DNA from: Vitrella brassicaformis CCMP3155
Lineage: Eukaryota; Protista; Chromerida
Direction of reading: 5' to 3'
NCBI GenBank assembly: GCA_001179505.1
Contig: CDMY01000523.1
Span: forward strand, 1-57,834
Length of the DNA: 57,834 nucleotides
In this document: positions 1 to 57,834 of the stretch, in pieces
Layout of the letters: each line of letters starts with the position of its first letter
Position numbering within the stretch: the first letter of the stretch is position 1
Made by a program: the position numbers and the translations under genes
The notes under the pieces: model-generated
Told to the model about the DNA's origin: nothing
Databases searched by the model: none
What the model saw: the letters and a program-made list of their open reading frames with translations, nothing else

Positions 1-688
1 CCCTCTCTGTCTGTCTGTCTGTCTGTCTGTCATCTCTCCCCCGCCCCCCACTCATCAGCCGACACACTCATGGCAGCCAGACCGACCGACACGCAAAGCC
101 CCACAACACAACACAATACACTCTCATAAACACGACAGCCGTCAGTCCATCGATGCCGTCCACGCGGCAGAGAGACAGACAGTCAGTTCACTCACATCAG
201 CTCGTCGACTCATCGGCCGATCTCACAGCGGCAGCCGCTCGGCCGTCGTCCGGCTTTGTTCCAGCGAGTGAATCAGCACACCAACCACAGCTGACACACA
301 CACACAGACACAGACGTCATCGGCCGCCCCTCTCTGTGTGTCCGTCTGTGTGTCCCTCCCTCTCTGTGTGTCGATCGGTCTACCATTGCTCGCAGACACC
401 AAAGCCCATCATCAGACCGCCGCACACCGCCGCATAATGAGCTCTCGTGTTGCCCTGCTGTCGTCCGTCAGTCGACGACCGACACCCACACGCAAAAGGG
501 CCACGACAGAGAAACAAAGGGAGAGAGATGTCAGCTAAGGCCAGGCAGTCAGTACTTATTGGGCAGCAGGGGTCGGCGCATCGGCCGATCTTTCTTTTTT
601 CAGCACACATCATCCCCACCACTCAGTCACACCCACAGAGAGACAGACAGACAGACACACATGACTCACAGACAGGCAAACAGACAGA

Positions 689-719
<31 letters not shown>

Positions 720-2070
720 CCATTCCCTCGCCCGCCCCTCTGTGCGCATCTCTGTCGCCGCCCGGCAACCCTAAAGCACCAACACCCTTCACGGGCTGAC
801 GCTCTGGAGTTGCCAAGAAGTCGATGATGCCCACAGAGAGGGAAGCCAGATGTCTGTGTGTGTGTGTGTCGGTCTGTCTGTGAGCCGGCCGTGTGTGACG
901 GATGCATCGACGAGAGATCGACACACTCTCGCGGCCATGCGTAGCACATGACCACACTACAGGCAGACGGCCACCGCCACCCCCCACAGCGATTCCTTTG
1001 TGCAGCCAACCAGCCAATCCTCCCTCTCTGTCTGTCTGTCTGTCTGTCTGTCTGTCATCGCTCCCCCGCCCCCCACTCATCAGCCGACACACTCATGGCA
1101 GCACACGGCTGATGGGTGAGACGCCGAGGACCAATGACAATGGCAGCCAGACCGACCGACACGCAAAGCCCCACAACACAACACAGTGAGATCGACGCAC
1201 ATACGACCAAAAGGCGACATAGTGAGAGATTCAGTTCAGTTCAGTCAGCCCGTCCGTCGGCTCATCGGCCGATCTCTCTCCTTTCAGCACATATCATCGC
1301 CATCAGCGCGTCGAAGCCATCAGAGAGCCAAACAGACACTCACACACTGAGGACAGACAGACAGACATCTGTGTGTGTGAGTCCTGCCTGTGTCCCAATG
1401 TGTGTGTGTGCCCACCTCTCTCTGCGTACCAGTTGGTCGAGTGCAGTGTTGTCGCCAGGCACCGCCGCCCCGCCCCCGCCACACGACATCTGCAGCCCAC
1501 CACACACACAGACAGATGACCACCACCACCATCCCGTCATCGCAGCGCCATGCATCACCTGGCTGTCACCACCCGTCATGGCATCAATCGCCCCTGTGTG
1601 TTTTTCGGTGAAAGCGCCCGAGAACAGAGAATCGGAGGGAGGGAGAGAGGAAGGGGTGAGGGCAGATGACAGATCTCGTGCAGTGGGCCGTCACCGAGGG
1701 CTGACAACGGGGCGGGGCAGGGCGACCAGAGGGTATGAGGGGTCAAGGGTAGGGTTTGAAACCCTGAACCCCACGAGCTGAGCTGGGGGCCCCCACCAAA
1801 CCCCCAGCCTTTGCCGCGTTCCTTTCGCCTGTTTGTCTCTTCTGTCGTTTCAATGGTCTCACTGCGGAGCGGTTCATGTGATGAAAAAAGAAAATTAATT
1901 TGCGGAAGTCGGTGATCGAGTGACGATCGAATTGCCGTTTTTCTCAAAGCTCACACATTCGTTTGGCCATTTCGGTGCACGAGATTGTCCAGTGAGAGTC
2001 CAGAGGACCATCCAGTGAGAGAATGGAGAGAGGAAAAGCTTGTTCCTCCAGCTCGCACCGCCCTCTTCCC
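1..2070. repeat. Modular dispersed-repeat cluster 1 (probably continues left of the window)
   Basis: About 70-600 recurs at about 10750-11290, and about 1020-2070 recurs at about 7040-8110. The module CCATTCCCTCGCCCGCCCCTCTGTGCGCATCTC...CTGACGCTCT (about 715-810) recurs at about 6470, 10290, 11560 and 12660. Confidence 0.9.
1747..1772. repeat. Telomere-like palindrome AGGGTTT-G-AAACCCT(GAACCC)
   Basis: Perfect 7-bp inverted repeat at 1751-1757/1759-1765. Identical copy at 7773-7787 and a degenerate copy at 13724-13768. Confidence 0.8.
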
Positions 2071-2741
2071 TATTTTGGGCTTCGTCTGCGGCATGCTGCT
2101 GCTGCTTCGTCACTGCACACGAGGGGTCTTGAACTCAGGCACAACGACACACAGGCAGCAGGCAGATCTCGGCGGTAGAAGCGGATCTTGTTCAGGCAAC
2201 GGGAGCCGACCCGCTCCTCCAAACTCGGGAAGAGAGCGCCACTCGGAAGTCAATAGGACACAATCACGCCTCTATTCTCTTCTATCTGCTCGTCTGTTAC
2301 GTGTGGGATGGCGGGCCGCTGAGCTGACAGACAGCAAAGGTGAGAGGGAGGCCACACACTTACTGACCCATTCAGTCACCTCAATGCGTTGACCTTCTTT
2401 GTCTGTGAGCATCTCTCTCTCTGTGTGTTGTCGGCTCATCAGTCACTGCAGGCGTGTTGGTTCGGTGTTGGCGGCCTCCCCATCTGCCGCTGCTGCTGCT
2501 GGTGGTAGGCCAAACATACTAAGAAGATCGAGCTGTCGCGAATAGCACGCCGAGCAAGGCGTACGCAGGAGTGGGCACCAGCACAAGCCTTCTGATCGTC
2601 CCCTGACTGCGAAAGAGATTGAGGAGCTGTGACTCTGCTGGTGCGGCGCATCTCCGTCGTGGTGTCCTCTGCTCTCGTCGAGGGTGCTGCCGTCGCCTCC
2701 TCGGTGTCTGCTGTCATCGTCCTGCTGCGGTGGCCGGTGTT

Positions 2742-5012
2742 ATGGAGCCGTCTGTGAGTGTGCGGTTCGCTGGCGATGGGGAGGGCGATGCGCCCCTCGA
2801 GAGAAAGGAGGGCGTTCTGCGGCAATTGAAATACTTCACTCAGGTCAGATGCGACACACCAAACACGCCAGAGATGACAGACACGCGACATGGACACCAT
2901 GTGTGTCGTCTGTGTGTGTGCAGGTGATGGACGGTGAGTTTTCGGAGGGCCAGGAGCGTCAGGTGTGCATCGAGAAGATCAGCCGGCCCATCGGTGAGGT
3001 GGTGCTGCAGCAGGAGGTGGACATCGTCAAGTCGCTGACCAAGGACAATCTGCTCGACGCGATGACAGCTCTCGACTACCTCCAATTCGACGTCGACCGA
3101 ATCTTCACAACGGGCAGCAGTCAGAGCATCCTGTGGCGCATCCATCGCAAGGTGAGCATCGGCAAGAGAGAGACCTCAATCTCGTTCATGGCTCCACTGT
3201 CGGTGCCTTTCGGTCTCTGTCAGGTTGTGGGCGAGGGATGGCTTGCCGACCATCAGCTGGCCACCGGTCTGCTGGACGGCTTCAGCCGCTACCCCTTCAT
3301 GGCCCGATTCATCCACTGCCATCCCGACATCTGCGCTGCGCTGCGTCAGTGTCTGCGGAAGAAGCCTGACGTCATCAGCGAGCAGTGGAGCCGTCGTGAA
3401 ATGGGCGAGGACACTGACGCTACCAAGGCAGCGTTGAGCCTGGCGGCTAGCCTGGCCGACGCCATCTCGTATGACGCAATTGATGTGTCGCGTCAAGAGC
3501 TTGCCCGATTCATGAAATCAGTGAAAAACACGGCATCTCTCTCGACAGCCCATGGTAAGAAGGTCAACTGGCGGGAAGGCTAACATCAGTGACATCTGTA
3601 ATCTCTGTTGTGGTCGGTTTGGTGCCTTGTATGTCTGCAGCGGCTGTTTTCGAGTCGGACGAATTCTCATTGCCTTCTACGGCGACGGTGCGGCCCTTTG
3701 CCGGCGAGCATGAAGGACCCATCACATGTATGGGATTCCGCTTCAACGTGGTGGGGCTGCCGCCTCCTTACGCCCCCTGTGCACCCAACAACCTGCCGGC
3801 CAACGTTATCCGCGACAGCGATGCGAAGCTGACAGATCTGGCGGGCTGGCACGTCAACTTCCCGCGAGTCGTTTGCGGAGCCGACAGGGAGTCGTTTGTG
3901 TCGTGCTACGCGGCTGATTGCTACCTGCAGGTGGCTGGTCCTTACGGCAACTCCGATACCACCCGTCCCATGGTCCGATTGCACGAGAGCCCGACTCTGA
4001 GCTGCAATGCGATCCGAATGGGCGAGGAAGCGTCGGCTGGCGTCTCTGTCGGTCCATTTGGTTTGAGCCTGCTGGGAGGATCACTCTGGTTATGTGGCAA
4101 CGTCCCCATTCTTTCTGCCGATGCGCTGGCGCAGGAGGGGCTGGGGGATACTCGTCTGAGGGATATTCAGCTCAAGGTGACGGCTCGCCGGTTCCCTATG
4201 CGTGAACTGGCTCTCCACTACCTGCGGATGTGCGTCATCGAGGGCCGCTGTGAGGAGATCTCCATGATGGCCAGGCAAGTGGAAATGAGCACCTGCACAG
4301 AGACAGTACGTCTCTCACTCTCTCTCTCTCTCTCTGTGATCGTCTATGTGTGTGTAGGTCGATTCATCGTGAGGTCGCTGAGTACCTGCTCACCAGCATG
4401 GGGGGGGTGGGGGGGGTGGGGCGTCATCGCCTTCCACTGATGCTGTATTGGGCGGCGGCCATTGAGGGCCTCTCTCGGCATCGAGCTGAAGGTATTTCAT
4501 CCGGGCTGGAGCGTCACTTTGACATCAAGGATGTGCCGGCCGTCCTTCCTGTGGTGCCCAAGCTTTCATCAGCCATCCAGACGGCCTTCAAAGATACCGT
4601 AAAGAAGGCAGTCGACGCACACGATGAGGAGGCCTTCGACCAGCTCTACGACCAGCTCACCACTTGCAGCAAGAAGGTAAGCCAGCTCCACTGGTCTTTT
4701 CATCCCCTATCCCGGGCCCACTGTCGGTCTGTCTATGTCCATGTGGCTCTTGTCCGCGCAGGAGGCGGCCGAGCGGCATCGTCTCGCCGCCGAGAATGAA
4801 CGTCTTCGAAATGAGAACGCCCTGCTCAAGAAACAGGTCAGTTGGGTGTTTGTTCAGCCAGCTTGCATCAGTCATTGCCAGCGTGCCTGTGTGTCGTTCG
4901 TTCGCTGGTTTAGGAGTGTCGTGGGACAAAGCGGCCGCGGGATGAGATGGAGGGCCAGCCGCAGCAGCAGCGGCAGCAAGAGGGGGAAGCTGACCAGGAG
5001 ATGAAGTCATAG
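2742..5012 (+). CDS. BTB/POZ-like domain protein of a lineage-expanded family, 7 exons, about 595 aa
   Basis: Exons 2742-2843, 2924-3151, 3224-3554, 3641-4274, 4358-4676, 4762-4836, 4914-5012 are all phase-compatible (1788 nt); intron 4 is GC-AG. The N-terminal YFTQVMDGEFSEGQERQVCIEKISRPIGEVVL...LLDAMTALDYLQF fits the BTB pattern. The C-terminus is coiled-coil-like (EAAERHRLAAENERLRNENALLKKQ). Confidence 0.8.
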
Positions 5013-5974
5013 ATAGTAGGCGTCATCCATCCCTCCATCCATCCCTCCACGTGTGATGCGTGTCGTGACCAATTATCATTTTTGCCAGTTTGTTTTGTGT
5101 CGTGTCGTATCGACCGGTTGCTCCCTTGCCTCTGGCTGACTGCTTGGATAAGGTCGGACGGCTCGATTGATATTTATATCCATGCCGTCATGCCGGTCTG
5201 TTTGACCGTAGGCAGACCAGTGACAGAGAGTCAGCCAGCCAGCCAACCGGCTGATTCGTTTGGTACGGCGTGTGTACACACAAATGTATACATACGTCGG
5301 CGACAAGTATACATACAAACATACAAGCATACAAACGTACATACATACATACATCTACCAGCGGCCACGTGCGGTGCGCATTGTGAGCGATGATGAGTGT
5401 TGGCTTGCCTGCTGTCGTGGCTTGCCATGTCTTGCCTGCTTATTGCGTGGATGGGATCCATGAACAAGTGCATTCAGAGAGGTTCTTCTCTCTCCACTGC
5501 CTTGCCTGTTTGCTGGAAGCTCTATTCATACGCTCGGCATATGAATGAGTGCGGCGTATCCATCCATGCGTGCGTTGCTCGTGGATGTGCGTGTGACTGA
5601 CTGCAATGAATCCAACCCCTTGTCATTTATATGCAAAGGAGGACACTTGTCCGTGTATTCATGTGCTCACATTCGTGGATGTGTGTGGTTTTGTGGCTGC
5701 AGTGAATGGATAAATACGGTTTCACTTCAGAGAAAGGTCACACTCATGCAAACATGTACCGGAAGCCATCCGTCATGATGCGATTCAATGCATCCACCCA
5801 TGGACACGCACGAAGAGATTCACCTATGCACTCCAGCCAGCGGCCCACCGATGGCTCTCATTTCGTCGGTCCTGTCTGTTTTTCTGTCTGTCTTTGCGAA
5901 GGAGGGAAGCGGAGAGAAGACAAGACACCTTACGTCTGCTGACTGCCCACACCAGTCAGCGCCCCCTAATGCAG

Positions 5975-8110
5975 CGGCCGTGCAAGCCACTCAGTCAATC
6001 ATGAGCCACACACATCACCGAGTTACTCACACCGTCAGTAGTCGGCTTTGACCACACCAAAGGCAGCTCTCTGTTACTTTCCCTTGTGTGTGTATGTGTG
6101 TGTCTGTCGGCCGCTCGATAACCATCACACACAGAGAGTGATAATCAACACTCACTGTGCGAGGACACCGAGGACAGCAGACAGACAGCCAGCACAGCAC
6201 ACACGCAGGCAGCACCAAACAATGCGTCTCCGTCCCATCTCTCCCTCTCCCCGCCACTCACACAGCGAAAGGCACATAAAGGCCGAGATACGTAAGAGCG
6301 AGGCACACACAGATCGTTTTATCCATCCATCCAGTGTGTGGAGTGAAAGCCTCACATGGCTCACGAGTGTGTCCATCACGACACACTGGCAGGCAGGCAA
6401 AGAAACAGGCAAACACATCGCTCTCTCTCTCTCATTGCGTGTGTGTGATGGGTAAGCAGTCGTGTGTGTGTGTCCATTCCCTCGCCCGCCCCTCTGTGCG
6501 CATCTCTGTCACCGCCCGGCAACCCCAAAGCACCAACACCCTTCATGGGCTGACGCTCTGGCGTTGACGGCGGGAGACAAAGATGCCCACAGAGAGAGGG
6601 GGGGACACACACGAGGAAAACCAATACATGGTACCAGATACAAGACATCATAGAGAGGTCAGTCTCTCTCTCATCCACTCGACAGGCGGAGAGCTTTCCG
6701 TGGCGCTGGGTGGCTTTTTGAGTGTCTGTCCAGCTCTCTGGGTGGAAACTTCAGCCACCTTGCCGGCCGAAGCACCAGCTTGTCGCCGCACCTTGTAGGG
6801 CGGTGCCGACAAAAAACAGTGGCGAAGACTCTCTCTCTCTCTCTCTGTCTCCCTCTGAGGCAGACAGATCAGTGTGAGAGTGTGTGTGTCGGGCTGTCTG
6901 TCTGTCTGCCGGCCGTGTGTGACGGATGCATCGACGAGAGATCAACACACTCTCGCGAGCAACCATCACACCCCACCGATCAACAGACAGACGGCCACTG
7001 CCACTTCACACAGCGATTCCTTTGTGCAGCTAGCCAATCCTCCCTCTCTGTCTGTCTGTCTGTCTGTCTGTCTGTCATCTCTCCCCCGCCCCCCACTCAT
7101 CGGCCGACACACTCATGGCAGCTGACGGCTGAAGAGTAGAAGGTCGCTGAGTTATGACAACGGCAGCCAGACCGACCGACACGCAAAGCTCCACAACACA
7201 ACACAGTGAGATCGACGCACATACGACCAAAAGGCGACACAGTGAGGGATTCAGTTCAGTTCAGTCAGCCCGTCCGTCGGCTCATCGGCCGATCTCTCTC
7301 CCTCCAGCACATATCATCGCCATCAGCGCGGCGAAGCCATCAGAGAGCCACTCAGACACTCACACACTGAGGACACACAAACAGACAGACATTTGTGTGT
7401 GAGTCCTGCCTGTGTCCCAGTGTGTGTGTGTGTGCCCACCTCTCTCTGCGTACCAGTTGGTCGAGTGCAGTGTTGTCGCCAGGCACCGCAGCCCCGCACC
7501 GCCACACGACATCTGCAGCCCACCACACACACAGACAGATGACAACCACCACCATCCCGTCATCGCAGCGCCACGCATCCCCTCGGCGTGTCACGCACCC
7601 GTCATGTGCATCAGTCGCCCCGTGTGTGTCGGTGCGAGCGCACGAGAACAGAGAACCGGAGGGAGGGAGACAGGGAGGGAGGGCAGATGACAGATCTCGT
7701 GCAGTGGGCTGTCAGGATGGCTGCCGACAAGGGGCGGGGCAGGGCGGCCAGAGGGTTTGAGGGGTCAAGGGTAGGGTTTGAAACCCTGAACCCCACGGGC
7801 TGCCAGCTCCCATGAAAGGCCCCCACCAGACCCCCAGCCTTTGCAGCACTCTTTTTGCCTGTTTGTCTCGTCTGTCGTGTCAATGGTCTCACTGCGGAGC
7901 GGTCAATGTGAAGAAATCAGAAGACGAATTTGCGGAAGTCGGTGATCGAGTGACGATCGAATTGCCGTTTTTCTCGAAGCTGACACATTCATTTCGCCTT
8001 TTCGGTGCACGAGATTGTCCAGTGAGAGTCAGAGGACCATTGCGTGAGAGAATGGGAGGGCTGAGAGAGGAAAAGCTTGTTCCTCCAGCTCGCAGCGCCC
8101 TTCTCCAAGG
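5975..8110. repeat. Modular dispersed-repeat cluster 2
   Basis: About 5975-6560 matches about 9770-10390, about 6870-7150 matches about 870-1110, and about 7040-8110 matches about 1020-2070. Confidence 0.9.
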
Positions 8111-8435
8111 AGCGTCAATGGGGAGAGCTTTACAAGAAGTCTGAGTGGAGAGATCTGCAACGAGAGCACCCGAGCGATGAGCCCCGGAGGGAGAGAGTGT
8201 GTCTGATCTCTCCTCCCTGATCTCACCCACCGCTGGCTTGTTCATCACCTGCACCGCCAGGTATCACAATACGCACCGCTTTCTTCTGTGCAGCTTCGGT
8301 CAGCTGTGGACCTTGGCAACTGAGGGCAGCCGCTGCTTCCAATCTGCGCTGACGCTGCCTGCCTGTGGCATTTGCGGTGAGAGCTTAAGGGGGCTGGGCT
8401 CTCGAACAGTTTGAGCGGAGAGATCTAGCTACCCG

Positions 8436-9321
8436 ATGGCACAGCTCTCCACGTGTGGTGCGCTGCTGATGATGACTCTCAGCTTGACGTGTGTTGGCGC
8501 GGAGGGACAGCAGGTGCACACGGAGGCCATCGATCCATTCCTTCGATGCTCTGATGTTCATGGCTGGTTTGTGTGTTCCAGGTGAATTTGCGTCGAGTGC
8601 AGGTGTCCCCTCCTGGCAACACGTCGCTGTCTGCCGCAGAGCATGAGGGGCTGCTCGACTTGATGGGCAATGACAATGGCACAAAACTCAACTCAGTATA
8701 CCGGTAGGCAATCACACACACACACACACACACACCAGAGAGAGAGAGAGAGAGAGAGAGAGATGTGTGGGTGTGTGGGTGTGTGTGTGGCGTAGGACGT
8801 CTGTGCATGGCACCACCTACGATGATCTGCTGGACAGTGTGGGCGACGCAGAGCCTCTCGTGTTTGTCATCAGAAAGGACCAGTACGTCTTCGGCGCCTT
8901 CATCAATTGTGGTCTGGAGCTGCCCGACGACCCCACCGACTACAACGGGTACGACTGTGACCTGTGGCATTTCTCGCTGGCCGGCCACTTCCCCGAGCCC
9001 ACCAAGATCGAGATCAGCCGAGTTTCTCAGCGGGTGCGGGTGGCGGGGAGGGAGGGGACTTTGCTTCTGGATGCGAAAGTGATGATCGGTCGGTACCTGT
9101 TGTTGGGTGTCGACGAGGACAGTGGCCGGCCAGCTGCCGACATCCGCAGCTGCTATCAGTTCACCTGGCAGCGCAACCTGCCTGCGGGCTATACGGGGGC
9201 GAGGGATAATGATGGCGGTACGGGGGTGAGGAATAGCGATGGCGATGCTTTTCTGGGCGGGTCGGCGTATTTCCATGCGGATGAGATTGAGGTGCTTCAC
9301 GTGATGGGGAATAGTCGGTGA
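8436..9321 (+). CDS. TLDc (TLD) domain protein, 3 exons, about 241 aa; start uncertain, possibly a truncated RING-TLDc gene
   Basis: Exons 8436-8513, 8582-8703, 8796-9321 are in phase. VYRTSVHGTTYDDLLDSVGDAEPLVFVIRKDQYVFGAF...WHFSL...FHADEIEVL is a TLDc signature and is paralogous to 14909-15398. Confidence 0.75.
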
Positions 9322-9769
9322 GGAAGGGGAAATGTTTCGATTTGGCGTGCGATGAGATGAGTGCTTTACGGAGGTCCGATTGGCTTTTGTGTGCCTCACG
9401 TAAACACACCTAGTGCATGCCGCATGGGGTGTGACAGAGGGGATAAGACGATTTGGGGGGAAATGCAGTTACTTCATTTGTTCAAGTCGCTGCATTGTGG
9501 TGTGTGTGGTGTGTGGATATAATGGGATGGACTGACTGGCTGAATGGTTTGACGGCACCACAAGAGGGTATGCACATCAATCCCCTTTGTCCGTCAGTGG
9601 ACTCGCCATGCAAAGCTCATCACATCTGTGTGTCGATGTCTTGCCCACCCGTCCCTCATCGAACACAGCCACTCATTCACTCACCCATACAACACACCCC
9701 ACACACATCCATCTCTGTGTGTGAGAGTCTCATCTCATTGTCTGTGTGCTCACTGCCCACACCACTCAG

Positions 9770-11700
9770 CGCCCCTCAACGCAGCGGACATGTCAGCCAC
9801 TCAGTCAATCAATCAAAAGCTACACACATCACCAAGTAACTCACACCGTCAGTAGTCGGCCAGCCATCGATGGAATGAGTGACCACACTAAAAGCAGCTC
9901 TCTGTTACTTTCCTGTGTGTGTGTGTGTGTGTGCCTGTCAGCCGTTCGATAACCATCACACACAGAGTGATAATCAACACTCAATGTGCGAGAAGACTCT
10001 AAGACAGCAGACAGCCAGCACAGCACACACGCAGGCAGCACCAAACAAGTGTCTCCGTCCCATCTCTCCCTCTCCCCGCCACTCACACAGCGAAAGGCAC
10101 AGATCGTTCCATCCATCCATCCATCCATTGTGTGTGCGTATCGACAAATCGATAAATGGAGTGAAAAGCCTCACATGACTCACAAGTGTGTCCATCACGA
10201 CACACTGGCAGGCAGGCAAAGAAACAGGCAAACACATCGCGCTCTCTCTCTCTCTCATCGCGTGTGTGAGATGGGTCAGCAGTCGTGTGTGTGTCCATTC
10301 CCTCGCCCGCCCCTCTGTGCGCATCTCTGTCACCGCCCGGCAACCCCAAAGCACCAACACCCTTCGTGGGCTGACGCTCTTAAGTTGCCAGGTGGACTTA
10401 GATGCCCACAGAGAGAGAGGGGACACACACGGACAGAACACACTCTCTCTCGGACGAAGTGACACGCAGATCAGTGTGTGTGTGTGTCGGCCTTTCTGTC
10501 TGTCAGCCGGCCGTGTGTGACGGATGCATCGACGAGAGACCAACACACTCTCGCGACCATGCGTCACACAAGGCATGATGACAGACAGACGGCCACCGCC
10601 ACCCCACACAGCGATTCCTTTGTGCAGCTAGCCAATCCTCCCTCTCTGTCTGTCTGTCTGTCTGTCATCTCTCCCCCGCCCCCCACTCACCAGCCGACAC
10701 ACTCATGGCAGCACACGGCTGATGGGTGAGACGCCGAGGACCAATGACAATGGCAGCCAGACCGACCGACACGCAAAGCCCCACAACACAACACAATACA
10801 CTCTCATAAACACGACAGCCGTCAGTCCATCGATGCCGTCCACGCGGCAGAGAGACAGACAGTCAGTTCACTCACATCAGCTCGTCGACTTATCGGCCGA
10901 TCTCACAGCGGCAGCCGCTCGGCCGTCGTCTGGCTTTGTTCCAGCGAGTGAATCAGCACACCAACCACAGCTGACACACACACACACAGACGTCATCGGC
11001 CGCCCCTCTCTGTGTGTCCGTCTGTGTGTCCCTCCCTCTCTGTGTGTCTGTCGGTGTACCATTGCTCGCAGACACCAAAGCCCATCATCAGACCGCCGCA
11101 CACCGCCGCATAATGAGCTCTCTGTGTTGTCCCGCTGTCTGTCGTCCGTCAGTCGACGACCGACACCCACACGCAAAAGGGCCACGAGAGAGAAACAAAG
11201 GGACAGGCAGAGAGATGTCAGCTAAGGCCAGGCAGTCAGTACTCATTGGACAGCAGGGGTCGGCGCATCGGCCGATCTCTCTCCCTCCAGCACATCATCC
11301 CCACCACTCAGTCACACAGACAGAGAGAACACACATGACTCACAGCCGAGTGCACCATGACTGACACACCAACAGGCAGCCAAACAGCGGACCGAATGGC
11401 AGGCACACCAAACGAGACTGACCTTCTTCTCTCACTCTCTGTCCCATATCTCTCTCTCTCCTTCCCACGCAGACTGCGTCAATCCGTCAACACGAGTTGG
11501 TGTGATGGCAAGAAGACACAACCAATGCCTCATTCGGTGTGAGGGGTAAGCAGTCGTGTGTGTCCATTCCCTCGCCCGCCCCTCTGTGCGCATCTCTGTC
11601 ACCGCCCTGCAACCCTAAAGCACCAACACCCTTCGTGAGCTGATGCTCTCTCGTTGCCGGGCGGGATCTTAGATGCTCACAGAGAGACAGGGGAGAACAC
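9770..11700. repeat. Modular dispersed-repeat cluster 3
   Basis: Same modules as clusters 1 and 2 in a different order. About 10750-11290 is nearly identical to about 70-600. Confidence 0.9.
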
Positions 11701-12629
11701 ACACGATACAACACAACACAGAAGGCACCAAAGAGTCAATGTGTGTGGTGTCCAGCCAGTGCGACAGAAAGATCAGCACACGAACACACACCCTCTCTCT
11801 CCATCCCACAGCAGACAGCCAGCACACCACTCACAAACATCACACCACAGCAGCACCAAACAGACGTCAGGTGTCCACTCGAGCCGAATTCTCGCTTTCT
11901 CACTTGACGGACTGATTTCACCACGGCGACTCGATGAAGACGTCACGACCGCGACATGAGACGAGACGAGATGGAAGAGGGCAGTGAGTGGGTGTGGGGG
12001 GGTGTGGGTGTGGGTGACCCCACGGGGACAAGAAAAATCATGGCGGTGAGGGCACGCACGGTGTGCACATCCAAACGGGTAGGAGGATCTCGATCATTCA
12101 TATGACAGCTATGGCAATGGAGGCACCAAAAAGACACAGACAGACACCCTAGAGCTGAACGACGGATGAGCGATCGATTCGATCGAGTCACGTGTGTTTG
12201 TGGGTGAAAGAATGAATGAGTGGCTGGATGGACCGACCGATCTGTGTGGCATCCGTTGTGGAAGGGCGGGCGTGCAGACAGAGAGACAAGGCACCCACTG
12301 CATCAGACAGGGAACACACCCTATCCCGTCCTCTCCCTCTGTTGCACACAGCACCAGCCCGCAGAAGAGCTCAAATGGCGTAAAATACAGCCGCACCAGT
12401 GACATCACCAACACACAGACAGACAGCACCACAGCAGCAGCAGCAGCAGTAGCAGCATCAGCACACTGTACAAGACACGAACCGTACACACAGACCTCTA
12501 TGTGTCCAACAGACAGCGAGTGACAGAGCGACAAGATATACACAGCACGGTCATCATGGCGGCAGCAACATCCCTTCTCGCCACACGACATTTTCAGCCT
12601 GCAGCTATGCGGCCCAAATAGCTACTGCC

Positions 12630-13770
12630 GTGTCGGCGTGATGGGTCAGCAGTCGTGTGTGTCCATTCATTCCCTCGCCCGCCCCCCTGTGCGCATCTCT
12701 ATCACCGCCCGGCAACCCCAAAGCACCAACACCCTTCACGGGCTGACGCTCTCGCGTTCCCGAGCGGCAACAAAGATGCCCACAGGGAGAGGGGGAAGGA
12801 CACACACGAGGGAAAACCGAAACTCTCTCTCTCTCTCTCTCAGGCAGATCAGTGTGTGTGTGTGTGTCGGCCTGTCTGTCTGTGAGCCGGCCGTGTGTGA
12901 CGGATGCATCGACGAGAGATCAACACACTCTCGCGAACACCTGTCACCCACCGCCAGCTCACAGACAGACGGCCCCCGCCACCCCACACAGCGATTCCTT
13001 TGTGCAGCCAGCCAGCCAATCCTCCCTCTCTGTCTGTCTGTCTGTCTGTCTGTCTGTCATCTCTCCCCCGCCCCCCACTCATCAGCCGACACACTCATGG
13101 CAGCTGACGGCTGACGAGTGGATGCCGGAGAAGGAATGACAATGGCAGCCAGACCGACCGACACGCAAAGCCCCACAACACAAAACACTCTCATAAACAC
13201 GACAGCCGTCAGTCCATCGATGAAGTCCACGCGGCAGAGAGACAGACAGTCAGTTCACTCATATCAGCTCGTCGACTCATCGGCCGATCTATCTCCCTCC
13301 AGCACATATCATCGCCGTCAGCCACCTGCAGCCGCTCAGATGACACACGCCACACAGAGAGAGGAGACATCTGTGCGTGTGAGTCCCGCCTGTCCCGCTG
13401 TGTGTGTGCCCATCTGTCTCTGCGTACCAGTTGGTGGAGTGCCCTCACTCCTTCGTCACACCGCTGCACTCACACACCGCACGACGTCTGCAGCACACCA
13501 CTCACAGATCCAGGCACCAACCGTCCAGACAGCACATGCATCATTTCGGCGTGTCACGCGCCCGCCGTGTGCATGACGTCCACCTGTGCCGCCAGCAGCC
13601 GCCTGTGTGCCGACAGAGAGGGGACAGCTGACAGATCTCGTGCAGTGGGCCGTGAGCAAGGCTGACAAGGAGCCAATTGGCAGACCCGGGGTGGGGCAGG
13701 GCGCCGACAAAGGGGCGAGCCGGAGGGTTTGAGGGGTTATAGGGTGGGGTTTCTTGCCCTGAACCCTACC
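12630..13770. repeat. Modular dispersed-repeat cluster 4
   Basis: About 12650-13290 repeats modules from 715-1170 and 120-225. About 13620-13770 repeats the GACAGATCTCGTGCAGTGGG module and the telomere-like motif. Confidence 0.85.
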
Positions 13771-14068
13771 TGTGTTGACGTGTTGGCGGCCGTCCGTGTG
13801 CCTTTCGGACAGCTGTGCGTTGGGAGTGCGGCGCATTCGGCTGAGAGAGCGGCTTAGCGAATCAGTGGAGCCATCCGTCACACCGCCGCCCTGTCGACTG
13901 GTGTGGTGGCATGGCGGGCCGCTGAGCTGACAGACAGCAAAGGTGAGAGGGAGGCCACACACTCACTGACCCTTTCAGTCACCTCAATGCGTTGACCTTC
14001 TTTGTCTGTGTGCATCTCTCTGTGTGTGTTGTCGGCTCATCAGTCACTGCAGCCGTGTTGGTTCGTTG

Positions 14069-15398
14069 ATGGCGGCCTCCCCATCTGCCGCTGCTGCTGC
14101 CGCTGCTGCTGCTGGTAGCTCATCGTCGGCCAACAAGACGCCATGTGGTCAGTCAGTGAGCCGCCACATCCATCCATCCAGTGAAGGCATGTTTGATCTC
14201 TGTCTGTGTGTCTGTGTGGGTGCAGGTCACCAGTTCCACTGGCAGTGCATCAACAATCGCAAGTACGGCCTCCCTGGCGGAGCATCGCCATCGACAACAG
14301 TGTCGGCCAAGTGCAGCGGCCGATGTGGGAAGGAGAACAGTGGCAGCGTACTCAGAGTGGACGGTGAGCAGCACACCATTTGACGGACAGGCTAAGGCAT
14401 CTGGTGTGGTGGTGTGCCCTCTGTGTCCCTTCAGGCCATTCGGTGTGTGCAGAGGTGAGCATCCAGGACGATCTCTGTGTGTGAGTGTGGCGATGGACGG
14501 CGGTGGAGCCAGTCACTCATCTGTGTGTCCTCTCTCTCCTTCAGTGTGTGGTGCAGCGCATTAGATACGGACACCCCGGCGACATCTGCCCCATCTGCAG
14601 GTAAACACTCACACACAGACACAGACACACACACACACACCCCTGTATGGCCCTCCCCTCTGTGTGTGTGTGTTGGTGTAGGGCCGCCTTCGCGTGGGCG
14701 CATGGCCCTCGGGGTGTGTCATTCGTCGCTGGCCGTCCCTGCTGGCCCATTGGCAGCTCCGTCGGCCTGTCGTATGTGGCGCACATCGCCAAGTGGCTGG
14801 GGGGCCACACATCACTGACACTCATTTACAGGTACACACACAGACAAACGCACACACACACACACACATATGGCCTTCTGCTGTGTCACTGATGTGTGTG
14901 TGCATCAGGGCGTCGCGTGACGGCACCACTTACGGCGATCTGCTGCGGTGTGTCGGCGACAAGACCGGCCTGGCCTTCATCATCCGCAAGAACCAGTACG
15001 TTTTCGGCGCCTTCATTAGTGCCGGTCTGGAGCTGCCCGACGACCCCACCGACATCAACTGGTACGAGTGTGACGTGTGGTATTTCTCGCTGGCCGGCCA
15101 CTTCCCTAAGCCCACCAAGATAGACGTCGACCGACCGGTGCAGTATGTGATAGTGGCGGAAAGGGGGCGCAGTGCGTGGGGTGCGAATGTGGTGTTCGGT
15201 GGGGACCTGTTGTTGGGTGACGGCCGTGGCAATGGCAGCCCGGCTGCCGACATCCGCAGCTGTGCACAGCTCACCGACAGGGACCTTTTGACTGCGGGCT
15301 ATGTGGGGGAGAGGAATAGCGATGGCCATGCTCTGCTGGGCGGCTCGGTCTGTTTTCATGCCGATGAGTTAGAGGTGCTGCACGTGGGCGGGCAGTGA
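14069..15398 (+). CDS. RING-finger plus TLDc domain protein, 6 exons, about 310 aa
   Basis: Exons 14069-14147, 14226-14363, 14435-14454 (20-nt microexon), 14545-14600, 14682-14831, 14909-15398 total 933 nt and are in phase. Motifs: PCGHQFHWQCI; CSGRC...VDGHSVCAEC...CPICR; LIYRASRDG...YVFGAF...FHADELEVL (TLDc). Confidence 0.82.
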
Positions 15399-16169
15399 GT
15401 GTCTGTTTGGGGTGCATCCGCTTCTCGACGCGGGCGGGGCATGAGGGCGGCAGGTCAGTGACAGAGGGAGGGGGAGGATGTGTGTGTGTGTGTGTGAGGT
15501 GCCTGTCTTATGATTGCTGTCTTCTCCCCATCCCACGCTGCACAGACATTCCCATGGACAGGAGGGCTCTTCGGATGTCTTTGTGTGTCTATGCCGCACG
15601 ACCTGTCTGTGTGCACAGCTTCCTATGTATCCCTTCCATCGCCTCTGAGGCCCAAAGAGACTGACTCACTGATATCATCGACTCAATGTACCCGCTGTGT
15701 TGATCTCTCTGTCTGTCTGTGTGTGTGTCCCCAGCTGATGGCCCCGCCACACTCTCTGACTCCCTCTCCGTCCGTATGCCCCGCACAGACAGACCGACAG
15801 AAACAGTCGACACAGACAGACCGAAACGAATCCAAACAAACCCCAAGACGGCCACACACACGGCCAGCCAAGCAGATCACACAGACAGACAACCAGTGGA
15901 TGTCTCTCTCTGTGTCGTTCTCTGTCTCACACACACAGACACACATGAGATCGTTCCTCTGTCCGCCATTGGCCATTTCTCAGCCGGCGACGGTTTAGCC
16001 ACTGATGTGAGACCGATGCAGTGCAATGGGGCCGCCTTAGTTATGGCGCTGCTGGACGGCCGGATGGGCCAAATTGTGGGCGTCAGTCAGGGGAGCGCAT
16101 TGACTGTCATAATGACTTGGCCGGCAATGGTATAGTCTGCACACCGACGAGTGGCCTGGCCATTCCGTT

Positions 16170-16325
16170 GTGTGTGTGTGTGTGTGAGTGTGTGTCTGTC
16201 AGCCGCTCGATGGCCACCGCACACAGAGAGTGACGATCAACACTCACTGTGTAAGGTGTCCATCAGTGAGCACACAGTCAGCACAGCGACACACGAATAT
16301 CACATCACAGCAGCACCAAACCCGA
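16170..16325. repeat. Isolated copy of a dispersed-repeat module
   Basis: GTCAGCCGCTCGAT...ATCAACACTCACTGTG...GCAGCACCAAAC is shared with about 6100-6220 and about 9940-10050. Confidence 0.7.
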
Positions 16326-16426
16326 CACCACGGAAAGAAATGAAAGACGCCCAAAAAACTGAGTCAGTCGAAAATTAACGACGGCAGGCAACGTGTGTAG
16401 CGAGTGCTCTACTGACTGCCGGTCAG

Positions 16427-17469
16427 TCAGTCGACGGAGCTCAGACCGGCTGCTGCTGCCGGGCCCTGCCGCAGCCGCAGCCGCAAAGTCTCTGCGACAA
16501 CTGGGGCCGCTCCCATCACCACTGCTTGTATCATCCTCGGCTCTGGTGGTGACAGGGGCGCGTCCGTGTCGTCATTGACGCCACGGGGAGGCATCCGGTC
16601 ATCTAAACGATCAGACAGCACGAGTGAGTCGACCATGAGCCACAGACATACAGGCCAGTCATGGCAGGCTTTTACCTGCAGCAGCCGTGACTGCTGGGCA
16701 AGACCGACTCCGGCAAAGCGATGACCTTGGCGGAAGAGGGAGGTCCACCTGCACAGTTTTTGTCACCTGCTGCGCTGCTTCCGGACGGGAGGTCACTTCC
16801 GCAGCTGCCGGATGGGCGGTCACTTCTGGAGCTGAAAGTAAGTAGAGCAACGAAAGCCCCACGTGTGCACATCCCTCTCTCTCTGTCTGTGTGTGTTGTG
16901 TGTCGTCCTTGCGCACCCGTCTGATTCGCCCGAGTGAATTCCTAGATGACGTACTCCGCCCTGAAGAGCATCTCCTGGCACTCTTGCAAGCGGCCGCGGA
17001 GGAATTCGTGGTCCTCTGACCAGAAGTTGTATCCTATCTGTTGAACCCCGTTGTCCGGATTCTTCTCCAAGCGGACGCGGGATTTCTCCTCGTATACCGC
17101 AACTCTGGCAAGCTCCTGCTCCAGGTGTGGGATATCCTCTCTGAGCCGCTTGGCCGACTCTGTGGCCTCCTGCAGCGTGCTCCACTTGAAGCTTGCTCTC
17201 CACTCCCACCTGTCAAGGTCTCCGATGAGTCCCGTGTGAATGAGCAGTGGCAGCCAGAGATGGCGATGCAGCCACTTCATTCATTCAGCAGGTCGTCGGT
17301 CGACGGGCATTTGCACACACACAGACACAAGGGAGAGATGTGATGGCTACACAGATGCAGGCAACAGACAGGCCGCAGTGCTCACCCTCCTTCCTTCGGC
17401 AAACAGACAGACGATGACCACACCGATGACACACAGACAACACAGCCACTTGAGCAAGTCAACCATCAT
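16427..17469 (-). CDS. Hypothetical protein; exon structure unresolved
   Basis: Protein-like ORF at 16942-17280 (STLQEATESAKRLREDIPHLEQELARV...). Hydrophobic signal-like start MVDLLKWLCCLCVIGVVIVCLFA at about 17466 with a GTGAG donor at 17385. Further minus-strand GT/AG-bounded segments at about 16676-16832 and 16427-16595; I could not phase all of them. Confidence 0.4.
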
Positions 17470-18010
17470 CTGACAGACAGACAGGCACACACAGACAAAC
17501 AGACAAACAGACAAACAGACAAACAGACAAACAGACAAACAGGCACAGGACGTGTACGTGTGAATCTGATGCAACCGTGTGATTCAGTGCTGCCTGTTTC
17601 CTCCTACACACCTCTGCTGGCAAGTAGCTTCAGAGATCACACCAATTGGATCACACCTTCACGGGATGAATCAGCGCGCGAGGAAACGGCGGGCGGCGAA
17701 GGCAATGAGCACAACAAGGGCCAGAGGGGCTGTCGAAGCCCTCCGGGAAGAAACGGGATCTCAAACGCTGCGAGCTCAGCTTGCATCAGGACAGGAGAGG
17801 AGAGATCTCAACCTCGAGGCGGCGTACACAGGAGTGGGCACCAGCACAAGCCTTCTGATCGTCGCCTGACTGAAAAGGAGAGAGATTGGAAGGATCTGTG
17901 TTTGTTCCGTTGCGGCGCATCTCCGACGTGGGGTGCTCTGCTCTCGTCGAGGGTGCTGCCGTCGCCTCCTCGGTGTCTGCTGTCGTCCTTCTGCTGCGAT
18001 GAGTGGTGTT

Positions 18011-20157
18011 ATGGAGCCGTCTGTGAGTGTGCGGTTCGCTGGCGATGGGGAGGGCGACGCGCCGCTCGTCATAAAGGAGGGCGTCATACGGCAATTTAGA
18101 TACTTGACTACGGTGATAGCACACACGGCAGAGATGACAGACACGCGACATGCATACAATGTGTGTCGTCTGCGTGTGGGTGCAGGTGATGGACGGCGAG
18201 TTTCAGGAGGGCCAGGAGCGTCAGGTGTGCATCGAGAAAATCAGCCGGCCCATCGGTGAGGTGGTGCTGCAGCAGGAGGTGGACATCGTCAATTCGCTGA
18301 CCAAGGACATTTTGCTGGATGCGTTGATCGCTCTCGACTACCTGCACTTCAACACGGACCAGATCTTCACGACCGGCAGCAACAAGAGCCTCCTGTGGCG
18401 CATCCATCGCAAGGTGAGCAATGGGGAACAGAGAAACGAGGACGGTCAAAGAACTCTGTACGTCACTTCTTTGTTGATGCACCTTGTCGTGTGTCAGGTT
18501 GTGATTGAGGGATGGCTTGCCGACCACTAGCTGGCCACATGTCTGCTGGACAGCTTCGCCCGCTACCCATTCATCGCCCGATTCGTCCACTGCCACCCCG
18601 ACATTTGCGCAGCGGTCCGTCCATTCCTGCGCAAGAATCCTGACGTCATCCGTGACCAGTGGCGGCGACGCGAGAGCGGCGAGGCCGTGGATGACGCCGT
18701 CAAGGCAGTGGTGAGTCTAGTGGCCAGCCTGGGAGACGCCATGTCGTATGATCCAGTCGACGTGTCGCGTCAAGAACTGGCCCGATTCATGACGAATGCG
18801 ACGGGCTCAACGTCACTGTCGGCTGCACATGGTAGGGAACAACAGAGGACTAAACAGGAAGGGGCTGCCGTCACTCACTACTTGTCTGTGGTCGGTGTGT
18901 TGTTGCGCTGTCTATCTCAGCGGCCATTTTCGAGTCCGACGAATTCTCATCTTGTTCTACGGCGACGGTGCGGCCATTTGCCGACGAGCAGGGGGGAACT
19001 GTCGAATGTATAGGCTTCGCTGTCAACGTGGCGGGTCTTCCCCCTCCCTACGCCCCTCACACAGGCAGCGATCTGCCAGCCAATGCCATCCGCGACGGCG
19101 ATGCGAAGCTGACGGAGGTGGCGGGCTGGCATGTCAAGTTCGACCCACTCGGTGGAAGGCGAGCTGAGGGGGAGTCTTTCGTGTCATGCTATGCGCCTGA
19201 TGGCTCTCTGGAGGTGGCTCATCCTCACGGCGATTCCGACGCCACACGCCCCGCGATCCGGCTGCATGAGAGCCTGACGCTGATGGACATGTACGAGATC
19301 CGCATGGGCGAGGAGGCATCGGCTGGCGCCTCGGTTAGGTCGTTTGGCTCAAAGCTACTGGGACAGCGCACATGGATTTCTGTCAACGTCCGCATTATTG
19401 GTGCCGATGCGCTGGCGAAGCAGGGGCTGGTGGACATCCGTCTCAAGGATGTCGTGCTGCAGATGACGGTTCGCCACTTTCCGCTGCGTGTTCTGGCTCT
19501 GCATTATCTGCGGATGTGTGTCATCGAGGGCTGCTATGAGGATATCTCCCGGATGGCCAAGTGAGTGGGCAGATGACCACCTGCTCACAAAAAATGCGTG
19601 TTCTTCTCTCTCTCTCTCTCTCTCTCTGTGATCGTCTGTGTGTGTGCAGGTCGCTCATCGTGAGGTTGCCAAGTACCTGGTCGGCGACATGGCTCTCACG
19701 CGATTTCACCGCCTTCCACTGATGCTGTATTGGGCGGCGGCCATCGACGGCCTCTCTGGGCAAGCTGTTGACTACATCATATCCGGCCTCGAGTCTCACT
19801 TTGACATCAGCGATGTGCTCAGCAGTCCTTCCAGTGGTGCCCCTCCTCCCGTCAGCCATCCAGACGGCCTTCAGGAATGCCCTCAAGGAGGCGGTCGACG
19901 ATCAGAATGACGACGAAGAAGCCTTTGACTACCTCTACAAGCAATTCATCGACAGAGAGACCAGGCGCATTAAGAAGGTCAGTCAGCCACCCTGCCGCAG
20001 CCAAACTCACCTGTCCTTCCCCCACGTATGCCGGCCCCTCTGTCGGTCCGTCTGTGTCTATGTGACTTTGCTGTGTGTGCAGGAGGCGGCCGAGCGGCAT
20101 CGTCTGGAAGCCGAGAATGAGCGACTCCGGGAGGAGATCGCCACACTCAAGAGCCAG
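18011..20157 (+). pseudogene. Pseudogene paralog of the BTB gene at 2742-5012
   Basis: Same exon structure and clear protein similarity. In-frame TAG at 18528-18530 (CAG in the paralog), a 1-nt deletion just after the acceptor near 19650, and a 1-nt insertion near 19820. Confidence 0.85.
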
Positions 20158-21073
20158 GTACAGAAATCAGACACACAGAAGAGCCAGCCACTTTTGATCC
20201 TGATGCATGTGATTCGTTCAGGAGTGCCGTGGCGCGGATGGCCAGGGAGAGCACTATCCGAATGCATCGCTCATGCGGCGGGATGGTGCTACACCAGTCT
20301 GTATGGATTTCGAGGTCAGTAAGCCAGCGAGATGCAAGCAACGCTGAAGGAAGATGATGTCAGATCCCACTTTTGACGATGATGCATCTGCAGGACTTTC
20401 AGAGGCTTGCCCGTGATGGCGTATGCCCGCCGCCTCTCATCCGGCAGCCAATCATCGCTCGAGAGGCAGGCCAGGAAGAACAGCCGCACTGAGCAGCCCC
20501 TGTGTGAGAGCAATTGGGACGTGACTGCCTGACTCGCTGCCCGCTGAGTGACACGACACGCCGGAGTGGGTCATATGACCACCCCTCCTCTATCTCTATC
20601 TCACCGTGAGACTCTGTCTTCGGTGTTGTGTGTATACGTTTGTCTGTCTGTATCGATCCCTCCGCTGGCACATGCGGTGGATGATCGACCAATGTGTTCA
20701 TACGTGCGTGGCGCGCGGCTGTGCATGCGCCGATGGATGGATGGATGGTGGTCTGATCCCTTCTGACAGTGCCTGCCTGCCCGATAGATAAGGCACAGAC
20801 AGGGATTTGGTGCTCGCCGTCCTCCATCCTATCCCCCTGCGACACTCTCTGTATCTCGCCCATGGCATGGGATGGATGGCCGACAGTTTTGAAGACTCTC
20901 TCTCTCTCTTTTCTGCGTATGTGAACGTGTGTGTGCATACGAACGTCGTTCATCTCAATGGAATGTCAGTCATGATGAACACAAAGAACATCAGAGCGAC
21001 ACACATGCATCCGGGCCATAGAGACACATACAAGACAGCCAACGATACATGACAGACAGACAGACAGACAGCT

Positions 21074-21688
21074 TCATCCGCCCTCTTGCTCCTGCCGCAA
21101 AGCCACCCTGCCCTGCTCTCCCACCTCCTCCCCATCCCCCCCTCCCTCTCCCTCTCCCTCGTGTGAGGCCTCCTGCCAGGCCCACGCAACACCCACCAAC
21201 GACGACCGCTCACCGTCACCACCATCGTCACCAGCAGTATCGCTCGAGGCCAGCAAATCGGCCGTGCTGCTGGCCGTGTCGGCCATCCGCCGACGCCTCT
21301 CGTCTGCCAGCGATGCCGCGACGTCAGCAGATATGTTGAGCTGCGGCCGATGTACTGCGGAAAGCGCCAGTCGGAAGAGCAGCCAATCCGGGAGATCCGA
21401 CTTCTGCTGCAGAAGCTGACACGAACACAGAGACAGGCGGCAACAATGCAGTCTCAATGCACGCCACATATGCTTCGTGGGTCTCCCTCCCCCTCACTCA
21501 CCGACCTGCTGTTCGCATCTTCGTGACAGCGGGTCACACAGCCGCCGCACAGAGGAGCAGTCGGCCAGACCGACCCCTCCAGACCGACACTGACCGACCT
21601 TTGCCGCCTCGAATGCGCGGTGTCGCCGCCAGCCTGCCGCTGCTGCACCGTTGACCCATCTGCACACACACACAGACACAGACACAGA

Positions 21689-21724
<36 letters not shown>

Positions 21725-21781
21725 CTCTTGCTCTACGTTAGTTACTGCTCGGTCCATCCCCTCCCTCTCCGCCTCAGCCAT
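21074..21781 (-). CDS. Hypothetical protein (2-4 exons)
   Basis: The last exon after a GTGTCAG acceptor reads LLQQKSDLPDWLLFRLALS...RQEQEGG* (ends 21074). A microsatellite intron with minus-strand polarity lies at about 21660-21725. Start and middle exons are uncertain. Confidence 0.4.
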
Positions 21782-21955
21782 TTCAGCAATACAGACATAG
21801 CCACTGCACCACACACTCTGGAACAGGGCTGCATCTTGGTATCTCAGTGTGACCATAAGAACCGATTCAGCCCGGTCAAATCACGCTTAGTCTGTCATGC
21901 AGAAAGACGGTCTCTCTGTCTCAAGTCAGTCAGTCATGACAAGGCACGCACACCG

Positions 21956-23107
21956 CTAAGTGTCGCCTCCTTTTTGCGCCTTCCTTGATGCCTCATGCCG
22001 TTCTGCCGCAGTGTCACGGCCCCCTCCCTGTTGCTGTCTGTCTGCCATTGCCGCTGCTTCTCGCAGCTCGTCCAACGACCACCTGACAGACAAACGGATA
22101 GATACAGGGCCCACACACAGACACACATACACATGACTGTCTGTTGTCTTAGATGTTGTGTGCTGTATCGTGACGCCCACCATTCAATGTATCCGGCGTC
22201 GGCCATGGGCCTCATGTCTTTCCGCCTCTCCCTCTCGCGCACCATCAGCGAGTCCTCCTCAGCGTATCGCTCGGCGTCGCTCTCCGCCACTGGTTGCTGA
22301 CCTGACTCAGTCTCCTCATCAACGTCGTCGCTGAAGTCGAATACGAGCTCTTCGCCACTCAACGCGCCCCTTCCCTCCCGCTCCTCGATATCCTCAAGCA
22401 CGCTGTTCATCATTTCCACCTGCGCACCCACATCAACCTACACACACACACACACACACGCAACACCAATGCCACACGGATCATCAACGGCCAGTGCTAT
22501 TGATTGATGCGTTTGTTGACTGACTACTCACTCTCTGACCAGCTCGAATTTGAGGAAAGGGATGGCTTTGCGCCTCCTCATTCGCTGCGCCATGGCCCAC
22601 CGGATGCCCTTGACGTTCCGCTGCAGCCACGCGAACCCCTGCCGCTTGTCGAAGGTGTCACCCATTATCGACACATAGACAGTGGCGTGCCGCAGGTCCC
22701 TGGCAACCGTCACATCGACGATAGACGTGCCCGAGAGCACCGCCTCGTCCGCAAAGCCCGCCCTCGAAGGCCCGCCACGCAGAAAGATGTCAGACAAGGA
22801 ATCCATTATGTCGCGGCCAAGCCGACCTGCATTCACGACACACCAACACTCAAGAATGATGGATGTCAGCTGACTTACCCTGCATGATTTGAAGGCGTTT
22901 GGGGTCCAGCAGGCCTCGCCCTCGCGCATTCAGCCTCGTCAGAAGATTCATCTTGCTGCTGCGCCGCCCACCGTTGGGCATAGCGGTGATGAAAGCGTCA
23001 CGCCACAGAAAGCTCCTCGGTGCGTCGAGCATGCGGCCGAGAGCCTCCCGGAGCACCGTTGACAGCAATGCGATGCCGAGCTGGAGGCCGATGAAAGAAG
23101 ACCGCAT
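21956..23107 (-). CDS. rbfA: Ribosome-binding factor A, probably plastid-targeted, 4 exons, about 299 aa
   Basis: Exons 23107-22879, 22826-22540, 22437-22181, 22082-21956 total 900 nt and are in phase. The core RLGRDIMDSLSDIFLRG...IVDVTVARDLRHATVYVSIMGD...IRWAMAQRMRRRKAIPFLKFELVD matches the RbfA KH-like fold. The N-terminal MRSSFIGLQLGIALLSTVL plus a basic segment resembles a bipartite signal and transit peptide. Confidence 0.88.
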
Positions 23108-23294
23108 CACGCGCGCAGATCTGGGGCAGATCTGACTTTGCAGGGATAGATGAAGGTTCCAAGGACCTCGGCAAAGGGGAGGAAAGGAAGAAGCGCCACT
23201 CAGTGGTCTCCAAGCTCGCACTTGCCGATCCCTGCCTTTTCCCTCGCCGCTCGGATGCGGCTTGCGTATCCCCTCCGCGTGCCTGAGTCGTTGG
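23108..23294. promoter_or_regulatory. Putative bidirectional promoter between rbfA (-) and the hypothetical gene (+)
   Basis: Divergent ATGs at 23107 and 23295 are only 187 bp apart. Confidence 0.55.
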
Positions 23295-25817
23295 ATGCCT
23301 CCCCGCATCATCAAGAAGGAGCCGCAGCTATGTGCTGACATCAGTTCGCTGTCCGAGTGCCTGCCAGTGCCGTCCCTGTCAGCACCGCAGATCCGGCTGC
23401 GGCCTTGTCGGCCTCGAAAGCGCCTCGTCGATTGCATTGCCGAGTGGAGGGAGCGGCAGAAGGCTCTCGCATTTGGTGTGTGTGACCCGATGGAGACACT
23501 CTGGACGCTGGTCTTTCGGACACCGCTGCTGACCAAGAATAGGTGGGTGGGCGTTGCGTACGGTGGGGCTGCAAACGGTTCAGAATGATGTGGGAGAGGG
23601 AGATCTATGCGGGGAATGACATTTCTGTGTGTGTGTATGGCACTGTGTGTCTTGTTTGTGTCTGGGTGTACCATGGTGTGTCATTCATTCATGTGTCTGT
23701 CAGGCGGCCCGAGTTGATAGATCGGGAGTTGTCTGCCGAGTCGATGTCTCGCATGCCGCTCAAAAACACCACCAACTCCGTGCTCGTCTTCTCATCAGAG
23801 GTAAGCAGCCCCACCTCCAGCCATCCATCCATCCACCGACAAATGTGTGCTGTGTGTCATCCATCCATCCATCCATCCATCCATCGTCAGTCGAGTCTAC
23901 CCAAGGAGGCCCCCCGCCGCAAGCGTCGCATCATCCCCAAGAAGGTGGCGGCCGCGGCCACCCTCCACCCCTCCAGCTCACCCGCCAGCCCGCCTTCGTG
24001 CATGTCCAGCCCGCGCAACGCCATTGGCAATGGCAACGGGAACGGCAGCAGCAGCAGCCGTGGGGTTCTGCTCAACGGGCGGAGCGAGAGCGACGTGGAG
24101 TTCAGCGGCAGCATGACGTCGTCGGGGGTGCTGGTGCTCTATCGCATGCACCACTCGTACACCGTCACGCCAGGTATGTGCGTGCTTACTGCAGCAGACG
24201 GCAGACGGCATATATTATGTGTGTGTGTGTTGGTATGCATCGGTCGGCCGATCGGTTGGTCATGGTCAGGGATGTACATGCGGAGTTGTTTCCTGCGTCC
24301 CAAGTTCGATCCCGTGGAGCGGCGCCACTTCGCCATGGTCCTCTACCCTCTCAAGGCTGTCAAGAGGTACGTACACACAGCATGCAGACACACACATGGA
24401 CAGGCAGACAGACAGACAGACAGATAGACAGACATACACACACGCAGATAAGTGGATCGGTGGATGAGTTGATGGATGGATGGATGGTCTTGTGCTGTGT
24501 TGTATTGTGTTGTGTGCGGCGTGTGTGTAGGTGTCTGCAGATGTGCGCCTCTGAGGATCAGGAGCAGACGTGTATCATCAGATGCCTGGTAGGGCTGCCA
24601 CGCCAGCACACAGAGAGGAGAAACCGTGAGGTCCTCATCTCTTATTCCCTATCAGGTTGATGCGACGGCTTCCGTCAAGTTCGTGGCGCAGCAGTGGGGA
24701 TGCCAATGCCCGGTAAGGCCTCTTCTCGACACACATCATCATATGCACACATGGATTATATTACACGCCCTCCTCTGTCTGTCTGTCTGTCTGTCTGCAG
24801 GCTTACAGCATAGCCGACATCCAGTTCACCCACCTCCTCACCCTCACTCCCCTCCCCCACCCTGACAAGATCTTCCCCGCTCTCACAGCCGCCACCACCA
24901 CCACCGCCACCAGCAAGGCATCGTCAGCAGCAGCAGCAGCATCCCATCCGCAGACGACGGACACAGGCACCACCACCACACCAGCCACCGACAGTAGTGC
25001 AGAGGGCCAACAGCCAGCAGCATCAGACACGGCAGACGGCGATAGTGACCCCGCCGTGTGCAAGATTGTGTCCCGTTCGACCTACGAGAGCATCCCGCCC
25101 GTGGCTGAGGAGTGCTCGCCCACACAGCCGCATTGCGGCCCAGACAGAGATCGAGACAGGACGCCATCCGATGAGCGGCGGCCGGCTGTCTCGACGTCGG
25201 CAGAGCTCAAGAGCCCCTCAACGTTGCCCGCAGAGGTTACCGGCCCCCTGCTGCAGGAGATTGCGTCATGGCGGGTCGATGCTGCTGCTCGTGACCATTC
25301 TGCGGGGGGTGGTGGTGGTGGTGGGTGCCGGGCGGGTGGTGGTGGTGGTCTTTGTGTGAGGGTGTCCGGACTCATAGACCAAGACGACTGCCCGCCCCCG
25401 CCCAGCTGCCCGTCGGTGACAGTGTCGCCCGATGCGGCCACCCCCTGCCCCACAGCCAAGACCATCTCCCCCCTGCGGGACATCTCCAACGAGGAGACAA
25501 CGGCCGCCACTAATGGCTATGCATATACATACGACGAGAAGCCCCGCAGCGACTCGACCCTCAGCAACAGCACCACACGCGTGCCTAGCGGGGTCATCAG
25601 CGCCAGCGCCGGCCATGTCATGGAGGGCGCCAGGTGCCACTCTGACCCATCCGCCGAGGCTTTGTCCCTCTCCCTCCCCCAGTCGACTGTGTGCAAGAGC
25701 GACACTCTGGTGACACGGAAGACGGTCTACAGCAGCAGATACGCGGCGAGTGGTGGCGTCATGAGCAAGCTGACGGCGAGCAGCGGCCGGCGGGAGATCC
25801 GCAGTGGGGTCATCTAG
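23295..25817 (+). CDS. Hypothetical protein, 7 exons, low-complexity S/T/A/P-rich C-terminus
   Basis: Exons 23295-23542, 23704-23800, 23891-24173, 24270-24366, 24531-24588, 24656-24712, 24801-25817 are phase-compatible. The middle region looks globular (GMYMRSCFLRPKFDPVERRHFAMVLYPLK...). Family not recognised. Confidence 0.7.
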
Positions 25818-27760
25818 ATAGACCAGGACTGGGGGGAGTGGGTGCTTGTTGTGTTGCTATGTGCATTTTTCAATCGGCGCGGATCGATGGAGATCCTGTG
25901 AGTGCGTGCATGATTTTGATGCCTGGATGGATGGATGGATGCGTGTATGTGGCTCTAATGCTTTTGCCCGCTGCCTTGCCCTCCTCACTCCTCACTCACT
26001 CACTCACTCACTGCCCATATCAATGTATGTGTCGCGTTGTGGCGACACAAGTGCAAGTGCAAGTGCAAGTGCGAGGGTGAGGGAAGTGTATTGCAGCCAA
26101 GGCGGCCCTCTGCGTGCAGCAGTGCATGTGTATGTGTATGTGGCTGAATGTGTGCGCATGGCGAATGGGGACCGAAGGGGAGAGAGAGGGAGGGGTGCTC
26201 GATCCATCGATCGATCGTTAGATCGACACGCGTGGTACGCACTCGGACATTGATTGGTTTGTGGTCAGTCGTCGTTCGTCGTGGGTAACATGTTGGTCGT
26301 CTCGTGTGACATCACACACACGCCTGCCTGTCTGTCTGTCTTTCTGCCTGCAAGTATTTCTGTGTGTCTGTCAGTGTCGTGCTGTGGCATCCACTTCCGG
26401 GGCTTTTTCACCGGGGATGGCCACACACGAAACGTAGAGAGGCAGGCAGGCAGGCAGACAGGGAGGGAGGGAGGGGAGGAGATCCATGTCCATATACACA
26501 CACACACACCATTGTCGGTCGCTCGGTCGTCGGAACACACACTGTCTGGCTGTCTGTCTGGCTGTCTGTGGCTGTGCTCTTGTGTCTACAATGACTACAA
26601 TGAGGCAATTCTTGCGGTGGATTCACTGACTCATCTCATCTCATCTCTGCCTACATACGCTACTCACTACTGCAAGACTGGCCTCCTTCGTCCCTTCATT
26701 CTTCAGCCATCTCTCATGGCTGTCTGCCTGCCTGTCTGTCTGTGTGTGTGTGTGTGTGTGTGTCCACGGGTGGATGGATGGATGGAACGCCTCCCCAGAT
26801 TTCACTGGGAGCAGAGCGCTTCCATTCCGTCCATGGCTTAGGTCGTTCACTAAGTACCTTACAGAGACAGATAAGTGAAGAGCGGTGCCAACGCAACCGC
26901 CCATCTACCTGTATCGTGGTCGTACGCTGTAGACACGTCCGTCCGGTGAGTGTGGTGGGGTTTGGTGGGGTCCTCTGTGTGTGTGTGTGTGTGCCGCCAG
27001 CAGCACCTTTTTGCGCTGCTGCGATGGCACAGCACACCGACACACCCCGGGAGGCCGGCCGGCCTTGGTCTTTCCTGTCAGTCAATGTGTGCATTGATGA
27101 GTCGTCCAGCGGATGGACGAATGGCTGCACGCTAGTGGAGGTGCCTGCTGCCAATACATGAACAACGCCAGCTTTTGACAGACACATGGATGGATGGATG
27201 GTATGATTGATGCATTGCATGTCATGTCATGTCAGCCACTTCATGTCGATGTGTGACGCATGCTTACTTGCTGAATGAAATGGCTCACTCATCAACTCGT
27301 CCACTCCCTCGCCGCTCACCTCCTCCCATTCAATGATTCACTGATGTGTGTATGTGTGTGTTGTGGGGGCAGGCCAACGGAAGCGTCACTCCTCCCTCAC
27401 TCCCTCACTCCCTCATTCCGACTTTCTCTCTTTTTGGCCGGTCGGTCGGCATTAATTGTGTCGTGTCCATGCATGTGCATGAGAAGCGGTTTCTCCGTTC
27501 TTTCCGACTCGACTCTCACTTGTTGTCTCTCTCGCTGTGAATCCACCCACCTCACACTGAGTGACGACACTGCTGGAAACAGCCGCCCGCCCACTGAGTG
27601 GTTTAACATTTGACGTCACAGCACACCTTGGGTCAATCAACACAGAGACAGACGGAAAAATGGCCGGCCCGTCCATCCGCTCGATTCATCAATACAGCCC
27701 TTCCCCGCACGCACATATGCACCGACCCACGCGACAATCAGACGCCCCTCCCTCAGTACG

Positions 27761-28696
27761 TCACCCGCGCCCCTTGGACGAGACAAACAGCGACTTGTAC
27801 ACGTCAGATTTGCCCTCCAGGTGACTCCTCATACCCTCACCACCCTCACCCACCCTGGCCTTCTTGGCTGCCGACGGCACCACCTCGCCGTTCGCTGCTG
27901 CTGGTGGTGGTGCTGGCGGCGCGCTGTTGGCCGGCTCGGCGGGTCTTTTCTTGCTTTCGACCGCCGCTGAACCGTTGGGTGCTGGTGTATCGTTGCTGGC
28001 TGCCGCTGCCGCTGCCTTGGCTTTCTTGGTCTTGGGGTTCTTGGCTCTGATGGCGTCAATCTTTTGCCTGTTGGCCTTGAGCTCGTCCTCGGTGGGCACC
28101 AGACACACCAGGTCCTCGTCGGTGTAGACGGCACCGCAGCTGAGGCACTTCTTGCTGTCGGTGGTGGTGCCGTCCTCCTGCTGCTTGCTCTCGCCCTCCT
28201 TTGTGTTGCTGCTGCTGTGGTTGTGGTTCTTGCTCTCGTTGCCGAACTGCTTGAGAGCCTTGTCCGACAGCACGCACCCGCACTTCCACACGAGCACCCC
28301 CTTGGCGTTGCCGTCCATGTCCACCCTCGTAATGGGACACACCAGCCGACCCGTCGAGCTGTTCCACTCCCCGCCCACCTCACGGAAGTCGCGAGACCCA
28401 CGGATGTGCTCCGCGTTGGGCGGCAGGGTCTTGTCCAGCAGACGCCTCAGCAGCGCCTCCTTGTTGTAGAGCTGACCGAGCCGGCAGGCCACGACAGGCG
28501 GGGAGAGCTTCTCCTGGCTGACAGCGCATGTGCCCCACCGAAGTCGCCGCTCGGTGGTGGTGTCGTACTTCTCGTCGCCGGCTCGGACCTGTGTGTTGGG
28601 CGTGTAGCCCATGCCGCCGAGATTGCGGGCGAACTTGTAGCCGGCTGTGCGGATCATGTCCGCGCGGCCGGGGATGGAGCCGCCGTCGCCTCCCAT
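27761..28696 (-). CDS. RTF2: Replication termination factor 2 (Rtf2 RING-like family), 311 aa, single coding exon
   Basis: MGGDGGSIP start, W.TCAVSQEKL..PVVACRLGQLYNKEALL, CPIT, CGCVLS.KALK, KCLSCG and a C-terminal SDVYKSLF are hallmark Rtf2 motifs. Confidence 0.93.
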   Translation of the reverse strand: MGGDGGSIPGRADMIRTAGYKFARNLGGMGYTPNTQVRAGDEKYDTTTERRLRWGTCAVSQEKLSPPVVACRLGQLYNKEALLRRLLDKTLPPNAEHIRGSRDFREVGGEWNSSTGRLVCPITRVDMDGNAKGVLVWKCGCVLSDKALKQFGNESKNHNHSSSNTKEGESKQQEDGTTTDSKKCLSCGAVYTDEDLVCLVPTEDELKANRQKIDAIRAKNPKTKKAKAAAAAASNDTPAPNGSAAVESKKRPAEPANSAPPAPPPAAANGEVVPSAAKKARVGEGGEGMRSHLEGKSDVYKSLFVSSKGRG

Positions 28697-28840
28697 CCTT
28701 GGCTACGCTGTCCTGACGGATGTAGCTATCACTGGGGTGTTCTCCTGCAAGCGAAACACACGCACAGAAGAGAGAATGTCGGTGTCTTGTGTCTTGTGTC
28801 TTGTGTCCTTTGACGCTTGCCAATCTATGCTTGTGGCTAC

Positions 28841-28962
28841 CTTGAGAATTGTCTCGAGGGCTGCGATGACGTAGCAAAGCCTCAAACGCTGAATTCAGGT
28901 CGCTTCTGCGAGCCTGACCCTGAAGTTCCCTTTCACGCAGATTCGGCGCTGCAAACAACCAG
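28841..28962. promoter_or_regulatory. Putative bidirectional promoter core between RTF2 and SulP, flanked by two 5'UTR introns
   Basis: Minus-strand GT-AG intron at 28840-28745 upstream of the RTF2 ATG. Plus-strand GTAAG...TTCAG intron at 28963-29029 upstream of the SulP ATG. Confidence 0.55.
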
Positions 28963-29078
28963 GTAAGAAGAGCCTCAGAAAGGGTTCGCACGTGTGATCG
29001 TGGCGTCATCTGCGTGCTTTTCCGTTCAGAAAAGCGCCAGTCTGTCGTCAAAGCAGCAACCGACAGCACTTCAGTAAT

Positions 29079-32000
29079 ATGAGCGGGCAGCCAGATCCCA
29101 GCGAGCGGCTCCATCTCAGCGACCCACCCGACGTGGATCAAGATGATGAGAAGCGCCCGACAGGCAAGACGAAGACGACCGAGAGCGACGTGCCGCAGCC
29201 GCTGCCCGGCTACAAGTCGGTGCTGCGGCTGGGCGGCGCCAAGGGCAAGGGGGACTCCCTGCTGCACGTCGTCAAGGGCGTCACCTGGGGATGGGCTCTC
29301 GGCGGGTGGCAAGACTGGACCTACTGGAAGACGGAGATACTCTCAGGTCAGGCAGCCACCTCCATCCGGGTTCAGTGTATGTCTGTGGTTTACCCACTCG
29401 CTGTGTGTTTTCCGTGTCGTGTGTTGTGTGTTGTGTGTGTATCATTCGTTCGTCAGGTCTGATCATATGTTTCGCGCAGATCCCGGAGTCAGTGGCTTTC
29501 GCCTTCATGGCCAACGTGGACCCGTCAGTCGGCCTCCACGCCGCGTGGATCGTCGGCCTCTTCGCCACGGTCTTCGGGGGGAGGCCTGGCATGATCAACG
29601 GAGCCACTGGGTAACCCACACACATCAAAAATCCGGTCTGCAAACGTGCTGTGGGTCCCATATCAGGGCGATAGCAGCGGTGGCGGGCACGTTTGTGTCG
29701 CGTTCGTGCAAGGATGGTACGGGCGGAGGGGACTGTGAGTACGTGTACGACGGTGTGGAGAAGCTCTTCGTGTCGGTCATCGTGGCGTCGGTCCTCATGT
29801 TCGTCTTTGCCTTCTTCCGACTCAGCAGTCTTATCCAGCTGGTGCCCACACCAGTGATGATCGGTGAGCCGGGCCGGGCGGCCGGGGCAAATTCAGACAG
29901 ACTGGCAGAGGGGGAGAGAAAAGTGCAGACACACATGGGCTATTCTCTCTCTCTGTCTGTATTGTGATCTGTGTGGGTGGTGTGCGTGTGTGCAGGTTTT
30001 GTGAACGGTCTGGCGATAGTGATCGGCATAGCGCAGCTGCACCCGTTCCAGGACGAACACACACACGAGTGGGTCACCGGCTGGGAAGCCGTCTGGATGG
30101 CGCTCCTCTGCATCCTCGCCATGGCACTCGTACGCAATCGCCCAGGGCTGACCAACAAAGATGTTTTGTGTGTGTATGCGCGTGTGTCTGTGTGTATGCG
30201 TGTCTTTGTGTGTAGATGGAGTATTTCCCCAAAGTGCCAGTGGTGGGCAAGCTGGTGCCGTCATCGCTGGTGGCGGTGGTGGCGTCTGTCTTCTTCGAGC
30301 TTGTCATCGTGCGCCAGGCCTTCGGCGGCCGAACCAAGACCATTGGCGACGTGGCGCCCTTCTCTCAAGAGACGGTTGGTCTGCCAGCCACGGGGGGGAG
30401 GGAGGGAGAATGGATGGATGTCTCTCTGGGTTCTCTCTTGGTTGGTGTGGTGTGTGGTTGTTTAGGCGTTTCCAATGCCGTTTTTCCTGAACAGTGATTA
30501 CGACCTGGACAAGATCCGAGAGAGGGACAGCGAAGGCAATGTCGATATGACCGCTACCGTCACGGGCATCATTGTGCAGGGTGGGGTCGGCTGAAACAGG
30601 CGCAGGCACCGAGCAGTCCTGTAAGAGTGTGTGTGTGTGTGTGTGCGTGTGTGTGTTGTGTAGGCATAACCTTGTTCGCGGTTGCCACGATGGAGAGCCT
30701 GATGACGACTGAGGTGGTGACCGACCTACTCAAGACGCCGGGAGATGGGGACCAACAGGCATGTACACACACAGGGACAGACAGACAGACAGACAGGCAG
30801 ACAGAGAGAGAGAGAACAGGGATACAGTCACAATGAGCACATGACACATGACAGATGGATGGATGGATGGATGAGTGGATGCATTCACGTGTTGGTGTGT
30901 GGTGTGTGGTGTGTATCCGCAGGTGTTTGGTATGGGATTGGGCAACGCGTTGGCGGGTCTGTTGGGCGGGATGGGCGGCAACGCCATGATCGGCCTCTCA
31001 GTCATGAACTGCAGAAACGGGTCCATGGGCAAGGAATCAGGTAGGTGTCCATCCATCCATCCAGCCATGTAAGTATGCATCCACCGCATCTGGGTGTGTG
31101 TGTGTGTGGGTCGTGTGTAGGTGTGGTGACGGCCCTGGGCATCTTCGTGATGCTTGTGGGAGGCTATCCCGCGCTCAACTACATCCCCATCGCCTCTCTC
31201 TCGGGAATCATGTTTGTCGTCGTGCTGCACACATTCAAATGGTACGCAGCTCTCCCATCCACACACCCACACCCACACCCACACACATATGGCCACTGAG
31301 TGCATTGCTGATGGGTGAATCTGTCCAGGTATTCCCTGCCGATGATAGTGGCGACGTTTGTGCCTGGTTCGCTTCGGAAGAGGTCCAAGTACCTCAAGCG
31401 GAAGATCAAGCGATGGGACGCTATCATCATAATCGTTGTCACAATCGTCACGGTANNNNNNNNNNNNNNNNNNNNNNNNNNNNNNNNNNNNNNNNNNNNN
31501 NNNNNNNNNNNNNNNNNNNNNNNNNNNNNNNNNNNNNNNNNNNNNNNNNNNNNNNNNNNNNNNNNNNNNNNNNNNNNNNNNNNNNNNNNNNNNNNNNNNN
31601 NNNNNNNNNNNNNNNNNNNNNNNNNNNNNNNNNNNNNNNNNNNNNNNNNNNNNNNNNNNNNNNNNNNNNNNNNNNNNNNNNNNNNNNNNNNNNNNNNNNN
31701 NNNNNNNNNNNNNNNNNNNNNNNNNNNNNNNNNNNNNNNNNNNNNNNNNNNNNNNCCCAATTCACCCCAGAGACATAGATCGTGTCAATGGTGTGTTCCA
31801 CTCGTGTGTGTTGTGTCATTCATTGTGTCGTGTCAGGTGGTAACGAATCTGGCCATAGCGGTGGGCATCGGCCTGTGCATCGCAGCGTTGGTGTACGCGT
31901 GGGACTCGGCCAATCGCATGACCGTCGAGTGCGGCACAGTCGATAACACAAAGGTACCCGTCTCAGGCCAACATGAGCACACCAGCCGACACAGAGACAC

Positions 32001-33123
32001 CGGGGGGTGTCTCTCTCTGTCTCTGTGTGTGTGTGTATCAGTACTACGAGGTGAAGGGCAACATTTTCTTCGCCAGTAGGATGAGATTCGAGAGGCTCTT
32101 TGACTTCGACAACGACCCTGAAGTAAGCGGAACATCCTTCGGAGAGAGACACGAATGCAATGCTTCTGTGTTTCCGCGTGTTGTCTGGTGCAGAGAGTGG
32201 TCATCGTGCTGCGCAACAGCTCCCTGGCCGACTACTCGGCCCTCGAGGCCATCAACGCCGTCAAAAAGGAATACCAGGAGAGAGGAAAAGAGGCACGAGT
32301 CAAGGTAACTGCTCACCATCACACGACACACCCACCCACAACGCATTCCGTTCGTGGGATGGATGGATGGATGGATGGGCGCAGGGTCTGACGGACGAGT
32401 GTGTGCGCATGGTGACCAAGGCGGGCCACCTGCTCAAACACGTGGACCTCTCTCTCATGGAGGTCGACATCCCGCGCGTCCACCGATTCGCTGACTACAC
32501 CGCATACGCCCCGGGCATCGTGGTACACACACATGCACACATCTATAAGACGCACACGCGCATCCTGATGATCTCTCTGTGTGGTGTGTGGTATCTCAGA
32601 TTGCCCGCCAGAGTTCGACAATGAGCGACGCGTCATCGCCCCGCCGTCGCAGCCACGACTTCGGCGCCGGGCTCATTCAGAGGGCCAACAAGAACGTCAC
32701 CTCCAAGAACACTGTCAGCATGTAAGTGTGCACACAACACGAGACAACACACACAATGGCGCACCCATATGTGTGTGTGCATCTGTGTGCAGCAACCTGC
32801 ATACGTCCGAGGCGCCCATGAGCGCCTCGCCCGTGTCCATCCCGGCCGAGACCGCCCTCGAGATGATCGAGGCCGCCCGGACGGCCGTCGGCACACGAGA
32901 CGTCCAAATCAACATCAGACCAGCAGCACCACCGGCACCAGGAGCCGGCAGTGGGAGCGAGTCCTCCCCCCGCCACAACGCTGCGGCGGGGATGTCGCCT
33001 TCCACTGACACGGGTGACGTGACAAGCGACAATGACACACCCGAAAACAGTGGGGGAGCGGGTGGCAACCAAGTGGAGGTGGGCACTGTGCCCGGCAGAT
33101 CACGCATCTCGTCCGTGCCGTGA
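29079..33123 (+). CDS. SulP/SLC26 anion (sulfate/bicarbonate) transporter with C-terminal STAS domain, about 17 exons
   Basis: [35 protein letters not shown]...[46 protein letters not shown] and STAS-like [11 protein letters not shown]...DYSALEAIN. One assembly gap falls inside an intron. Confidence 0.92.
31456..31755. other. Assembly gap (300 N) inside a SulP intron
   Basis: Run of N directly after a GTA donor; the coding frame resumes at the next acceptor. Confidence 1.
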
Positions 33124-34372
33124 ATCAGCCAGCCAGCCAGCCAACGCCCCAGCCAGCGACCGAGGGAGGGAGAGGGAGAGGAAAAGGAAAGAACCTCAGT
33201 CGATCGGGTTGTTTTTGTGTATCGCTGTCGGTCGGTGGATGGATGAGTGGATGGGCGGAGGGAGGTAAAACTTCCCCGTTTTGCTGTGGTGTCTGCCTGT
33301 CTGTCTGTCTGAGGATGGCTGGAGTCGTGTCCGTTTTGTCGGCGTTTGATGCGGCAGGTGACATTCATTTTGCGTTCATATTATCCACATGCATGGGTGA
33401 TGGATGGGTCATGGTGGGTAAATCGTGAACGAGTTCTCGACAATGACACACACTGAGGGAGAGGAGGGGCGGATCATTTCTGCAGGCTTTGTTGTCTACA
33501 CGTATGTGATGTGAATCGCTTCTTTACTTTCTCGTGTGGCGGTTGTTGGGGGCTGATCGCATGTGTTTCGTTTGTCAGCCAAAGTGCCACCACCCACACA
33601 CACAGGGGTTGGGCGGAGGGATTTTTCACATCGCTGGTGTCTGTCTGTCTGTCTGTCACTCCACACATGCACACTATAGGGGCTCCATGTATCCACGGTC
33701 GACGTGGCACGCAGTCCGCTGATGTGTCGATGCATCGGCCACCCGCATGTGTGTTGTCCGTCCGTTGTGGTGATTTGGTTTTCTTTTCATGACGGATCGA
33801 TGGATGGACGGACGGACTGGTGGCTTGGATGCACATTCCATGGGAAGGAATGTTCTATCTGTCTGTTTGTGAAAATTTCTAGATGCGAACCATCGTGGGT
33901 ATGGGTCATCGTCATGAATCATGAACAACAGATGGCGTGATGCACTGCTCTTCCACACACTGGCCGCTCGTGTGCTATCGCTCGACTGCGCATATCAGAC
34001 ACAGCGTACGAGCAGGGTCAGCAGCAGGGCAATATCCCAACCAAACCAACGTATCCGACTGGCGAGAATTTAAATTGGGTTGAGACGGGACGGCGAGACT
34101 GCCGTCCTTTTTTTTTCTTTCCTTCGGCAAAATACAAAAGAGGACCTCAAAAACGACGACAACGACTTGCAGAGGCATCTGTGCCGCCCTCCTGCCCACA
34201 TTATAATTATCTCTCCCTCCTGCCCACCGGCTGTGGCTAGACCTGACCAACACGCCCGGCATCGACCGACTCGGAGCCCTTCAGGTGAGCTGAGCACAAA
34301 CAGACTGAGGCGGGTGAGATGTCCTTCATTTCTGGCGCGTTGGGTGGGGTGGATGGTTCAGGGCGAGAGAAG

Positions 34373-37300
34373 ATGGCGACGACCACAAAAAAGGCCGGAG
34401 CCCAAATGCCGGCTGTGCCGCCCTCCTGCCCAGCGAAGCCGCCACCTCTGCGGTACCTGAGGGAAGTCTGCGGCGACCTGGGCAGCACGGGCATCAAGCT
34501 GGCCATCCAGGTACGGACACAAGCACACAACGCACGGAGAAGTCGGTACAAGAGATCTCCCGTGGATGGATGGAGAGGCAGTTCGCCCTCACCCACAGTT
34601 TTTTGCAGCGGCGTGAGGAGGGCAGGCGGACCGGCGCTCAGAAGAGGGCGAGGTAGCCGACAAGGGAGGAGATGATCTAACGCTTCGCGAGGGCGAGAGG
34701 AGATGAGTTGGTACCTGCCTGCTGTCTGTATCCGTGTGTGTGTCATCAGGTGGCTGGCTGCGACTGACGCCCGCCCAGGGGGACCGCAGGTGAGTGCGCA
34801 CGAGTGTGTGGCACACACACAGCCGACGAGGCATTCGTTTCCCCACTGTGCAACCTCTCCGTCTGTGTGTGTGTGTGTGTGTGTGCGCAGAATAGCCCTG
34901 ATATCGCTGACGAGGATGGCGAGCGAGGACACGAGAAGAGTTGCGCCTCCGCACCACCATTGCGAGTGCCCAATAGGCAACATGTCTATCGGTCTCTATA
35001 TATATCTCTCTCTCTGTGTCTCTGTGTGCTGCAGGCTCTTGACAAGCGTACACAGATGGACACGCCACACACACGACACACAATGACTCTATGTGTACGT
35101 GCGTGCAGAGGCGAGGGATCGTGAGACCGATGCGCCGCCTGCCGACGCTCAAGTACACACACACACACACACACACACAGCAGCGATGCTTACGTGACTT
35201 CTCTCCTTCTTTCCCCTCTCTTTACAGCAACGCGCAAAGAGGAGCCCTCTACCTCAAACGAGACCGCCGAGGTCGCCACCTTCGTTGAGCCGTGTCTGCT
35301 GTAGGGAAAGAGCTGGGGGAATAGACGGTCAGTAACATAACCTCACTGATGCATTTACGTGTACACGTGTACGAACGAACTTTTCTGGGCAGGGCCTCCG
35401 TCACGGGTGCGGGTGCGAGTGCGAGCAGCGTAAGCCATCCATCTGTGACTGAGACCCTATAAAAAGCCCGATGTGATCGGCAGGCTGCCCCCTCGCGGAT
35501 GGGCTACACACATGGGTGGGCAGATAGACAGACCAGCGTATGGATGGATGGATGGATTGTTTGTGTGTCTGTCCATGCAGGACGCCAGTCGTCTCAAGAG
35601 CACCAACCTCCGTCTGATGGCCGGGTCACACATGTATGTGCTCACACGCCTATGTGTTGCCATCCGTCCATCTCTACCATCTGTGTGCGTCTGCGTGTGC
35701 AGGATCCCCCGCCGAGATAAAGCTCACACAGGAGGGGAAGACGCATACTTCATCTGTGACACTGCTGGTACAGTACGACGCTCGCACACACAGACAGAAG
35801 TGAATGGATGCATCCATCCATCCATCCACGTGTGTACGTTTGAGTGCAGGCGGCGGTGGTGTGGGCGTGGCTGACGGGGTGGGCGAGTATTCAGAGTTCG
35901 GCTTCAGCGCTAAGGCATTTGCCGAGGAGCTAATGGGCGGCTGCACTCGCCACCAGCACGATAACAGCCACATGCAGCCCCGGTATGTAATGTATACATG
36001 CAGAGAGACATTCATTCCCCCCTCACGTGTGTCTGTGTGTCTGTGTCTGTGTGTGTCTGTCTGTCTACAGATGTGTCGCCGGTGTCGTCCGCCTCTACAG
36101 CGAGCTGTGAGAGAACGCCTCGGCCCGGCGTCAACCGCTTCCCCGTGTTCCCCGCCATCCCGCTGGTGCTAGTGCAGGAGACCACAAGGGGGATGCCTCC
36201 GGTACGTAAGTAAAAGAAGCGCGCTTCACAGACAGAGGGACCTCTCTACCCTCACAGGCTCACCGACCGACGCGGCATCGCCTCCTGGGGAGGTCGCCCG
36301 AGGGTATGGACGGATGGCTAGATATGAGGGCGTGCATGTTATCATCCATCTGTGTCTATCTGTCTGTCGGTCTGTCTGCCTTTTGGTGGTGTATGCAGGC
36401 TGATCCAGTACGGCTACGGGTGCACTCACTCGTGCGGCGCATCGACAGCTCTCGTTGCAGCACTTGATGGACCGGTATGTAGGTGGATGGGTCGCTGGGT
36501 GCCTCTGGATGCCTCTGGATGGATGTGTGTGTGTGAATCAATCAATCAGAGCGGCAAGCTGGGGGCGGCCAATCTCGGCGATTCCAAAATGCTCGTCCTT
36601 AGGTTAGTGAGTCAGGAGATTGCATTCACTCAGTGTGTGTACCAGAATGGGCGTGTGCAGGCGCCAGAAGAACCGGCAGATGACCGTGGTCCTCCACACC
36701 AGGGAGCAGCAGCACGCATTCAATTGCCCTTTCCAGGTGGGCTGTGAGTGCGACGTGTCTGGGNNNNNNNNNNNNNNNNNNNNNNNNNNNNNNNNNNNNN
36801 NNNNNNNNNNNNNNNNNNNNNNNNNNNNNNNNNNNNNNNNNNNNNNNNNNNNNNNNNNNNNNNNNNNNNNNNNNNNNNNNNNNNNNNNNNNNNNNNNNNN
36901 NNNNNNNNNNNNNNNNNNNNNNNNNNNNNNNNNNNNNNNNNNNNNNNNNNNNNNNNNNNNNNNNNNNNNNNNNNNNNNNNNNNNNNNNNNNNNNNNNNNN
37001 NNNNNNNNNNNNNNNNNNNNNNNNNNNNNNNNNNNNNNNNNNNNNNNNNNNNNNNNNNNNNNNAACACAAAGGCAAACCAATCTCTCTCTCTCTCTCTCT
37101 CTGTGTGTGTGCGTGTGCTATGCAGCTGTCCAGGCACCCAGAGCCGAGCCAGCACGAGTCCCTACTGGCGACAGGCGACGACAAGGTAAGTACAGTATCT
37201 GATGTGGTCATGTATCTATCTGATGTGGGTGCGTATGTGTCCTCCAGAGGGGAGGAAGACCGGGACGACGTGCTGGATGACGAGGAAGATTTTGAAGGGA

Positions 37301-37675
37301 AGGATGAGTTCAGGCGTGTGCTGGAGTTGAAGGCGTTCGTTCGCAAGTGCCAGCAAGGCTTTTGCGTCGCTGCGGTACACACATGTATTTGTATGGTCAC
37401 TAAGACACAAATTTGTGTGTGCGTGGTTCGTGTGTGTGCAGGACACTGCGGAACAGGCGAAAGTCACCACGTCAAGGTGCAGGAAGGCGACCTCCTCCTC
37501 CTGGGCACAGATGGTACATACCATGCACACACAAAGAGAGTAGATACACAGAGAGATGAGATATGCACGCTTACGTGTTTGTGTCCACGTGCGGTTCACA
37601 GGTCTCTTCGAGAACCTCTTTGACTACGAGAGTTGTGACATCGCCAGCCTTGCGCTTTCACCATACGAATCGGAG
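34373..37675 (+). pseudogene. PTC7/PPTC7-type PP2C phosphatase copy A (no CBM48; disabled and 3'-truncated as assembled)
   Basis: Exon 1 (PAVPPSC...STGIKLAIQ) and linker exons are homologous to the gene at 52454. PP2C motifs GGEDAYF, ADGVGE, ANLGDS, QQHAFNCPFQ and GTDGLFENLF are present. In-frame TAG at 35302-35304. The final GGKxDD exon was not found after 37675. Confidence 0.75.
36764..37063. other. Assembly gap (300 N)
   Basis: Run of N within an intron of PP2C copy A. Confidence 1.
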
Positions 37676-37926
37676 GTGAGCCGGCACCCACCAACCCCCA
37701 CACACATGGATGGATGGATCCCCCGGACACACACACGGGCAGTGAAGACGCATGTCTGTTTGTTTGTCTGTCTGTCTGTTTGTGCAGGACGGACATCGGT
37801 GTCTATATTTTATATTTGACAAGACCTTTGATGACTTACCAGACAGCAGGCATCGCCCTCCGGTATATATTCTGTGTGTGTGAGTGTGTTGACGGAGGGA
37901 TGGCTGGTATGTGTGTGGGTGTGCAG

Positions 37927-38792
37927 GGCGAGAAGCTCGGCGTCGCTAAGCTCGGCGACTCGAAAATGGTCCTTCTGCGGTAAGCTAGTGCACCTGCCTC
38001 CATCCAAAATTGCCTCCATCCATCCATCCATCCGTGTGTGTCTGTGTGTCTGTGTGTGCAGGTGGTGGTGCTCTGGTTGTTGCCGATGGGGTCGGCAGCT
38101 ACGCGGCTTTCGGCCTCAACGCCAAGGTGTTTGCGGACGAGCTGATGGGCGGCTGCCAGCAGGCCGCCACCATCGCTCTCACCGACACGGCCACACCCAC
38201 TTCTTCTGGTGCTGGCGATGGTGGTGCTAGTGCTGGGGTCAACGCGGAGGCTGCAGGGGCGTATCTGAGTGAGATACGCGGGAGTGCGCTGGCCCCCGCG
38301 CAAGTCGCCCACAGGTATGGAAGATTATCCTGGTGAATGCGAGTGTGTCTTGTGAGTATTATCGTTGTCTGTGCAGACTGCTCCAGTACGGCTACTCCTG
38401 CACGAGGTCCATCGGCGCATCGACCGCACTCACTGCGCACCTGGACAGGGCGGTGACCATTCGCAGAGGCCTTTGATGCGTTCATTGGTTCATCTGTGTG
38501 TATATGTGTGTGTGTGTATCAGAGTGGGAGGTTGGGTGTCGCGAATCTCGGAGACTCGGGCATGATAGTCCTTCGGTCAGTGACAGTGAATGGATGAGTG
38601 TCTGTACCTTCTCGGCGTATGTGTGGGTGCGTGCAGCCGCCATGAGAAGGGCAGAATGACGGTGCTCCTCAGGACCAAGGAGCAGCAGCATGAATGGAAG
38701 ATGCCCTTCCAGGTCAGTGCCGTTGCCGCACGCACACACACTCTCACACACAATCTCTCTCTTTCTGTGTGTGTGTGCAGCTGGCCCGGTCG
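37927..38792 (+). pseudogene. PTC7-type PP2C fragment(s), copy B, with out-of-order exons
   Basis: A GEKLGVAKLGDSK exon (37927-37979) precedes the ADGVGSY exon (from 38062). 38062-38792 is nearly identical to 41357-42395. Ends in an N gap. Confidence 0.75.
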
Positions 38793-39092
38793 NNNNNNNN
38801 NNNNNNNNNNNNNNNNNNNNNNNNNNNNNNNNNNNNNNNNNNNNNNNNNNNNNNNNNNNNNNNNNNNNNNNNNNNNNNNNNNNNNNNNNNNNNNNNNNNN
38901 NNNNNNNNNNNNNNNNNNNNNNNNNNNNNNNNNNNNNNNNNNNNNNNNNNNNNNNNNNNNNNNNNNNNNNNNNNNNNNNNNNNNNNNNNNNNNNNNNNNN
39001 NNNNNNNNNNNNNNNNNNNNNNNNNNNNNNNNNNNNNNNNNNNNNNNNNNNNNNNNNNNNNNNNNNNNNNNNNNNNNNNNNNNNNNNNNNNN
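38793..39092. other. Assembly gap (300 N)
   Basis: Run of N joining a late exon of copy B to an earlier-type exon of copy C. Confidence 1.
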
Positions 39093-39114
39093 GTGTCTGT
39101 GTGTGTGTGTGCAG

Positions 39115-40226
39115 GGCGAGAAGCTCGGCGTGGCCAACCTCGGCGACTCGAAGATGATCCTGCTGAGGTAAGTTAGTGCACCTGCCTCCATCCATCCATC
39201 CATCCATGTGTGTGTCTGTGTGTGTGTGTGGGTGCATTTAGGCGGCAGAAGGACCAGAGGATGACGGTGGCCCACCACACCACCGAGCAGCAGCACTCCT
39301 GGAACTGCCCGTACCAAGTGAGGCAGTGCGTGACTGACCTGACATCCACACACATGTGTGTGTGTGCGTGCAGCTCTCTAGGCTGCCCGATGAGACCCAA
39401 TACGAACAGCTCGAGAGGGAGAACAAGAAAGAACACACAGATGCAGCCGTGTGTGACCTGTATGCGTGCAGAGTGAGCTCGTGCTCGTCAGGGTGTGCAA
39501 GAAGGCCAGAGAGGCCACAGACGGCGTGTCTCCCGGGGTATGTGTGTATGTCAACTGCACATGTGCACCACACACATAAAACACACCGAGTCACGTTCCC
39601 TCTCTCTCTCTCTCTCTGTGTCTGTGCGTGAAGGACACCCCCGACATGGCGCAGACGAGCGTGGCCACCGTCGTCGAGGGCGACCTCCTCATCATCGGCA
39701 CCCATGGTACACAATCCACACACATGCATCGCGCACACAGCCACGCGCATGCACTGGATGCGCACCCGTGTGCAGGCGTCTTGGACAACCTGTTTGACTC
39801 TGACATCTGCGAAAATCGCCAACCTCGCCCTGTCACCCTACGAGTCGATGGTAGGCACACGCCCGCAGACACACACAGAGAGAGAGGGGGGGGAAGGGGA
39901 GACGCACACCGGTACGTGTCTTTGCGTGTGTGTCTGCAGCTGGTCAACCGGGGGCCGCTAGCCACGCCTGCACGCCAGGTCGCCATCGCCATCGCAGAGG
40001 CTGCCAAGCACAGGAGGTACACACACAAAGCCAAGCCTATCCATCCGTCCGTCCATCCGTCCGTCCGTGTGCTTGTGTGCTATCTCTCTGCTGCTGCAGC
40101 GCCAATCCCTTCGCCAGGACCCCTTTCGCCAGGACTGCCAAGAGGGAGCAGCCCGACGACAGGAGCCTCCACCAAGGCGGCAAGCCAGACGACATTACCT
40201 TCGTCGCCGCCTGGGTGACTCGGTGA
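39115..40226 (+). pseudogene. PTC7-type PP2C copy C (3' half; GTHG variant, frameshift)
   Basis: ANLGDSK, QQHSWNCPYQ, GTHG (39697-39706), +1 frameshift at GAAAATC (39811-39817), and a terminal GGKPDDITFVAAWVTR*. Confidence 0.8.
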
Positions 40227-40930
40227 ATGATAGATGACGTGACCCAGACGACGAGCGCTCATGGACGTCTACAGCTATGGACTCATGTGCCGAGACGTCG
40301 GCATGTACGCGGCAAACGGGATGGATGGATGGATGGGACGGTGGGAGGGAGGCAGGGAGGCAGGGAGGGTATATGCTCAAGCGGGGTAATTTTGTCTGTA
40401 TGGTGGTGGTGTTGTGATGGCGAGGCATGCGGGCGGGCGGGCGGGCACACGCACCGCATCCACGTGTGTACCGGAGGAAAGGAAGACGGGGAAGGCCGTC
40501 TACGGCCGCAGGCAGACACACACACAAGAGAGAGGGGCGAGATGGTAGATGTGTCTACATACTCATCATTGTTTTAAGCCACACACACACGCACAGCGGC
40601 GGACACGTAGTGTACTCGGTTTCCACACGTACGTGCACATGCGCAATCGTGGCCAGGCAAGCAGGCAGGCGGACAGAAGTCCTCCCTCGTGCTGCAGGTG
40701 CTGTGCCGATAAGCTGCCTACATTTTATATTTCGTGGTCGTTTTCGCTGAGGCTACGCCGGGTAAAAAAGGGACACACACACACACACACATGCGTGTGC
40801 GAACAGACAGGCTCGCCAACCTGCTCACGGCCCCCCCTCTCGTCGGCATCGACAGCCTCTCGTCCAAGACCCAGTGGGTGCCACACATTAGTAGGTGTGT
40901 GTACACATGATCTGTGTGTGTTGTGGTCAG

Positions 40931-43298
40931 GTCGCTGAAGCACAAGTGGCCCGAGTCGGTGACAAGCCACCTGCACCCGCCCTAAGTGCTCATCGACCTC
41001 CATGTGCCCGTACAGGTCTGTCGTGACACACACACACATACATATCTATTGCTGAACGAACAACCCCTTTGTGTCTCTGGGTGCCCAGTTGAAGACGAAT
41101 TTGCGTCTCACCGCCGGAGCCTTCATGTACGTGCACTCCACCAGACCACACACGCACTGCCATCCATCCATCCATCCATCCCCCTCTCTCTCTCTATCTA
41201 TCTCTCTCTGTGCGTGTGTGTGTGCAGGATCCCCGACCCCGAGAAAGCCGAGACGGGCGGTGAAGACGCCTTCTTCGTCTGCGAGACTGCTGGTATGCAC
41301 GCTCACACGCACAAGTGGACGAAGGGGTGCATCCATCCATGAGTGTGTGTGTGCAGGTGGTGGTGCTCTGGGTGTTGCCGATGGGGTCGGCAGTTACGCG
41401 GCTTTCGGCCTCAACGCCAAGATGTTTGCGGACGAGCTGATGGGCGGCTGCCAGCAGGCCGCCACCATCGCTCTCACCGACACGGCCACACCCACTTCTT
41501 CTGGTGCTGACGATGGTGGTGCTAGTGCTGGGGTCAACGCGGAGGCTGCAGGGGCGTATCTGAGTGAGATAGCGCAGCTGGCCCCCGCGCAAGTCGCCCG
41601 CAGGTATGGAAGATTATCCTGGTGAATGCGAGTGTGTCTTGTGAGTATTATCGTTGTCTGTGCAGACTGCTCCAGTACGGCTACTCCTGCACGAGGTCCA
41701 TCGGCGCATCGACCGCACTCACTGCGCACCTGGACAGGGCGGTGACCATACGCAGAGGCTTATGATGCGTTCATTGGTTCATCTCTGTGTATATGTGAGT
41801 GTGTGTGTTTGTGTGTCAGAGTGGGAGGTTGGGTGTCGCGAATCTCGGAGACTCGGGCATGATAGTCCTTCGGTCAGTGACAGTGAATGGATGAGTGTCT
41901 GTACCTTCTCGGCGTATGTGTGGGTGCGTGCAGCCGCCATGAGAAGGGCAGAATGACGGTGCTCCTCAGGACCAAGGAGCAGCAGCATGAATGGAAGATG
42001 CCCTTCCAGGTCAGTGCCGTTGCCGCACGCANNNNNNNNNNNNNNNNNNNNNNNNNNNNNNNNNNNNNNNNNNNNNNNNNNNNNNNNNNNNNNNNNNNNN
42101 NNNNNNNNNNNNNNNNNNNNNNNNNNNNNNNNNNNNNNNNNNNNNNNNNNNNNNNNNNNNNNNNNNNNNNNNNNNNNNNNNNNNNNNNNNNNNNNNNNNN
42201 NNNNNNNNNNNNNNNNNNNNNNNNNNNNNNNNNNNNNNNNNNNNNNNNNNNNNNNNNNNNNNNNNNNNNNNNNNNNNNNNNNNNNNNNNNNNNNNNNNNN
42301 NNNNNNNNNNNNNNNNNNNNNNNNNNNNNNNCGTGCGACACACACTCTCACACACAATCTCTCTCTTTCTGTGTTTGTGTGCAGCTGGCCCGGTCGCCGG
42401 ACGAGAGCAATCGGGATGCACTCGAGAAGGACGTGAAGGCATGCTTGCTTCCCTCACTAGACGAGGACAGCAGAGATGGATTGATGTGTGTGAATGTAAC
42501 ACATCCAGATGAAGGAGCTGGTGCGGCAGCTTAGGGAGGGCAAGCGCCTGGGAGTCGTCCCGGTAGGTGAACGACTAAGGTGCGAGTGTACCATCTGCAC
42601 GAATATATCATGTGTGTGTAGGACAAGCCCGAGGACGCCCAGCTGTACACCGTCGCCCTGCGGGAAGGAGACCTTCTCATCTTGGGCACCGACGGTGCAC
42701 ACACACACACACACACACACACATGCACACAGCCACACCCATGCGTTGGATGAACGCGCACCCGTGTGTGCAGGTGTCTTTGACAACCTCTTCGACGACG
42801 AGCTCTGTGGCATCGCCGACCTGACGCTCTCGCCGTCTGAGTCTCTCGTAGGCACACGCCCACAGACACACACAAAGAGAGGCCCTGAAGGGGAAGACCA
42901 CACGGGTACGTGTGTGTGCGTATGTGCGTGTCTGCAGGTGCTGAACGACCCGTCTCTAGCCACACCTGCGCGTAGCGTCGCCGCGGCAATCGCAGAGGCG
43001 GCCAGACACAGGAGGTACACACAGACACCAGACACCAGAGCCCGTCCATCTATCCATCCATCCATATGCTTATGTGCTGTCCCTGTGCTGCAGCATGGAT
43101 CCCCACTGCAAGACGCCCTTCGCCAAGACCGCCCGCCAGAACAACACCCACCACACGGGCGGCAAACTGGACGATGTCACAGTAGTCGCCGCCTGGGGAA
43201 AGACTTCACCAGACACTCCAAACACTGAATCTCCCACAGAAGGCATGTATACATGCTCAAATAAGGCACTCCCGAATAAGGCTCAAATTGCTGCCTGA
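40931..43298 (+). pseudogene. PTC7-type PP2C copy D; catalytic domain complete but an upstream exon has a nonsense codon
   Basis: GGEDAFF, ADGVGSY, ANLGDSG, GTDGVFDNLF and GGKLDDVTVVAAW are all present. The upstream exon 40931-41009 has TAA at 40983-40985 where the paralog (56300-56378) has GAA. GC donor at 42439. Confidence 0.75.
42032..42331. other. Assembly gap (300 N), probably near-zero true length
   Basis: The flanks correspond to sequence that is contiguous in copy B (about 38715-38760). Confidence 0.95.
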
Positions 43299-43545
43299 TT
43301 GTGTGTTGAGCAGATGTGTGTGGCGATCGCTGCCTTCATTTTATATTTCGTTGTCATTTCCTTCGCCCGCTGACGCGACGCCGGGAGGAAAAGAGAGTAT
43401 CAACGTCATTCAGTGGTCAACGCGGGTAAAAATGGGACACACACACATTCGTCCAATCCATGGAGGCACACCATCACAGACACATGGACACACACACCAT
43501 CACAGACACATGGACTCACACACACATGCGTGTGCAAACGAACAG

Positions 43546-44654
43546 GCTCGCCGACTTCTTCACTGACCCCCCTCTCATCTGCGTCGACGGCCTCGTCCAA
43601 GACCCATCGGCCGACCCCGAGCAGCGGTGCTGGTGGCGGTGAGACCGTGGCCGTCAAGGAGGGGACCTGCCGCCCGAGGGAGGCATACCTGCAGGAGATC
43701 CAGCGGGTGGACCTTCCGCCAGAGGAGATCGCCCTCAGGTACTGAAAAGGTGTCGATGGATGGATGGATGGACGGCCGTGTTCGGGTGTGCAGGATCTTG
43801 CAGTACGGCTATATATATGTACACCCGTGCCTATGGCTCATCACAGCACTTGTCGTCGTATACCTCGACAAGAAGGTCAGTGACCTTTCCTGTTTCACAA
43901 ATCCATCCATCTGTCCGTCTGTGTACCTATGTGTGTGTCTGTGTGTATTTGTGCAGGGCGAGACGCTGGCCGTCGCCAACCTCGGCGACTCTAAGATGAT
44001 CCTTCTGCGGTAAGTGCACCTGCCTCCATCCATCCATCCATGTGTGTGTGTCTGTGTGTGTGTGGGTGCATTTAGGCGGCAGAAGAACCAGAGGATGACG
44101 GTGCCCCATCACCAACGAGCAGCAGCACTCCTGGAACTGCCCGTACCAAGTGAGGCAGTGCGTGACTGACCTGACATCCACACACATGTGTGTGTGTGTG
44201 TGTGCAGCTCTCTAGGCTGCCCGATGAGACCCAATACGGAGAGCTCGAGAGGAAGAAAAAGAAAGAACACACAGATGCAGCCGTGTGTGACCTGTCATAA
44301 TGCGTGCAGAGAAAACTCGGCAGGGTGTGCAAGAAGGCCAGGCAGGGCAGAGACGGCGTGTCTCCTGGGGTATGTGTGTAAGTTAACTACACATGTGCAC
44401 CACACCCTCTCTCTCTCTGTGTGTGTCTGTGCGTGAAGGACACCCCCGACATGGCGCAGAAGAGCGTGGCCACCGTCGTCGAGGGCGACCTCCTCATCAT
44501 CGGCACCCATGGTACACAATCCACACACATGCATCATGCACACAGCCACGCGCATGCACTGGATGCGCATCCGTGTGCAGGTGTGTTCGACAACCTCTTC
44601 GACTGTGACTTCTGCGACATCGCCAGCCTGGCCCTGTCACCCTCTGAGTCCCTA
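43546..44654 (+). pseudogene. PTC7-type PP2C copy E (middle exons; frameshifts; GTHG variant)
   Basis: EAYLQEIQRVDLPPEEIALR and ANLGDSKMILLR are present. Frameshifts near 43815 and 44110 relative to paralogs, CAT (His) at 44508-44510, and truncation after LSPSESL. Confidence 0.8.
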
Positions 44655-44747
44655 GTAAACACACGCCCACAGACATACACAGAGAGAGAGAGGGGCTCAC
44701 ACGGGTACGTGTATGTGCGTGTCTGTCTGTCTGTCTGTGTATGTCTG

Positions 44748-45110
44748 AAGCCTTCAGCACGTGCTGTGATAGAACACTTCTTTCTCCTCGGGCTCCAAGC
44801 TCGCAGATCTATCGCTGCCTTTGTCCGTTATCGCTACAAGCTTCCCACTCTGTACTCTGTAGCTATAATTGCGATACTTTCCAGTTGCGGCCTCGAGGAG
44901 GCCTCTTCGCAGATCTCCGGCGAGTATGTTCCAACACATGGCGACTCCGGCGAAAATGGCACGATTGCTGCGGGTGCTGTGCAGAGGTTTCTGGCGGCTC
45001 TGGTGGTGATGAGATTGTGGTCGTCAAAGAGGGTGAGACATACCTGGAGGAGATCAAGCGAATGGACCTGCCGCCTGAGAAGATCGCGCACTTACACATG
45101 TACATTAAGG
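44748..45110 (+). pseudogene. Deleted relic of a CBM48-PP2C-family gene: promoter/exon 1 fused to an internal PP2C exon
   Basis: 44748-44950 aligns to 52296-52570 (CCTTCAGCACGTGC, GGCTCCAAGCTCGCAGATCTATCGC, CTCGAGGAG.CCTCTTC, GAGTATGTTCCAACA). 45030-45090 encodes GETYLEEIKRMDLPPEKIA as at 57215-57270. Confidence 0.75.
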
Positions 45111-45699
45111 CCGACCGATTGTCATTGTGTGTGCTGTGTGTGCTGATGTGTTACGGTTGATGCAAGTTGTCTCTCGTGCGCTGGTGTGTAGGTTCTCTGA
45201 TCACTTACTGGCAGGTACACAGAGACACAGAGACACACACTCACACAGAGAGACACGAAGAGAGTGAGCATCATCAATCCACTCATACGTATAGCTCTCT
45301 GGTGTCTCTCTATGTGCTGTGTGTCTGCAGGCCGCCACGGCACCAGCAACAGCAGCAGCTGAAGTTGTTCAGACAATCGGTGTCTACATTTTATATTTGA
45401 CGAGACCGTTTGATTGATCTTGCTGCCTTGTTGAGTTCGTGAATGAGTGGAGAGTCTGTGATGATAGTGGAGAGTCTGTGATCTGACGTTGATGACAGGT
45501 GCACGTCGAGAGTCTGCCTGCCTTGCATTCTGTCTTGCCCTTAATCGCAGCACACAAATCATACACAAAGACACATATCTATCCACTCATTTTCGCTTCA
45601 CACCTCTCTCTTGCTTCGAAGTTTGTCTCTTCGATTTTTCTCCTCCGCCCGCCGAGAAGAAGTCAGTAATACATCCACCCGGCTTGTTCGATGCGCTGA

Positions 45700-47155
45700 G
45701 AGTCATCTTGATCACCAAAGCAATCACCAAAGCAACAGGCAACAAGAGGCGGGCCAACAAAACAACAGCAGGAAGATCAACAATCGTGAAAATCTGTTTC
45801 TCGGCGTGTCTCGTGTGCGTTGCGACCCACCAATTTGCCTTGTTATGCTTCGAACCAACTCTTCGTGCTGACAGCCGCATTGCTTTAGGGCCAGCGCACT
45901 GCCAAAGGGGAATTCGGGCCGTCTTGTTTTCGCAGTTCCTCGGTCGCTACGTGAAAGGGACCCTCAAGCCCGACAGCTCGTCCACGTCTGATGCACACGC
46001 CATCGCCATCACCGGCCGTATCAGCACCGTCCACACGGTGCTGCTGATCCCCACTCGATGTGCCCATCGCACCTGCGGATCCGATATTTGTACTCGAGCT
46101 TTTCGCCCGCAGCCAGCACCAGCTCCTCAGCGAGCGTCCACTACGGGAACGTCGGGTGATCTGTCGTCATGGCCAGGCCCTTGCTGACATCCCAGCTGCC
46201 GAGGGCCCCGCTTCCCCGTTCGTCCGTTAGGCTGTACAACGTGTGTAACGGTTGACTGTGTAGCTGTCTGTTTGTGTGCCGGCGCCATCCCGTGCAAACC
46301 CCATTCATAGTGACAACGAGTCCCATGTAATAACACTACTGCCATGCCACCTACGCAGAGCACCTTGACATCACAAATGCACCCGTCCCTGAGGGAGGTC
46401 GCATGCCTCTCTGCACCACCAAGACATCGGTGCAGGGAGGGCACATGACCATCCACAGGGGCTAGATGACATGAACACGCAGCATGCGGGGTCAGCGGTG
46501 GATGGTGTGCGAGACAGATCCCCTAGTGGGAGCAGGTAACACGAGTGCCCAGAGAGACGACCACATGGATGACCCTTCCTAACAGCCGCCAAGAGATGCC
46601 CTTACGCGCCAGCGATAACCAAATATAAGACCGACAAGCAGGTACAGGCAACTAAGGCACAAGCAGGGATACCAGGGAGCGCCACGCACAGCCAGCCACC
46701 GAAGGAAAGGAAAACACAGATGGGAGGGTGGGAGGGAAAAAAGCAGCGCATACCCATGCCTGCGAATGAACCAAAGACCCACAGACACACACACCAGGTC
46801 CGGATGATGCAGGTCCACCGACCCATGCATATGTGTCCCTCCCCCCCCTCCATATATATGCACACGTACCTGCGAATGAACCAAAGACCCCTTTCTGAAA
46901 GAAAGAAAACCGGGCGCTCAACCCTACCCCAAAAGCAAACCGACAGAAATGCAACTCACGACCCGCACGCAGCCAGCCAGCCACCCAACGCATCCTCCCT
47001 CACTCCAGAAACTCCCTTCCTCCCAGAAAAACCAAGCTGCCGACAAACACATTTCATTTCCCGGCTCCGTCACGCTGCTACACGCTGCACTTGCAGCAAA
47101 AGGAGAGATACGATGCACTCACGGGGTTCTGCTCTCGCTGCTGCCGCCTGCGCAT
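45700..47155 (-). pseudogene. Inverted CBM20 pseudogene copy, split by an insertion and fused to a fragment of the 50-52 kb family
   Basis: ATG at 47155 gives MRRRQQREQNPVSASYLSFCCKCSV, then a 10-nt duplication causes a frameshift. After the insertion it reads GALGSWDVSKGLAMTTDHPTFP*WTLAEELVL (TAG at 46143-46141). About 45700-45930 aligns to about 50290-50480. Confidence 0.8.
46212..47034. mobile_element. 823-bp insertion of unknown type interrupting the CBM20 pseudogene
   Basis: The intact copy reads GGCAGCT/GCGGGGCCCTC contiguously (about 47640); here the halves are 823 bp apart. It has an internal 22-bp direct repeat (46759-46780, 46869-46890). No TIR, TSD or ORF was recognised. Confidence 0.5.
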
Positions 47156-47532
47156 CGTGGCAGTCAACAGAGGAGGCCGGGCGGCGGAGCCGATGGGTTG
47201 GGAGGGGATGCCGGAAGACAGAGTCTGACGCCAGATGCGATGGATGAGACCTCTGGCCATGGAGCTTGGGAGGTTCAAGTCGGAGATCTGAGTCGTCGAG
47301 CCTCAGCTCACACACCCCTTTGCCTTCGGGGAAGGGGGAAGAGAGAGAGGAAGATCTGCGAGCTCAGCCCGCAGACTTCTCCCTCTTTCTCCCCCTCTTC
47401 TTTTTAGAGCTCTCATTCGTCTTATCTGTTCCCATCTTGCCCGGCATCCCCTCCCAGCCCATCGCCTCTCCCGCCCGGCCTCTCTTTTGGGGATCACGGC
47501 CGTAAGTTCAACTCAGTTCACTGACGGCCGTG

Positions 47533-49432
47533 ATGCAGACAAAGCAGCACCGACATGTACAGCCGGCGAGTGCATCCTATATCTCTTTCCGCTGCAAGTG
47601 CAGCGTGACGGAGCCGGGAGATGAGCTGGTGTTGGTCGGCAGCTGCGGGGCCCTCGGCAGCTGGGATGTCAGCAAGGGCCTGGCGATGACGACAGATCAC
47701 CATACGTTCCCACAGTGGACGCTTGCTGAGGAGCTGGTGCTGGCTGCCGGCGAAAAGCTCGAGTACAAGTACGCGATCCGCAGGAGCGATGGGCACATCG
47801 AGTGGGAGCCACTGGAAGGTATCGCGGTCGATTGCATGAGAGTGTCTGCATCCATCAACTTGACGGCCTTGTTATTGCGTGTCGTGCTTGCAGGCAATCG
47901 TTTGATCCGGTCGCTGCCGACGGGCCGCTTCTCGCTGGACGACAGCTGGGGTACACAGATATGAACATACGCACAAACACGCGTATGCGGAGTGTCTCTG
48001 TTAATCTCTCTGTGTATGGGTGCATGCAGGTGTGCTGCCGCCATTTACCTTGATGAAGGCCAAGTTTCCCCACTGCACGCTTTCGCCTTCCCACCAGCAG
48101 CAGCAGCAGCAGCATAGCCAGAATCAAGAACAGCATCCCTTCACATACATCTTCGTCGGCCGCCGCACCTACTGGCTGCTGAGCATAGAGGACGTCGTGC
48201 GGCTGAGGGCCACCTGTACGTGTCTCGGAGAGCTCTTCGGAGCGGCCCAGCTAAGAGATCGGCTCCGCCACTCGCTGGGCTCACAGGCGGGGCTGCGGCG
48301 GGTGGTGAATGGGCAGCAAGTGCAGCTGCTGCGGCTCGACGACGACCAGTTCGGCGCCCATGATCTGGTGGCGGCTGTGTGTGTGGTGCAGGAGGGGCAC
48401 TGGGGCGAGATGGGCGAGGTGATTGAGCTGGCGGGGCAGTGCGGCAACTGTGACCTGCCTGTGACCCTTAGTGGGGCTGACATCAACACACACACAAACA
48501 TAACGGTGAGCCAGCAGACAGAGGGGCGGGCAGGGAAGGGAGAGGGCCCCATTCTCTCTAGGTGTCTGTGTGTGGTCCTGTGTGTAGGCGTATGTGTCGG
48601 CTCCCCGTGTCTTGGCGCAGCTCAATATGGTCGGCCGCTACGTCCACTTCAGTGACGACACCAGCCTGCAGCTGTTCTACCACGGCAACGGTGAGGTGCG
48701 GGCCATCATCGACGAGCCCGGCTTCCGCTTGGAGGTCGACCCGCCCCTCCCCGCCGGCCACATGTACCAGGAGCACCGGCAGCCACACGACCCACCGTCG
48801 CGCAGCAGCATCGCATATTTTTTGCCTGGGGGCTGGCGACCGCTGACTGCTCCTTATGCCTACGCATCTGTGTCGTCGTTTGTCAAGAGGATGATCCTTT
48901 ACCACTTCACAGCAGCCCACCAGCACCAGTACAATTTGTCATGGCATTCACTCGTTAGGTACGACACCAACGACACCAAGGGGGCGGAAGGAACACCACC
49001 AGAAGTCATTTGTTGGTGTGGTTGGTTCAGGGGTGTCGGTGGCGGCCGTCTGGATCGCCTGTTGACCGAGTCACCCCACACACCAGTGGCCGGCTGCACG
49101 ACGACAATCAGCCAGTGGTCGCGGCACATCGGTGGCGGGGTTCCCTGGCGATACCTGGTGCTCACCGACAGCAGCCACCCATTCGTCGCATGGATTGAGA
49201 TTAAGCCATACCCAACCAACCGCGGTCAGGGTGGCACATGGGGAGAGTGCTGCTTGTCAAATGGGTTGTGTGTGTGTGTGTGTGTGCAGTGCATGTCTGT
49301 ATCGTGACGACTGAGGCGGCTGTGTGTGAGCGTGGTTTGTTCAAGTACCGCTTTCCGGCCACCGCCCAGGTGGCTCGCGTGGCGTTGGGGGCGGTAGGGC
49401 GTTGGTGGCACCTTCAAGTATCTGCAACATGA
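47533..49432 (+). CDS. CBM20 starch-binding domain fused to a lineage-specific protein with an F-box-like motif, 5 exons, about 534 aa
   Basis: Exons 47533-47818, 47894-47950, 48030-48505, 48588-49230, 49290-49432 total 1605 nt and are in phase. CBM20: GDELVLVGSCGALGSWDVSKGLAM...FPQWT...LEYKYAIRRSDGHIEWE..GNR. The downstream YWLLSIEDVVRLRATCTCL is weakly F-box-like. Confidence 0.8.
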
Positions 49433-50199
49433 TGATGACCGATCCATCAGCCGTCACGCACTGGTGGGTGCGCAGCGATACATCCCCTCTGTCGCCAATG
49501 ACTCGCCATGTTGCTGAGTGCCGCCCTGCCCTCTGTGTGTCTGTTGTCAGGAGGGCATCTCAAGTTGGGTGGTGGCTCTCGTCACTCATCTCTGTCGCCG
49601 ATCGGTTTGTTCTTCAGGACACATTGCCCATCGCTCACTGTGTGGACCAGCTGCTGCTGCTGTGTGACCGAATGGCTGGCGTGGCTCTGATGGGTGTGGG
49701 TGTGGGCGTAAGTGCATCTAGTGTAAGTGCATCTGGTGTGGGTGTGGGTGCCGGCCGATTTTGATGTCATGCCCCGGTCGATGTGTGAGTATGTTTGCTG
49801 CCTGGCTGACTCACCTGCCTGCCATCACTCTCTCTCGAGGTGACTGTTTGCTGGAGTGTGTCTGCCTGTGCGTGCCGCGGTTGACGGCCGTCAAGTGACT
49901 GAGTTGACTTAGTGAATTGGTCACTCTTACAAATGGCCCGGCCCCTCCGGTCCGCCACACAGACAGAGATGCTGCCGACACCGTTTACCACACAGACAGA
50001 CCTGACATGTATCCACACCCACCCCGCCCCAAAGTACCAACACACACACTCGGAGCCATCCATCGATCTGTCCACAGGTGTCAGCGGTGGGTCATGTGTG
50101 TGGGTATACAATCATGACACACAGACGGATGGCACAAGGACACATCCGCCACCTTACTATGTCGTGCCTCTTGCATTCCTTCTTGCCCGCATTATTGAA

Positions 50200-52217
50200 T
50201 AATCGCAGACACTCATTTTTGTCTCTCGAGCTCGAGAAGTCACTAGTACAGCCCAGCTTATTGTCGGACGATGCCTCATAATCATCTTGATCAACAGACA
50301 ACAGAGGGCAAACCTACGCCGTGATCAAAATCTGTTTCTCGGCGTGTCTCTGTGCACTGGACCCACCAATTTGCCTCGTTGGGCTTCGAGTAGCTCGAGC
50401 ACCATTCCTTGCTCGTGCTGACAGTTGCATTGCTTCAGGACTAGCGCAAAGGGGAGTTGGGGCCGTCTCATTTTGACAGAAAGCGTTGACAGAAGGCGTT
50501 GACGCGTTGCCTCACTGGGCAGCCCCACCGCGACCGGCGATGTGGGGCCGTCTTATTTCAGCAACGCACCGTGGCTTGGGTGTTGGCCACCCACGGCAGA
50601 TGCGCCTTGTCACGAGCCTGCTGCCGCCCCCTCTGCCGTGGTGGCTGTCTGCCCCGGCTGCATCTCCCTCTCAATGATAAAGCGGTCGCCAGAAGGTGTT
50701 GTCGTGGAACCCCAGGTCAGCCATTCTCCACTGTGACACGGGTACACAGAGGTGCTCAGCGGAGCTGCCTACGGGCCAGCTGGGGTCTTTGAGGCCGTCG
50801 GCAAGCGCACCAATGGCGGGGCTAGCGACGTGCGCGAGTCTTTCCAGTCGTCGGAAAATGTTGAGAACATGCCCCGCCTCGGGCAGCTGCCACAGCCGCG
50901 CAGCGTCCCTCTGGTATATGTCCCACGCCTGTGTGAAGAAGCCCCTCGCTGAAGCAGGCAGGCTGCTAAAGGCAGGGTTGCCGACCTTCCCCGGCCTCCT
51001 GCTGCTCTCGAACAGCACGTAAGAGCCCAGGCGGTCGTCGTGGCGTGTGACGTGTGCGTGTCCGAGGTAGGTGTCGCGGAGGAGGGTGACGAATCGGTGG
51101 AAATCCTCGGACCCCAGCGGGTCGATGGACGACGTAAAGGGCTGCAGAGTGTGCTCCAGCAGGGCGGGGGTCACCTTGTCGGCCAAACGGAGCCGATGCA
51201 GCACCTCTATAGCCTGGGAAAAGGTGAACTCAGACAGCCTGCAAGGACACAGCGAGACAGTTACGACATAAGTTCATGACGCGGGAGGCACGTATTTGCT
51301 CACCTTGTCTGGAGCTGTTGTGCAATGGCATCAATGAGAGCATCAGTGGTGTTGGTTGGGGCCCAGTGGTCGGGTCGCCCTCTACGATACTGCACCGTTG
51401 CCCCCGCCCCCGCCAGCAGCCGCACAAGGTCGCTGTCTGTGGCGTTGCTGTGCTGCAGAGCCGCACTTTCCAATCGCTGCACGGCATCCCTCACCGTGCT
51501 GCCGACATTCCACCCCCGTCATGCGGACGAGGCGGCCGTAGTCCTCCGCCTCCAGCTTGAGCAGCAGGTGGTCGTCCATCAGGGTGAGGCACGTGACGGC
51601 AAGGAGGTCTTTGGTCTTGCTTCGCCGCTCGTTGAGCAGGCTGAAGACGACGTGCGCCGTCCTGTTGGCGTCCACACTCGCCCGATTCTGGCGGATCTTA
51701 ACAACACTCTCCTGCCGCTGGCTCAGCAGCGACGAGTAATTGGGGCCGTCGTCGTTGAACAGTTGCATGTTGTTTCTGAGCCACTTGCCGCGGTCATAGG
51801 CGAAGAAACGTTGAAGGGCAACAGCTCGTCCAGACGCTCGTCGACAAACACTGCAAACGACGGCACGTCCTTGGTCAGGTTGTAATCGCCCGCCCGCTCA
51901 GAGTCCACCTTCCTCAGCTCAACCAGGCCGCCGCCGCCACCACGAGAGTCCCCGTTGGCGAGAGTGGGGGCGCTGGTGAAAATTGAAATGGCAATCAGCA
52001 GCGACACTCAGGTCCACCACAGATCTCCCAACCGCCGCTCGTAGGGCCGGTCTGCCGCTCTGCTTGCGCATGCCATGCTGGCGGGAGATGGCGGGTGGGT
52101 CAAGGACGCCGTGAGTGAGTGGGGAGTCGGCGGGCGGTACGAGGTGGTGCGGATGGGCAGCAGGAGGGCCACGTACATGCTGCATAACGATGCTGCATCG
52201 AGCCAGTAGTGGTGCAT
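50200..52217 (-). pseudogene. Pseudogene of an unrecognised family with an N-terminal hydrophobic anchor
   Basis: Protein-like text runs through successive frames (ORFs 52008-52217, 51723-52007, 51382-51768, 51300-51494, 50671-51204). It has an in-frame TGA at about 52008, frameshifts at about 51790 and 51500, and a GT-AG intron at about 51243-51303. Confidence 0.65.
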
Positions 52218-52453
52218 CGAGATGCATGCTGGCGATGTCAGCGGACCTTGAGCATCGTATAAGCGTGGTAACGAGACCAGGAGGGACAGCAGAACCCTTC
52301 AGCACGTGCGTGAAGAAGATCCTTCTTCTTCCTCCCCAGGCTCCAAGCTCGCAGATCTATCGCCACGTTTCTTCGTGTTCGCCGACGCTTGAATGCCACA
52401 AGCAGAGGCCTAGGCCTTGGAGCGTCCATCAAGCAGAGCCTCCACCCGGGACC

Positions 52454-55009
52454 ATGATGCCCCAGCATTTGCCCGACGACTCGACTCTGCCGCCCAGGCC
52501 TCCCAATTGCTCCCTCGAGGAGCCCTCTTCTCGGATCTGCAGGAGTATGTTCCAACAGCTGGCCACTCAGACCGGAATCCCCGCACGCATCAAGGTGACC
52601 ACCACGGGAGGGACAGGGAGGCACAAGCAGACACGAGGGAGGGGACTTCCCTCCCTCGTGTGTGCCTCGTGTGTGGGGCGGGCTGGGCCGTCCGTCCGTC
52701 CGTCCCTCCCTCGTGTGTACCTGGGCTAGACCTCGTGCTGATTGCCCGATGTGTGTGTCGATTGATGTTGATGAATGCAGGAGGGGGCGATCTGCGCCTA
52801 CCGTATCATGCGCAGGGCGGAGTACAGGCGGCGAACTGAGGCGAGCAGGCGCGAAAGGGCGCCTTCACGGGAGCAGGTCAGTCAAGGAAAGGAGTTACCT
52901 CAGTCACCTTACGCACAGGCAGACGGACAGACGGGCAGACAGACAGACAGACACAGGGTGGGGAGGCAGGCAGACAAGGAGAGAAATACCGACCGATGGC
53001 TGGTGCCTGACCCAATCGACGACACAGCGGCTATGTGTGTGTGTGTGTGTGCGTGTGGTCAGAGCCTGGCTAGAGCCAAGCAGCGTATCGAGCAAGCCGA
53101 AGCGCGAGGGTATAAGGGCCTCTCGGAGACCCTGGAGGACCAGAAGTTGACGCCCACATTCCTGCGCACTGAAACACCCACACAGCCACTCCAGGCGTCA
53201 GCACAAGGTCGGCGGGGTGGGCCGCTGCACTCAATCGGCAACACGCGGCGCAGGCAGACATGGCCACGCTGGCTCGACTGATTCCCGGTTGTTCAAACAT
53301 TGGTTCGTTTGTGTTTGTGTTTGTGTGTTTGTGTGTTGGTGTGTCGGTTGGCAGTTGCAGGTCGTATTGCGTCCCCTGTGTCGGCCCCTCCCCCGTCCGC
53401 CCCGCCTCCGTCCGCACAGCGCACTGCACCACACGAGCAGCAACCACAGACCTCCAGAGGTGGGCGACCAGCGCACGCCCCATCACTCATGACAGATTGC
53501 CGGTGCCATGTCATGTGGTGCTGTGTTGTGTTGTGTCGTGTTGTGTGGTGTTGTGTTGTGGTGACTGTTCAGGTACGGATGCGTCGACCACGGCGGCTAC
53601 GACCTCGACAGGCAGCATCACATCGTTGCGCAACTTGGGTAAGTACGCACGTCACGCACGCGGGCGGGCGGGCAGGGGCGAGTGGGGCAAGACCCACTAC
53701 CCCACCAACCACTCGATGGATGTCGTTCGTGTGTGTGTGTGTGTGTGTGATTGTGTGGTTGATCGTGTCGTCCGTCACGTCAGGGACTGAGTACGGCGGC
53801 AGTCCCTCGGCCAAAACTGCACCCATCCGACTCTCGCCCGACACGAGGTCAGTTCAGTGAGTGATTGGGGCGCTGTCACACAGCCGCACCAACACAGGCA
53901 CTGTCTGTGTATCTATCGTCTGTCTGCTGTGTGTGCTTCAGTCGGAATGACATCATGTTGTTGAAGTGGGAGATGCCGGGCAAGTACGTCGAGGTGGCGG
54001 GGGCCTTCCCCAACCCCGCTTGGGAGGTTAGACTCCCACTCTTCAAGTGCCCGCGGTAGACATCCATCCATCCATCCATCCACACACGCCTCTCTGCACA
54101 CGCCTCTCTCACTGTGCTGTGCTGTGTTGTGCTGTGTTGTGTTGTGCTGTGTTTGACGTGTGTCGTCCATCCCATCATTCATTCGCAGCACTGGAGTCTT
54201 CTGGTTGTCGTTGCAAGAGGCCTTGCCGGCGGTGCAGTCCGGCGTCTATCAGTTCAAGTACATCGTCGACGACGAGTGGAAATGCGACATGTCACTGCCG
54301 ACGAAAGACGTAAGTGTCCTCGTGACACACACACACACACACACACACATGGATGCATTTGTATATGTGTGTGTGTGATGTTCGTATGCAGGATGGTAGT
54401 GGCAACACCAACAACAGCATGATGGTGGTGGCAGCTGCTGGTATCCTAGAGTGGAAACATCCCGCACAGCGGACCGTCTTACTGGCGGGTGCGCAGCCAC
54501 ACTCACACAGGGAGAGAGAGAGAAAGAGAGAGCGACATGGATTCCCATTGTATCTATGGGGTGCTGAAATGTGTACGCACATTCAGGGTCATTCACAGAG
54601 CCGCCATGGAAGCGACAGATGCCGCTCGCCTATGACCCACGGTCAGTGCTGTGGACGAGTGAATGGGCGATCAAACACGTGGACCTGATCTGCACACCTC
54701 TTTGTGTGTGTGTGTGTGGGTGCCTAACTATGCAGAGATTCCACCTACCGGATCTCGCTTCAAGAAGCCGTCCCGGAGCTGCGGCCCGGTACGGCTGTGG
54801 CACACACACGTGGAAAGGTCCGACGAGCGACGTGTGTGTGGTCTGTGGTTTGCTGTGGGCCATCACATGTGAGCAGGGTCCTATCAGTTCAAGTACATCG
54901 TCGACGACGAGTGGAAATGCGACCCGTCACTCCCGACACAAAATGTAAGTGTCCTCGTGACACACACACACACAGAGGCGTCTGCGTGTACACACATCGG
55001 TGCATTCCC

Positions 55010-55042
<33 letters not shown>

Positions 55043-57834
55043 TCTATGATGTGCAGGATGGCAGCGGCAACATCAACAACGTGCTGCACTATCATCGACC
55101 ACCCGCCGCACCATCACCATCACCACCAGCCCCACCAGCCCCATCACCACCAGCCCCATCACCACCAGCCCCAGCCCCTCCAGCCCCAGCCCCTCCAGCC
55201 CCAGTCCCAGCACCCGCACCAACAACGGCATCAACAATAGAACTTCCTGCACGAGTACGTGTCTTTGTTCGTGGCCACAGCCGACGAGGCATTGATTTCA
55301 TCTGCCCACTGTGTGTGTGTGTCCGTGTGTATCACATCAGAGTGGTGACGGTCATCGTCGCCGTCGCCATCCCGCCGATGAGCCGCTCGACTTCTCATCA
55401 TTGCCTGACGTGGAGGGCAGCGGCAGCGACACAGAGGAGGAGCAGGACCAAGGTGAGTGATGGATTGAGGGAGGGAAGAGTGTGTTGGGTGTGAGAACGG
55501 CCAGCCATTCATCGGCCGGTGTGTGTGTGTGTTTTGGTCTGTGGTTGTCAGGCTGCCTGTCGCCCCCTGGGCACCGACACTCGTCGGCAACGGACACCAC
55601 CCGGGCGTCCACAAGCGGGAGTGACAGCTCACCCACAGCACACAACGTAAGCAGCCCCACATCGACCAACAGACAGAGAGATAGAGACACACGCACAGAC
55701 ATGGACACACACGAAGCGCAACGGCTCCTTTGTCTGCCTTTCCTTTCCCTCAGGCCGACCGGTTGCCGCCCACATTGCCCTCGCCGCCTGAGGTGAGTGA
55801 GCAGCCGCCGTCTACCCCTGCCGCTGCCGCTGCTGAGGATGAGGGCCCTTTGGAGAGCGACCGTGACATCGAGCCGCTGGAGCTGCAGGGCAAGGGATGG
55901 GCGAGAAGACGGTCAGTCAACCAGCACCATTGCGGCCTCACACACACGCGACACACACATGTGTGTCTTGATGTGTGCAGGGCGTCTGTGGGCACGCCGA
56001 ATGCCACTGCGAGTTCGAGGACTGCTGACGGGCTCCGGAGAAGTTCGGGAGGTCTGCGCAGATCGTCGGCCGTTGACGCCACTGATGCACTCGGGTATGT
56101 AAGCGCGCACACACATTTTCCCCCTTTATTTTTGTGTGTCTGTGTGCGCGTGTGTGCGTGTAGGGGTCTGTCTGCGCACCAGCCTTCGAATGAGTCGCTG
56201 CGTGAGGATCGGCTCAGACGCGTCGCGTCCCTGTAAGTGCTCGTTGTCGATTGCGGACAGCAAATTCTATTGTTGTGTTGTTGTGTGCGTTGTGGTCAGG
56301 TCTTTGGACCACAAGTGGCCGGAGTCGGTGACGGCCCACCTGCACTCACCCGAAGTGCTCGTCGACCTGCACGTCCCCGTATGTGAATTCTATAATATGC
56401 AGATGAGTGCTGTGTGTGTATGTGTGTGTATGTGTGTGTGTTTGCAGGACGACCGTCTTTCCACCAAGTTGCGGCTGAATGCGGGAGCCTTCATGTACGT
56501 CTGTCTCTTCCACCAGACACACTCGACACGCACTGCCGCCCATCCATCCATTCTTGCATCTCTCTCTCTGTGTGTGTGTGTCTGTGTGTGTGTGCAGGAT
56601 CCCCCACCCCGAGAAGGTCGAGACGGGCGGTGCCGACGCGTATTTCATATGCGAGATCGCCGGTAGGCACATCCATCCATCCATCCATCCATGTGTGTGT
56701 GTATGTGTGTGTATGTGTGTGTGTGTGTGTCTGTGGGTGTAGGCGGTGGTGCCCTTGGCGTGGCTGACGGTGTTGGCGAGTGGGACTCGTTCGGCCTCAG
56801 CCCCAAGATGTTCGCCGACGAGTTGATGCGGGGGTGCCAGCAGGCGGCCATCCTGGCACTGACGGACACCGACACACCAACAGCGTCATCAGCCGCACCA
56901 GCACCAGCAGCAGCAGCTGCTGCTGCTTCTGCTTCGTCGAGCGCTGCTTCCGCTGCTGCCGCTGCCGCTGCCGCAGCGGACACTGAGACGGGAGTGCGAG
57001 AGAAGGACGCCTCTGGTACTCTAACTAATATGCACCATTACAGACACATGGCCTCACACACATGCGTGTGCAAACAAACAGGCTCGCCGACCTGCTCACT
57101 GACCCCCCTCGCGTCGGCCTCGACGGCCTCGTCCAAGACCCACCAACCTTCCCCGAGCAACGGCCACGGCGGCAGCGATGGCGACAGGGGCGACAGCGGC
57201 AACACTGAGGAGGGCGAGACCTACCTGGAGGAGATCAAGTGCATGGACCTGCCGCCCGAGAAGATCGCCCTGAGGTAGGAATATTCTTTGTGTGTGTGTG
57301 TGTGTGTGTGTTGACGGATGGATGGACGGGTGTATCTGTGTGTGTGTAGGATGATGCAATACGGGTACACCTGCACCCGTTCCTACGGCGCATCCACGGC
57401 ACTTGTCGCCTATCTCGACACGAAGGTCAGTGAATGAGCTTTCGTCTTCCACACACCCCTCTATCCATCCATTCATGTGTGTGTGTGTGCAGGGCGAGAA
57501 GCTAGGCGTCGCTATCCTCGGCGACTCGACCATGATACTCCTCAGGTAAGTCAGGCAAGGCACCTGCCTCCATCCATCCATCCATGTGTGTGTCTGTGTG
57601 TGTGTGTGGGTGCGTGCAGACGGCAGAAGGTCTACAGCATGACGGTTGTGTAGCGGACCAAGGAGCAGCAGCACTCCTGGAATTGCCCATACCAGGTGTG
57701 TGGCTGTCTGTCTGTCTCTCTGTCTGCCTACCTACCTGGATGGACGGATGGATGGATGCGTGTGTGTGTGCAGCTGTCTCGACTCCCTGACGAGAGCCGG
57801 TACAACGAGCTCGAGAGGGAGGGCAAGGTGCGCT
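52454..57834 (+). CDS. Tandem CBM48 (AMPK-beta glycogen-binding type) x2 plus Pro-rich linker plus PTC7/PPTC7-type PP2C phosphatase; runs off the window; one in-frame TAG
   Basis: 27 exons are visible and the introns are GT-AG and phase-compatible (first exons 52454-52594, 52781-52876, 53063-53207; last 57493-57545, 57620-about 57695, about 57773-57827). CBM48-1: LKWEMPGKYVEVAGAFPNPAW...GVYQFKYIVDDEWKCD...GNTNN. CBM48-2: LEWKHPAQRTVLLAGSFTEPPW...GSYQFKYIVDDEWKCDP...GNINNVL. PP2C: GGADAYF, ADGVGEW, AILGDS, QQHSWNCPYQ. TAG at 57651-57653 is codon 895. Confidence 0.85.
55090..55225 (+). repeat. Coding Pro/Ala/Ser tandem repeat linker (PAPSP/PAPAP)
   Basis: Degenerate 15-nt CCAGCCCC(A/T)(T/C)CACCA-type units in the exon after CBM48-2. 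Confidence 0.85.

What the first reader, a model, noticed from the sequence alone, without database searches (positions are those of the whole stretch)
52454..57834. Two glycogen/starch-binding CBM48 domains fused to a PTC7-type PP2C phosphatase
Seen in sequence: 25 consecutive phase-compatible GT-AG introns join two AMPK-beta-like CBM48 repeats (53942-55090) to a PTC7-family PPM domain (from 56448). Established: the known glucan phosphatases (plant SEX4/LSF1 with CBM48, laforin with CBM20) use dual-specificity phosphatase domains, while PTC7-type enzymes (yeast Ptc7, PPTC7, plant PBCP) are metal-dependent PP2Cs that normally lack CBMs. Inference: this may be a convergent, PPM-based glucan phosphatase or a granule-anchored regulator of starch enzymes in an alveolate alga. 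I do not know of a characterised example but cannot search.
Basis: partly seen in the sequence, partly recalled or inferred. Interest (0 to 1): 0.85.

Follow-up and report, generated by a model that had tools for sequence, protein, structure and literature searches.

The report
Starch-binding modules fused to PP2C phosphatase
This Vitrella gene really does join two starch-binding modules to a PTC7/PBCP-type protein phosphatase, but the design is shared by dozens of uncharacterised alveolate proteins, and this copy has an internal stop codon and runs off the end of its contig.

Summary
Window 52454-57827 (+) is one spliced gene of Vitrella brassicaformis CCMP3155 (CEM20277.1). It has 27 exons and 26 GT-AG introns, and spliced RNA contigs show 12 of those introns directly.

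The protein has a disordered N-terminus, two tandem CBM48 modules, a 269-aa disordered linker and a PTC7/PBCP-class PP2C domain.

Two caveats:
- An in-frame TAG (57651-57653) replaces a Glu codon (GAG) that a paralog and an environmental relative keep.
- The contig ends in intron 27, so the last two metal-binding motifs are missing.

The architecture is not unique. I found 45 database proteins with CBM48 followed by this PP2C type. They come from Chromera, Vitrella paralogs, Eimeria, Cyclospora, Hammondia, gregarines, Platyproteum, ciliate-like sequences and metagenomes. A dinoflagellate-like subclade carries CBM20 instead. I found no paper that characterises any of them.

The most likely function is a starch-granule-tethered protein Ser/Thr phosphatase. 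A glucan phosphatase is unlikely. This copy may be recently disabled.

The scan flagged the same architecture twice elsewhere in this genome (s1-199387, s1-246607).

The parts
52454..53847 (+). Exons 1-6: start codon and disordered N-terminal region (about 205 aa). No signal peptide or transmembrane segment.
   Evidence: Model. RNA contigs span introns 1, 5 and 6. No Pfam hit. Hydropathy maximum 0.41 in the first 75 aa.
53955..54430 (+). CBM48 repeat 1 (aa 209-295; exons 7-9)
   Evidence: AMPK1_CBM on exons 7 and 8 (0.035 and 8.6e-7). Family HMM 2.5e-37. RNA contig X7 record 12 joins 54055 to 54189.
54443..55095 (+). CBM48 repeat 2 (aa 300-386; exons 9-13)
   Evidence: Pfam residues 300-385. 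Family HMM 7e-40. AlphaFold pLDDT 93-98; Foldseek to AMPK beta2 CBM 4YEE gives TM 0.91, rmsd 1.3 A. Trp/Lys/Trp/Asn ligand positions are kept.
55096..56447 (+). Disordered Pro/Ser/Ala-rich linker (269 aa; exons 13-19). It ends in a family-conserved LRRVAS motif (exon 18, 56164-56232) and a WP..V..LH.PE element (exon 19).
   Evidence: 83% disorder-promoting residues. No Pfam hit. Motif conservation. A 678-nt spliced RNA contig runs from 55376 through exons 15-20 into exon 21.
56448..57827 (+). N-terminal two thirds of a PTC7/PBCP-class PP2C domain (exons 20-27). Present: GADAYF, GVADGVGEW, GASTA, LGDS, EQQHSWNCPYQL. Missing beyond the contig end: GTDGVFDN and GGKxDDITV.
   Evidence: Alignment to paralog P0002. 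HMM positions 1-296 of 426 are covered. PBCP 6AE9 is the best PDB hit for the paralog's domain.
57016..57081 (+). Intron 22: 66 nt, in frame, no stop. It is translated in the public model CEM20277.1 but spliced out in the paralog's cDNA.
   Evidence: P0001 contains the 22 extra residues. The paralog's cDNA lacks them. RNA contigs begin at 57081.
57651..57653 (+). In-frame TAG in exon 26, at a codon that is GAG (Glu) in the paralog gene and in an environmental relative.
   Evidence: 31-mers carrying the T are held by runs X9, X5 and X10. The public protein ends here.
57828..57834 (+). First 7 nt of intron 27, then the contig ends, just before a (CA)n microsatellite seen in the paralog.
   Evidence: Alignment A1. 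Contig length equals window length.

Best explanation
The locus is a single transcribed Vitrella gene. It is one of at least three Vitrella paralogs of an alveolate-wide family in which an N-terminal CBM48 is tethered by a flexible linker to a PTC7/PBCP-class (PP2C7) metal-dependent phosphatase.

Proposed mechanism (inferred):
- The CBM48 modules dock the protein on cytosolic starch granules.
- The disordered linker lets the PP2C domain reach phospho-Ser/Thr on granule-associated proteins such as starch-metabolising enzymes.
- The enzyme would thus act as the granule-resident counterpart of CBM20-bearing kinases such as Toxoplasma CDPK2.
- A conserved LRRVxS motif upstream of the catalytic domain is a candidate regulatory phosphosite.

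This copy has a lineage-specific tandem duplication of the CBM48. It also carries a derived GAG-to-TAG change inside the PP2C domain. It is therefore either a recently disabled or truncated paralog, which would make a non-catalytic double-CBM48 protein, or an intact enzyme whose TAG is an assembly or strain artefact. The 3' end lies beyond the contig.
For: Shown:
- Gene model and splicing.
- CBM48 x2, with glucan-contact Trp/Lys/Trp/Asn conserved across 28 family members.
- PP2C7 class: PBCP 6AE9 at E 3.5e-27 by sequence and TM 0.86 by fold.
- All metal-binding Asp are invariant in the family.
- A full-length cDNA of paralog CEM20443.1 carries CBM48 and PP2C in one ORF.
- 45 proteins show the same domain order. 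They form a supported alveolate clade, 99/94.
- There is no signal peptide, which fits the cytoplasmic starch granules of Toxoplasma (PMC9729606; extended to Vitrella by inference).
- dN/dS is about 0.3 across the CBM and PP2C parts and 0.11 in the 32 codons after the TAG.

Context: Toxoplasma PP2A regulates amylopectin but does not bind granules (PMC9729606). That leaves room for a granule-bound phosphatase.
Against: - No biochemical or localisation data exist for any member.
- Substrates are unknown.
- This copy's PP2C is interrupted by a TAG, and its last two catalytic motifs are not in the assembly.
- RNA contigs did not cover exons 26-27, so neither the TAG nor the 3' end is confirmed in mRNA.
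- Every RNA contig covering 56029 (runs X6, X7, X1) disagrees with the assembly there, which shows the contig or strain sequence is not error-free.
Confidence: 0.6

Rival explanations
1. This particular copy is a recently inactivated pseudogene, or a truncated non-catalytic double-CBM48 scaffold analogous to the inactive LSF1. Intact paralogs would carry the phosphatase function.
For: - TAG at a conserved Glu codon.
- The T-bearing 31-mers are found in three runs from three samples.
- The public model ends there.
- No RNA contig was laid on exons 26-27 although upstream exons are covered.
- The gene sits beside a tandem array of PP2C7 copies, so redundancy exists.
Against: - The codons after the TAG are still under constraint: 31 of 32 aa identical to the paralog, dN/dS 0.11.
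- Only 2 sampled words support the T, and several runs of the same samples lack them.
- The transcript is expressed and spliced.
Confidence: 0.4
2. It is a convergent, PPM-based glucan phosphatase that removes phosphate from starch itself, as SEX4, LSF2 and laforin do.
For: - CBM48 is the module used by SEX4 and LSF1.
- The family appears only in alveolate lineages, several of which (coccidia, chromerids, dinoflagellates) store starch or amylopectin.
Against: - The catalytic motifs match those of the protein phosphatase PBCP, and no PPM is known to act on glucans (from memory).
- The CBM and the catalytic domain are separated by a disordered linker of 57-716 aa rather than forming the integrated interface seen in SEX4 (the SEX4 comparison is from memory).
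- At least in Toxoplasma the glucan-phosphatase role is already filled by TgLaforin (PMC9254107).
Confidence: 0.07
3. There are two separate genes, a CBM48 protein and a PP2C, wrongly merged by reading through.
For: - The long low-complexity linker has no domain.
- The 55254-to-55341 junction was not among the joints printed.
Against: - Exon 13 itself encodes both the end of CBM48-2 and the start of the linker.
- A 678-nt spliced RNA contig runs from exon 14 into exon 21.
- The paralog's complete cDNA and 45 homologs have the same fusion.
Confidence: 0.02

Closest known systems
PBCP (rice, PDB 6AE9; Arabidopsis At2g30170), yeast Ptc7 and human PPTC7: the PP2C7 class of Kerk et al. 2015
   Same: Catalytic fold and motifs: GxDAxF, ADGVGxW, GSxTA, LGDS, EQQHxFNxPxQL, TDGxxDN, DDITV. 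PBCP is the best sequence and structure match.
   Different: No CBM was reported for the 228 of 251 PP2C7s surveyed by Kerk et al. that lack any accessory domain. PBCP, Ptc7 and PPTC7 are organelle-targeted (from memory); this protein has no targeting signal. The alveolate family adds a conserved LRRVxS / WP..V..LH.PE N-terminal extension.
CBM20-PP2C7 fusions: Chlamydomonas and Volvox (noted in Kerk et al. 2015, PMC4524716) and dinoflagellate-like proteins P0072 and P0084
   Same: A starch-binding module lies N-terminal to a PP2C7 domain. These proteins are also uncharacterised. The CBM20 clade nests inside the alveolate CBM48 clade.
   Different: The CBM family differs (20 versus 48). The window copy is the only one seen with two complete CBM48 modules.
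Glucan phosphatases SEX4, LSF2 and laforin, and the inactive scaffold LSF1
   Same: A phosphatase-type domain combined with CBM48 or CBM20 in starch or glycogen metabolism. The CBM48 here matches SEX4 and LSF1 weakly.
   Different: Those use a Cys-based dual-specificity (Cx5R) domain with an integrated CBM interface and act on the glucan (from memory). Here the chemistry is metal-dependent PPM and the tether is flexible. No DSP domain is detected.
AMPK/SNF1 beta-subunit CBM48
   Same: Closest CBM fold: 4YEE at TM 0.91, 28-29% identity. Ligand-contact residues are conserved.
   Different: There is no C-terminal alpha/gamma-interaction domain (Pfam), so it is not a kinase subunit.
Toxoplasma CDPK2 (a CBM20-bearing kinase)
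   Same: The logic is the same: a signalling enzyme anchored on amylopectin by a CBM (PMC9729606, PMC11414933).
   Different: It is a kinase with CBM20, and it has been characterised experimentally.

Membership tests
CBM48 (Pfam AMPK1_CBM, PF16561) | Profile match above the curated threshold | tested here: met
   P0001 scores 116.7 bits against a cutoff of 26.8, in two stretches. Single exons score 29.5 and 27.5 bits.
CBM48 (Pfam AMPK1_CBM, PF16561) | Beta-sandwich fold superposable on the AMPK beta CBM | tested here: met
   Repeat 2: pLDDT 93-98, TM 0.91, rmsd 1.3 A to 4YEE. Repeat 1 was modelled only at pLDDT about 60, because the alignment rows covered repeat 2 only.
CBM48 (Pfam AMPK1_CBM, PF16561) | Glucan-contact residues (AMPK beta1 W100, K126, W133, N150; numbering from memory) | tested here: met
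   Both repeats keep W, K, W and NN. W122, K156 and N181 are invariant and W103 is nearly invariant in 28 family CBMs. The Leu146 equivalent is not kept.
CBM48 (Pfam AMPK1_CBM, PF16561) | Binds starch or glycogen | not testable with these tools
   Needs a pull-down or ITC.
PP2C7 / PTC7-type PPM phosphatase | Closest to PTC7/PBCP among PPMs | tested here: met
   Paralog domain against PDB: 6AE9 at 3.5e-27, next hit 3e-4. Foldseek 3.2e-21, TMt 0.86. The window's blocks are about 90% identical to the paralog.
PP2C7 / PTC7-type PPM phosphatase | Complete set of metal-binding Asp motifs | tested here: inconclusive
   Motif I (GADAYF), motif II (ADGVG) and LGDS are present. TDGxxDN and DDITV lie beyond the contig end.
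PP2C7 / PTC7-type PPM phosphatase | Uninterrupted reading frame through the domain | tested here: not met
   TAG at 57651-57653 where relatives have GAG.
Glucan phosphatases (SEX4 / LSF2 / laforin) | Dual-specificity phosphatase domain with a Cx5R catalytic loop | tested here: not met
   No DSP family appears in Pfam scans of the whole protein or of the paralogs.
Glucan phosphatases (SEX4 / LSF2 / laforin) | Releases phosphate from amylopectin or glycogen | not testable with these tools
   Needs an enzyme assay.
AMPK/SnRK1 beta subunit | C-terminal alpha/gamma-interaction domain (AMPKBI) | tested here: not met
   Only AMPK1_CBM was found in P0001.

The most novel reading that the evidence does not exclude
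The alveolate CBM48-PP2C7 family is a metal-dependent glucan phosphatase that evolved independently of the Cys-based SEX4 and laforin enzymes. The CBM48 would present phospho-amylopectin chains to a PPM active site.
Probability: 0.07. Interest if true: 0.85.

Novelty: new variant of a known kind. Interest (0 to 1): 0.45.

Why it matters
Phosphorylation controls starch and amylopectin turnover in coccidian parasites and probably in their algal relatives. A CBM20-anchored kinase (CDPK2) is known. The phosphatases implicated so far are PP2A and PP1, and PP2A was shown not to associate with granules (PMC9729606).

A conserved phosphatase that carries its own starch-binding module is an obvious, untested candidate for the granule-resident opposing activity. 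It is present from chromerids to Eimeria, Cyclospora and the Toxoplasma relative Hammondia, and it is directly testable in Toxoplasma or Chromera.

The value lies in the family. The window copy itself is a possibly disabled, incompletely assembled paralog.

Tried and rejected
- Exon-by-exon Pfam found nothing for the PP2C exons, which are too short. A 40-aa exon against PDB gave only weak hits.
- A scan of JGI metagenome and transcriptome contigs for a window-specific exon-26 pattern allowing T or G at the TAG found nothing. A protein-guided scan found only two distant relatives. The TAG therefore could not be checked in assembled transcripts.
- A search with the paralog's last 132 aa, meant to find the missing 3' end, found an ENA environmental contig (L005). 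That contig carries the paralog's variants across exons 26-27, not the window's, and has GAG.
- A profile search with a 12-sequence alignment returned only its first member, so that search was wasted.
- The ESM Atlas look-up gave only generic PP2C clusters.
- Using the AG of the TAG as an alternative acceptor would shift the frame, so it does not rescue the ORF (reasoned from the sequence).
- The donor at 54046 was rejected in favour of 54055 on RNA evidence.
- Read laying allows one call and did not show coverage over exons 26-27.
- All ten literature searches found no paper on CBM48 plus PP2C.
Full report
GENE MODEL. Reading 52000-57834 and assembling exons by hand gives 27 exons on the + strand from the ATG at 52454 to 57827. 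They are joined by 26 GT-AG introns of 66-186 nt (median 91). All are phase-compatible, and the only stop is a TAG at 57651-57653 in exon 26.

The window is the entire 57,834-bp contig of Vitrella brassicaformis CCMP3155. The gene is CEM20277.1 / A0A0G4FYK2 (P0001, 915 aa). The public model is identical to mine except in three respects. It starts at the second Met. It translates the in-frame 66-nt intron 22. It ends at the TAG.

RNA EVIDENCE. Four runs hold spliced contigs of this gene. The printed joints confirm introns 1, 5, 6, 10, 14, 15, 16 and 18. The printed pieces confirm introns 7, 17 and 24, and they fix the exon 7 donor at 54055.

One 678-nt contig, present in X6 and X7, starts in exon 14 (55376) and runs through exons 15-19. 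The depth arithmetic shows that it also covers exon 20 and, in X6, about 33 nt of exon 21, which encodes the first catalytic motif. Exon 13 is a single exon that holds both the last strand of CBM48-2 and the Pro-rich start of the linker. A 169-nt contig runs on 63 nt past its 3' end, although that joint was not printed.

No contig was laid on exons 26-27. The reference also differs from every covering RNA contig at 56029 (C in the assembly, G in the RNA of X6, X7 and X1).

DOMAINS. The CBM48 evidence is as follows:
- Pfam finds AMPK1_CBM on exons 7, 8 and 12, and twice in P0001 at 5.3e-34.
- The two repeats (aa 209-295 and 300-386) align to each other and to the AMPK beta2 CBM, LSF1 and SEX4.
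- An AlphaFold model of repeat 2 (pLDDT 93-98) superposes on 4YEE with TM 0.91 and rmsd 1.3 A.
- The Trp, Lys, Trp and Asn positions that contact cyclodextrin in AMPK beta (numbering from memory) are kept in both repeats. They are invariant or nearly so in 28 family members.

Residues 1-205 and 386-660 have no Pfam family and are more than 80% disorder-promoting residues.

The PP2C exons are too short for Pfam individually. A 176-aa stop-free stretch (56745-57272) retrieved the gene's own protein and a 988-aa paralog, CEM20443.1 (P0002). That paralog has one CBM48 and a complete PP2C. Its PP2C domain matches rice PBCP (6AE9) at 3.5e-27, with the next PDB hit at 3e-4. By fold the match is E 3.2e-21 and TM 0.86. 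This places it in the PTC7/PBCP (PP2C7) class.

The window encodes GADAYF, GVADGVGEW, GASTA, LGDS and EQQHSWNCPYQL. GTDGVFDN and GGKxDDITV would lie beyond the contig end.

THE TAG AND THE CONTIG END. In the paralog's cDNA (L002), in its gene (L001) and in an environmental contig (L005), the codon is GAG. The T is therefore derived in this copy.

All 31-mers across 57621-57681 contain that base. The two sampled words are held by X9 (possibly the source data), X5 and a marine sediment metagenome, X10. Several other runs of the same samples do not hold them.

Against the paralog, dN/dS is 0.28-0.31 before the TAG and 0.11 in the 32 codons after it. If the stop is real, it is therefore recent.

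The contig stops 7 nt into intron 27, exactly where the relatives continue into a (CA)n run. That is an assembly break, not a gene end.

I put the chance that the T is genuine in the sequenced strain at about 0.7. First-stage notes list several other in-frame TAGs in this genome. I did not test those.

THE FAMILY. Pfam and a local CBM48 HMM show the order CBM48 then PP2C in 45 fetched proteins:
- Vitrella: three CBM48-bearing paralogs, plus CBM-less ones.
- Chromera: Cvel_11390.
- Coccidia: five Eimeria species, Cyclospora and Hammondia (2449 aa).
- Other apicomplexans and relatives: Cardiosporidium; the gregarines Polyplicarium, Selenidium and Porospora; Platyproteum.
- Ciliate-like EukProt entries.
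- Many metagenome proteins.

The linker ranges from 57 to 716 aa. In an ML tree of 87 PP2C domains, these proteins fall in a supported alveolate clade (99/94). CBM48 is basal and widespread in that clade. Some members lack a CBM, and a nested subclade carries CBM20 instead, including a dinoflagellate entry. Only the window copy has two complete CBM48 modules.

All catalytic Asp residues are invariant. A conserved [LI]RR[VI]xS motif and a WP..V..LH.PE element precede the domain. The latter is modelled at pLDDT about 90, packed on the domain.

The two Vitrella paralog genes are 77-88% identical at DNA level, introns included, and one linker block sits in a different position.

MECHANISM. The domain identities, the conservation of ligand and metal residues, and the lack of a targeting signal are shown. 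The rest is inferred.
- The CBM48 modules would anchor the enzyme on cytosolic starch.
- The flexible tether would let a protein Ser/Thr phosphatase act on granule-bound phosphoproteins.
- The variable, disordered tether and the ordinary PPM active site argue against direct action on the glucan, but no assay excludes it.
- If the TAG is real, this copy would make a double-CBM48 protein with a non-functional PP2C stub, or be degraded.

LITERATURE. No paper combines CBM48 with PP2C. Kerk et al. 2015 defined PP2C7s and noted CBM20 on one Chlamydomonas and one Volvox member, without characterising them. In Toxoplasma, PP2A and PP1 affect amylopectin, PP2A is not granule-bound, and CDPK2 is granule-bound. 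A 2026 preprint on myzozoan starch metabolism does not mention this phosphatase.

VERDICT. The architecture is real, old and widespread among alveolates. It is visible in databases but, as far as I could search, uncharacterised. The window copy is an atypical, possibly disabled paralog cut off by the assembly.

Noticed in passing
window 35700-45100 (+): A tandem array of four or more complete or partial CBM-less PTC7-type PP2C copies, with repeated GEDAxF / ADGVG / GASTA / LGDS / EQQH / GGKxDDxT motif sets. The public protein CEM20273.1 (432 aa) looks like one full copy fused to part of the next.
   Followed up: partly
Three kinds of starch-related regulatory genes therefore sit within 22 kb.
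   Followed up: partly
window 57016-57081: The public gene model translates a 66-nt in-frame intron, adding 22 aa (TLTNMHHYRHMASHTCVCKQTG). The paralog's cDNA and the RNA contig starts indicate that it is spliced out.
   Followed up: yes
window 56164-56232 (exon 18) and homologs: A conserved [LI]RR[VI]xS[LMI] motif lies about 50 aa upstream of the PP2C domain in most family members. It fits a basophilic (CDPK/AMPK/PKA-like) kinase consensus and is a candidate regulatory or pseudosubstrate site.
   Followed up: partly
window 56029: All RNA contigs covering this base (runs X6, X7, X1) read G where the assembly has C (Asp to Glu). This is an assembly error, a strain difference or an RNA-DNA difference.
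   Followed up: no
window 54583-55801 versus L001 10478-12269: Between the two paralog genes, the acidic/Ser-rich linker block and the CBM48 block are in opposite order. The linker follows the CBM here and precedes it in CEM20443.1. This indicates a local rearrangement after duplication.
   Followed up: partly
same genome, other pieces (first-stage notes): Several first-stage notes report single in-frame TAGs in otherwise intact Vitrella genes (MND1, a RING protein, a receptor gene). If they are real, a common cause would be worth a genome-wide check: base errors, nonsense alleles in the culture, or readthrough.
   Followed up: no
L005 (ENA ERZ893784 k147_5920433): An environmental metagenome contig is about 87% identical to the 3' part of the Vitrella paralog gene, introns included, and has internally inverted segments. 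It is a wild Vitrella relative or an assembly chimera.
   Followed up: partly
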